Assembly: GCA_951406725.2 (NCBI GenBank)
Contig: OX597815.1
Span: 181,226,001-181,290,000 of the forward strand
Origin: Octopus vulgaris
Lineage: Eukaryota
Direction: 5' to 3'
Length of the DNA stretch: 64,000 nt
The position numbers and the translations under genes are program-made. The notes under the pieces are model-generated. The model saw nothing but the letters and a program-made list of their open reading frames with translations. It was not told the DNA's origin and did not search any database. Positions 1 through 64,000 of this stretch are shown in pieces. Position 1 is the first letter of the stretch. Each line of letters opens with the position of its first letter.

Positions 1-46
1 ACTTGTGTTAACATATTAATTGAGTCCTCTAAAATGTGGCTATACG

Positions 47-50
<4 letters not shown>

Positions 51-125
<75 letters not shown>

Positions 126-126
126 T
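51..126. repeat. (TA)n followed by (GA)n microsatellite; representative of dozens of TA/CA/GA tracts in the window
   Basis: Direct reading of the sequence. Confidence 0.98.
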
Positions 127-193
127 AGTTGGTTGGTTGGTCCTTATCGCTGAATCTTCTTTCATTTAGCCTTTACATTGTGTAACAGCAAAT

Positions 194-937
194 AATTACC
201 GCCACCTTCTCTAAGGTGGAGGTATTGTTTTCAGTCGTGTTTGTCTTTTGTTTCTTTGTCCGTGGACAAGATATCTCCAGAACTACTGAATGGATTCGGG
301 TGACATTTTCAGGGATATTTGGCCTCGTAGCTGGCACGAACTGATTAGATTTTGGGATCGGTCCGGCACCAGACAAGGATTCTGGATTATTTTGCCGATT
401 TTTTAACTTAATTTTTGAGAGCGGTCGGAGTCATTTTTAGTATTTTCGTTTGCAGAGCAGTCGAGTTTATTTCAGATATTCTCATTTTAAAAATCATCTC
501 TGACTAATCGTTGAGAGGACGTTGTTAACTTAATTTTTGAGAGCGGTCGGCGTCAATTTTAGTATTCTAGTTTGTGAGAGCAATCGAGTTTATTTCAGAT
601 ATTCTCATTTTAAAAATCATCTCTGACTAATCGTTGAGAGGACATTGTTAACTTAATTTTTGAGAGCGGTCGGCATCAATTTTAGTATTCTTGTTTGTGA
701 GAGCAATCGAGTTTATTTCAGATATTCTTATTTTAAAAATCATCTCTGACTAATCGTTGAGAGGACGTTGTTAACTTAATTTTTGAGAGCGGTCGGCGTC
801 AATTTTAGTATTCTTGTTTGTGAGAGCAATCGAGTTTATTTCAGATATTCTCATTTTAAAAATCATCTCTGACTAATCGTTGAGAGGACGTCGGTGTTGC
901 TTTGGCGGCGGTTTGCGCTGTATGAGTGCTCCTGTTA
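194..937 (+). mobile_element. Helentron-associated (HINE/DINE-1-like) non-autonomous element with four internal ~122-bp tandem repeats
   Basis: Starts ttattaccgccacc..aaggtggaggtattgttttc, followed by a gtttgt microsatellite block. Ends ttggcggcggtttgcgctgtatgagtgc (sub-terminal inverted repeat plus 3' stem-loop). The unit acttaatttttgagagcggtcgg...gactaatcgttgagaggacg recurs at ~406, 528, 651 and 775. Confidence 0.7.
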
Positions 938-1195
938 TAATTGGCTTCTTGTAGCATGCAGCATAATCGCTATGAAACCAATAATATGTTATCCTACAGA
1001 ATGAGCTTTCTTTAGTTCGTAAAACATCATACACGTAAATTGTTTCTATCCATTCTAGAGTCAAAGAAAGAATCCGTATGTTCGTATTTGAATAAGACTA
1101 TTGTAGCATATGAACTTATCTATAAAAAAAATGGATAGTTTTCTCCAATATAAAGGAACAAATCTTCTGCGAAAGGTTACAACGATATCTGTGTA

Positions 1196-1616
1196 TATTT
1201 ATTTCTTTATTGCCCACAAGGGGCTAAACATAGAGGGGACAAACAAGGACAGACAAAGGGATTTAGTCGATTATATCGACCCCAGTGCGTAACTGGTACT
1301 TATTTAATCGACCCTGAAAGGATGACAGGCAATATCAACCTCGGCGGAATTTGAACTCAGAACGTAGCGGCAGACGAAATACCTATTTCTTTACTACCCA
1401 CAAGGGGCTAAACACAGGGAGGACAAACAAGGACAGGCAAAGGGATTTAGTCGATTACATCGACCCCAGTGCGTAACTGGTACTTATTTAATCGACCCCG
1501 AAAGTATGAAAGGCAAAATCGACCTCGGCGGAATTTGAACTCAGAACGTAATGGAAGACAAAATACTGCTAAGCATTTCGCCCGGCGTGCTAACGTTTCT
1601 GCTAGCTCGCCGCCCT
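1196..1616 (-). mobile_element. tRNA-derived SINE family A, body duplicated in tandem
   Basis: Minus strand head ggcggcgagctagcagaaacgttagc, B-box gagttcaaattcc, Nin-like core gcctttcatcctttcggggtcgataaattaagtaccag. More than 20 copies in the window. Confidence 0.9.
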
Positions 1617-2249
1617 AAATCTGTGTATATTCCACCTAAAAATTAAGCGAAACTGGTTTCTTCTATTCTTGCTAAATGTAAACCAGTGGTTCTCGTCCAT
1701 TTTTACCTTATGAACCTCTTCGATTCTTACTTTTCTTGGGCTAACCCCCATAACCGTTACATGTTTAAAAAAATATCCTATAGTATTTCTTCAATTAAGC
1801 ATTTTTAGGAATTGTATAAAAAAATTGCTTAAAATACTTTTTGCATTGTAAAAATATAAGCGATTTATTGCACAAAATGAACTTCGCCACCCTAAGAAGT
1901 GAGCACGTGACCGATTTTCTTTTTATTTGAGGTGGGCATGTACATGTTATTTATTTAGTCTGCAGTCACAAGGCGGCGAGCTGGCAGAATCGTTAGCACG
2001 CCGTCGTTCGTGTTTTATTGAGTTAGTGAGTTGGAAAAGTATCCGCTCCTTGTGAGTACCCTTTTTGTTTGACTGTTGTTTATTGAATTGTTGGATTGTT
2101 GTTGCCTGTTGAACTTGTTACTGTTTGTTTTTTTTTAGTTTTCTTCCCCATTTATGGGTGAAGTCGTGAATAATATGGAAAGTACACCTGTGCAAACGCG
2201 CATGCTGCGGTGACTGGCAAAAGCCTGTCAGCGGAGGGATGCAAGTCAA

Positions 2250-2760
2250 AGACATTAAAATACAGGACAAAGACTTAAAAAAATACAATGATTTATTAAG
2301 AAAGGAGGGAGATAGCCTGAGGTTGACGTCCCCCCAAAGAAGTAACAGATAAAACGGAGAAGGTAATGATTGTGTACAGAATATTAAAAATTGCAACAAA
2401 AAAGGTCGAAGTAGCAGCGGTCGAGGAGTGCCTCAGAGAAATTAAGAACGTAATGACGTACTACACCGGAGGAAGGAAATACGGCACAGTGGAGGTACAC
2501 TTCGTGATTGAAGAAGAAGCGAGAAAATACACAACTGTGCTTTGAGATCAGCGGAGTGGGCACTGCTGCCGACTTACTGTGGAAAACGTGCGGCCAGAGT
2601 AAGAATAGGTAAAGTTCCGCCAGAAATTGATGAGGCGTGGCTGGTGGAAGCCATCCTCTTCAACACAGAGGAGGACACTGAGATAATAAAAATATCAAGA
2701 ATTACGGAGGTGAACTGCTGGGGGTATGGACTAGAGGTATTGGTTCATATAAGCATGTCC
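2250..2760 (+). pseudogene. Frameshifted ORF1 (gag/RRM-like) remnant of an L1/Tx1-like LINE
   Basis: Manual translation ...RKYGTVEVHFVIEEEARKY(fs)...YCGKRAARVRIGKVPPEIDEAWL resembles LINE ORF1 RRM motifs. The resemblance is weak. Confidence 0.4.
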
Positions 2761-2951
2761 AATTAGTTGTGTCCAATTAGTCCAGCGTATATTACAAGGA
2801 GCAGTTTTTAATTAACGTCCATGAACTAACAGAAAGGTAACTTCGCCTTCTGTTAACACCTTCTTTAACAAAACGTAGGTCTGTGTTTGCAAAAGTAATA
2901 ATAGTATCGGATATATAATGAAGACTTACGAAAATTCAATAATATACGTTT

Positions 2952-3475
2952 TCTGAGTTCCATGGTTGTGAAGTGTGGCCATACGTGAAGCTAGTAATAG
3001 AAGGCTGAAGTAGTAAAATCCGTGAAAATTAGTGACACTATTTGCTTTATTCGCGGTAGAATTATTATTATTCCACCTTGTGTGAAGTGAGGGCAGTGTT
3101 AGCAATAACTAGAAGAGCAACATGACAGGCTGCTTCACAAATGTTGGAAGCTTACCTCTTGGAGTATAATGATTTTTTTTAATGAAATACTCTCCTTCTT
3201 GTAAATCATACACTTAAACGTTTATCCAGCTGTCGTTTAAGTGTATGATTTACAAGGAGAGTATTTCATAAAGAAAATCAATACACTCATAAAAGTAAGT
3301 TTCCGAAGTAACCTGTTACGTTGCTCTTCTAGTTATTACTAACACTGCTCTCTCTTCACACAAGGTGGAAGAATAATAATTCTACCGCAAGGCAAATAGT
3401 GTCACTAATTTTATCACATCAGCCATCTATTACTAGCTTCACGAACAGCCACACTTCACAACCATGGAACTCAGA
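2952..3475. repeat. Long imperfect inverted repeat (arms ~250-270 bp, ~13-nt spacer)
   Basis: tctgagttccatggttgtgaagtgtggc at 2952 is the reverse complement of gccacacttcacaaccatggaactcaga ending at 3475. Symmetry continues inward to 3220/3234. Confidence 0.92.
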
Positions 3476-4310
3476 TCATGACCTTCTTCTCCTTGGTGTT
3501 CGCCTTTTTCCATTGTTGAAAATGAGAAGAACCGAGACCCTGCCTACCTTTGTATGTAATTCTAATGATGTTGCGTAGCTCCAGCATCCTTTCAGCCTGT
3601 GCGACTGTGGTGCTAGCTACCCACTTTCGCCCGGATCTTGTGATACCTGCTTGTCTTACACGCTGATCCCGTGAGTCCATGTACATCATTACGACTCTAC
3701 ATTTCGCGACTTTGAACTCATCCACTACTGATAATAGGGGAAGTTCTAAATCCCCGGATCTTATGTACAGCCCTATTGAAGTGAAGCTTGAAGTGACATC
3801 TACCCACCTTTGGGAATATTTGTTTACCTTCCTCTCAAGCCTTTCTACTTTTGTCATTAGAATCTCATACACCGTCAATAACCCTATGAGCGTTGGTAGC
3901 AGTCCGTGTTGGTAGAACCATGTATTTTCTTGGAAACCCCGATCTTTCATCCCTCCGCATCCACTCTTTCTTCTTAGTATTAGTGACATTGCTTCTGTCA
4001 GAGAGTGGATTGTCAAACCACATTCCAAGGCATTTGATTGAATTTTCCTTTCTTGATGGAATAACTTCTCCTTACACTTGCAGCTTGATTTTGTTTCTTA
4101 ATTTGTCTCTCCTAATCACCATACACCTTGACTTATTCGGCTTAAACTTCATTGTCGCTATATTCTCAGGTAAAGTCAACACTCTTTCCGCCTCCACATG
4201 TGTTGTGTGTGTTGCTATAAGATCATCCACGGGAATAAAGAAATATATAAATCTAAATAAAGAAATATATAAGATCATTCATGGAACCACTTGTTGGATG
4301 TTGCCCTTTT
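3476..4310 (-). pseudogene. Degenerate Hero (R2-superfamily) non-LTR retrotransposon RT/thumb fragment
   Basis: WFYQHGLLP..VYEI..KVERLERKVNKY..RW..LY..LELP..VDEFKVAK..RSGRKW..GRQGLG and MKFKPNKSRCMVI match Hero-clade ORF motifs; frameshifted. Confidence 0.8.
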
Positions 4311-4711
4311 GCAATCAAACACCCTGAAATGAATTTTTGAACTTTGGCCTCAGCTCGATGTCATTTTATAAGTGAAACCAGTTCTTCCTCCATTATCCTT
4401 GTTTCCTCATTATTGATTCCTAGGAATAATCCAGACTGGTATTTTAAGCAAAAATAGATATCCCGAAGTTTGTTAGACGTCTGTGCAGGTGTGAACAATA
4501 CACTTAGGCAGAAATTCCGCTGAGGTCGACTTTACTATTCATCCTCTCAGTTTAGAGAAAATAAATATCAACTGAACACTAGGGTCAATGTAATCAATCT
4601 GTCTCCTCCCTTGAAATTGCGGGCCTTGTGCCAACGAATTTAAATCACCATTATCGAACTTCACACATTAGTAGTTCCATAACTTACTTGGAAAGAAGAA
4701 TTATTATTTGA

Positions 4712-4940
4712 AGGCGGCGAGCTGGCAGAAACGTTAGCACGTCGGGCGAAATGCTTAGCGGTATTTCGTCTGCCGTTGTGAGTTCAAATTCCGCCGAGGT
4801 CGACTTTGCCTTTCATCCTTTCGGGATCGATAAATTAAGTACCAGTAACGCACTGGGGTCGATGTAATCGATGTAATCCGTTTGTCTGTCCTTGTTTGTC
4901 TCCTCTATGTTTAGCCCCTTGTATGTAATACAGAAATATA
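4712..4940 (+). mobile_element. SINE family A
   Basis: ggcggcgagctggcagaaacgttagc head, Nin-like core, tail ending cagaaata. Confidence 0.9.
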
Positions 4941-5667
4941 TTATTTGAAGATTTCCTCTTCCTATCTTGTGTCTAGGGTAAGTTAGTCGAAGAGACCTAT
5001 CTATTCCCTCCCTTCTTTTTTGCATGTCTGCCTGTCTGACTCCCTCCTCTGCTTCTCCTACCTCTCTCTCTTGCGCACGCCACACACACACACACATACA
5101 CACACACATACACACGCTCACTCACACATGCACGCACCCTATCAAGAGAGGTTTTGAATTTAGCAAAGCAGGTTAGCGAAATATACTCTGTGTATAATAC
5201 TACACTCCCGCATTAACTGTGCTAAATAAACATTTTCAACGAACGAAGCAAAGCATTTCATATTTGGGAGACGGCTAAATGAGATTTAAGTAACTTGGTC
5301 ATAAACAAACTGGCAACCTTTCGGTCAAAAAGCCAAGCTCTGCCGATTCGGTTAATTGTGATTTAACGGACATAAAAAGAAATCACAGAGAAATCAGAAA
5401 GACGAAAAATATATGGAAATGACGACGAGCTAAATAAAGGGAAAACATGAAATAAATGAGATGAAGGAAAAAATGAGATGAAATGTCAATGTATTTTTAA
5501 ACACAGGCATTTTTATTGTGTTTTATTGTGTTTTATTGCATTTATCTTTTAGCAAGTCTCTGAATATTGAGTCTAAGTCGTTTGGCTTTCCTTCATTGAT
5601 AATAAGGGAAAAGGGTCAGACTTGGTCAGATAGTATTTTGTATGTTAAATAGGAGTGGTAAAGTAGT

Positions 5668-5731
<64 letters not shown>

Positions 5732-6093
5732 AAAAGTGTTAATGGTAAATTAGAGCGTGTGGTGTGCTACATACAAGAAAAAAAAAGTCAAGCAGATTTA
5801 ATGAGAAAATGGGAACGGGTCTGGGAGAATAGAGAATGAGAGAGGAGGTAGAGAATGAAAGGAAGAGAGAAAGAGGAAAAACAAATCCGCGAACAGGGGA
5901 GAAGGAATAAAATCTGAAGCGAAAATGATGGAAAGCGCAGAAACGAACGAATTCATCCGACAACCTAACACACACATGAATATATGGCGATATGCACCAC
6001 TACACTCACACATAAACACAAACATATCTATGTCTGTATCTGTCTATCTTTTATCTTTATTCTTTCTCTTTGTCCCTCTGTCTGTGTGTCTCA

Positions 6094-6131
<38 letters not shown>

Positions 6132-6249
6132 GGAGAGAGAAGGTGGTTGGGCTTCGCTCCCCCTGCTAACAATATATAGTATATAAAGGTTGCAGAGTCG
6201 CACCGATAACCAGCTGGCGGAGAATGTGCCTGGGGTTAAACTAGTATAC

Positions 6250-6460
6250 TCTTTTACTCTTTTACTTGTTTCAGTCATTTGACTGCGGCCATGCTGGAGC
6301 ACTGTCTTTATAAGTCGAGCAAATCGACCCCAGAGCTTATTCTTTGTAAGCCTAGTACTTAGTATATTGGTTTCTTTTGCCGAACTGTTAAGTTACGAGG
6401 ACGTAAACACACCAGCATCGGTTGTCAAGCGATGTTGGGGAGACAAACATAGACACACAA

Positions 6461-6524
<64 letters not shown>

Positions 6525-6720
6525 GTATACATATATATATATATATATATACGTACACGACGGACCTCTTCCAGTTTCCATCCACCAAATCCACCCACAA
6601 GGCCTTGGTCAGCCCGAGGCTATAGTAGAAGACACTTGTCTAAGGTGCCACACAGTGGGACTGAACCCAGGACCATGTGATTGGTAAGCAAGCAAACCCA
6701 CCACACAACCACTTCTGCGC

Positions 6721-6722
<2 letters not shown>
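6250..6722 (-). mobile_element. tRNA-derived SINE family B (CORE/V-like domain, internal TA/CA microsatellite)
   Basis: Minus strand ggcgcagaagtggttgtgtgg...gggttcagtcccactgtgtggcacct, tail (aagagtaa)n. About 15 copies in the window. Confidence 0.88.
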
Positions 6723-6776
<54 letters not shown>

Positions 6777-6809
6777 ATATATATATATGTGTGTGTGTAT
6801 ATATATGAT

Positions 6810-7209
6810 TAAATAATGAGGGTAGAATTTGATATCGATCAATTAACATCAATTTAAGCCAGTGGTCTAGCATATTTTAAAAAATCCGAAGATTTAAAAG
6901 TTATTTTACAATTAATAAGAGGAATGACCACTAAAGTGGATTCCTAATATGCTAATGATAGACGTCAAATCGCGACAGACTACGCTGAAGAGATGCAGAT
7001 ATTTGCATTTTGCAAGTGTTAACAATGAAATCATGATACGTAGGTAATCGTTTTATTTTGTATATTTTCATTTGTCTTGTTCATTTTTGCATTCTGGGGT
7101 TTTTGCTGAGATTTTTCTTGAGAACACACTCTTCGTGGTAAGGCGATTTGACATTTATCTTTAGCATATTAGGAATCCACTTGATTGGTCATTACTCTTA
7201 TTAATTGTA

Positions 7210-7210
<1 letters not shown>
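6810..7210 (+). mobile_element. Short fold-back element (68-bp inverted arms 6906-6973 / 7143-7210) enclosing a hammerhead motif
   Basis: ttacaattaataagaggaatgacc...gacgtcaaatcgc pairs with gcgatttgac...ttattaattgtaa. Flanked by (TA)n. A partial copy lies at 22160-22310. Confidence 0.75.
6980..7043 (+). ncRNA. Type I hammerhead ribozyme-like motif
   Basis: ctacg-CTGAAGA-...-GAAA-tcatga-TA-cgtag: 5-bp stem I and palindromic stem III. Stem II is poorly formed. Confidence 0.55.
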
Positions 7211-7244
<34 letters not shown>

Positions 7245-7329
7245 ACCGGACGAAATGTCGCTAAGCATTTTGCCCGGCGCACTAACGATTCTGCCAGCTC
7301 GCAGCCATTATGGCAAATTAATACTCTGT

Positions 7330-7531
7330 TCAAATTTTGGCACAAGGCCAGCAATTTCGAGGAAAGGAGTAAGTCAATTACATCAACCGTAGTGCTCTAC
7401 TGGTACTTATTTTAACGACCCCAAAAAGATGAAAGGCAAAGTCGACCTCGGCGGAATTTGAACTCAGATTCTAATGACAAGCGAAATACCGAAAAGTGTT
7501 TTGCCCGGCGTGCTAACGATTCCGCCGCCTT
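7330..7531 (-). mobile_element. SINE family A (alternative tail)
   Basis: gatgaaaggcaaagtcgacctcggcggaatttgaactc. Confidence 0.85.
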
Positions 7532-7889
7532 ATGGTAAGTTGATATTAATAAAGAGATTAACAACTGCTTTTATTTACTCGCAAATACAGAAGATAATTC
7601 AGAGCATGTTTGGTTCTTATCTGACAACATCAACGATTCATAAACCTCACTGACCCTGCCAGAGTAGAGATGAACAACTACGTATTGAAATAAGAAATTT
7701 GTTTTTTCCTAGAGGTTAAATAATTCAGTAATGACTGGCATTTCTGAGATTTTACTTCACTGTAAATAGGTTAATTCAACATGTCTAAAGAAAATAACGA
7801 TATTTTGGTTGAAGAAATATGTTTCAGAATGCTGTCAAGTTAAAAACCTTAGACATTTGAGTAAAAATTAAATGGAAGCAAGAAAGATT

Positions 7890-8245
7890 TCAAAATGGAC
7901 GTGTGTTGTAGTATTAGGATATTAGTCATAAAAGTGGATTCCGCTAAGGGCACCCAATATTTACTAATGATTAATTACAACGGAGAGACGTAGTAATAGC
8001 TAACTCTATGGAAAAACTTAGTTCTGAGCAGATTAGATTACTGCTCACACCTTTGGTCTTCAAATTCACCTGGTCTCATAGAAGAAATTGAAGGGATACA
8101 AAGAACATCGACCAGTAAAATAACTTTGGTTAATGATCTTAATTACTGGGAACGCCTGAAAACTCTGCGTCTCTACTCTCTTGAATGACGAAGAGAGAGA
8201 TATACTATTATATACGTATGGGAGATCCTGGAGGGGCATATTCCA
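7890..8245 (+). pseudogene. Degenerate CR1-group LINE ORF2 C-terminal fragment
   Basis: WKNLVLSRLDYCSHLWS..IEGIQRT..NYWERLKTLRLYSLE*RRERYTIIYVWEILEG, homologous to the ORF at 11300-11530. Confidence 0.75.
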
Positions 8246-8666
8246 AACGTCGGCATTAAAGCGAATTTTAATGCTCAAAATACACACACATGTATATACG
8301 ACAAGCTTTTTCCAGTTTCCGTTTACCAAATCCACTCACCAGGCTTTCGTCGGCCTAAGTCTATAGCCGAAGGCACTTGCCCAAAGTACCACGTAGTAGG
8401 ACTGAACTCCGAATCCTATAGTTGGGAAGCAAGCTTCTTACCACACAGCCACAACTCATGATGAGACAAACTACAAGAAGCATTGTAGTAAGCGTTACCT
8501 GGGGTAAGGGTTAAAACAAAATCAGTTTTAGTGTACAGTCATGACTCGATCAATGAAAACTCCAGCCTCCGTCCCAAATGACATCGAGAAAGCAAGAAGC
8601 GAATAAAGTAACCCTCAAATAGTGGTTTCGGTCAGTTTTCTCAATATGTATGTAAACGCAGTTATA

Positions 8667-8760
8667 TAGTAATACCGCGCCATATCGCGGTTCACCTATC
8701 GCGGTTCACCTATCGCGGGGGTTTTGGAACGTAATACCCACGACAGACAAGGGATTACTC
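8667..8760. mobile_element. Small Tigger/pogo-like MITE (related pieces at 12082-12163 and 31685-31765)
   Basis: agtaat...ttcacctatcgcgg...ggaacgtaa...agggattact ends, shared by three loci. Confidence 0.55.
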
Positions 8761-8772
8761 TGTGTGTGTGTG

Positions 8773-8851
<79 letters not shown>

Positions 8852-8855
<4 letters not shown>

Positions 8856-9989
8856 GAAATGAAGAAAATGCTGACAAAATAATTTAAGTAAGGGAGAGTG
8901 TATTTAATTAGGTGAATGTGCTTTTTACCGGTTGCGCATTTGTTATGCTTATCAAAAGATATTTTTTTAAGAGAGATAGAGTTCCTTTCTGATAGATTTT
9001 TTTCTCTTATCTGACTTTATGTTGGGTTTGCTGTCTCTTATATGTGAAAAAAGAGGCTCCAGAGTTGTTTAAGATTTGCTTGGTTTCGCGCCTAAAATTT
9101 CTTGTGGACAATGGTCAATACAATTTTGATTGGTCATTATAAAGGGGTCACGTGAATGTTTGAATGGAAGTTGGTGTTGGGGTAAGAAAATAGGCTCCAG
9201 AGATGTTAAAATTTGGCTAGTGTCGCGCCTAAAATTTCTTATTGGTCATAATAAAGAGGTCACGTAGATGTGGTCATAATAGAGAGGTCACGTGAATGTT
9301 TACAATGAATGTTGCTGTGGGTGGTGTATGGAGTTTTCGAAAATAGTATTGCTGAAAATTCTTATTGTTCAGGCTGGTCAGTAGACGTCATGTGGATATT
9401 TTAAATAGCTTTTTAGAGCGTAGTTAAGGAGTGTATTTTCCGCTTGACTGAATTTGAGCTGGATAAGTAAGTTCGTTTAGGACAGGAAGAGCTATATGTA
9501 TGTATGTGTGAGCGCGCGCGCGCGCGCGCGCGCGTGTGTGTGTGTGTGTTTATAAGTATGTTGGGGCGCGCGCGCGGTGTATATATATGTGTGCGTGTGT
9601 GGGTACAATTTTCAATATTTATAGTTCTGCTGGCCTTGTGCCTGTATCGGGAAGCAACGTGTTTGTGTGAAGTCAATATTTACAGTCATTTCCCAAAAAT
9701 AGTGTTGGATGTTTTGCACCCGTATCAAATTATGTGTATGTGTGGAACCATATATTTGCGTGTGTCATGGTGTTAATATCTGGGTAAAAGTGTGTGTAGG
9801 GTGTGTGCAGGTGTAAGTGTGTTTGTTGTGGGTTCGTGTTAGGGGGATGTGTTTAGAAGTGGTCTGTATTTATTAATAAGGTGGGATTCCATGGTTATTC
9901 GCTGGGTATGAGTGGCATTGTCTTTAAATTTGTAGAGGGAAAGATTCTAAAATTGGGATGAAGTTGTGCGGCACAGGTATCAATATGTG

Positions 9990-9992
<3 letters not shown>
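8852..9992 (-). mobile_element. 3' remnant of a Penelope-like element (GIY-YIG C-terminus + pLTR with decayed hammerhead at 8921-8958), inserted in (TA)n
   Basis: Minus translation HIDTCAAQLHPNFRIFP..YKFKDNATHTQRITMESHLINKYRPLLN. Decayed core ttgataa-gcat-aacaa-atgc-gcaa-ccgg-ta. Confidence 0.7.
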
Positions 9993-10054
<62 letters not shown>

Positions 10055-10058
<4 letters not shown>

Positions 10059-10275
10059 TTCTTTATTGCCCACAAGGGGCTAAACACAGAGGGGACAAAC
10101 AAGGACAGACAAACGGATCAAATCGATTACATCGACCCCAGTGCGTAACTGGTACTTATTTTATGGACCCCGAAAGGCAAAGTCGACCTCGGCTGAATGT
10201 GAACTCATAACGTAACGGCAGACCAAATACTGCTAAGAATTTCGCCCGGCGTGCTAACGATTCTGCCAGCTCACC

Positions 10276-10279
<4 letters not shown>
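10055..10279 (-). mobile_element. SINE family A
   Basis: Full head-core-tail on the minus strand. Confidence 0.9.
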
Positions 10280-10372
<93 letters not shown>

Positions 10373-10378
10373 GTATAT

Positions 10379-11969
<1,591 letters not shown>

Positions 11970-12367
11970 TACATACATCGCAATTTATTATTTAAGCTTA
12001 TGCCGATTCCTCCGTGGTGTTGTTTGGCAGTTACAATAAAATATATACAAATTATAAAAATAATTTTAAAAAAAATGCAGTACAGTACTGTTTCTACTTC
12101 GCGGATTTTCACCTATCGCGGCGGTTTTGGAACGTAACATCCGTGATATTCGAGGGATTACTGAACTCGATTATCTACAAGATCCTTCTCCTGCACTACT
12201 AAATTCTATTGCATTACACTTTCACCACGCATTAAGCTACATACGTTTGTTGATGCCTTTTCTGCTAGACAGTTATAATTAAATTCTGATGTTGGCAAAT
12301 AACAGAACATCTAGAGGAGGATAAAATAAGGACGCTGCATTGAGCAATTGGTTATATAACACCCACT

Positions 12368-12735
12368 GGAGGCGCTGTGGCCCAGTGGTTAGGGCAGCGG
12401 ATTCGCGGTCGTAGGATCGCGGTTTCGATTCCCAGACCAGGCGTTGTGAGTGTTTATTGAGCGAAAACACCTAAAGCTCCACGAGGCTCCGACAGGGAGT
12501 GGTGGCGAACACTGCCGTATTCTTTCATCACAACTTTCTTTCACTCTTTCTTCCTGTTTCTGTTGTACTTGTATTTTCAAAGGCCCAGCCTTGTCACACT
12601 GAATGTCCCAGAGAACTACGTTAAGGGTACACGCATCTGTGGAGTACTCAGCCACTTGCATGTTAATTTCACGAGCAGGCTGTTCCGTTGATCGGATCGA
12701 CTAGAACCCTCGTCGTCGTAACCAACTGAGTGCCA
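12368..12735 (+). mobile_element. tRNA-derived SINE family C
   Basis: ggaggcgctgtggcccagtggttagggcagcgg...ggtttcgattccc (A and B boxes), tail cgtcgtcgtaacc. Copies at 24009, 26225, 29689 and 32190. Confidence 0.88.
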
Positions 12736-15124
12736 CATATATAACACCCACAAATCTAAAGAAACACAACTCATTCGACATATACCAGACATGTTTAAGG
12801 CGCAATAAAATAACAGAACTTACTTTATACACATCAGATTCAACAGAACAAACATAATATGACACGAAACAAAACCCCATATCAAAACAAACAGGTGCAG
12901 TACCCCAACAGGAGGCGTCTATACCCGTCCAATCATACCAAAAATAAGAACACATCGTTGCACACATCTCAGGAAAAGAGAGGTGCACCAGATGGTGCAG
13001 CAGAAACTCGCATAGCCGCCTCTCCTTCCCTTCCAAATAAATTAGTAATGATAGTGTTTTGTATCAAGATGGTCTCCATTAACTTCGAAAATAAACTTGG
13101 AGTAGCAGCAATATAAACAAAGCTACTGTTTATACGCCTAACTTCGCAGTACCACTTTTTTCGCATAAACGCTCTAAGTTACTACCATGAATCTTCTCTC
13201 ATCTTAGGAAATAACAATGCAAAAATACTGCAAAACTTTATTATAAAGGCAGGTCACTAGTATTTAATAAATCTGGCATAATTTCCTTCTTTTAGAAATG
13301 CCATTAGTATATTAATGAGCAAAAAGGTAACGCCAAATTATTACAAAGTTGGGTGCAAGCTGGCTAAAAAGCTAAACAGTTACACCGATTTCACAGTTGA
13401 ATTAAAAACATTTCAGGGAATTTGCCATTCCATTTTGTACATCTGGACTGATGCGCATTCACTTTTCTTAATAACCTTCTTACATTTATAATTACGTTGT
13501 AAATTTTCTCAAGGCTACCTTCTGGGGGAGTGAAGTATATAGTTAAGCGCTAGCAACCATTCTTCGGGAGATCAGACAAAACTTTTTAAATTGATACTAG
13601 AATCTTCCATGTCAAATCAGAAGCAATTCCATCGTGTCTGATGAACGCTTGCAACTGTTTTAATCCTGCACCTGGCAGGATTTTAAAAAAAATCTTTCAA
13701 AGAGAGAAATGGTAGGTGGTACCAGGTTTGGCAAATTCAAGGACACACTTGAATGAAAGTTACACCAATATTTGATTATATACTGGACACGTTAAATGAT
13801 TAAAGGAAGCTCATGGTCGGGAAGGATGGAAAAGATTGATAAAAATCTTCAGGTTCCTTACAAGCACAAAGGCTGCAGGAAAATGGAAAATGAAATTGTA
13901 ATCGTACTGACGAAAAAAAGTCGTTATTGTTAATGAAAATTGCTATCAAAAAGGACAAAGGAAGAAATTACCAAAACTTTAATTGATGTAATAGTGATTG
14001 GCAGAGTAAGGAAGTGTCTGTATATGACTAAAGAAAAAACACGCAAAACTCTTTTGGGGTGAGCCAAACTGGAAATGCGTTTATGATGTGCTACTCGGAG
14101 TGAATGAAAAATAAAATCATGAACATACTATGTATAGAAACAATTAGCGGTATTTGTTTTGTTTTTTTATACATCTCCTATTGTAAAGAAGGAATTGCTT
14201 CATATTTGAGGTAAAAACCAGTTGGTGCTTTGAAACAGTGAGGCACTGAAATGTTAATTTTTCTTTTAGTTAGGCTGAGTGGGGCGATTATAGTTTCGAA
14301 ATAAGTGAGGTACCAGTGAGTTTCTTCAACGGGCCAATAGACATGTTTTGTCACTTTGTTCCTTTGTATTTTTGTGAATGACGATGCCGAAGCTTATCAG
14401 ATGCTGTTAAGTCCTTGTTGTGCCATTTTTTGAGTAAGGTAAAGACATTTAGTGCTTAAAGTTCGGCACCCGAAGAAACTATTTCTTACATTATTTTTTA
14501 CCTCTAGAATAAACCACTCCAGCCCCGTCAACTACCAGAGTTTCCTGAGAACGTCGTCACCCCTCTTCTCCGCTCTATGATTGTTCTATGATTGCTAACG
14601 TGTAAGTTCCACCGACCAAATTGTCCATCTGTTAGAGGTCGGCGAGCGTTTGGCAACATTCTACATTCCAGAGATCACTCACTGTTCAGGAGGAGTTGCA
14701 TTCTCATCTCCTGTCTGCGTATCAACAGCCACAGAATACGGAGCCCACTCGGTGTCAACTGTGTTGGTTGCAAACAGGCTGCCTGACCAGTGGAACGCAT
14801 CCCTTAAACACGAAGCGGAAAAGCAGTCTCTCCAATCTGGTCAAGCAAAAACTGGAGTAAGGTAAGATTCTTAGACGGTAATAATGAAAACCTTTTCAAC
14901 CTCTGCATGACCTTTCAAAGATAGCTTTCGTTTGATATTTTTCTGAGTGATACTGGCCAACTCTGCTGGTAACTCTGTAGGGCTTTACTCACATAGATTA
15001 CTCGAAAGCTTTTGACTGATCCGATTGGCCAGGACCTCAGCGAAGGTAGGTTTCTCGTACAACTTTTCTAACTATTTCTCCCTTTTGTTAGTTCATTTTT
15101 AGATCTGCCCCTACCATCCTCTTC

Positions 15125-15742
15125 ACGGAGAGGACAAACAAGGACAGACAAACGGATTAAGTCGACTATATAGAATCCAGTGCGTAACTGGTACTTATCT
15201 AATCAACCCCGAAAGGATGAAAGGAAAAGTCGACCTCGGCTGAATTTAAACTCAGAACGTAGCGGCAGACGAAATACCGCTAAGCATTTCGCCCGGCGTG
15301 CTAAAATTTCTGCCAGTTCGCCGCCTTGATTTTATTTTAATATTCTTTTCTACCCTAGGCACAAGGCCCGAAATTTTAGGGGAGGGGGCTAGTCGATTAG
15401 ATCGATTCCAGTATGCAACTGGTGCTTAATTTAGCGACCCCGAAAGGATGAAAGGCAAAGCCGATCTCGGTGGAATTTGAACTCAGAAAGTAAAGACAGA
15501 CGATATACCTATTTCTTTATTACCCACAAGGGGCTAAACACAGAGGGGACAAACAAGGACAGACATAGGTATTAAGTCGATTACATCGACCCCAGTAAGT
15601 AACTGGTGCTTAATTTATCGACCCCGAAAGGATGAAAGGCAAAGTCGACCTCGGCGGAATTTGAACTCACAACGTAACGGGCAGACGAAATACAGCTAAG
15701 CATTTCGCCTGGCGTGCTAACGATTGTGCCAGCGCGCCGCTT
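15125..15742 (-). mobile_element. Cluster of SINE family A copies (monomer plus dimer)
   Basis: Repeated family A core and heads ending near 15327 and 15742. Confidence 0.88.
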
Positions 15743-17383
15743 TGATTATATTCTAATAATAATGATTGCATTGGCGCAAAGCCTGAAATTTGGAGAGGAG
15801 TATTAGTTGATATCGACCGAAGGACTTAGCTAATACATTATTTTTCTGATTCCAAAAGGATGAAAGCAGAGTTGACTTCGGTGAGGCATGAACATCATAT
15901 CACATGCAAACTCTCTTCTAGAAAAATATAGACGTATGCTCTTAATTAAGAAGAATTAAAAGGTATCCATCTGTAAGTGATACAGCACAGTGGGTTTAGT
16001 AATCATAATTGCAGTCATGCCACAGAACACTAAGCCGACACCCGCAGTTAATTTGCGCTGTGCTTTTCTATCTGCACTTCGACATAGTTGGCGGATAAAA
16101 ATAGAGATTTTACTTCTGCCGTTATTCGATGAACGAGATGAACGAAAAGTGTTAACATCTCAACCCAAGATATTATAATATATGCTGATATCTTTGAGGT
16201 AAGTACACGTCTTGAAATTCAATACAGTACTGGAATACATTGGCAGAAAATAGCGGGAGAAAAATCACTATTTAGTAGCCTTTATTTCAATGTTCCCCAG
16301 GTTTTTCGATTGGTAGTCCTTATATTAAAAAAAAACAAACAAACAAAAGACAAAATAAAAACTTTGCTGCTCGGTATTTTTATTATATATAGTTAAGAAT
16401 TATCCGAGATGAATGAAAGATTATATGAGATAAAAATGATATCTGTTATATTTAAACTAAGATTTATTACGTGGTAGTTTATTAATAATTTAAATTAGTT
16501 AATCTGCCACGAGTCAATTGACTTACGTGCAGCAATCTTTGGATTTTTTAAAAGTCTGGTTTATTAATAAGGCTAATTAAGTAATTTGATGACGATCTTC
16601 AAGATATATGTATGCATAAAGCGCATATTAAGTAAGAAACTGATTAACCGTTCCAGGCTTATCTTTCAGAGTGGGAATAGATACAGCGCTTTGAAATGTT
16701 ATCAAGCACATTTTGGCAGCTGATTATACACAACCAGATTGTTGTATATTTCCATTAACCATTGAGTCACATCGACCAAGATAAAACGAAATGGATAAAC
16801 GTCAAATGTTGTTCCTTTTTACTTAAGCTTAGTCCTAGTAGAGCGAACCTATCATCAAAGATGTTGAAGCCCTGACCTCATTCGTTTCTCTTTTCAAGAC
16901 AGTGTTATCAAGTTACTTATGGTCCGATATGCACCCCAAGCAGGAAACAAAGAATGAGAAAAAAAAAGAAAAGAAAAGGGAAAAAAACGCTAGATTGTGA
17001 TATAAAGGAAAATTGGCAGAGTGTTGTAGTAGTTTCGACAACCATAAAGACACTTTCGTATTAGCCAAAATTTCTAAACAAAGTAATACACTTCATTGAA
17101 TTGACCGGTATATTACTGGTAAATATATGTTTGTATCCCCATAGAGACATAATTCGAAGTTCGTTCAAATAAAATTTAAATACGGAATACAAAAAAAATA
17201 GTAGTCGCTACCAATTCCTTGTTTTCTCTCAACAACAATGATTCTTTTCTAATCTAGGCACAAGGTCCGAAATTTTGTGGGGGAAGGGCCAGTCGATTAG
17301 ATCACCCAAGTACGTATACCATATTATTATAGGAAGAAATTCAAAATCTTACAGCTGTTTCTGGGATATCCATGAGTATGGGA

Positions 17384-17437
<54 letters not shown>

Positions 17438-17440
17438 TAT

Positions 17441-17745
17441 TAAGAACAAACTTACTTAGAAATGGATGCGTACATTCTGTCGTGTAATAACAAATTAATA
17501 AATAAAACATATGCATATATACATACATATATGTACGTACCTACATCTACATGTATATATACATGCATATATGGGTACAGGACACCAAAAAAAAAACGTC
17601 GAACACAATGAGAAACGAAAACATAAACACAAAACCAAGGAACTGGACATTTTTCTTAAACGACAAAAAGAAAAAAAAAGAGTACAGGTCAAATAACACA
17701 AGGAAAATTCCCCTTCTTCAGTCGCCATGGTTTCATCTACTCTGC
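17441..17745 (+). repeat. Interspersed AT-rich family E
   Basis: aaacatatgcatatatacatacatatatgtacgtacctacatctac...ggacaccaaaa...ggaaaattccccttcttcag recurs at seven loci. Confidence 0.85.
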
Positions 17746-18039
17746 TTCTTTCAGTTTCCATCTAACAAATCCACTCACAAAGATTTGATCGGACCGAGGC
17801 TATAGTAGAAGACGTTTTATATATATAATTATATATATATATATACGAAGCTTCGAAGTCACTGTCCACAACATTCTTCAATAAAAATAATTTGTACTCT
17901 TCAAAAGTATAGAGTAACCCATGAGATCAATGTAAAACTTTTTTATGAGTACTGCACATAACAGCAATCATTAATATATGTATCTGTGAGTGTGTATATG
18001 TATATATGTTTGTGTGTCTGTGTGTATGTATATATCTCT

Positions 18040-18434
18040 CTTTTTCTCTTTTACTTGTTTCAGTCATTTGACTGCGGCCATGCTGGAGCACCGCCTTTTT
18101 TTTAATCGAGCAACTCGACCCCGGGACTTATTCTTTGTAAGCCCAGTACTTATTCTATCGGTCTCTTTTGCCGAGCCGCTAAGTGACGGGGACATAAGCT
18201 CACCAGCATAGGTTGTCAAGCAATGCTAGGGGGACAAACACAAACATACACGCACCCACATATATACATATATATACATATATACGACAGGCTTCTTTCA
18301 GTTTCCGTCTACCAAATCCACTCACAAGGCTTTGGTCGGCCCGAGGCTATAGCAGAAGACACTTGCCCAAGGTGCCACGCAGTGGGACTGAACCCGGAAC
18401 CATGTGGTTGGTAAACAAGCTACTTACCACACAG
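18040..18434 (-). mobile_element. SINE family B (head truncated)
   Basis: Family B body and tail. Confidence 0.88.
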
Positions 18435-18446
18435 TATATATATATA

Positions 18447-18661
18447 CTTTATTTAAAGCAGCATAAAATTCAACAAAACCTGTTACTCTGAGTTTCACGT
18501 TGCAGTTCGTCGGACAGCTTTTGCTAGAATAGCAAAACGTGAAACTCAGAGTAACAGGTTTTGTTGAATTTTATGCTGCTTTAAATAAAGCATATTACTC
18601 TACCACTGTTATTTGAGTACTCTTTTTTCCACCTTGTTTCACATTTATGTGTTTACTCCGG
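18447..18661 (-). mobile_element. Fold-back element (55-bp perfect arms 18447-18501 / 18536-18590) with hammerhead motif at 18480-18517
   Basis: Minus strand ctgt-CCGACGA-ac..gt-GAAA-ctcagag-TA-acag. Flanked by (TA)n. Confidence 0.75.
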
Positions 18662-18915
18662 TATATATATATGTATATATATATGTATGTATATATATAT
18701 ATATATGCATATATATATATATATATATATACGTATATATATGTATATATAGTATATATATGAGTTATGCGTATATATATATATATATACATATTTATAT
18801 ATATATGTATATAAGTATATATATATGTGTGTGTGTGTATGTATATTTGTATATATAAATATATACGCATGCAGATACTTCTCTCAGTCCCCTCTCTCTT
18901 ATTTCTCTAATTAGA

Positions 18916-18947
<32 letters not shown>

Positions 18948-19289
18948 TGTGTAAAAGCACACATATAAACGAAATAGATCTTCGTTGGGTACGAAAAATG
19001 TACGCTGTTTGCTCATTCAATAAACGTTTATACATAACCATCAGACAAAATAAGCGTGACACAGTATGTCAAGGCTGGACGTTTGAATTAGTAATATATA
19101 CCCATTTGACGGGCTTCGCCATAGTTTCCGTTTGTTTAATCTCACGCACAATGTCTCTTCGCCATCCGGCTATACTTCATCTGTATGTATGTATGTATAT
19201 TATGTATGTATGTATGTGTGTGTGTCTGTGTGTGTGTCTGTGTCTGTGTATGTATGTATGTGTTTATGGATGTATTATGTATAGGGTTT

Positions 19290-19668
19290 TGGTTGAAGAA
19301 ATCGACCCCAGGGCTTATTCTTTGTAAGCCTAATACTTATTCTATCGGGGTTCTTTTTTATGCTGAACTGCTATATTACGAGGACAAAACTCACTAGCAT
19401 CGGTTGTCAAGCGGGGGACAAACGCAGACACACACACACACACACATACACACAGACACACACACACACACACTTACACACATAAATATATATACTTATA
19501 TATATACGACGGGCTTCCTTCAGTTTCCGTCTACGAAATCCAATCTCAAGGCTTTTTTCAGCCCGAGGCTACAGTAGAAGACACTTTGCCCAAGGCTCCT
19601 CACAGTGGGACTGAACCCGGAACCACGTGGTTGCTAAGCAAGTTGCTTACCACGCAGCTACACCTGCA
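19290..19668 (-). mobile_element. SINE family B
   Basis: Family B consensus match by eye. Confidence 0.82.
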
Positions 19669-20260
19669 TCTATATATATATATATATATATACACACACA
19701 TGTCTGTGTGTGTGTATAGAGTGTCTGAAGTGGTGTACAGATATTGTATATCGAGACAAAAGGAAACAGTCAGAATTTTGAATAATTCCTTTATTCTTAG
19801 CACTTTCGTTCGTGTAAACGAACTCTTTAAGATAGGAATTAAAATCTAAATGATAAAGAGGAAAAAAAAACAGAGCGTTTCCTTGTTCTATTATGTGACG
19901 TTTTTAGCAAAGAGGTGGAAAAAACGATAGATAGATAGACAGATAGATAGATAGACAGAGAGAGAGAGATTTCTTTTCAATTACATTGTTTGTTTTCGAG
20001 GCAAGAGAGGAAGAAGAAGAAAAATCACGTTATAAACATTGGAAGTATATTCAGAAATAGCAGCAACAGTGTAAACGTTTCTCCTTCATCATTACTATTT
20101 ATAAAAAAAAAAAAAAAAAAATGACCATGAAGAAGTTCTCTTGATGGACACCAAGGACCTTAGGCTGACAGTACTTTACGCAATATGCATGCAGTTCCAA
20201 ATAACGCTCACTTTTGCAATACGCCTAGATTGTAGAATACTTATAAAGTTTCCAGATGTA

Positions 20261-20492
20261 AGGCGGCGAGCTGGCAGAAACGTTAGCACACCGGGCGAAA
20301 TGCGTAGCCGTATTTAGTCTGCCGTTACGTTCTGAGTTCAAATTCCGCCGAGGTCGACTTTGCCTTTCATCCTTTCGGGGACGATAAATTAAGTACCAGT
20401 TACGCACTGGGGTCGATGTAATCGATTTAATCCGTTTGTCTGTCCTTGTTTGTCCCCTCTGTGTTTAGCCCCTTGTGGGTAATAAAGGAATA
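20261..20492 (+). mobile_element. SINE family A with target-site duplication
   Basis: tataaagtttccagatgt flanks both sides (20242-20259 and 20493-20510). Confidence 0.92.
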
Positions 20493-20499
20493 TATAAAG

Positions 20500-21575
20500 T
20501 TTCCAGATGTTTCTTCAGCTTGGATGGTATTGACCCCAAAGCTCCGGGGACAATTGGGACAGCCTTTATGTTTGACTCTCGTAGTTGCCAAAAATTGGCG
20601 ATCTCAATTCTCAGCTCTACATATTTATCCATCTTTTCATGATAATACGTTGATCTCCAGGCACTGCTACGTCGACTATTAGGCACTCTTGTTTGTCCCT
20701 CCTAAATGTCACTGAATCTGGCCTTCGGTGCTCAAACACCTTATCGGTTTGGAAATCAAGTCCCAGAGGATTTTTACCTGCCCCTTCTCGTTCATTATCT
20801 TTTCCGGTGTATGTTGGTACCAAGCACCCGTTACCTCGTATCCATACTTCCGGCATAGTATCCATTAAAGATTTTGGACTACCTTGTCATGTCTGCACTT
20901 GTACTCTCTCTCTCTCTCTGCGCAAGTTTTTCACAATGTGAGTCCCACTTTCGACCCACTTCCCACACATTCTGCAGAGGTTCGTTGCACTCGTGTGGTA
21001 TACATCTCTTTTAACTGAGTCGGTAGTCAATGCCTGATCATGATCCTGGCAGCAATGATTTGGCTTTCAATATTCTTTTTTAGGTCACACTTACCAATCC
21101 ACCTCCATGATGCTTCCTGATCTTTTCACGGTGGAACTGACCATGTAATTCTATGCGGAGAAGGGTTTCTTCTCTCTCCTGATCGGAATTCGTGAGCACT
21201 CTCAAGTCCAATCTTTGGGAAATCTTTCTGCATTAGCAGCATACTGTAGCAGAGCTTGTTTGCTGTTTACCAAATTTTCTGCCATGTTTCTTCTTTCACT
21301 GTTGATGCACTCCCGTACGCTAATCAGCCCACGTCCACCAATACACCTCTTCATGTAGAGCCTGTGCACGTTCGCCTTAGGGTGGAGGGCACTATTTCTG
21401 GTAATTTTCTTTCGCTCGTGTCCATTTCAGTTTGGGTGCACTATAGCAGACTATAGCAACAACCCATATGTTGACGGGAGTCACAAGGTTCGTAGAGTTG
21501 AGTTTTGATTTTAAGAGAAGTTTGAGATGTTTCAAATATGCAGTGACGACTTTGTCTTTCATTTCTCTGTACAAG
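20500..21575 (-). pseudogene. Degenerate R4/Dong-clade non-LTR retrotransposon 3' part (post-RT, CCHC, REL endonuclease)
   Basis: MKDKVVTAYLKHLKLLLKSKLNSTNL..NIWVVAIVCYSA; LHGQF; CRMCGK; DFQTDKVFEHRRPD..ECLIVDVAVPGD; VPIVPGALG. Confidence 0.82.
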
Positions 21576-22313
21576 ATGAACCAACATTTTTATCGATCAC
21601 CGAGACCCCAGAAACAGATGCTGGACTTTTTCTTCCGCACCTTTAATTTTCTCTGTCGTTTGTACTCAATGCAAGTTGGACCTATTAATACAAACCAACG
21701 GAACAGCTTGCTCGTGAAATTAACGTGCAAGTGTCTGAGCATTCCACATACACGTGTACCCCTAACGTAGTTCCCGAGGAGATTCAGCGTGACACAGAAT
21801 ACGACAAATCTAGCACTTTGAAATACAGGACTGGAGCAACGTGAAAAAGAGTGTTTTGCTCAAGGACATAACGCATCGCCGAGAATTGAACTCACGACCT
21901 TATAATCGTGAGTCGAATGCCCTAACCACTAAGCCACGTGCCTTCACATTTATATAGCAATCTATATACTCATAGATAAAAATTCATCATCTGAAATGTT
22001 CTATCTTCTGCTTCCTCGCCTTTTGTATATTTTGTATTTGATGCTTAATATATTTAATATATTTGATGTGTCAAATTTGTTTTATCCGTATTATTGCATC
22101 TCTCTCTCTCCCTCCCTCCCTCCCTCCCTCCCTCTCTTCCTCTCCCTCCCCGCCTCTCTCTTTTTATTTCGTATATTTTCATTTGCCTTGCTCATTTTTA
22201 CATTCTGGCGTTTTGGTGAAATTTTTCTTGAGAATACACTCTTCGTGGTAAAGCGATTTGACGTCTCTCCCTAGCATATTAGGAATCCACTTTGGTGATC
22301 ATTCCTTTTAATT

Positions 22314-22773
<460 letters not shown>

Positions 22774-23111
22774 TCATACATACACACCTGTTTGTTCTTT
22801 ATTATATAGTGATTTGATATATTTATTCGATGTCTTTTTCTATATCTCTTCTTTCTCCTTTTTCCCTCTTTTTTCTCTGCCCCCTCTCTCACTTTCTCAT
22901 ACTCCCTCTCTGCCTTCTGTGTGTGTCTCTCTCTCTCTGCATCTACCACTTAACTCCCTCCCTCCTACTACTGACACGTGACCCACTGTCATTTTGTTTT
23001 CCTTTTCTTCTTCTTTTTCCTTTTTACCCCAACGGCTGAAGCATCCGGTCGTATTTTCTTTTGTCTGCCGCTTCAACCTTTTTCGCTCCGTTGTCTCTCT
23101 GTTTCTAATCT

Positions 23112-23334
23112 GTTTCTTTATTACCCACAAGGGGCTAAACATAGAGGGGACAAACAAGAACAGACAAACGGATTAAGTCGACCCCAGTGCATAACTGGTA
23201 CTTAATTTATCGACCCCGAAAGGATGAAAGGCAAAGTCGACCTCGGCGGAATTTGAACTGAGAACGTAGCGACAGACGAAATACGGCTACGCATTTCGCC
23301 CGGCGTGCTAACGGTTCTGCCAGCTCGCCACCTT
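23112..23334 (-). mobile_element. SINE family A with TSD (tctgtttctaatc)
   Basis: Full-length minus copy with flanking direct repeat. Confidence 0.9.
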
Positions 23335-24008
23335 CTTTCTGTTTCTAATCGTTCACGATTTTACTCAGATTCTTATCCACACTTCGTCTCTTTCCGGCCC
23401 TTAAGCTGGGTTCTGATTATTTATTTCGTCCTTGTCCTCTCGGCCGTTCACTAATGATGCCGTCTTCAGTCACAGTTATTCATGTTCGCATGTCCAATTT
23501 TGTGTTGCATATCTATCCAGTTATTGTTTGTTCGTACTTGTTATGTTTCGGTCCCATTTTCCTGCAGTCCTTTTTTTGTTTTTAAACTTTTTGCTGGTGT
23601 CACCGGAAGGGAAGTAATACCATCATCAAAAAAACCAATTTGCGTTTGACCCTTCAGCCGATAACTGATGGGAAGTTGGTAACCTTCTGTAACTGTTTTC
23701 CGTTTGTTTCTACATTTATTATGTGTTTTTTTGCCTTATTAATTAATGGAACGCTACGTACCCTTGACATTATTTACAGTAAGTGATTATATATATATAT
23801 ATATATACAAATATATATATATACAAAGTATATATATATATATATATATATATACAAAGTATATATATACAAAGTATATATATATACAAAGTATATATAT
23901 ATATATATACATATATACATATATACATACAGAGAGAGAGAGAGGCATATGTCTGCTTATGTATGAGTATACTTTTATGCATGAATATATATGTGAATGT
24001 TTGTATTT

Positions 24009-24372
24009 GGAGGCGAAATGGCCCAGTAGTTGGGGCAGCGGACTCGTGGTTTCGATTTCCAGACCGGGCGTTGTGAGTGTTTATTGAGTGAAAACACCTA
24101 AAGCTCCACGAAGCTCATACAGAGGGTGGTGGTGAACCCTGCTGTGCTCTTTCACACAGCTTTCTCTCTTTCTTCCTGTTTCTGTTGTACCTGTATTTCA
24201 AAGAGGCCAGCCTTGTCACACACACTGTGTCACGCTGAGTCTTCCCGGAAACTATGTTAAAGGTATACGTGACTTTGGAGTGCTCAGCCACTTGCACGTT
24301 GATTTCATGAGCAGGCTGTTCCGTTGATCGGATCAACAGGAACTCTCGACGTCGTAACCGACGGAGTGCCAC
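24009..24372 (+). mobile_element. SINE family C
   Basis: Match to the copy at 12368. Confidence 0.88.
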
Positions 24373-24923
24373 GATGTTTGTATATGAGCAAATGTACAGT
24401 ATGTCTATGAGCTTTCGAATATATGTGTCTACATGTGAACATATATATACGTGCATATCGTTCCCTTTACTCCTCTTGGGCTATTTTGCCTGCATTTTGC
24501 CTGCTCTTCTATAAGCAATAAGTTCTTGATGTAGCACTGAGTGACTAAATACAGTTATTAATGTACTAATGTGTAATCAAACATAGTTAATAATTCATTA
24601 ATGCGTAAATAAACATCGTAGCTATATTTATTTTGGCTTGGTTATATTTCACTTTGTTTCCGCTATGGTATAGCTTTTCAGGAAATTGCCCATGGCATTT
24701 ATGAAAATTTATAGCATTTATATTTTTTGCTTCAAAGAACATAAGTGTTATACTTATGTTACTGTCTTTCTTGACATCCTTCATTTCGGTGTTTTATAAT
24801 CTCAAATAAATGGCGCTGACATAATCTATTCCCAAATGAATGCTTAAGACTATATAAGATGAATAGTTTTCTCAAGTCTTACTTGTGCTAAGTCATATTT
24901 TATGTCATTATTAAAGCGGCGAA

Positions 24924-25325
24924 AGGCGGCGAACTGGCAGAATCATTAGTGCGCCGGGCAAAATGCCTTGCGGTATTTCGTCTGCGGCTACGTTCTGAGT
25001 TTAAATTCCGCCGAGGTCGACTTTGCCTTTCATCCTTTCGGGGTCGATTAAATTAAATAAGTACCAGTTACACACTGGAGTCTATGTAATCGACACAATC
25101 CATTTGTCTGTCCTTGTTTGTCACCTCTGTGTTTAGCCCCTTGTGGGTAGTAAAGAAATAGGTATTTCGTCTGCCGCTACGTTCTGAGTTCAAATTCCGC
25201 CGAGGTTGACTTTGCCGTTCATCCTTTCGGAGTCAATAAATTAAGGACCATCTACGTACTAGGGTCGACGTAATTGACTGTTCCACCTCACTCTAAATTT
25301 CTGGCCATGTGTCTGTAATAGAAAT
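24924..25325 (+). mobile_element. SINE family A dimer
   Basis: Head plus two bodies joined at aaagaaata|ggtatttcgtc. Confidence 0.88.
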
Positions 25326-25744
25326 AATTATTAAGTAGCATTTTTCTTTCGTTTACAAATTCATGTTGAAATTGAATAAAAATTTCATTGGACGATATTG
25401 AACTTAATTTTAATGATTTCTTTCACCTTCCTCTTCGATATCTATCCGACTTCAATACATCTGATGTGATTTTGTTTGTCGTGAAGACAAGAGACTAGTT
25501 TATTGCACTATGGAACCTAAATATTGTAAGTTACTGCTTAAAAGTTTATTTTCTTCACAGATTAATACAAGTTTTTCTTAAAAAGGAAATTATATACGCG
25601 CAGATGTATGGTGTGAAGCTTGCTTCCCAACCAGATGGTTCCAAGTTCAGTCCCAGAGCGTGGCACCTTTGGTGTCTTCTACCATAGCCTCGGGCCGACC
25701 ATAGCCTTGTGAGTGGATTTGGTAGACGGAACCTGAAAGAAGCC

Positions 25745-25812
<68 letters not shown>

Positions 25813-26224
25813 ATTTGACCCTGCTGCCACTTTCACGGCCGGTTTTGGTGTGTTTATGTCCCCAAACACAGACGCACACACATACCTACATATGTGTATA
25901 TATATATAACATTATGATAATATATATTCACCGATTTAAAGCGTTGTTATTAAATATAAATAATTGACTGAAAAAAAATTGATGACCTAACCCTAGGCAG
26001 AATCGAACCCACGCATTAACGTTTACATGCCTCAACGTACATGTGATTGGGTCAAACGTTCACCCATCAATTTCAGCTAAATTTTATGAATATATACTGT
26101 CTAATACTACATATAATATTTTATAAATAAACCAGAAAGGCTTTGTAAGGTATATATATATATATATATATATACATATATATGTAGAAGGATGAAAAGG
26201 AACACACGAGTTGATATATATATG

Positions 26225-26604
26225 GAAGCACTCCGTCGGTTACGACGACGAGGGTTCAGGTTGATCCGAATCAACGGAACAGCCTGCTCGTGAAATGAAT
26301 GTGTAAGTGGCTGAGCACTCCACAGACACGTGTACCCTTAACGTAGTTCTCGGGGATATTCAGCGTGACACAGAGAGTGACAAGGCCGGCCCTTTGAAAT
26401 ACAGGTACAACAGAAACAGGAAGTAAGAGTGAGAGAAAGTTGTGGTGAAAGAGTACAACAGGGATCACCACCATCCCCTGCCAGAGCCTCGTAGAGCTTT
26501 AGGTGTTTTCGCTCAATAAACACTCACAACGCCCGGTCTGGGAATCGAAACCGCGATCCTATGACCGCGAGTCCGTTGCCCTAACCACTGGGCCATTGCG
26601 CCTC

Positions 26605-26606
<2 letters not shown>
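26225..26606 (-). mobile_element. SINE family C, full length
   Basis: Reverse complement of the family C head ends at 26606. Confidence 0.9.
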
Positions 26607-26689
<83 letters not shown>

Positions 26690-26691
<2 letters not shown>

Positions 26692-27090
26692 TTTTTACTG
26701 TTTATATTTTTGTACTGTCGTTACTGCCCTGTTTTTTTTACCATTTTTTACCCCACTGCGAAAAGATCTCAGAATTTTAATTGATTTGCTTTTCGCAGGA
26801 AGGAAAATTTCTTGTCGAAGATATGTCTCGCTTTTATCCTTCGAAACGTAGAGTAGATGAAACCTTAGCGACTGAAGAAGGGGTTTTTTCGTTGTGTTAA
26901 TTGTCCTGTACTCCATTTTTTGTTGTTTTAAAAAAAATGTCCAGTTCCTTTGGTTTGTGTCTATGTTTTCGTTTCTCTTTGTGTTCGACGTCCCTTTGGT
27001 GTCCTGTACTCATATATGCGTGTATATGTACATGTAGAGGTAGGTACGTACATATATGTTTATATATGTGCATATGTTTCATTTCATTTA
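26690..27090 (-). repeat. Family E
   Basis: Reverse complement of the 61000-61470 copy. Confidence 0.85.
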
Positions 27091-27120
<30 letters not shown>

Positions 27121-27121
<1 letters not shown>

Positions 27122-28140
27122 GACTGTAAATATTGACTTCACACAAACACGTTGCTTCCTGATACAGGCACAAGGCCAGCAGAACTATAAATATTGAAAA
27201 TTGTACCCACACACGCACACATATATATACGCGCGCGCGCCCCAACATACATATAAACACACACACTCACACGCGCACTCAGGCTGGTCAGTAGACGTCA
27301 TGTGGATATTTTAACACACACACACACACACACTCACACGCGCACACATACATAGCTCTTCCTATCCTAAACGAACTTACTTATGCAGCTCAAATTCAGT
27401 CAAGCGGAAAATACACTCCTTAACTACGCGCTAAAAAGCTATTTAAAATATCCACATGACGTCTACTGACCAGCCTGAACAATAAGAATTTTCAACAATA
27501 AGAGTTTTCGAAAACTCTTATTGTTGAAAATTATTGTTGTTCAGGCTGGTCAGTAGACGTCATGTGAATATTTTAACACACACACACACACACACACACT
27601 CACACGCGCACACATACATACATATAGCTCTTCCTATCCTAAACGAACTTACTTATGCAGCTCAAATTCAGTCAAGCGGAAAATACACTCCTTAACTACG
27701 CGCTAAAAAGCTATTTAAAATATCCACATGACATCTACTGACCAGCCTGAACAATAAGAATTTTCAACAATAAGAGTTTTCGAAAACTCTTATTGTTGAA
27801 AATTCTTATTGTTCAGGCTGGTCAGTAGACGTCATGTGGATATTTTAAATAGCTTTTTAGCGCGTAGTTAGTGAGTGTATTTTCCGCTTGACTGAATTTG
27901 AGCTGCATAAGTAAGTTCGTTTAGGACAGGAAGAGCTATATGTATGTATGTGTGTGCGCGTGTGAGTGTATGTGTGTGTGTGTGTGTGTGTGTGTTTATA
28001 TGTATGTTGGGGCGCGCGCGCGTGTATATATGTGTGCGTGTGTGGGTACAATTTTCAATATTTATAGTTCTGCTGGCCTTGTGCCTGTATCGGGAAGCAA
28101 CGTGTTTGTGTGAAGTCAATATTTACAGTCATTACAGTCA
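27121..28140. repeat. Nested palindromic fold-back built from the Penelope 3' region seen at 9330-9690
   Basis: Outer arms tgactgtaaatattgacttcac / gtgaagtcaatatttacagtca. Turn-arounds at aagagttttcgaaaactctt (~27509 and ~27781). Confidence 0.88.
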
Positions 28141-28868
28141 CTTGACCTAATCTGACCTAAACAACAACAGCAACAACCAAATCTATAACAAGTAGGTATC
28201 ACGATAACTTAAGTGATTACTTTAACATTCATTACTATACAACTAACAACTAACTCTATTTAGAATAGAAGCGTGGCTGTGTGGTAAGAAGCTTGCTCCC
28301 CAACTACATGGAAAAAAGTCAAGGTAGAAAATGCTAAAATAATTTTATAAAAATCATTTCAGAACCGGTTTCAGTCATTGAAACTTTTTCAACTGTAAGT
28401 ATGGAAAACAATTAAATTTTGGAAAAATTAAATGAAAAGTTTAAAAAAAATATATTTGCATATTATTCAAATACAAGGGACATTTTCCTTGTTTCTTCCT
28501 GTCTCTATCTCTCTTGTTTACTCTTGGGAGTTCGTAATCGTAAACAAGAGTAAACAAGAGAGACAGAAACTTTTAATTTAATTTTCCCAAAATTTAATTG
28601 TTTTCCATACTTACAGTTGAAAAAGTTTCAATGACTGAAACCGGTACTAAAATGTTTTTATAAAATTATTTTAGCATTTTCTACCTTGACTTTTTCCCAT
28701 GTAGTTGGGAAGCAAGCTTCTTACCACACAGCCACGTCTCTATTCTAAATAGAGTTAGTTGTTAGTTGTATAGTAATGCATGTTAAAGTAATCACTTAAG
28801 TTATCGTGATACCTACTTGTTATAGATTTGGTTGTTGCTGTTGTTATTTAGGTAAGATTAGGTCAAGT
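28140..28868. repeat. ~300-bp-arm inverted repeat containing a decayed hammerhead and ~170 bp of duplicated flanking DNA
   Basis: acttgacctaatct...28441 mirrors 28568...agattaggtcaagt. ttgaaaa-agt..act-GAAAC-cg-GTA at 28617-28646. A SINE B head fragment is present in both arms. Confidence 0.9.
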
Positions 28869-29688
28869 AGACCTATGATCAAAGGCATTGCAGACATGAG
28901 AATCCTGTCTTTTAGGCGTATGCTAGAGTAAAATATCTAATGTGTCTTCTCTTAATTTAAGACTCAAAGTGCGTTTCGAAAGAAATTTGACTGTTGTTTC
29001 TAGCAAATCGGGTAACCATTTAGAAATGCTATCAATCCCAACTTCTGGCACTGAAGAGTGATAAGAAACATTGCCAGACACCTTGGTTATACTGTTCATC
29101 TTGTCTCTCTTACAGCTGCTGCTGTCTGTTTATGAGTTTCGTGTAGCCAACAAAATGTAGATAATTCATTATGGCTGGATATTAATTACTTTGTAAATAC
29201 TTGAAGATGCTAAGCAGTTTAGCTCTCTAAAGATTTGAATTTAACATAATCTAGGGTAGGTAAACTTCGCGAAGTAGAACGCAATCACTCCTGTTTATCT
29301 TAGATTATCTGCCATGTTACTGGGTACTTATGCTGCGTGTTAAATGTCTTGTAGTAGATGATAAGTTCCAGTATTTAATAGTTTCCCCGAAGTGAATATA
29401 AATATAATTTCGACCACAAGTAGGGAAACGAAATTCTTTTCAAGTCGTATTATTAACATTAAAAAAATATATTCCTTGATTCATACGAATACAGGATGAA
29501 ATGTATACAGAATTGGACGTAATTATTTCCCTCACCTCATATAGTGAAAAATAGAGCCAATTTAGAAGGATTTAAAATCATAACCTAGAGTAGGGTTTTC
29601 AGCCAGGGACCACATGAAGCTTAGGGGTCCATATAAGATTTAGTTGTTAAAAAGCATGCTAATTAAATCAGTTACACTTTTACAATGT

Positions 29689-30010
29689 GGAGGCGCAATG
29701 GCCCAGTGGTTAGGGCAGCAGACTCGCAGTCGGGGGATCGCGGTTTCGATTCCCAGACCGGGCGTTGTGTGTGTTTATTGAGCGAAACACCTAAAGCTCC
29801 ACGAAGCTCCGGCAGTGGGTGGTGGCGACCCCTGCTGTACTCTTTCGCCCCAACATTCTCTCACTCTCTCTTCCTGTTTCTTGAGTAACGCTGCGATGGA
29901 CTAGGGTCCCGTATTACTGGGTGGGGAGGGTGAACACATACGCCATAGAAACCGGGAAACCGGGCCCATGAGCCTGGCTAGGCTTGAAAAGGGCGCATAA
30001 ATAAATAAAA
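29689..30010 (+). mobile_element. SINE family C head/body with a different 3' tail
   Basis: Matches family C to ~29880, then gaaaccgggaaaccgggcccatgagcc...(ataa)n. TSD acttttacaat. Confidence 0.8.
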
Positions 30011-30072
30011 ATACTTTTACAATACACAAAATATATTAATTTCTTAGTACAATTCCTAATAATATTCAATAA

Positions 30073-30437
30073 TCTTTTCTACTCTAGGCACAAGGCCCGG
30101 AATTTGGGGGGAGGAGGCCAGTCGATTAAATCGACCCCAATACGCAACTGGTACTTAATTTATCGACCCCGAAAAGATGAAAGGCAAAGTCGACCTCGAC
30201 GGAATTTGAAATCAGAACGTAAAGATAGATGAAATACCTATTTCTTTACTACCCACAAGGGGGTAAACACAGAGGAGACAAACAAGGACAGACAGATGGA
30301 TTAGGTCGATTATATCGACCCCGAAAGAATGAAAGGCAAAATCGACCCCGGTGGAGTTTGAACTCAGAACGTAACGGCAGACGAAATACCGTTAAGCATT
30401 TCGCTCGGTGCGCTAACGATTCTGCCAGCTCACCGCA
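30073..30437 (-). mobile_element. SINE family A dimer with TSD taata(t/g)tcaataat
   Basis: Flanking direct repeat; family A motifs. Confidence 0.88.
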
Positions 30438-30864
30438 TTAATAGTCAATAATAAAAATATGATGGGATTTTTTAAAAACATTAAATGAATACGGGGCCCT
30501 ATATAGTAAAATGGTAATCAAAGGCGCAGGAGTGGCTGTGTGGTAAGTAGCTTGCTTACAAACCATATGGTTCCGGGTTCAGTCACACTGCGTGGCAACT
30601 GGGGCAAATGTTTTCTACTATAGACTCGGGCCGACCAAAGCCTTGAGAGTGGATTTGGTAGGCGGAAACTGAAAGAAACCTGTCGTATACATTATAGGCG
30701 CAGGAATGGGTGTGTGGTAAGAAGCTTGCTTACTAGCCACATGGTTCTCGGTTCAATCCCATTGTCTGGCACTTTGGGCAAGTGTCCTCTACTATAGCCT
30801 CGGGCCGACCAAAACCTTGTGAGTGGATTTGGTAGGCAGAAACTGAAAGAAGCCTGTTCTGTGC

Positions 30865-30904
<40 letters not shown>

Positions 30905-30905
<1 letters not shown>

Positions 30906-31373
30906 AGTTCAGTAAAAATTTAGATTCAGTTGAATATGGTACTTAAGTTAAAGGCACCAGAATTTGGTATGGTATTATCCATACAATTCAAAATGGGGTG
31001 ATTATAATCAAAATAAGCAACAAGGATATCCAAAGGTAATGCAGTACGATCATTTCATGCGACTCCATTTAATTAAACAATGCAAGTATTACATCAGTAT
31101 TAAAATTTAGAGCAATCTTCAGCTGCATATAAATATAGAATTTTAGTTAAATTGAAAAGATTCGTTTTTATAGTTATTCCATTTACCAGCATCACAGTTA
31201 TCCTATAACTATAAAAATGAATCTTTTCAATTTAACTAAATTCTATATTTATATGCAGCTGAAGATTGCTCTGCATTTTAAAACTGATGTAATACTTGCA
31301 TTGTTTAATTAAATGGAGTGCATGAAACGATCGTACTGCATTACCTTTGGATATCCTTGTTGCTTATTTTGAT

Positions 31374-31377
<4 letters not shown>
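30905..31377 (+). mobile_element. Fold-back element (~175-bp arms 31003-31177 / 31205-31377) with a hammerhead in each arm
   Basis: Direct reverse-complement match; inserted in (TA)n. Confidence 0.85.
31253..31341 (+). ncRNA. Type I hammerhead ribozyme motif with intact core
   Basis: atgcag-CTGAAGA-ttgc...gcat-GAAA-cgatcg-TA-ctgcat: 6-bp stem I, palindromic stem III, GUA triplet. Confidence 0.72.
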
Positions 31378-31414
<37 letters not shown>

Positions 31415-31437
31415 ATGTGTGTGTGTGTGTGTGTGTA

Positions 31438-31475
<38 letters not shown>

Positions 31476-32109
31476 TTTGTCGTTTGTGTCAGTATCTGTC
31501 CTCCCACCAACGTTTGACAACTGATGCTGGAGTCCCCGTCACTTTGCGGTTCGGGTAAAAAGAGTCCGATAGAATAAGTACTAGGCTTACAAAGAATAAT
31601 TCCTGGGGTCGATTTATTCGACTAAAGGTGGTGCTCCAACATGGCCGCAGTCACATGTCTGAAACAATTAAAAGAGTAAAAGAGTACAGTATTGTTTTGC
31701 TTCGCGGATTTTCACCTATCGCGGGTGTTCTGGAACGTAACCCCCATGGTAGTTGAGGGATTTCTTTAATGGCTTTTGTCCAAGCACATCTCATTGTTTT
31801 TGTTTCAAACTGAGCAAAATTGAGGATTATAGTTAATTGCATCGGTTCCAAAACTTTTACCCTATAAACCATTTGCGAAAAAGAATCATAATTTTCCCTT
31901 TGTAGTGTTTGTCTAAATCAACCAAATATAGTGGGATCGTAAACAGGTCCATATTATATATATATATATAGAGGATTATCCTCAGCATAAGTTAAAAAAT
32001 ATAACACTACTAGGAAATAAATATAGTGTCTAGTAGAATCTACTAGATTACCGGATATTTAAAATATAGTGTTGCTGGTGGGATGTACAATGGCAATAGT
32101 TTTGTCAGT

Positions 32110-32189
32110 GGTCCGGAAATCTATCGATACGTAATTTTGGGGTTAGTAGCCCGCGCTCTTAAACACTACGCCATATGGTCCCCGGGCAT
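32110..32189 (-). mobile_element. tRNA-like head of the same family as 45012-45085 (B-box decayed)
   Basis: Minus strand catatggcgtagtgtttaagagcgcgggctactaaccccaaaatt. Confidence 0.7.
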
Positions 32190-32399
32190 ATATTTCAAAG
32201 GGCCAGTCTTGTCACACTCTGCGTCACGCTGAATCTCCTCGAGAACTACGTTAAAGGTACACGTGTCTGTGGAGTACTCAGTCACTTGCACATTAATTTC
32301 ACGAACAACTTCTTCCGTTGATCGGGGCAACTGGAACCCTCGTCGTCGTAACCGACGGAGTATCGTTGCAGCAGCAGCAGTAGTATATATATATATGTG

Positions 32400-32608
32400 A
32401 TCTCTTGAGCACCACCAGCAAAAAAATTTTTTCCCTCTGTCTTCCCTTCTCGGGATCTTTCCTTCTCCTTTGTTTCCGACGAAGAGCTCCGCTCGAAACG
32501 TTAAACCCTCCTTCCCTTCTTTCCTGAGCGTCAAATAATACTTTAATTGTTCCACGTCCTCGCGTTGCTGTTTTTTTTTTCTGTGTTTTCTTGTTTGGAT
32601 TAACTATA
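32400..32608 (+). mobile_element. Second copy of the ~215-bp hammerhead element (HHR 32472-32506)
   Basis: gtttccgacgaagagctccgctcgaaacgttaaac. Confidence 0.75.
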
Positions 32609-32749
32609 TATATATATAATGAGGGAGATAAATTGAATATTAATTTAATTAATATCAATTTAAAACCAGTAGCCTAGGATATAAAAAGTCTGAAAAATCA
32701 GAAAAAATGTCAATACATGTGTATGTATATATATACATGTATATGTATG

Positions 32750-32800
<51 letters not shown>

Positions 32801-34019
32801 TATGTATATATATATACTACTATGTATATATATATACTACTATATATATATATATATATATATATACTATTGTGTGTGTGTGTGTGTGTGTGAAATATTG
32901 TTTATAATTATTTAGGGGTAAAAAGGAAGAAGGCTAAAACTGCAGAGCAATTTAATCCAGTCGAGTAATAGCTTTTACCAACATGTCGCCCTTTAATCGC
33001 AGCGGATTGAAAAATAAAACGGTTTCACTTTAAAATGTGGAATTAGCTGGAGAAATCCGTAAGAATGGAGTTTCGTATGTTTTAGGTCTGAATTGATGGA
33101 GAAACGTTTTAAAATGTCACAAAATGTAATGTGAAAACATTAGGAAGTACTTTTATTACGACTACACAAACCAGGTCACGTCTAAGTGGAAAGGAATGCT
33201 TAGTGTTAGCATTTATTTGATTTCTAGAATAATTTACTGCATCAGATTCTTAATATCAAATGCGATCGGTATAAGTTTTCGTTAAAAGACAGAATAAACA
33301 AATGAAAAAATATATGTTTCTATGTATTTGTTTTGCAAGATTCCTCATGTGAAATCAAGTGCTGAAACAGATATTGTTGTGTTTGGTAACGGTCATTTTG
33401 CCAATAAACACACGCACTGTTTATCTGATTGTCACTTTAGCTTAATCATTATGCTTAACTTATTTTAGTTTACTAGTTAATTAGTTTATTTGTAATATAA
33501 ACAGAGAATATTTTAAAAGAAATCGATAATTAAAAACGTAATTATAGCTGAAACTCTTTCTTGACATTAGTTTTAACAACTTTTGAAACTTGTTCGGATT
33601 TATCCGTCTCAGTATTGTCCTGCAGAACATTCGGGAAGTCGGTAAGACAGTATTACGTTAATAAAGACGTTTTTGATGAAGGATTTTCTTTCAGGACGAC
33701 TAACTACTGAAAAGCCATGTCGGAGTGTCAAAAAGTATGTGTCATTAATGAATTCTTGCTTAGCTCTCAAGAAGTCTTCTGCAAAATACATGCGTCTTCC
33801 TCTAATGACGTCAGTAATAGTAAGAAGACGGTAATAAATCCTTGCTTGCTTGGATGCTTTGCCCGCGAAATATTCAGAGCACCTCGTAACACAGGTGTAA
33901 ACGCAATGAAACTCTGCCTCCGGGAGTTTTATGACAATATCATTGATACTGCAGTAAAACGTAACTAATTTCTAGACGAACCTGCGATTATGGACAACAG
34001 CCCATGCTTTCACTAAACT

Positions 34020-34747
34020 AAAATTTTGGCATAAGGTTGGCAATTACAGGAGAGGGCACATCAATTACATTTGACCCCAGTATGCAACTGGTACTTATTT
34101 TATTGCTCCCGAAAGGATGATAGAAAAAATCGACCTCGGCGGTATTTGAACTCAGAATGTAAAGACAGACGAAATATCGCTATGCATTTTGCCCGGCGTG
34201 CTAACGTTTCTGACAGCTCGCCGCCTAAAGTTGTATTCTTTTCAACTCTAGGCACAAGGCCCGAAAGTTTCAGGGAGGGGGCCAGTCGATTAGATCAACC
34301 CCAGCACGCAACTTAATTTATCGACCCCGTCAGCGGAATTTGAACTCAGAACGTAGCGGCAGACGAAATACCTATTTCTTTACTACCCACAAGGGGCTAA
34401 ACACAGAGAGGACAAACAAGGACAGATAAACGGATTAAGTCTCAAGATAATCTGCTTCTTTTATGATGGTATAATTATATGTGTACTGGCGATAATTATA
34501 TAATTATATCTGTAAAGGCGGCGAGCTGGCAGAATCGTTAGCACGCCCGGCGAAATGCTAAGCGGTATTTCGACCGCCGCTACGTTCTGAGTTCAAATTG
34601 CGCTGAGGTCGACTTTGCCTTTCATCCTTTCGGGGTCGATTAAATAAGTGCCAGTTACGCACTGGGGTCGATATAATCGACTTAATCCGTTTGTCTGTCC
34701 TTGTTTGTCCCCTCTGTGTTTAGTCCCTTGTGGGTAGTAAAGAAATA
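34020..34747. mobile_element. SINE family A cluster (minus copies 34020-34440, plus copy 34517-34747 with TSD)
   Basis: Family A motifs; tataattatatctgta flanks the plus copy. Confidence 0.85.
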
Positions 34748-34759
34748 TGTATAATTATA

Positions 34760-35090
34760 TCTGTACTGGCCAATGGAAAACCGTCTGCACCTTTTGATTT
34801 ATTCGACGGAGTTCACCAGGGTTACATTCATGTCACATTACACTTCTACTTTGTCAGTTGTGTCATTTACCCTGCATATGACAATTGCGACTGTGACTTC
34901 TGCCTTAAATCCTGAGAGGATGGATTCCTTTTCGACTTACAAAGAATTGTTGTCAGCATTAACATATTTGATTGGCGCCTTCGTTTACTGCCTTCCTACT
35001 GCTCCCGTAATTTCTGATTGCTACTTCCTCGTCACCAGATTCATAGTGGCAGCATCGTTGATTGGACGGCCGACCTCAGCAACATAATTC
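34760..35090 (+). pseudogene. Old RTE-like RT fragment
   Basis: VLANGKPSAPFDLFDGVHQG resembles the RT S..F.I..GV.QG motif. Confidence 0.5.
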
Positions 35091-35398
35091 ATACTTTATA
35101 GTCCTGTCAAAGACTCAGAATGTCAATTATGTGTTTAAATATAGTCTTTATCATCGTTTGAATTCCACAACCACTCTAGAAACGGATGCTTTTCTCCTCA
35201 TCTTCCTTCATTCATTATTCTAATATTTCTTTCTCCTCACAAACTATTTATTTCAGCCCAAACAATCAAACATTTCCTTACCATAATTTATATATACTAC
35301 TAAAGGATATTATTACACTACACTTGCAGTCATATTGGTCCACACCTCAAGAAGAAGCCTAAAGCGTTATATAAACAATGGAAAACTAGTGTTCTTCA

Positions 35399-35439
35399 CA
35401 GTCTGACGAGAGTTTCTAACTCGAAATTTCGAAAATGCT
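35399..35439 (+). ncRNA. Hammerhead-like motif with an altered cleavage site
   Basis: agt-CTGACGA-gagt-ttcta-actc-GAAA-tttcgaaa-at-gct. Confidence 0.6.
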
Positions 35440-35470
35440 CTCAACCTTCTCCTTTTAATATACAAACATA

Positions 35471-35872
35471 GGCGCAGGAGTGGCTGTTTGGTAAGTAGCT
35501 TGCTAACCAACCACATGGTTCCGGGTTCAGTCCCACTGCGTGGCATCTTGGGCAAATGTCTTCTGCTATAGCCCCAGGCCGACCAATGCCTTGTGAGTGG
35601 ATTTGGTAGACGGAAACTGAAAGAAGCCTGTCGTATATATGTATATATATATAAGTGTGTGTGAATATGTTTGTGTGTCTGTGTTTGTTCCACTAGCATT
35701 GCTTGACAACTGATGCTGGTGTGTTTACGTCCCCGTCACTTAGCGGTTCGGCAAAAGACACCGATAGAATAAGTACTGGGCTTACAAAGAATAAGTCCCG
35801 GGGTCGAGTTGCTCGACTAAAGGCGGTGCTCCAGCATGGCCGCAGTCAAATGACTGAAACAAGAGTAAAATA
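35471..35872 (+). mobile_element. SINE family B, full length
   Basis: ggcgcaggagtggctgt...gggttcagtccc...accttgggcaa-like core...aagagtaaaa. Confidence 0.9.
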
Positions 35873-36205
35873 CATACCTACCTACCTACATACATACATA
35901 CATAAATGCGCGCACACACATACATATATACATAAACACACACACGCACACACACACATACATACATGCACCCACGTATACACACATACATATATACACG
36001 CACACACACATGCATACATGCACACACACACACACATACATACACACTCGCACGCGCACATACATACACATACGTATACGCATACATACATACATATACA
36101 CACGCACGCAGATACATACATATATACATACATACATACATACATACATACATACACGCATGCACGCATATACATACATACATGCACACTCACATACGTG
36201 TGCTT

Positions 36206-36270
<65 letters not shown>

Positions 36271-36463
36271 TTCGTGCTTTATATATTTGTGACATCATAT
36301 AATCCAACTTTATCAAGACTTGAATATGTATATTTGTCATATATCTCCCATAATCTCCACCCAACGAGAGAATCACAAGATTAGTGAAAGAAAGAAAGAA
36401 ACCAACATTTGGAAAATACATTAGGCTCTGAAACGAAACGCATGCCAGTTAGTACGGGAATAT

Positions 36464-36500
<37 letters not shown>

Positions 36501-36664
36501 AGAAAAACCCGGGGAATGAAACATGAGACTCTTTGTGGAAAATCTACCTGTTGAGTTTTATTGCTTTTATGTAAAAGCATATAAATGGAGCGTGATAAAA
36601 TTATTAATTTCGATTGGAAAATGAAATATAATATGACTTCAAAATAATTAAGTAAATAAAGAAA

Positions 36665-36998
36665 TCTCTCTATATATAAAGCTGAAGTTGTCTGTGTATG
36701 GCAAGTTTGGTAGCCTTCAACTAACACTATCTCCCCTGAGACCCTGCGGCGCAAATTCAAATCGGTCCATGTTAACACCAAAAATTATTTACATCAAAAA
36801 GGTGCATTTTTTTCTATGAAAATCCCTGTATTTTACGATTTTTTGACTGCTGTGTCACCATTTTTCGGTGCATTTCAACCAGAAAAAATGTTCACTTAAA
36901 GAGAATAACAAGCTACATAATGCAAAATTTTTACTTTTCAAAAATTCCAATTTTGAAGGGTCGAAACAAACCCGAGCAACGCCGAGCGATACTGCTAG
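36665..36998 (+). mobile_element. Non-autonomous Helitron
   Basis: A|TC start, CTAG|T end, sub-terminal hairpin remnant cccgagcaacgccgag. Confidence 0.75.
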
Positions 36999-37549
36999 TT
37001 AATTAATAAAATAATACTTCTTTGTCGCTTTGTCGCCTATGAAACCCCGGGTGTGGTTAATCTTTTATTTGATATAACTCTGTTGCAGAGCTCATTTTAA
37101 ACTTTCATAACTGTGTATATAACGAGCAGCAATATACTCTCGCATCCAGTCACTTGTATCATGAATCCCACGCGTTTTGGCCTCGCGTCTTCGTAGGAAA
37201 CCGATGTGGCACAAATTAGGCTAAATTTATAACAGCAAGTTTTATTTGAAATTACTTAATATTGTTTATCTTTTGCATTAGACAAAGACTTCAGTAGCTT
37301 CTAAGTATAAAACTAATGGTTACACTACATATCCCACGGAGAGGTAATCCGCACACATACACACACACACATACGCACACACACACACACGTACTCATTG
37401 TGAAGAAAAAAATCATATGAAAAATTATGGTTTTGATACAAACTACTGTGGCAAATCTTGTTTATTTAATCCTGCTACGACACTCTCCGAGGGGATTTTT
37501 AAAAAATCATTTTCGTTGGAATCGTAATAGCAAGCACTTTTTAACAGCA

Positions 37550-37598
<49 letters not shown>

Positions 37599-37691
37599 AT
37601 ATATATATAAGTATTGTTAATATATGCTTATTATTGTTATATATATACTTATTATTATATATTATTTATATATATATATATACTTACCACA

Positions 37692-38096
37692 GGTGCAGGA
37701 GTGGCTGTGTGCTAAGTAGCTTGCTTACCAACCACATGGTTCTGGGTTCAGTCCCACTGTGTGGCACCTTGGGCGAGTGTTTTCTACTATAAGCCTCGGG
37801 CCGACTAAAGCCTTGTGAGTGGATTTGGTTGGCGGAAACTGAAAAGATGCCTGTCGTATATATGTATGTATATATGTGTGTGTGTTTGTGTGTCTGTGTT
37901 TGTCCCCCCAACATCGCTTGACAACCGATGCTGGTGTGTTTACCTCCCCGTAACTTAGCGGTTCGGCCAAAGAGACCGAAAAAATAAGTACTAGGCTTAC
38001 AAAGTATAAGTCTTGGGGTCGATTTGCTCGACTAAAGGCGGTGCTCCAGTATAGCCACAATCAAATGTCTGAAACAAGTAAAAGAGTAAAAGAGTA
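37692..38096 (+). mobile_element. SINE family B, full length
   Basis: Family B match. Confidence 0.9.
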
Positions 38097-39314
38097 TTAT
38101 TTAATAATATGTGCTTCAAGTAAGGCGACTAAACTTAAACAACTGACCGAAAAATGATGGGCCGAACCATTAGGAATTGAATATGACATCAATGTTGACA
38201 TGGCTCCATACGCATCCAATTTAGGCATATAGCCCACCTCATACATTTCAATGTATGAGTAATTTTTGTCTAGTGTATATTTAGTCGATCTGGTTTTTAT
38301 ACAAAGTGATATATAAGACGGTATAAATAATGTTCATTACATGTTCAGTACATATTTTTCCTTTATTAGAGTAAATTAGGCTTACAGCTGTTACCTGTAG
38401 TCATTATAGGTATGTTACTGATAGGTTTACTCAATTGGTCTATTGATCGGCTGAGAATAATTGAAAGACCGAAAAGAATTAACGCTACTTTCGCCAGAGC
38501 CATTTCTATGATGACACAAACGAACTGAAATACTTGACTGAATCATCATAAAATTAACTTTCATTTCAATGCAATGTTGAAATCAGCTCCAATGTTTTAT
38601 TACCGGAACCGTCATTGACCCAGAGTGTCACGGGTAGTCTAGTATCTCATAACATTGAAGTGGTCGGTTGGACTATTATTTGATAAAATGAGAAAGGTGC
38701 AAGTGTGTTAGTGTGAGGGAAATGTGGCGGCATAGTGAGTGTGACTGACATCAGGGAAGGGGAAAACAGGGTTGTGAAAGCGACAAATATGGGGTGACAG
38801 TGGGATAGTAACGTTAATACAGCTGTCATAGATATGTGACATCCTACCTGAATACCAATCTTGAGAAATTAGGCTTTTCAATATCAGTACAGAGGAATCT
38901 GATTCGAAGACTACACATCCAAGCCAGCCCTGAAACTAGAAATCTGTAAGACTTTCCAGAAGTTTATCATTTAAGTATATATGAGCATGTCTAGACATTC
39001 GACTATATGTATGAGAAGACATAAAAAAAACAAAGCATACATATCTGCATATGTTGAAATTCTAATGAAGGAGCCTTGGATCTAGGTTAGAAACCGGCTC
39101 TTTCTCTGTTGGTAAGAAATTTTGAAATAAAACTGAATAATGATACTCATATATACGTATGTGCGTGCCTGTGGGAGTGTGTGTGTGTGTGTGTGTGTAG
39201 AAAGAACAAGCTGAAAGTGTTGGTTCTTAAATTACACGTCTACATAAGTAATATCAGATCCAAATCTCCAGTTTTGATTTATATACAAACATGTACACGC
39301 ACGCACACACACAC

Positions 39315-39379
<65 letters not shown>

Positions 39380-39846
39380 CAGACAGACAGATACACACAC
39401 ACTCAAACACGCACGTACACACATACATACAGGCACATATCAGTTAATGTGTTAAGTAAAGTGATGGCAGGATCGTTAGCACGACAGGCAAAATGCTTAG
39501 CGGGCAAAATACTTAGCAAAGTGCAAGACAGACAAAATACTTTGCGGCATTTCTTCCGTCTTGAGTTTAAATTTCACCAAGGTCGAATTTTTATTCTTTC
39601 GGAATCGATAAGATAAGTACCATTTGAATACTGGGGTTTATTTAATCGACGTACCCCATCCCCCTAAATCATTGGCTTTGTGCAAAAAACTGAAAGCATT
39701 ATATTAAAAATTGTGCTTGTAATATAGAGGCGGATTATCATTATTTTCAAAAGCAAACTTAAGAAAAGCATATTATAAGTTTCTCTCAGGTGGGTGTCAC
39801 AATAATACTTTCATTTACTATGCATCGTTAATTATAAATTACAAAA

Positions 39847-40440
39847 AGGAGGCGAGCTGGCAGAAACGTTAGCACGCCGGGCGAAATGCGTAGCCGTATT
39901 TCGTCTGTCTTTACGTTCTGAGTTCAAATTCCACCGAGGTCGACTTTGCCTTTCATCCTTTCGGGGTCGATAAATTAAATACCAGTTACGCACTAGGGTC
40001 GATATCATCGACTTAATCCGTTTGTCTGTCCGTCTTTGTCCTCTCTGTGTTTAGCTCCTTGTGGGTAGTAAAGAAATAGGTATTTCGTCCGCCGTTACGT
40101 TCTGAGTTCAAATTCCGCTGAGGTCGACTTTGCCTTTCATCTTTTCGGGGTCGATTAAATAAGTACCAGTTACGCACTGGGGTCGATATAATCGGCTTAA
40201 ACCCTTTATCTGTCCTTGTTTGTCCCCTCTATGTTTAGCCCCTCGTGGGCAATAAGGAATAAATGCTTTGTGTTATTTTGTTTGTCTTTACGTTATTAGT
40301 TCAAATTCCGCCGAGGTCGACTTTCCCTTTCATCCTTTCGGGATCGATAAATTAAGTACAAGTTAACTACTGGGATTGATGTAATCGACTGGCCCCTTAC
40401 CCCCAAAATTCGGGGCTTGTGCCTAGAGTGGAAATGAATT
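39847..40440 (+). mobile_element. SINE family A multimer (head plus three bodies) with TSD taaattacaaaaa
   Basis: Three Nin-like cores in tandem. Confidence 0.88.
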
Positions 40441-40559
40441 GTAAATTACAAAAATTAAGCAGTAACTTAAATCCAGTTTATTAAAATATTTGGAATAAAT
40501 ACAAATATGCCGCCTTTCCACTCAGACATTTTGTTTATACTGGCCAACTGTGTGTGTTT

Positions 40560-41225
40560 CATCTAGAACTATTTCGTTTCTGCTATTGTAACTATAAACC
40601 CACTCGGTTTTTCAAAGCCTGTATGCTGCACATCTTTGATTCACTCGTTTTACTTGCTTCGCCTCTTCTTGCCATCAATACTCTGATACTTGTTCTGAAT
40701 GCTACACAAATACTGCATCTACTTCACCTCACATGCATTCAGATTATTTGTAACATGATCTTTCTCTCAATGAAGAAAGCGATTTTAACAGTAAAATGAC
40801 TAAGCCGTAGCTGCGATGGCTAAAATAAACTGAAGAACGAAAGTGTTGGTATCATGTTATTTGCTCAGGCAGCATATTTACAGTAGCTTCAATAGTTAGT
40901 CATTGCATGCAGGTAATTGATATTAAAATTTGTAATTCTCTTCAAGTTGTTCAGCAGTTTCTTTCTAGGTATAAACCTCACTTGTTTGGCACCATTGACT
41001 GCTCTCAAAATTTTACCTTCATTCTCTTCTAAATATTTCATTTCCCTGAAGCCAAGTACAAAATATCATGAATCCTCTTGTATCGTTATATTTTGCAAAT
41101 CTGTTGTGTTACCATTCCTTCTAAAATATTCGAGTTATTTGAGTTGGTGTGTTGCGATTTCTCACAGTGATACTATTGCTCTCACTGCAGCAACAAATAA
41201 CTCTGTTACTACAACTGTGCTTTGA
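40560..41225 (-). pseudogene. Highly degenerate RTE-like LINE C-terminal fragment
   Basis: YLEENEGKILRAVNGAKQVRFIPRKKLLNNL resembles the post-RT region; many stops. Confidence 0.4.
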
Positions 41226-41349
41226 TTGAAGACTGATAAAATATTGGGTTGGTACATAATTGCGGTTTTTTTTTTCAACAAATTTTATTCAGCTAAAACA
41301 CTAACAACATGGTAACAAACACATCTTTAAATGATTATTACGGAGTATA

Positions 41350-41583
41350 TATTTCTTTACTGCCCACAAGGGGCTAAACATAGAGGAGACAAACAAGGAC
41401 AGACAAACGGATTAAGTCGATTATATCTACCCCAGTGCGTAACTGGTACTTAATTTATCGACCCCGAAAGGATGAAAGGCAAAGTCGACCTCGGCGGAAT
41501 TTGAACTCAGAACGTAACGGCGAACGAAATACGGCTACGCATTTCGCCGGGCGCGCTAACGTTTCTGCCAGCTCGCTGCCTTA
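41350..41583 (-). mobile_element. SINE family A
   Basis: Full-length minus copy. Confidence 0.9.
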
Positions 41584-41944
41584 GATCAGTACTACTATCT
41601 GAAGGATAATTATTTTGTTATATACAACTTGAATACAATATTTGTTTAGAAATTTACGACTTGCAAAAACGTAGTTTAAGAAATTTTAATGAAAAACATA
41701 TGCACAAACAAACACGATGATACTTAAAAACACTTCATAAAAACAGTTGAAAATTACGCCGAGAGCATCTATACAAATGTACATATAAAGGCGGAGTGCA
41801 AAAGTAGGTACACAGTAAGTGGCAGCCTGCTTGTGAAATTAACGTGCAAGTGGCTGAGCATTCCACAGACATAACGTTATATGTCCCCACATGTGTTGTA
41901 GTGTCCCCTCTATGTAAAGCCTTTATGGCTAATTCGATGAAATA

Positions 41945-42088
41945 AAGAAGCTTACTTCCCAACCACATGGTTTCGAGTTCAGTCCCACTGCGTGGCACTT
42001 TAGGCAAGTGTCTTCTACTATAGTCTCGGGCCGACCAAAGCCTTGTGAGTAGATTTGTTAGATGGAAACTGAAAGAAGCCTGCCGTAA

Positions 42089-42129
<41 letters not shown>

Positions 42130-42335
42130 CGTGCGCGCGCACCAACCATCGCTTGACAACCGATGTTGGTGTGTTTAGGTCCCCGTAACGTAGTGGTTCG
42201 GCAAAAGAGACCGATGGAATAAGTACCAGGCTTACAAAGAATAAGTCTAGGGGTCGACTTCTTCGACGAAAAGGTAGTGCTCCAGCATGGCCGCCGTGAA
42301 AATGACCGTGTAAGCTAGTAAAAGAATAAAAGAGG
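41945..42335 (+). mobile_element. SINE family B
   Basis: Family B match. Confidence 0.85.
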
Positions 42336-42409
42336 ATACATACGATGGGCTTCTTTCAGTTTCTGTCTACCAAACCCATTCACAAGTCTCTAGTCGGCTT
42401 GAAGCTATA

Positions 42410-42630
42410 CACAGACATACAGGAAGTAAATAGACACCTTTAATTTTCAAATTTTTTTTTGTAGAATTTACAATGTAATTATTCTTTTTCATTCCAGGTG
42501 CCATTATATTAAACATTTGCGAAGAGTAACAATGCTACGCACAAAAATTCAGCAGAACTGTCAGATTTTCAAAGAGTCGTATTGTTGGGCACTCTGAGGC
42601 TGGTCTTAGTCAGCGAAAAATTGCCGCAAA
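42410..42630 (+). pseudogene. 5' end of a Tc1-family transposon (HTH fragment)
   Basis: SAELSDFQ(fs)SRIVGHSEAGLSQRKIAA matches the Tc1 N-terminal ELSDF.RGRIVG..E.G.S.R.IA motif. Confidence 0.72.
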
Positions 42631-42994
42631 ACCCCCAAATTTAAATTAATTTGCTTTACGGGAAGGATTGTTTTAACGAAGTCGCGTCTTGTCCTTACTT
42701 TCGTAACTTGGAGTAGATAAAACAGGGGACAACTGATGGAGGGGATGTTCTTTATTATGCATGTCTCGTTTCTCTGTTTGCTTTTTTCGTTGTTCGAAAA
42801 AACGTTCGTTTTCTTTTTTTTATGTCCTCGTTTCTCATTTCGTCTACGTTTTCTTTGATGTCCTGTACCAATATATGCATGTATATATACATATATATGT
42901 ACGTATGTACATATATGTATGTATATATGTATACATTTATATATTATTTATATTATTATATGATTGAACGCCACGCATCCTTTTCCAAGCAAGT

Positions 42995-43031
<37 letters not shown>

Positions 43032-43290
43032 CCTTTGAGTCGAACCAGGGACAGCTGATGAAGGGGAATTTTCCTTGTATTGTTTGCCCTGTACTCTGTT
43101 TTTTCGTTGTTTTAAAAAAAGTCTGTTTCCTTGTTTGATTTTATGTTCTCGTCTCTCGTTGTGTTCTACGTTTATTTGTGGTGTTCTGTACTCATATATA
43201 TATGTATATGCTTGTATATATACATGTAAATGTAAGTATGTACATATATGTATGTATATATGCATATATTTTATTTATTTATTATATTAT
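42630..43290 (-). repeat. Two diverged family E copies
   Basis: ctgatg(a/g)agggga...gtcctgtac...gtacatatatgtatgtatatatg at 42630-43000 and 43030-43290. Confidence 0.78.
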
Positions 43291-43315
43291 ATATATATAT
43301 ATTACTACTGTAAAT

Positions 43316-43746
43316 ATGAGGGTAAGAAATTAATCTAATTACCAGTTATTAGCACACATAAACAAAAGTCATATGATATAACATATTTTTAAAAATATAA
43401 AAGTGGATAGAATATTTCTATACACAAACAGGAGGCCTCTAAAAGGATTACTTACATGCTAAAAAGGCCAGTTAAAACCTAAACCACATGTTTTCGATAC
43501 GTATTTGCAACTTCATAATTATTCATTAATTAGCGATCTCGCTGATGAGCCACACATCACAAATTAGTTTATTTAGAATTTATGACGAAACTCGAGTCCG
43601 GTATTAACTAATTCATTTTTTGTTACTTTGTTCTAGTATTATAATCGGCGTGCCTTATGACTTCTTTTTTTTTTTTCGCGGTTTAGGTTTTAACCGGGCA
43701 TTTTAGCATGTAAAGTGTCCTGACAAAGGTCTCCTCTTTGTGTATA
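43316..43746 (+). mobile_element. Fold-back element (~69-bp arms 43419-43487 / 43677-43746) enclosing a hammerhead
   Basis: Same architecture and atgagggta start as 6810-7210. Confidence 0.75.
43528..43613 (+). ncRNA. Type I hammerhead ribozyme motif, canonical core and GUC triplet
   Basis: aattag..tcg-CTGATGA-gcca...tgac-GAAA-ctcgag-TC-cgg..ctaatt. Confidence 0.72.
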
Positions 43747-43976
43747 TATTTCTTTACTACCCACAAGGGGCTAAACACAGAGGGAACAAACAAGGACAGA
43801 CAAACGGATTAAGTCGTTTACATCGATCCAGTGCGTAACTGGTACTTAATTTATCGACCCCGAAAGGATGAAAGGCAAAGTCGACCTCGGCGGAATTTGA
43901 ACTCAGAACGTAACGGCAGACGAAATACGGCTACGCATTTCGCCCGGCGTGCTAACGTTTCTGCCAGCTCGCCGAC
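43746..43976 (-). mobile_element. SINE family A
   Basis: Full-length minus copy. Confidence 0.9.
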
Positions 43977-44020
43977 ACTTTGATATTTCACACACACACA
44001 CACACACATATATATATACA

Positions 44021-44071
<51 letters not shown>

Positions 44072-44076
<5 letters not shown>

Positions 44077-44276
44077 ATCCAAACATGAAAGCACAAAAAA
44101 CACAACAACGCGAGGACGTGGAACAAATATAGTATTATTGGACGCTCAGGAAAGAAGGAAAGAAGGAGTGTTTATCGTTTCGAGCGGAGCTCTTCGTCGG
44201 AAACATAGAAAGAGGAAAGATCCAGAGAAGGGAAGACAGAGAAAAAAAAATCGCCAACGGTACACACGCGGTCAGA
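44072..44276 (-). mobile_element. Third copy of the ~215-bp hammerhead element (HHR 44170-44204)
   Basis: Plus strand gtttatcgtttcgagcggagctcttcgtcggaaac. Confidence 0.75.
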
Positions 44277-44317
44277 TTTTGAATGTATATATGTATATAT
44301 ATATACATATATGTGCA

Positions 44318-44566
44318 TTGGGTTGGTGCATAATTATTGCGGCTTTTTTTTAACAAATTTTATTCAACAAAAACAATAACAATATTTAACAAAAACATTC
44401 TTCAAATAACGGTCTGAGCGTCTGCCAAGCAAATGGGAAGCAGTAATTGAAATAGATGGTGAATATGATCCGGAATAATCATTTACAGATGTTTTTGTTA
44501 CATGTTATTGTTTTGTTTGAATAAAATTTATTGAAAAAAAGCCGCAATAATTATGCACCAACGCAA
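44318..44566 (+). mobile_element. mariner-derived MITE (partial copy at 41243-41345)
   Basis: TIRs ttgggttggtgcataattattgcggc / gccgcaataattatgcaccaacgcaa. Internal GLERLPSKWEAVIEIDGEY-like transposase C-terminus. Confidence 0.88.
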
Positions 44567-44581
44567 TATATACATATATAT

Positions 44582-44647
<66 letters not shown>

Positions 44648-44826
44648 ACAGACACACAGACACACAGACACATACACACATGTATAAAAAAGAATGCTAT
44701 ATTCTGGAACCGCCTAAGTGCGCTGTTCGAAACAAATAAAAATAAAGCAGTTCTATATTTAAGAGATGAGGAATTATTTACATTATTTACATTCGACGGA
44801 TATTTGTCCTCATCTTGTTTGTTGTT

Positions 44827-44872
44827 AACACAACGTTTCGGCTGATATACTCTCCAGCCTTCATCAGGTGTC
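44827..44872 (-). ncRNA. Minimal type I hammerhead ribozyme, intact core (mirror copy 45186-45231 has C3>G)
   Basis: Minus strand gacac-CTGATGA-a-ggctg-(10 nt)-cagcc-GAAAC-GTT-gtgtt. Confidence 0.8.
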
Positions 44873-44946
44873 TTGGGAAAATTTCGAACCTGGGTTCTCA
44901 TTCCTAAGGTATTTTTCGATGTTGTTATTATTATTATTATTATTAC

Positions 44947-45005
<59 letters not shown>

Positions 45006-45011
45006 GCCCAT

Positions 45012-45082
45012 GGGCATATGGCGTAGTGGCTAAGAGCGCAGACTACTAACCCTAAGATTCCGAGTTCGATTCCAGGCAGTGA

Positions 45083-45085
<3 letters not shown>
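45012..45085 (+). other. tRNA-derived Pol III head (pseudo-tRNA; loop CT-ACT-AA, resembles tRNA-Ile(AAT))
   Basis: A and B boxes at tRNA spacing. Acceptor and T stems are imperfect, so it is not called a functional tRNA. Confidence 0.75.
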
Positions 45086-45131
<46 letters not shown>

Positions 45132-45356
45132 AACAACATCGAAAAATACCTTCGGAATGAGAATCCAGGTTCGAGATTTCCCCAAGACACGTGATGAAGG
45201 CTGGAGGGTATATCAGCCGAAACGTTGTGTTAACAATAAACAAGATGAGGACAAATATCCATCAAATGTAAATAACGATAAAGGTTTGGTTTGATGAAGA
45301 TTTAACTGTTATTTCAAACATTTCTAATGCCTACTGATTGGCTACTTATATGCTTG

Positions 45357-45403
<47 letters not shown>

Positions 45404-45819
45404 GTGTTTTAATCTCGTAAAAATTAGAACAAATTAATTGAGTCGTTATGATGTTCAGCTTTTGACTTAAGATCTTTAATTTAAATTTTATATCTACTGC
45501 AACGTTTCGTAGTCTCATATTTTACTTTACATATCATTCGAAAATCACAGGAACCTTCTAAGATTATTACCTTTGATAAATATTCTTATTATTTTGAAAC
45601 AAAAGAGTCAGTCATCTGCTTACTGCTACAATAGCTTCGCATCTCTCGTTCATGAAATCATTATCCCTCTCGCGCGTATTTGCGTAAGAATCGAACTGGA
45701 AAACATTGGCATATTTCTTTATTATCTTAAAGCATTATTTGGATTAATCATTTTAATTATTGCAATTAAAACATTTACAATTTTTTCTTGAATTGCTCTA
45801 TTTGTTACAGCATTTGATG

Positions 45820-46405
45820 TCTACTCTAGGCACAATGCCCGAAATTTTGGGGGAGGGGGCCAGTCGCAACTGGTATTTAATTTATCGACTCCGAAAGGAT
45901 GAAAGGGAGATTCGATCTCAGCGGAATTTGAACTCAGACCTAAAAGACAGACGTAGTACCTATTTCTTTACTACCCACAAGGGGCTAAACACAAAGCGGA
46001 CAAACAAATGGATTAAGTCGATTATATCGACCCCAGTGTTTCACTGGTACTTAACTTATAAGGATGAAAGGCAAAGTCGACCTCGGCGGAATTTTAACTC
46101 AGAACGTAACGGCAGACTAAATTACTGCTAAGCATTTCGCCCAGCATGCTAACGTTTCTGCCAGCTCGCCGGCTTATTTGTTACAGCGTAATGGTTTCAA
46201 AAATTAGCACAAAGCCAGCAGTTTCGGGGTAGGGGTTAATCGATTCCATCGATCCCAGTATTCCAATGGTACTTAATTTATCGACCTTGAAAGGATGAAA
46301 GGGAGAGTCGACCTCGCTGGAATTTGAACTCACAACGTGAAGACGGGCGAAATGCCGCTAAGCATTTTACCCGGCGAGCTAATAATTCTGTTAGAGCGCT
46401 GCCTT
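45820..46405 (-). mobile_element. SINE family A cluster
   Basis: Three cores, two heads. Confidence 0.82.
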
Positions 46406-46924
46406 GTATTTGTTACACCATATTGATGTCGTTTCACTCACCAATTCCACAGTAAACAACTAATAATCGTGGCAACACGCATTATTAACCTATTTCGCGT
46501 TAACTACGAAATTAAGCAACAATGTCCTAAAATTAGGTCCGTGTTGTTATTGAAACATTCCGGATGTATAATACTCATTATAGTTTACATGAAATAATTA
46601 GCCTCATAATGTTAATTACAATATTTACTTGATAATACAACGTATTTTATGTCAACTGGAATTTCAGTTATGGCACAAATAACATCTTCATTTATGTTAG
46701 ATTTGACAAAATATTTTATCGATTTCCTCCGAGTTTTCTGTTGTGCAGCTGTTGGTTATTTTCTATCAATCCTCGTTGGCAGTCGATAGAAGGACGAACT
46801 TCAACCGTGACTGATAGAATAAGTACTAGGCTTGCAAAAAATAAGTCCTGAGGTCAATTTGTTCGACTAAAGACGGTGCTCCAGCATGGCCACAAATGTC
46901 TGAAACAAGTAAAATGATAAAAGA

Positions 46925-46978
<54 letters not shown>

Positions 46979-47290
46979 TTATGTCAGTGTTTGTCCTCCA
47001 CCATCGCTTGTCAACCGGTTTTGCATGTTTCCATCTCCGGAACATAACGGTTCAGCTAAAGAGACCGATAAAACAAGTACAGGCTTTTAAAAAATATATA
47101 TTGTGGTCACTTCGTTCGACCATAATTCTTCCAGGCGTTGCCCCAGCATGGCTGCAGTTTGATGACCGAAACAAGTAAGCGATAACGACACATTTATCGG
47201 CTGCCGATGATGACCAGTGTCGTATACATAAAATTTTTATGCATCAGAGACATGACCCATCTCCAGAAATATGAACATTGTGTATAGTTA

Positions 47291-47590
47291 CAGTAAAACC
47301 TCGCAATACGAGTGCCCCGTTGTACGAGTAATTTGCTGTACGAGCCGTGGCTCATGCAAATTTTTGTCTTGAAGTATGAGCGGAAATCCGCAGTACGAGC
47401 ACCCAAATCGTCCCATCTTTAAGGTAATTCAGTTAATAAAACCAGTTCACATGTTTCTTTTGCATTCTCTTTTTTATAATTGTCATTTTACTTGTAACTA
47501 CACCTTTTCTGGTTTAAAACCCCTAAAAAAATTTTTTTGATTGGTTTGTTGGGGCTGGAATGGATTAAGTTTTTTGCTGTTAGACGATTT
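47291..47590 (+). mobile_element. Tigger/pogo-like non-autonomous fragment
   Basis: TA|cagtaaaacctcg start with repeated tacgag sub-terminal motifs. Confidence 0.6.
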
Positions 47591-47622
47591 GTACTAATGC
47601 CAAAGAAACTTTTGATTCACAG

Positions 47623-47623
<1 letters not shown>

Positions 47624-47654
<31 letters not shown>

Positions 47655-47892
47655 TGTATGTATGTATGCATGCATGTATGTATGTATGTATGTATGTATG
47701 TATGTATGTATGTATGTATGCATGCATGCATGCATGCATGTATGTATGTATGTATGCATGCATGCATGCATGTATGTATGCATGCATGTATGTATGCATG
47801 CATGCATGCATGTATGCATGCATGCATGCATGCATGTATGCATGCATGCATGTATGCATGCATGCATGCATGCATGTATGTATGTATGTATG
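47624..47892. repeat. Compound (TATG)n/(CATG)n tetranucleotide tract
   Basis: Direct reading. Confidence 0.97.
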
Positions 47893-48124
47893 TCATTGTT
47901 CAGTTTTATTACAAGATTTCTTGCCAATAGAGAAAGAGCCGGTTTCTAACCTAGATCCATGGCTCATTCAACATCAACAACTGGATATTTTTGTTTGCGT
48001 GTACGTACGTGCATGTATGTATGTATGTATGTATGTATGTATGTATGTATGTATGTATGTATGTATGTATGTATGTATGTGTGTGCAGATTTGTATGTTT
48101 TGCTTAATGTATGTATGGACGAAC

Positions 48125-48432
48125 ATTATTACCTCTGTCTTAGCGAAGGCGGAAGTATTGTTTTCCGTCGTATTTGTTTGTTTGTCAGTGGACAAGATAT
48201 CTCAAGAACCTCTGGATGGATTCGGATGAAACTTTCAGGGATGTTTGGCCTCATGACTGGCACGAACTGAGTAGATTTGGGGATCAATCCAGTGCCAGAC
48301 GAGGTTTCTGGATTCTTTTTTTAATATTTTCTTTACTTTACATGTATATGTAAAGTTTCACATAGGTTTCTTGTACACATATACACATACACACACATTT
48401 TCAGCGTTGAACATTACCATCCCATTTCCATT

Positions 48433-48495
<63 letters not shown>

Positions 48496-49197
48496 CATAC
48501 ACACACACACACAAATATACAAAAAAACAATGCTCATTATTATATTTTGAGATTATACATACATTTCAACACTTTACAGTATACTTACACATATACATAA
48601 TTCTATACATCAATCTAAAACAACAGGATTACTAAAGGAAGACCAGAATTTCAGAAACGAGAATGCCAAAGGCTATCATGATATTTAGCGAAAGATTTTA
48701 CTTAAGATATTCTCATTTCAAAAATCCTCTCCGGTTAATCGTTGAGAGGATGTTGGTGTTGCGTTGGCGGAGGTTTGCGTTCTCTGAATGTTTTCATAAT
48801 TATTTCTATTATTTTATTATCAGCGAAGGCGGAAGTATTTTTTTTTTTTCAGTCGTGTTTTTCCGTAGACAAGATATCTCAGGAACCGCTGGATGGATTC
48901 AGATGAAACATTCAGGGATGTTTGGCCTCGTGACTGGCACAAACTGATTAGATTTTGGGATCGACCCGGTACCGGACAAGGATTCTGGATCATTTGTTAT
49001 ATTTACTTCACATGATTACGATCTTTCATTCACTTTCAAGTCTTTCTCAATTATCTCCCTTTAGGCTGTTTCCAAAGTTTCCGTTTCTCTATTTTACTCG
49101 CGTCTCTATCTTAAAAGAAACTGATAGATAAAAAAATCAAACTACATAAACAAACGGCAGCAAAACCGTTCAGAAATTAAATAACACTAACATGCTT

Positions 49198-49273
<76 letters not shown>

Positions 49274-49470
49274 TATACATACATATTAACACTTTACAGT
49301 ATACTTACATATATACATACATCCATACATCGATATAAAACAGCAGGAATACTAAAGGAAGGCAGAATTTAAGAGAAGAGAAAACCAAAAGGTCTCATGC
49401 TATTTCAGATATTCTCATTTTAAAAATCATCTCGGACCAATCGTTGAGAGGACGTTCGTGTTGCCTTGGA
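48125..49470 (+). mobile_element. Two head-to-tail HINE-like copies of the 194-937 family
   Basis: Starts at ~48125 and ~48815 (gcgaaggcggaagtatt). The first ends ttggcggaggtttgcgttctctgaatg at ~48790. A shared internal block lies at 48555 and 49273. Confidence 0.72.
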
Positions 49471-50439
49471 TCGACCTCACTGCAAAGTGAATTACTTTAT
49501 ATCACGGAAGCGACAGAGTTCATTTCTGTTCTCTCTCTCTCTCTCTCTCTCCCCATTTTTATTCCATACTTCTAACTATCTCTACTGAAGCTGACATGTA
49601 TAAAATTTAATTGAAAGCTGTGAATGTGTTGCATGTCCAACTGTCTAAATATGACTTTGTTTACTCCGTCATAGAAGTTTAATCTGCGTGGGTTTTATGA
49701 GTAAACAGAAATTCATAAGACACTGGACGCTATTTATAAACAAACCATCATTTTATTTCCGGCTTCTACGTTTACGAAAGTATCTTTAAGCTTATATTAC
49801 TGTATATATTCAGCGCAAAGTAGATTATTAATATGGTTTCAGATTTTCACATCGATCCCTAAGTTCAACTGGTACACAATTTATCATCCCCGAAAGGATG
49901 AAAGGCAAAGTCGACCTCGGCGGAATTTGAACTCAGTCTGCCGTTACGTTCTGAGTTCAAATTCCGCCGAGGTCGACTTTGCCTTTCATCCTTTCGGGGT
50001 CGATAAATAAAGTACCAGTTTCGCACTGGGGGTCGATGTAATTGACTTAATCTCTTTGGCTGTCCTTGTTTGTCCCCTCTATGTTTAGCCCCTTGTGGGC
50101 AGTAAAGAAATATATATTAATGTATATATTCAGCGCAAGGTAGATTATTAATATTTGATTTGATTTTGATTTTTCCAGTTTCAGCTAATGAGCTGTGGCC
50201 ATGCTGGGGCACCGCCAATATGGTTTCAAATTTTCACATCGATCCCAGTGTTCAACTGGTACACAATTTATCACCCCCGAAAGGATGAAATCACAAGTAA
50301 CAAAATCGCTAAGCATTTCGCCCGGCGTGCTAACGTTTCTGCCAGCTCACCGCCTTATAAATTATTAATATTACGACTTCATGTTGAACACCTTAATGCT
50401 GAATCAGAAATTTAATGAAACAATTTAATCTTTTACTTT

Positions 50440-50641
50440 ATTCTTTTACTTGTTTCAGTCATTTGACTGCGGCCATGCTGGAGCACCGCCTTTAGTCGAG
50501 CAAATCGACCCCGGAACTTATTCTTTGTAAGCCCAGTACTTATTCTATCGGTGTCTTTTGCCGAACCGCTAAGTGACGGGGACGTAAACACACCAGCATC
50601 GGTTGTCAAGCAATGCTAGGGGGACAAACACAGACATACAA

Positions 50642-50687
<46 letters not shown>

Positions 50688-50719
50688 GTGTGTGTGTATA
50701 TATATGTGTGTGTGTATAA

Positions 50720-50764
<45 letters not shown>

Positions 50765-50930
50765 TACGACAGGCTTCTTTCAGTTTCCGTCTACCAAATC
50801 CACTCACAAGGCATTGGTCGGCCCGGGGCTATAGCAGAAGACACTTGTCCAAGATGGCCACGCAGTGGGACTGAACCCGGAACCATGCGGTTGGATAGCA
50901 AGCTACTTACCACACAGCCACTCCTGCGCT
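50440..50930 (-). mobile_element. SINE family B, full length
   Basis: Family B match. Confidence 0.9.
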
Positions 50931-51194
50931 AAATTAAAATAGAAACAAGATTTATCAAAGCCCTAATTTAGAATATTCTCTTATATTTTCTCTAGATTTA
51001 TTCTTAAAGCTCCTTCGTCCGTGATCTAATAAGAGCCGGCTGATGCAAGTCTGGCTAAATTGAAAAACATTCTGACGATATTTTCTCCTCATACTTGGAC
51101 CCATTTCACATCAAATAATCATAATTTCCGCACAAGGCTACTAAACTGGAGGTGGTGCTGCGAAGCATTTCGTCTCTGACACGTTAACGATTAT

Positions 51195-51405
51195 AGGAGG
51201 AGGGGAAGAGGAGGGGAAAAGGAAAGAGGAGAAGAAGAGGAGGAGGGAGAAGGGGGAAGGTGAGAGTGAGGAGGGGGGAGAGGGGGAGAAGGGAAGAAGG
51301 AGGGGTGAGGGTGAGATGAGGTGAGGGGGAGGGGGAGGGGGAGATGAGGTAAGGGGTGAGGGGAGGGGGAGAATGAAAGAGGAGAAGAGGAGAAGGGAGG
51401 AGGAG

Positions 51406-51408
<3 letters not shown>
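51195..51408. repeat. Polypurine G-rich tract
   Basis: About 210 nt almost entirely G/A with many G3-G7 runs. Confidence 0.92.
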
Positions 51409-51447
<39 letters not shown>

Positions 51448-51448
<1 letters not shown>

Positions 51449-51662
51449 GAGGGGCTATTGAAAAGTCCCTGACTTTGAGGGCACTGCGAAAGGCTTGGTT
51501 GGAGACCCAACCTTCTGAGTTCTTTTTTACAGGGCTTAGAAAAATTGAAGAACCGTTGCAATAATTGCGAAAATCTGAGAGGGGAATATGTTGAATAAGA
51601 TCTTAACTGATCTTCCTGTATTTTCCGTTACCCAAAGCCAGGGACTTTTCAGCAGGCTCTCG
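51448..51662 (+). mobile_element. mariner-derived MITE
   Basis: TA|cgaggggctattgaaaagtccctg / cagggacttttcagcaggctctcg TIRs. Internal WLETQPSEFF..GL..L..RC..C.NLRGEYVE*. Confidence 0.85.
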
Positions 51663-51669
51663 TGTGTGC

Positions 51670-51686
51670 GTGTGAAGCCTGTCGTA

Positions 51687-51757
<71 letters not shown>

Positions 51758-51962
51758 TTGTCCCCCTAGCATTGCTTGACAACCGATGCTGGTGTGTTTA
51801 CGTCCCCGTCACTTAGCGGTTCGGCAAAAAAGAGACTGATAGAATGAGTACTGGACTTACAAAGAATAAGTCCCGGGGTCGAGTTGCACGACTAAAGGCG
51901 GTGCTCCAGCATGGCCGCAGTCAAATGACTGAAACAAGTAAAAGAGTAAAAGAGTAAAGAGT
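51670..51962 (+). mobile_element. SINE family B 3' half
   Basis: Family B body and (aagagtaa)n tail. Confidence 0.85.
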
Positions 51963-51972
51963 ATATATATAT

Positions 51973-53604
51973 TGGTAAAACGGTAAGATAACAAAAGAAA
52001 GAAAGAGACCTCAATATTATGTAAATAGAGGAAATTTATCTATACAATAATATGTTACATTACTCGATAGTCAAGATAAAACTCTGAGTTTCAGATGCCG
52101 AAGTGGAAATCCACAACACCATCTCTTCGGTTATCTGGCTATTTGAAAACGCTATGAAAAAATACCGTTATACAAAGGGAAATTACTGTGTTATAACTCT
52201 GCTTGCCTGCGTACTTATACATCGCTCGCATTTTTCGTCATAAAAATTATATAAAAATACATGAAAAATATATAAAAAATATATAAAAATATAAAAATAT
52301 ATAAAATCTTCTTGGGACATAACATAGAAAGCATGTTCTATCTGTTTTCTTTAGGGGACCAAAAACGTAACAGAAATTTAGTCATATGTGGGCATGATCC
52401 GAAAAGTTCTGTCCTTGTGTTTAGACATGTAGTAGGGTCTAAGCTGCTTTTCCAGATAAGCCATCTCTCCATGTCGCATAGACCGCACCTTCCGCTGCCG
52501 TTGGAAGACCAAATATGATTAGATGATTGTGTCGCTTTTCTTTTGTTCCAGTGCCTAAAGCTCAAAGTGTGGTTATTGAACCTGGCCTTGAAGTTACCCT
52601 CTGTAAGGCCCACGTATTTCTTCGTCGAAACGGTGTCTTTAGTGGTTATAGAGTTTACGGTAGCTTCATATATAATGGTCTTGGACATGCAAGCTCCATT
52701 TAGCGGGCACAATTCTTTATTCCTGCATTAACAGCTGTTTTCTTGTGTTTTTTGTATGTTATGTTTGATTATGTTTTTAAAATTGGTAGTGGAACTAAAA
52801 CTAATTTTTAAATTGTGTCTATTGAAGAGTTTCCTATAAGTATGGTTAACTGGAAAATGTCTATCTATCAGCGCTAGGAAATATTTACCTATATTGAAGG
52901 CCACCTCGGGTGAGTAAACCAGATGACCTTCCTATTTCTATTATTCCTTTTCATTACTGTTGGGCGTATATTAGTATATACTAATGGGTGTATATTTTAT
53001 TTTTTCGCTAAAACCACTATCTTTTAAAGCCTTATTACAAACTGGGGCAACGCTATTGAAGATGTCCTTATCAGAGGAGAGGCTAGAAATCCTCTTACTA
53101 ATATTTTTAACTAAATTTTTGAATACTATAGGGGGATGACATGAACCTACATTAATATAACTTAGTCTATCATTGGGCTTCCTATAAGGCTTATAAATAT
53201 TCTTATTAAGATCTAAGGAAACGTCTAAGAAATTGACAACCGTCAGGTAAGTATCTATAGTTATACTAAGTCCGAAGTATTTCATTAACTGGATAATATC
53301 CTTCCTAAAACGATCTTGCGCTGGTCCATTTGTATTAGCTGTTAAGGCGAGGGCATCATCTTTGTAGATGGCGAAATGTACGTTAGGGAATGTCTTACCT
53401 AAGGTATCTAGGAGAAAAAGTCCAATTAGATCGCAGATGCCTGCCCCATCATATGAACCCATGCTCACATCGAAAGCGCCCTCTGTGTCGGTGTTTTTTA
53501 CCCACTTTGCGTTCTCACTGAAAGTAAGAGATGGTGTTGTGGATTTCCACTTCGGCATCTGAATCTCAGAGTTTTATCTTGACTATCGAGTAATGTAACA
53601 TATT

Positions 53605-53612
<8 letters not shown>
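51973..53612 (-). mobile_element. 5'-truncated Penelope-like retroelement: RT fragment, Cys-rich linker, GIY-YIG endonuclease, 3' pLTR with HHR, inverted partial pLTR at the 5' end
   Basis: FDVSMGSYDGA.ICDLIGL, IYKDDAL, VNFLDVSLDL..YKPYRKP; CRNKELCPLNGAC; IIYEATV..KYVGLTEG.FKARFNNH. 52040-52127 mirrors 53526-53612. Flanked by (TA)n; stops and frameshifts present. Confidence 0.93.
52074..52136 (-). ncRNA. pLTR hammerhead ribozyme motif (U4>C variant)
   Basis: agataa-CCGAAGA-gatg...catc-t-GAAA-ctcagag-TT-ttatct. Confidence 0.72.
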
Positions 53613-53664
<52 letters not shown>

Positions 53665-53714
53665 CATGCATATATAAATACACATAAATGCATACAAATA
53701 TATATATATATATA

Positions 53715-54326
53715 CTCGCTGAAGTTGACCAGCTCTACGCGCGGGGAAGAGTGTGGTATATATATAAATGTATACAAATTATATAATATATATATATATA
53801 TATATACAGATACCACCTAAACAATGGAACAGTGTATAAAATGTAATTAACAACTCATTCAATTTATGAATGCCTTATGTTAGCGAAGTAACAATAACTT
53901 GACGAAACCGTTTAATGGAGACGTAGAAGGAATCGGAAAATGAGGAATAAAGAGAATGAGTTGGATCAAATGTTTGCAAACATCTTAACCCAATGTTCTT
54001 TATGGACAATGTTCTTTTTAATGTCTTTATTTTCAAGAATGAAGAGATAATGAAGAGGTGCAAAATAAAAAATCAAGCAAAATTTCATGACTTACCATCA
54101 GTTTTCTTTTGTCTGAGCCTCTTGATAAACCACGTTCCTTGTGCGCTGAACGATTGCCTTGAATGAAGAGTTTATGTGGATTTCCAACTCAAGAACAGGC
54201 TACATACAATTGACTATGGATGAAAACCGGTTGTACAGGTCAACGCCTACAGTTTTGTTTTGTCAGAGCCTCCAGATAAAGTAGATGTAGTAGACGGTAT
54301 CAAATGACGTTATAGAGAAAGGAAGG

Positions 54327-54376
<50 letters not shown>

Positions 54377-54857
54377 GAAGACTTTCTAAAAATATATATA
54401 CTCTTTACTCTTTTACTTGTTTCAGTCATTTGACTGCGGCCATGCTGGAGCACCGCCTTTAATCGAACAACTCGACCCCGGGACTTATTCTTTTGTAAGC
54501 CCAGTACTTATTCTATCGGTCTCTTTTGCCGAACCGCTAAGTAACGGGGACGTAAACATACCAGCATCGGTTGTCAAGCAATGCTAGGGGGACAAACACA
54601 GACACACAAACACACACACGCATATATATATACATATATACGACGGGCTTCTTTCAGTTTTCCGTATACCAAATCCACTCACAAGGGTTTGGTCGGCCCG
54701 AGGCTATAGTAGAAGACACTTGCCCAAGGTGCCACGCAGTGGGACTGAACTCGGAACCATGTGGTTGGTAAACAAGCTACTTACCACACAGCCGCTCCTG
54801 TGCCATATAACTATCAAAAAGTATTAAAAAGTTTAATATATACATATTTATATATAG

Positions 54858-54918
<61 letters not shown>

Positions 54919-55177
54919 ACACACACACAGAGTGTGAAAGCGCTGAGTAAGGGAAGAAGACAGATACATAAAAGAATGAGAGTGGACTTGTCAAAGTGGG
55001 TTTTTGGCCCTAGCAACGACACCTTTTAAGATAGGGATTTGTTACGTAGCCCACTGGCATCCTCACCTCATTTTACATGTCCCTGTAAATTTTGGAGTCA
55101 ATCCGACGGGGTGTAGTGGACTTGAAAGCAGTCCAGACAAACAAACAAACTTTTCGCATTTCAGTTTTATAAATATA
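53715..55177 (-). mobile_element. Internally deleted Helitron with PIF1-helicase C-terminal remnant (54105-54270) and a nested SINE B (54400-54805)
   Basis: Minus translation VGVDL..QPVFIHSQLYVACS*VGNPHKLFI..RNVVYQE; 3' hairpin remnant at 53715-53745. Confidence 0.75.
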
Positions 55178-57222
<2,045 letters not shown>

Positions 57223-57223
57223 T

Positions 57224-57254
<31 letters not shown>

Positions 57255-57524
57255 CATGCATATATATATACGCATAAATGCATATATAAATACGCATAAA
57301 TGCATACATATATATATATATATATGCATGTGCATGTATTTACATACGATATACATATTGCAATGTGTTTATTTATTTAATAATATGTGGTTATCTATTT
57401 CTGGTAAATAGGACAGTTATGCAAGTTATAAACCAGTTTTCTATTAATTTATAAAAAGCATGTTATTCTCATTCAAATTATTTTTTATAAAAGGTCTCTT
57501 TTTTTTTGTTACATCTGGCGTTGT

Positions 57525-58325
57525 ACAATCACAAAGTAGAAATTCGCATATTTTTCTTTTGATATTGTTGTGGTCTTTCCTGCGTAGTTTGTTGACACAT
57601 GAGAGAAATGAAAAGTTGAAAGCAAAATATCCCGATGCAGTGGGAAATTTTTGAGAGACAGTTATGAATTGAACATATAAAAATATGTGAATAAAAGAAA
57701 AAAAATTGTGGAAACACTCTCTGTTGGCCGAAGGGATCACCTGTCCTTCCACACGAATAAAGTAGTCCTTATCTCTCTTATCCAGCATGACCTTATTAAC
57801 ATAAGCAGTGTGAATGCATAAGCCCTGACTGCAAAACCTCATGATCAATGACCACTGGTCACTAGAAATAGACGTGGTTGCCATCTGCCAGTTCATAACT
57901 TTCGAAGTGGCTACGACGTTTGAAATCGGGAGCCGCACTGGCAGTGGCCAGCTCGAAAATGGTTTAAGCGATTTCGCAGTGGAGACCTGAGACTTGAAGA
58001 TAATAAGCGTAGTGGATGCCCAGCCGTCATCGATGACAAGTCAATTAAAGACCGTCTTTAAACCGTCAATTAAAGACCACCATTGAGAAAGATTCACGTA
58101 AGACCACTTGAGAACGGGCAAAAGAATTTCAAGTTAGCCAGAAAACTGCATGCAACCATTTTCATGCGATCGGAAAATCAAAAAAGCTCGATAAATGGGT
58201 ACCACAGGATTTGAATGAAAATCAGAAATTTGCTCGTCGCTTCTTCTCCGTAACCAGACCGATCCATTTCTCAACCATATTGTAACTTGCGATGAAAAGT
58301 GGATTCTGTACAATAATAACAAGCA
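57525..58325 (+). pseudogene. Degenerate mariner transposase, apparently interrupted at ~57580-57950
   Basis: WFKRFRSGDLRLED..RSGCP; KKLDKWVPQDL; FLNHIVTCDEKWILYNN. Confidence 0.88.
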
Positions 58326-58444
58326 TTAAAACAGAATGTAGAACAATAACAAAAGTTCAAAATTTAACCATAAATATCAACAATAACAATAAATAATAAT
58401 AACAATTACTAACCAAGTTCCTGCAAATACAAATTAACCGCAGC

Positions 58445-59089
58445 GTGCTAACATTTCTTATTTCTTTACTGCCCACAAGGGGCTACATACAGAGGGGACA
58501 AACAAGGACGGACAAACGGATTAAGTAGATTATATCAACCCAGTGCGTAACTGGTACTTAATTTATCGACCCCGAAAGGATGAAAGGCAAAGTCGACCTC
58601 GGAGGAATTTGAACTCAGAACGTTGCGGCAGACGAAATACCTATTTCTTTACTACCCACAAGGGGCTAAGCACAGAGAGGACAAACAAGAACAGACAAAC
58701 GGATAAAGTCGATTACATCGATCCCAGTGCGAAACTGGTGCTTAATTTATCGACCCCGAAAGGATGAAAGGCAAAGTCGCCCTCGGCGGAATTTGAACTC
58801 AGAACACAAAGATAGACGAAATACCGCTAAGTGTTTCGCCGGCGTGCTAACGTTTCTTATTTCTTTATTGTCCACAAGGGGCTAAACATAGAGGGGACAA
58901 ACAAGGACAGACAATGGGATTAAGTCGATTACATCGACCCAGTGCGTAACTGGTACTTAATTTATCGACCCCGAAAGGATGAAAGGCAAAGTGGACCTCG
59001 GCGGAATTTGAACTCAGAACGTAACAGCAGACGAAATACCGCTAAGAATTTCGCCCGGTGTGCCAACGTTTCTTCCAGCTCACCGCCTT
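58445..59089 (-). mobile_element. SINE family A multimer
   Basis: Three tail-core units in tandem. Confidence 0.9.
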
Positions 59090-59796
59090 TCTTCCAGTCA
59101 TAAAGTGATAGAAAAACTGACAGGAAATAAATTAAAGTGCTGCTTCAATCCGACGAATGAAACCGTTAAAAAAAAATATAAAAGAACAAACACAAACTGA
59201 ATTAAAAAGTGACTTTAAATATAAGCATTTCATTTTGTGTATAATATAACGTTTCCACATTTGTTTGGAAACATAAAACACACCGAGAATTATTTACACA
59301 ACGTCTCTATAGTTTAATTCTTATGCACCGCCGTCAACAAGTGGGCTACTATCCAATCTGTACAGATAAATAAAATCTGCCTCAACATTTACATAAGTTA
59401 TTATAGACTGTTCGTCTCTCCCAACGCTTTCTCTAGTTCACTCACTATACTGTCTACCTTTCTCTCTTCTTCTGCCCTCTCTCTGTCTGTCTTTCTGTTC
59501 TTTATCTGTTCTTTATCTGTACTCTACTCTATGCTCTCTGTCTCTCTCTCTTTTCTGTATCTCTGATGAATGACTAAAATAGACACCGCCGTTGAATTGC
59601 CAAAACACAGACAAAACAAACCGTATATTACTTTGTTTCATTCTGCAGGCAGAACCCCACGGTTCAAACGCAGAGGCAATTGGAACAGTCAGATTTAATG
59701 AATGTTTACTAAATGCGTGCGTTTAAAATTGCTTAGAATTCATCCACAAATAGGTTACCTCAGTATTTCCATAACACACACACGCACGCACGCACA

Positions 59797-59864
<68 letters not shown>

Positions 59865-59865
<1 letters not shown>

Positions 59866-60153
59866 AGTGGCGGATTGGGTCTCAAAATATTGGTTGCCAA
59901 GAAATCAAGGGGGCCCACCTGCAACTACAAAGCTATCATTAAATTTTTTTTTTTGTTAAAAGTATTCTCTTCAACCGTCTACAAACAGCCAGGCTGAAAT
60001 AATTAGTGCATTCTTCCAGGAGTGAATAAAAAATTCTCAAACTTCAGGGGATGGGCCCCTTAGATACTAACACGGGCCCACATATATGGATTCTAATGGC
60101 ACAGGGGCCCACTTGCCATGGGGCAAGCTGGCAACCTGGCCAGTCCGCCATTG
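59865..60153. mobile_element. hAT-type MITE
   Basis: TIR cagtggcgga / tccgccattg, 8-bp TSD cacacacc/catacacc, internal gggccc motifs. Confidence 0.82.
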
Positions 60154-60960
60154 CATACACCACATATAGAGACAGACTCACATACAAACGGACACAAACA
60201 CACCGACTCACACATAAAGATAAAGATATATATATTGTTCCTTGGTTTGTGTCTATGTTTTTCGTCTCTCTATGTGTTCGACGTCTTTTTGGTGTCCTGT
60301 ACACATATATGCGTGTATATGTACATGTAGAGGTAGGTACGTACATATATGTTTATATATATGCATATATTTTATTAACATATATATATATATATATATG
60401 CATAGACACACACATCGACATTACCCAGTCAAACTCCATCCCAGCTAATTATTTACAATTTATAATTTTAATAATATTTTGGGTTTCGTTTTCCATAACT
60501 TCCTTCATGTTTTTGTAACAATCATCTGTTGAATACTTAGATAATAATGATGATACTTAAGATAAATATTTAACTATTTACATACCAACAAGAACTAAGC
60601 AGCATTGTTGTATAGTTGTATAGGATGAAAATACTAACAGTAACATATTCTTTCTTTTACTTTCATTTGTTAGACTGCGGTCAAGCTGGGGTACCGCCTC
60701 GAAGGAACTTAGTTGAACAAGTTGAACCCAGTACTATATATATGTATATATATAATGTACCAGGTTGAGTAAAAAGTAAGCAATATTTTGAACTATGAGA
60801 AATTTGTACCGGATTTTGGCAGAGTTTTGAATTTTTTTAAACATATATTTGCAGTTGTTTGATAATGCAGACATAGACTTTCCCAGATGCATCAATAAAT
60901 GAACATTGATATTTTTTTTTCACTGCTGTTTCAATAATCTGAAATGGAACTGTGAAAGCG

Positions 60961-60999
<39 letters not shown>

Positions 61000-61003
<4 letters not shown>

Positions 61004-61470
61004 GAACAAACTTACTGAGAAATGGATGTGTGCGTTCTGTCGTGTAATAACAAAGTAATAAATAAAACATATGCATATATACATACATATATGTACGTAC
61101 CTACATCTACATGTATATATACATGCATATATGGGTACAGGACACCAAAAAACGTCGAACACAATGAGAAACGAAAACATAAACACAAAACCAAGGAACT
61201 GGACATTTTTCTTAAACAACGAAAAAATAGAGTACAGGACAAATAACACAAGGAAAATTCCCCTTCTTCAGCTATGGTTTCATCTACTCTGCGTTTCGAA
61301 GGTGAAGGCGAGACGCAACTTCGATTGAAACTTCCCTTCCCGCGAAAAGCAAATTAAATAAAATTTGAGATCTTTTTGCGGAGGGGTAAAAATGGTAATA
61401 AAAACAGGACAGTAACGACTGTACAAAATATAAACAGTAAAAGACAGGACAAGGAGAATAACAGTAACAC
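61000..61470 (+). repeat. Family E, long copy
   Basis: Match to 17441 and 26690. Confidence 0.87.
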
Positions 61471-61982
61471 AGACAAGAAGGGCTGTTAAGCCGAACGAGA
61501 TAAAATATTACGAACGCTATTTTTGAGAACGGCGAAGGAGCCACAGAAAATGCCATAGAAGGAGCCATAGAAACTTCTATCGGTTTCTTTTGTAAAACCA
61601 CTATGTTACGGGATGTAAACAAACTAGCACCAGATGTCTAGTTGGTAGTTCGTGGAGGATAAACAGACACAAAAAACTCTCGCATACCCAGACAGATATA
61701 TGTAACGGATTTCTTTCAGTTTTCTCAAACGAAGGTTTTTATTCGGTCCAAGGTTCCGCTAAGGGGACTGAATGGGACTGAATAGAGAAATATGTTGTTG
61801 GGAAGCCAGCCTATTACTACACAATCTCGCCTGACGTTTTGAGTGTCAGTTATTTTAAAATCAAATTAAGAAAGGGCTTGAGCTTTTGAACAGAGAGTAA
61901 TTTGAATTTGAATTTAATCCGATTTGAAACAGCGTTAACTCAAAAACGTCAACAACATTAACTTAAAACAACTTAAAAACGT

Positions 61983-62180
61983 AGGTGTTCAAAAAGTCTC
62001 TCCGTAGTAGATATTTGATACGTTTGGGGCGATTCTTGTACACTGATCCTTTACTTGCTTCCCAGAAAAAAAGTCTGGCGGTGTTAATCCAGATGATCTT
62101 TGTGGCCAAATTCTCTTCGAAATAATCCGTTCACCGAAAAACTTTTGAAGTAGCGCCATGGTGATGCGCAGGATGAAGAA
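61983..62180 (-). pseudogene. Tc1/mariner-superfamily transposase catalytic fragment
   Basis: FFGERIISKRIWPQRSSGLTPPDFF..W..K..VYKNRP (WPPRSPDLTP.DFFLWG motif). Confidence 0.78.
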
Positions 62181-62365
62181 AAAAACCTTTTGAACATCAT
62201 GTTACAAGCTTTAACGCTATAACCACGTCATTTACTTGTAATCGCTGTTGGTGCGCGGATAATTGCTTAACTGTTCACTTAGATATAGCTGCTATGTAAT
62301 AACCACGTAAATATATTCACCTAGATATGGTTGTGTAAATATTGACTTAAATGATTATACAGGCA

Positions 62366-62409
62366 TTCACGTGATGAGTGTTTTAAAAAACATGAAACTC
62401 CGTCGTATG
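62366..62409 (+). ncRNA. Hammerhead-like motif (C3>G)
   Basis: cac-GTGATGA-gtgttt..aaacat-GAAAC-tcc-GTC-gta. Confidence 0.55.
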
Positions 62410-62517
62410 CATGTATACGTACACACACACACACACACATATATATGTGTGTGTGTATATATATATATATATATACACATATAAGAGGAAGGTTTGTACG
62501 TACGCTGCAAAAATATT

Positions 62518-62756
62518 TGTATAAAAAATATATAAAATGGGACAAGAACGCAAAACATTCAAATAGACGATACGAAAACAGACAGGTCATCCGAAGCTTC
62601 TAATCTTCAGTCAAGAACCGGATCATCCTCGAGCCGAAATTGCGAGGATGATCCGGTTCTTGACTGAAGATTAGAAGCTTCGAATGACCTGTCCGTTTTC
62701 GTATCGTCTATTTGAATGTTTTGCGTTCTTGTCCCATTTTATATATTTTTTATACA
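62518..62756. repeat. Near-perfect hairpin, ~114-bp arms, 11-nt loop
   Basis: tgtataaaaaatatataaaatgggac...atcctcg / cgaggat...tatattttttataca, with about two mismatches. Confidence 0.95.
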
Positions 62757-62975
62757 CATATCTATATATAATAATTAATTCAAATTAACATATATATTTA
62801 ATTATGAATTCAAAACTTTTAAACTATCAAATTTATTTTATACATTATATTTATATTTTTATATTTATATATATTTTTAATACAATAAGTTCTTTCACAC
62901 GGGTATATCTTTATGATGAGTTTGGCTATTAATTTCCTTATATAAATAATAATAATATATATCAAAAAATATATG

Positions 62976-63006
<31 letters not shown>

Positions 63007-63544
63007 ATCTTTGTATTTTTCCTCCCTACCACCGCTTGGCACACCCGGTGTTGTAAAGCAAGAACAAAAGTTGGTGAAAATCCGGCTCTACTGCAGTTTG
63101 ATAATTGACCAAATATTTTGTGTACACAATTTTACTATATATGTATGTATGTTTGTATGTATGTTTGTACGTATGTACATTTGTACGTACGTATGTATGT
63201 ATGTATGTATGTATGTATGTATGTATGTATGTATGTATGCATGTATGTAAGTATGTATGTATGTACATGTATGTATGAGGTAGGTACATATATACATACA
63301 CACACACACATACATGCCGCTTTGTGTCTTCGTTACAAACTAACTCCTTCCAAAAAAGAATTTAAATAATTAAAAACAGAATAGAATATACACAAATACA
63401 TACATACACACACACACACACACATGTGAGTGCGCGCGCGCGTATACATACATAGATGTGTGTGTATGTATGTATACATATATATATATATACACACACA
63501 TATATACACATATATATACATACATTAGTACATATATAACAAAA

Positions 63545-63960
63545 TATTAAATAAAACATATGCTTATATACATACATATAAGTACGTACCTACATCTATA
63601 TGTATATATACATGCATATATAGGTACTGGACACCAAAAAAAAACACAATGAGAAACGAAAACATAAAAACAGAACCATGGAAACGGACATCTTTTTAAA
63701 CAACGAAAAAACAGGGTACAAGACATAAGACACAAGGAAAATTCCCCCTCTTCAGCCGCCTCCGTTTCGTCTACTCCGCGTTTCGAAGGTAAAGGCGAGA
63801 CACGACTTAGATGAAACGGTCCTTCCCGCAAATAATTTGAGATTTTTTTTGCGGAGGGGCAAAAGTGGTAACAAAAACAGGACAGTAAAAACAATACAAG
63901 ACAGTAAAAATACAAATAAAAATGAAAACAGTAAACGACAGGACAAGTAGAACAACAGTA
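63545..63960 (+). repeat. Family E
   Basis: Match to the 61000 copy. Confidence 0.85.
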
Positions 63961-64000
63961 TGTATATGATATATATTATACACGCACACACACTCACACA

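Follow-up and report, generated by a model that had tools for sequence, protein, structure and literature searches.

An octopus repeat that is probably a SINE-like parasite using Penelope rather than LINE enzymes, with a presumed helper and a presumed Pol III transcript

In the available text of two reports, insertions of Penelope-like elements (PLEs) typically show an inverted copy at the 5' side and an extension of 30–40 nt on one end (PMC8557442; PMC8969392), and most of these insertions are described as 5'-truncated with such an inverted copy (PMC8557442). The hammerhead ribozymes of PLEs belong to a minimal type, with a core of the form CUGANGA and GAAA-N-N-UH, an extra base between positions 9 and 10.1, a G10.1-C11.1 pair, a palindromic 15.2-16.2 pair and a short helix I of 4–5 bp; they are reported to be inactive as monomers and weak as dimers, and dual minimal hammerheads lying on opposite strands, 100–700 bp apart, have already been described for these elements (PMC4209133). 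For the PLE of the anole it was reported that two positions within a stem-loop 3' of the hammerhead serve as start sites of reverse transcription, and that the tail is the stretch between both sites; the main template is the uncut RNA, and a C3G change kills the cleavage by the hammerhead but not the insertion (PMC11167929). Non-autonomous derivatives of PLEs are already known or have been proposed, i.e., the retrozymes and MRC1.

The tRNA-derived octopus SINEs OK, OR1 and OR2 were reportedly the subject of work by Ohshima and Okada in 1994. SINEs are defined by their LINE partner (PMC3531059), and OR1 and OR2 are cited as CORE SINEs (PMC4824008, PMC4758252). For Octopus vulgaris, 893 recently active unclassified SINE families and 6.83% of Penelope-like DNA have been reported, together with a list of 190 Penelope-like families (PMC13282606); the supplement to that report makes no mention of hammerheads. 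In a literature search that covered few subscription papers, no family with a tRNA head and a PLE tail was found, either in cephalopods or elsewhere; a repeat as abundant as the one described here very probably sits already in Dfam, Repbase, SINEBase or the O. vulgaris library under some label.

The first-pass annotation of the window (the whole stretch of 64 kb of O. vulgaris DNA that was analysed) had described a tRNA-like head followed by (AAT)n and by an arm with a hammerhead, as well as an upstream duplicate of the tract and the arm in inverted orientation, joined at a small palindrome. The features recognised at this locus, together with a second copy of the head, are the following:

44748–44782, minus strand: one-sided extension of the left arm, probably the PLE tail; the outer boundary is an estimate
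44783–44927, minus strand: left inverted arm, PLE pLTR-like, 3' end outward; matches the right arm at 136 of 145 nt
44827–44872, minus strand: minimal type I hammerhead with an intact core; predicted cut between 44832 and 44831
44928–45001, minus strand: left copy of the (AAT)n tract, about 26 units with one interruption, as read from the letters
45002–45019, no strand: palindrome of 18 nt, the fold-back centre; 45002–45009 is the remnant of a left inverted head
45012–45086, plus strand: tRNA-like head with a 7-nt acceptor-like start, A box and B box, without cloverleaf
45087–45129, plus strand: internal (AAT)n tract of 14 units, as read from the letters
45131–45275, plus strand: right arm, resembling a PLE pLTR; the family ends near 45275, from the drop in contig depth
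45186–45231, plus strand: minimal hammerhead with C3>G at 45191; predicted cut at 45226/45227
32103–32192, minus strand: second, more decayed copy of the head, 82% over 61 nt; the alignment reaches about 32103

The inverted duplication was borne out, given that 44783–44971 and 45087–45275 are 94% complementary over 189 nt, with microsatellite tracts of unequal length (about 26 units on the left versus 14 on the right); the palindrome at the junction is also present and, with its 18 nt, is slightly longer than had been claimed. Without the microsatellite, the two arms (44783–44927 and 45131–45275) show 9 mismatches per 145 nt (93.8% alike), which are too many for an assembly duplication. The left arm continues past 44783 into the extension, and the right arm has no such extension. 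Positions 44772–44764 of the extension are a perfect 9-nt complement to 44815–44807 of the arm, a match equalled by 90 of 3610 control tiles, and the 9-bp stem between extension and arm encloses the short end within its loop. No target-site duplication was detected, since the flanks share 6-mers at most, and the six frames of the unit yield repeat-derived peptides only. Within the arm, the stretch 45163–45182 resembles a tRNA T-arm/B box and has short words in common with the head; it may promote head-to-arm deletions, or mark a second, older tRNA piece.

The two boxes of the head lie where they had been placed, the A box at 45019–45029 and the B box at 45063/45064–45073, with a spacer of 33–34 nt, and they agree at 11/11 and 10/11 positions, respectively, with the SINE promoter consensus quoted in the available text of PMC8969392. 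This pattern of A and B boxes occurs twice in the window, in this head and at 21936 on the minus strand, where it belongs to the tRNA-type head of another SINE family, and it did not occur in 100 dinucleotide shuffles; the head starts 7 nt 5' of the A box, in the fashion of a tRNA. Because ARAGORN called no tRNA gene at the head, Rfam gave no tRNA match at the gathering score nor at E values up to 10, and the head folds no better than its shuffles (z 0.64), with no cloverleaf, it may be regarded as tRNA-like by its boxes alone. The second head, at 32103–32192, keeps the same short 5' hairpin remnant and carries neither (AAT)n nor arm. The plus strand of 45012–45345 lacks a T4 stop, an observation of little weight since 271 of 1276 control tiles also lack it.

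The abundance of the repeat was evaluated by comparing positions 44994–45345 with the contigs of four public runs, three of DNA type and one guessed to be RNA and possibly DNA, in which 20,444, 15,926, 16,664 and 3,173 records were placed; the comparison omits the (AAT)n stretch 45080–45142, and the uncovered bins are an effect of the method. Some part of 45003–45330 was found in 21 of the 24 listed runs, which fall under four organism labels, in addition to two metagenome rows that were left out, namely RNA runs of insect metagenomes in which the share of words was small. In the three DNA-type runs, the depth was 16,500–21,800 times that of the flank bin for the arm and 1,900–3,500 times for the head, values that are not copy numbers, and the arm was 5.8–8.5 times deeper than the head. 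The family has thousands of copies at least, and both the depth profile and the varied flanks show that these are interspersed. The limits of the family are given by an approximately 10-fold rise of the head depth across 45003–45012 and by the collapse after 45281, where depth drops from millions to hundreds; in the four runs, 642, 678, 478 and 60 contigs depart from the reference at 45275, and the sequence that they carry 3' of this position is that of the first 9 nt of the extension.

A peptide derived from the arm is 92% identical, over 61% of the query, to the beginning of the annotated Octopus sinensis protein XP_029651560.2 (LOC115224785), a cysteine-rich, receptor-like host protein whose N-terminus is read from a copy of the arm across the hammerhead; this N-terminus is either an exonised repeat or an annotation error. 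Searches with a frame spanning arm and head gave no true protein match, the two matches obtained being low-complexity chance matches. Likewise, exact-pattern scans of viral, metagenome and prokaryote collections gave no matches apart from two loci (L001 and L002) that have a 21-nt pattern alone in common and are otherwise unrelated.

The insertion is very probably of PLE type. An inverted copy on the 5' side, with the two 3' ends facing away from the centre, is seen at the locus itself, and elsewhere in strand-change joints and in head-to-head loose ends. In 4/4 runs the loose ends located 5' of 45002 correspond to the reverse complement of the head (74, 63, 42 and 14 contigs; 24 rows listed of 819), with an agreement of 0.51–0.66, that is, a mixture in which this form is the commonest; heads thus often stand head-to-head about one and the same centre of the palindrome. 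For the locus, the best reading is a head-to-head palindrome with the original order arm-(AAT)n-head / head-(AAT)n-arm, from which the left head has disappeared but for 8 nt. On balance, we favour the reading that it represents one insertion of a high-copy non-autonomous SINE-like retroelement, copied from a Pol III template by the RT/GIY-YIG protein of an autonomous PLE. The unit has a size of about 265–300 nt and comprises the head, the (AAT)n spacer, and a PLE pLTR-type arm with a minimal hammerhead and a 3' stem-loop; its end structure points to a PLE rather than a LINE. The octopus repeat is probably, then, a SINE-like parasite that uses Penelope rather than LINE enzymes, with a presumed helper and a presumed Pol III transcript, and it is somewhat more likely than not that the short Pol III RNA is the template. 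It is a more tentative proposal that this is a true Pol III SINE family, present in several octopus-type genomes and hitherto undescribed, mobilised by PLEs and not by LINEs, in which self-priming at the hairpin gives rise to the head-to-head palindromes.

In tRNA genes, transcription by Pol III begins a few bases before the first base of the tRNA. Judging from its boxes, transcription of the octopus unit would likewise start a few bases upstream of this position and read through the body, which has no T4 stop; the transcript would include the short hairpin, so that the end of the cDNA could fold back. If the chemistry resembles that reported for the anole element (PMC11167929), the PLE protein would bind the uncut RNA and nick AT-rich DNA, and reverse transcription would start internally at one of two positions about the stem-loop that follows the hammerhead; these two start sites would account for the short end (45275/44783) and the tailed end observed in the anatomy. 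The 5' end of the cDNA might then fold back on the short hairpin at the start of the head and prime the inverted copy, the expected product being a head-to-head palindrome with both 3' ends outward, like the palindromes seen elsewhere as loose ends. Comparison with other copies indicates that the left head of this locus then disappeared down to a remnant of 8 nt, and that the right ribozyme acquired its C3 mutation afterwards.

The main rival of this account, which we consider unlikely, proposes that the head lies in the interior of the terminal repeat or 3' UTR of a longer PLE, autonomous or not, that captured a tRNA or SINE fragment, and that it is transcribed by Pol II within the long RNA; the short copies and the head-to-head palindromes would result from a tendency of reverse transcription to fold back at the hairpin just upstream of the head. 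A different constant sequence was indeed present upstream of 45005 in 38 contigs of run X5 and 7 of run X15 (agreement 0.6 and 0.8), in a class that leaves just a 5-bp hairpin, and it points to a multi-copy longer parent; this parent may be the source of a Pol III daughter, or a long PLE end may simply have captured the head, with fold-back at a hairpin hot spot. The greater depth of the arm, the lack of a cloverleaf in the head and the reported frequency of 5'-truncated PLE insertions with an inverted copy (PMC8557442, available text) are also in favour of a longer parent. Nevertheless, the break point falls where a tRNA would start, 7 nt 5' of an intact A box to which a well-spaced B box is added, and the head-to-head form is the larger class among the loose ends listed; moreover, the motif upstream of 45005 has no match in the 64-kb window at up to 3 mismatches, and a nearby upstream Pol III start would equally explain a multi-copy parent with short daughters. 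If the longer parent were real, the element would be a PLE whose terminal repeat had taken up a tRNA promoter, with Cassandra, Helenus and Ajax as counterparts among the LTR elements, a less striking and still notable situation.

A second rival, distinctly less probable, is chance nesting, in which an ordinary tRNA SINE, mobilised by a LINE and ending in an (AAT)n tail, inserted at this locus alone into the (AAT)n of a head-less palindrome of PLE arms. Both repeats are abundant, so that some of them should meet by chance, the head copy at 32192–32103 has no arm, and no contig spans the (AAT)n stretch omitted from the comparison; intact copies with head, AAT and arm were seen at no other locus. 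On the other hand, the 15 joints listed of a total of 56 include 8, each with the depth of a single copy, in which the head leads into the arm with order and strand unchanged, and three of which recur in a second run; these 8 joints are deleted copies at separate loci. Three other listed joints connect the head to the inverted arm, and four lie within the arm. The sides of the joints measure 20–37 nt, and the proportion of 8 colinear versus 3 opposite does not differ significantly from 50:50 (p 0.11). In the RNA-type run, X15, one loose end also places head letters before arm position 45184. In addition, head-to-head palindromes, which are a product of PLE type and not of LINE type, appear in 4/4 runs, and the palindrome centre of the whole structure falls at the 5' end of the head. 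Head and arm are therefore likely to form one unit throughout the family, and many arms may travel without a head, given that the arm is deeper than the head. The linkage that the first-pass annotation had proposed thus stands as regards order and strand at other loci (8 of the 15 listed joints), and falls short of significance against chance orientation; the claim of a non-coding, high-copy unit of head, (AAT)n and hammerhead arm with the insertion marks of Penelope is supported. Inside the arm, the joints from 45223 to 45192/45193 and from 45259 to 45158/45186 reach about 5–30 times the single-copy depth, and these multi-copy joints may represent tandem or inverted arm subfamilies.

With respect to the ribozymes, the one on the minus strand has a helix I of 5 bp, the CUGAUGA motif at 44867–44861, an extra A, a helix II of 5–6 bp and GAAA, followed by a loop-less palindromic 15.2-16.2 pair and a GUU triplet. 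It has all the traits of the minimal PLE type (core, base at 9.1, G10.1-C11.1, palindromic 15.2-16.2 and short helix I), and it is the sole match to the strict descriptor in the 64-kb window, with none in 30 shuffles, in accordance with the intact CUGAUGA/GAAA core that had been attributed to 44827–44872. The Infernal check that had been suggested did not corroborate it, given that the Rfam models gave no hammerhead match at the gathering score nor at E values up to 10. The plus-strand copy departs from the minimal-type core at C3, where a G is indeed found at 45191. In the three DNA-type runs this position is a C in 96–99% of the depth, and C3>G is hence a private mutation of this plus copy. 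Among the listed common variants, the core of the hammerhead is affected only at N7 (18–29%) and at CpG sites (8–16%), as expected if the master copies kept the ribozyme core and the inserted copies decay.

It had also been claimed that this is a retrozyme with a self-cleaving tail. According to this alternative, the two hammerheads would excise the unit, which would be circularised and re-inserted from the circular RNA. A type I hammerhead with a core conserved in the family would fit, the two go-back or strand-change joints within the arm, of multi-copy depth, might be tandem forms, and retrozymes have themselves been proposed as PLE derivatives (bioRxiv 10.64898/2026.07.22.740005, in its available part). 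Against this, the two ribozymes lie on opposite strands, one on each, so no transcript carries both and cleavage can release no monomer from the locus; the arm is not repeated in direct orientation anywhere in the window, the locus shows no head-to-tail tandem, and units with at least two hammerheads per strand in head-to-tail order are absent here. Furthermore, the shared end lies 49 nt, and the end of the extension about 84 nt, beyond the predicted cut site; the element therefore runs at least 49 nt past the cut, cleavage does not make its 3' end, and we are confident that the cut site is not the 3' end of the element. No joint of the cut site to the head appears among the 15 listed of 56, with none listed for the RNA-type run, and minimal hammerheads are reported to be inactive as monomers (PMC4209133). 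These results lend no support to the self-cleaving tail or to the retrozyme, the latter being very improbable; the bracketing by two inverted hammerheads holds as structure and loses its distinctiveness, because it is an ordinary feature of PLEs in the available text of PMC4209133. On the favoured reading, the hammerhead would be inherited from a PLE end and would cut only as a dimer or with the help of a protein, without defining the end of the element. Finally, that the inverted arm is an assembly artefact is hardly credible: palindromes and microsatellites are difficult to assemble (PMC8557442, available text), and yet the arms differ at 9 of their 145 positions, the tracts are of unequal length and a single arm carries the extension, and the joints of head to inverted arm recur in independent runs.

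Regarding the possible helper of the SINE-like unit, a 5'-truncated, decayed Penelope-like element with a piece of RT and a GIY-YIG domain lies at 52034–53619 on the minus strand, beside (TA)n. The GIY-YIG match of this remnant (52338–53573) has a Pfam E value of 0.0028, below the cut-off, and by eye the remnant is close to the Hydra-1_Obim peptide, of the Hydra clade. It also has an inverted copy of 94 nt of its 3' end (97%) and an extension on one side, and the presence of the same inverted-end layout indicates that this layout is ordinary in this genome. As a partner, the Hydra-type remnant was rejected, since the likeness of its end to the arm is weak (reached in 3 of 300 base shuffles, with 53 of 2490 window tiles scoring as well). 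A search for longer proteins with the arm frame found no autonomous partner with RT and GIY-YIG; the single match among its three candidates was the model of a host gene whose beginning lies in a copy of the arm, and not a PLE ORF. The four arm motifs gave no matches in the text of the supplement to PMC8557442, which is partial and whose line breaks can hide matches.

Other repeats share the window. A non-coding repeat of about 210 nt that ends at (TA)n is present at 22511–22716 (plus strand), 32427–32611 (plus strand) and 44066–44278 (minus strand), with a minimal hammerhead in which C replaces U4 in 3/3 copies, two of them passing the relaxed descriptor; it is probably another non-autonomous PLE family with a candidate ribozyme. 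Inverted arms of 72 nt (6902–6973 and 7143–7214, 90%), one of them beside (TA)n, surround a decayed CUGAAGA core at about 6987, and this structure (6902–7214) is likely a third insertion of PLE type. Two adjacent long palindromes, one of about 460 nt with nested internal inversions and the other of 303 nt (96%), occupy 27120–28868 and belong to the fold-back or MITE type. A further repeat family, with inverted copies and ending at (TA)n, lies at 60237–60376 / 61061–61199 and at 27000–27110, and a fragment of a LINE-type reverse transcriptase is found at 10203–11837 on the plus strand (Pfam RVT_1, E 1.9e-26).

Should the favoured reading be true, the definition of SINEs would be widened beyond parasites of LINEs, and part of the large unclassified SINE and Penelope fraction of octopus genomes would be reclassified. 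The unit would also be a natural minimal substrate of 300 nt to find out which RNA features the PLE protein needs and how the inverted ends of PLEs originate, as well as a short template for asking why the hammerhead is kept.

A comparison with the systems described so far, within the available text of the sources cited, delimits the nature of this unit. The closest in layout are the alpha repeats of schistosomes, Sm-alpha and Sj-alpha, short non-coding repeats in which a type I hammerhead comes after a Pol III promoter, the same order as for the candidate promoter of the octopus unit; they form head-to-tail tandems that are cut into monomers by a canonical hammerhead (PMC6765202), whereas the octopus unit has a minimal hammerhead without a helix III loop, stands in a head-to-head palindrome and not in tandem, bears a tail of PLE type and extends past the cut. 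The non-LTR retrozymes of animals are also non-coding, carry hammerheads and are proposed users of PLE enzymes; they are defined by a circular RNA and, unlike the octopus unit, by a tandem arrangement in which the same strand bears two or more hammerheads, and their available descriptions do not mention a tRNA head (PMC7229834; bioRxiv 10.64898/2026.07.22.740005). With the tRNA-derived SINEs, as defined in SINEBase (PMC3531059), the unit shares a size below 700 bp (about 265–300 nt), a tRNA-type head with 5' A and B boxes, recognised by these boxes and with no tRNA called by ARAGORN or Rfam, the non-coding character and a very high copy number; it differs in that its 3' part looks derived from a PLE and not from a LINE, and in that its simple repeat is internal. 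MRC1, one of the non-autonomous Chlamys PLEs, is likewise non-coding and likewise forms insertions of PLE type, and it shares the 3' end of an autonomous PLE; this element, however, is green algal and mostly devoid of a hammerhead, and no Pol III head is reported for it in the available text (PMC8557442).

The closest resemblance in end structure is with the units of endonuclease-positive PLEs (PMC4209133; PMC8557442; PMC11167929, available parts), which share with the octopus repeat a minimal type I hammerhead, an inverted copy whose 3' ends face outward, an end located 3' of the ribozyme and AT-rich surroundings; they carry an extension of 30–40 nt on one end, to which the extension of the left arm, with its estimated outer boundary, probably corresponds. 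The stem-loop in which reverse transcription starts in the anole PLE (PMC11167929) is comparable to the 9-bp stem of extension and arm that holds the short end in its loop. In contrast to these units, the octopus repeat has no ORF, and a tRNA-derived candidate Pol III promoter occupies its 5' end, at the centre of the palindrome, a head of which the available descriptions of these units make no mention. The unit functions in the manner of a non-autonomous PLE that carries a SINE head, and is classed neither as a retrozyme nor as a repeat of the Sm-alpha type or a canonical SINE; the inverted copy, the one-sided extension and the minimal hammerhead are published hallmarks of PLEs, and the unusual feature is the tRNA head.
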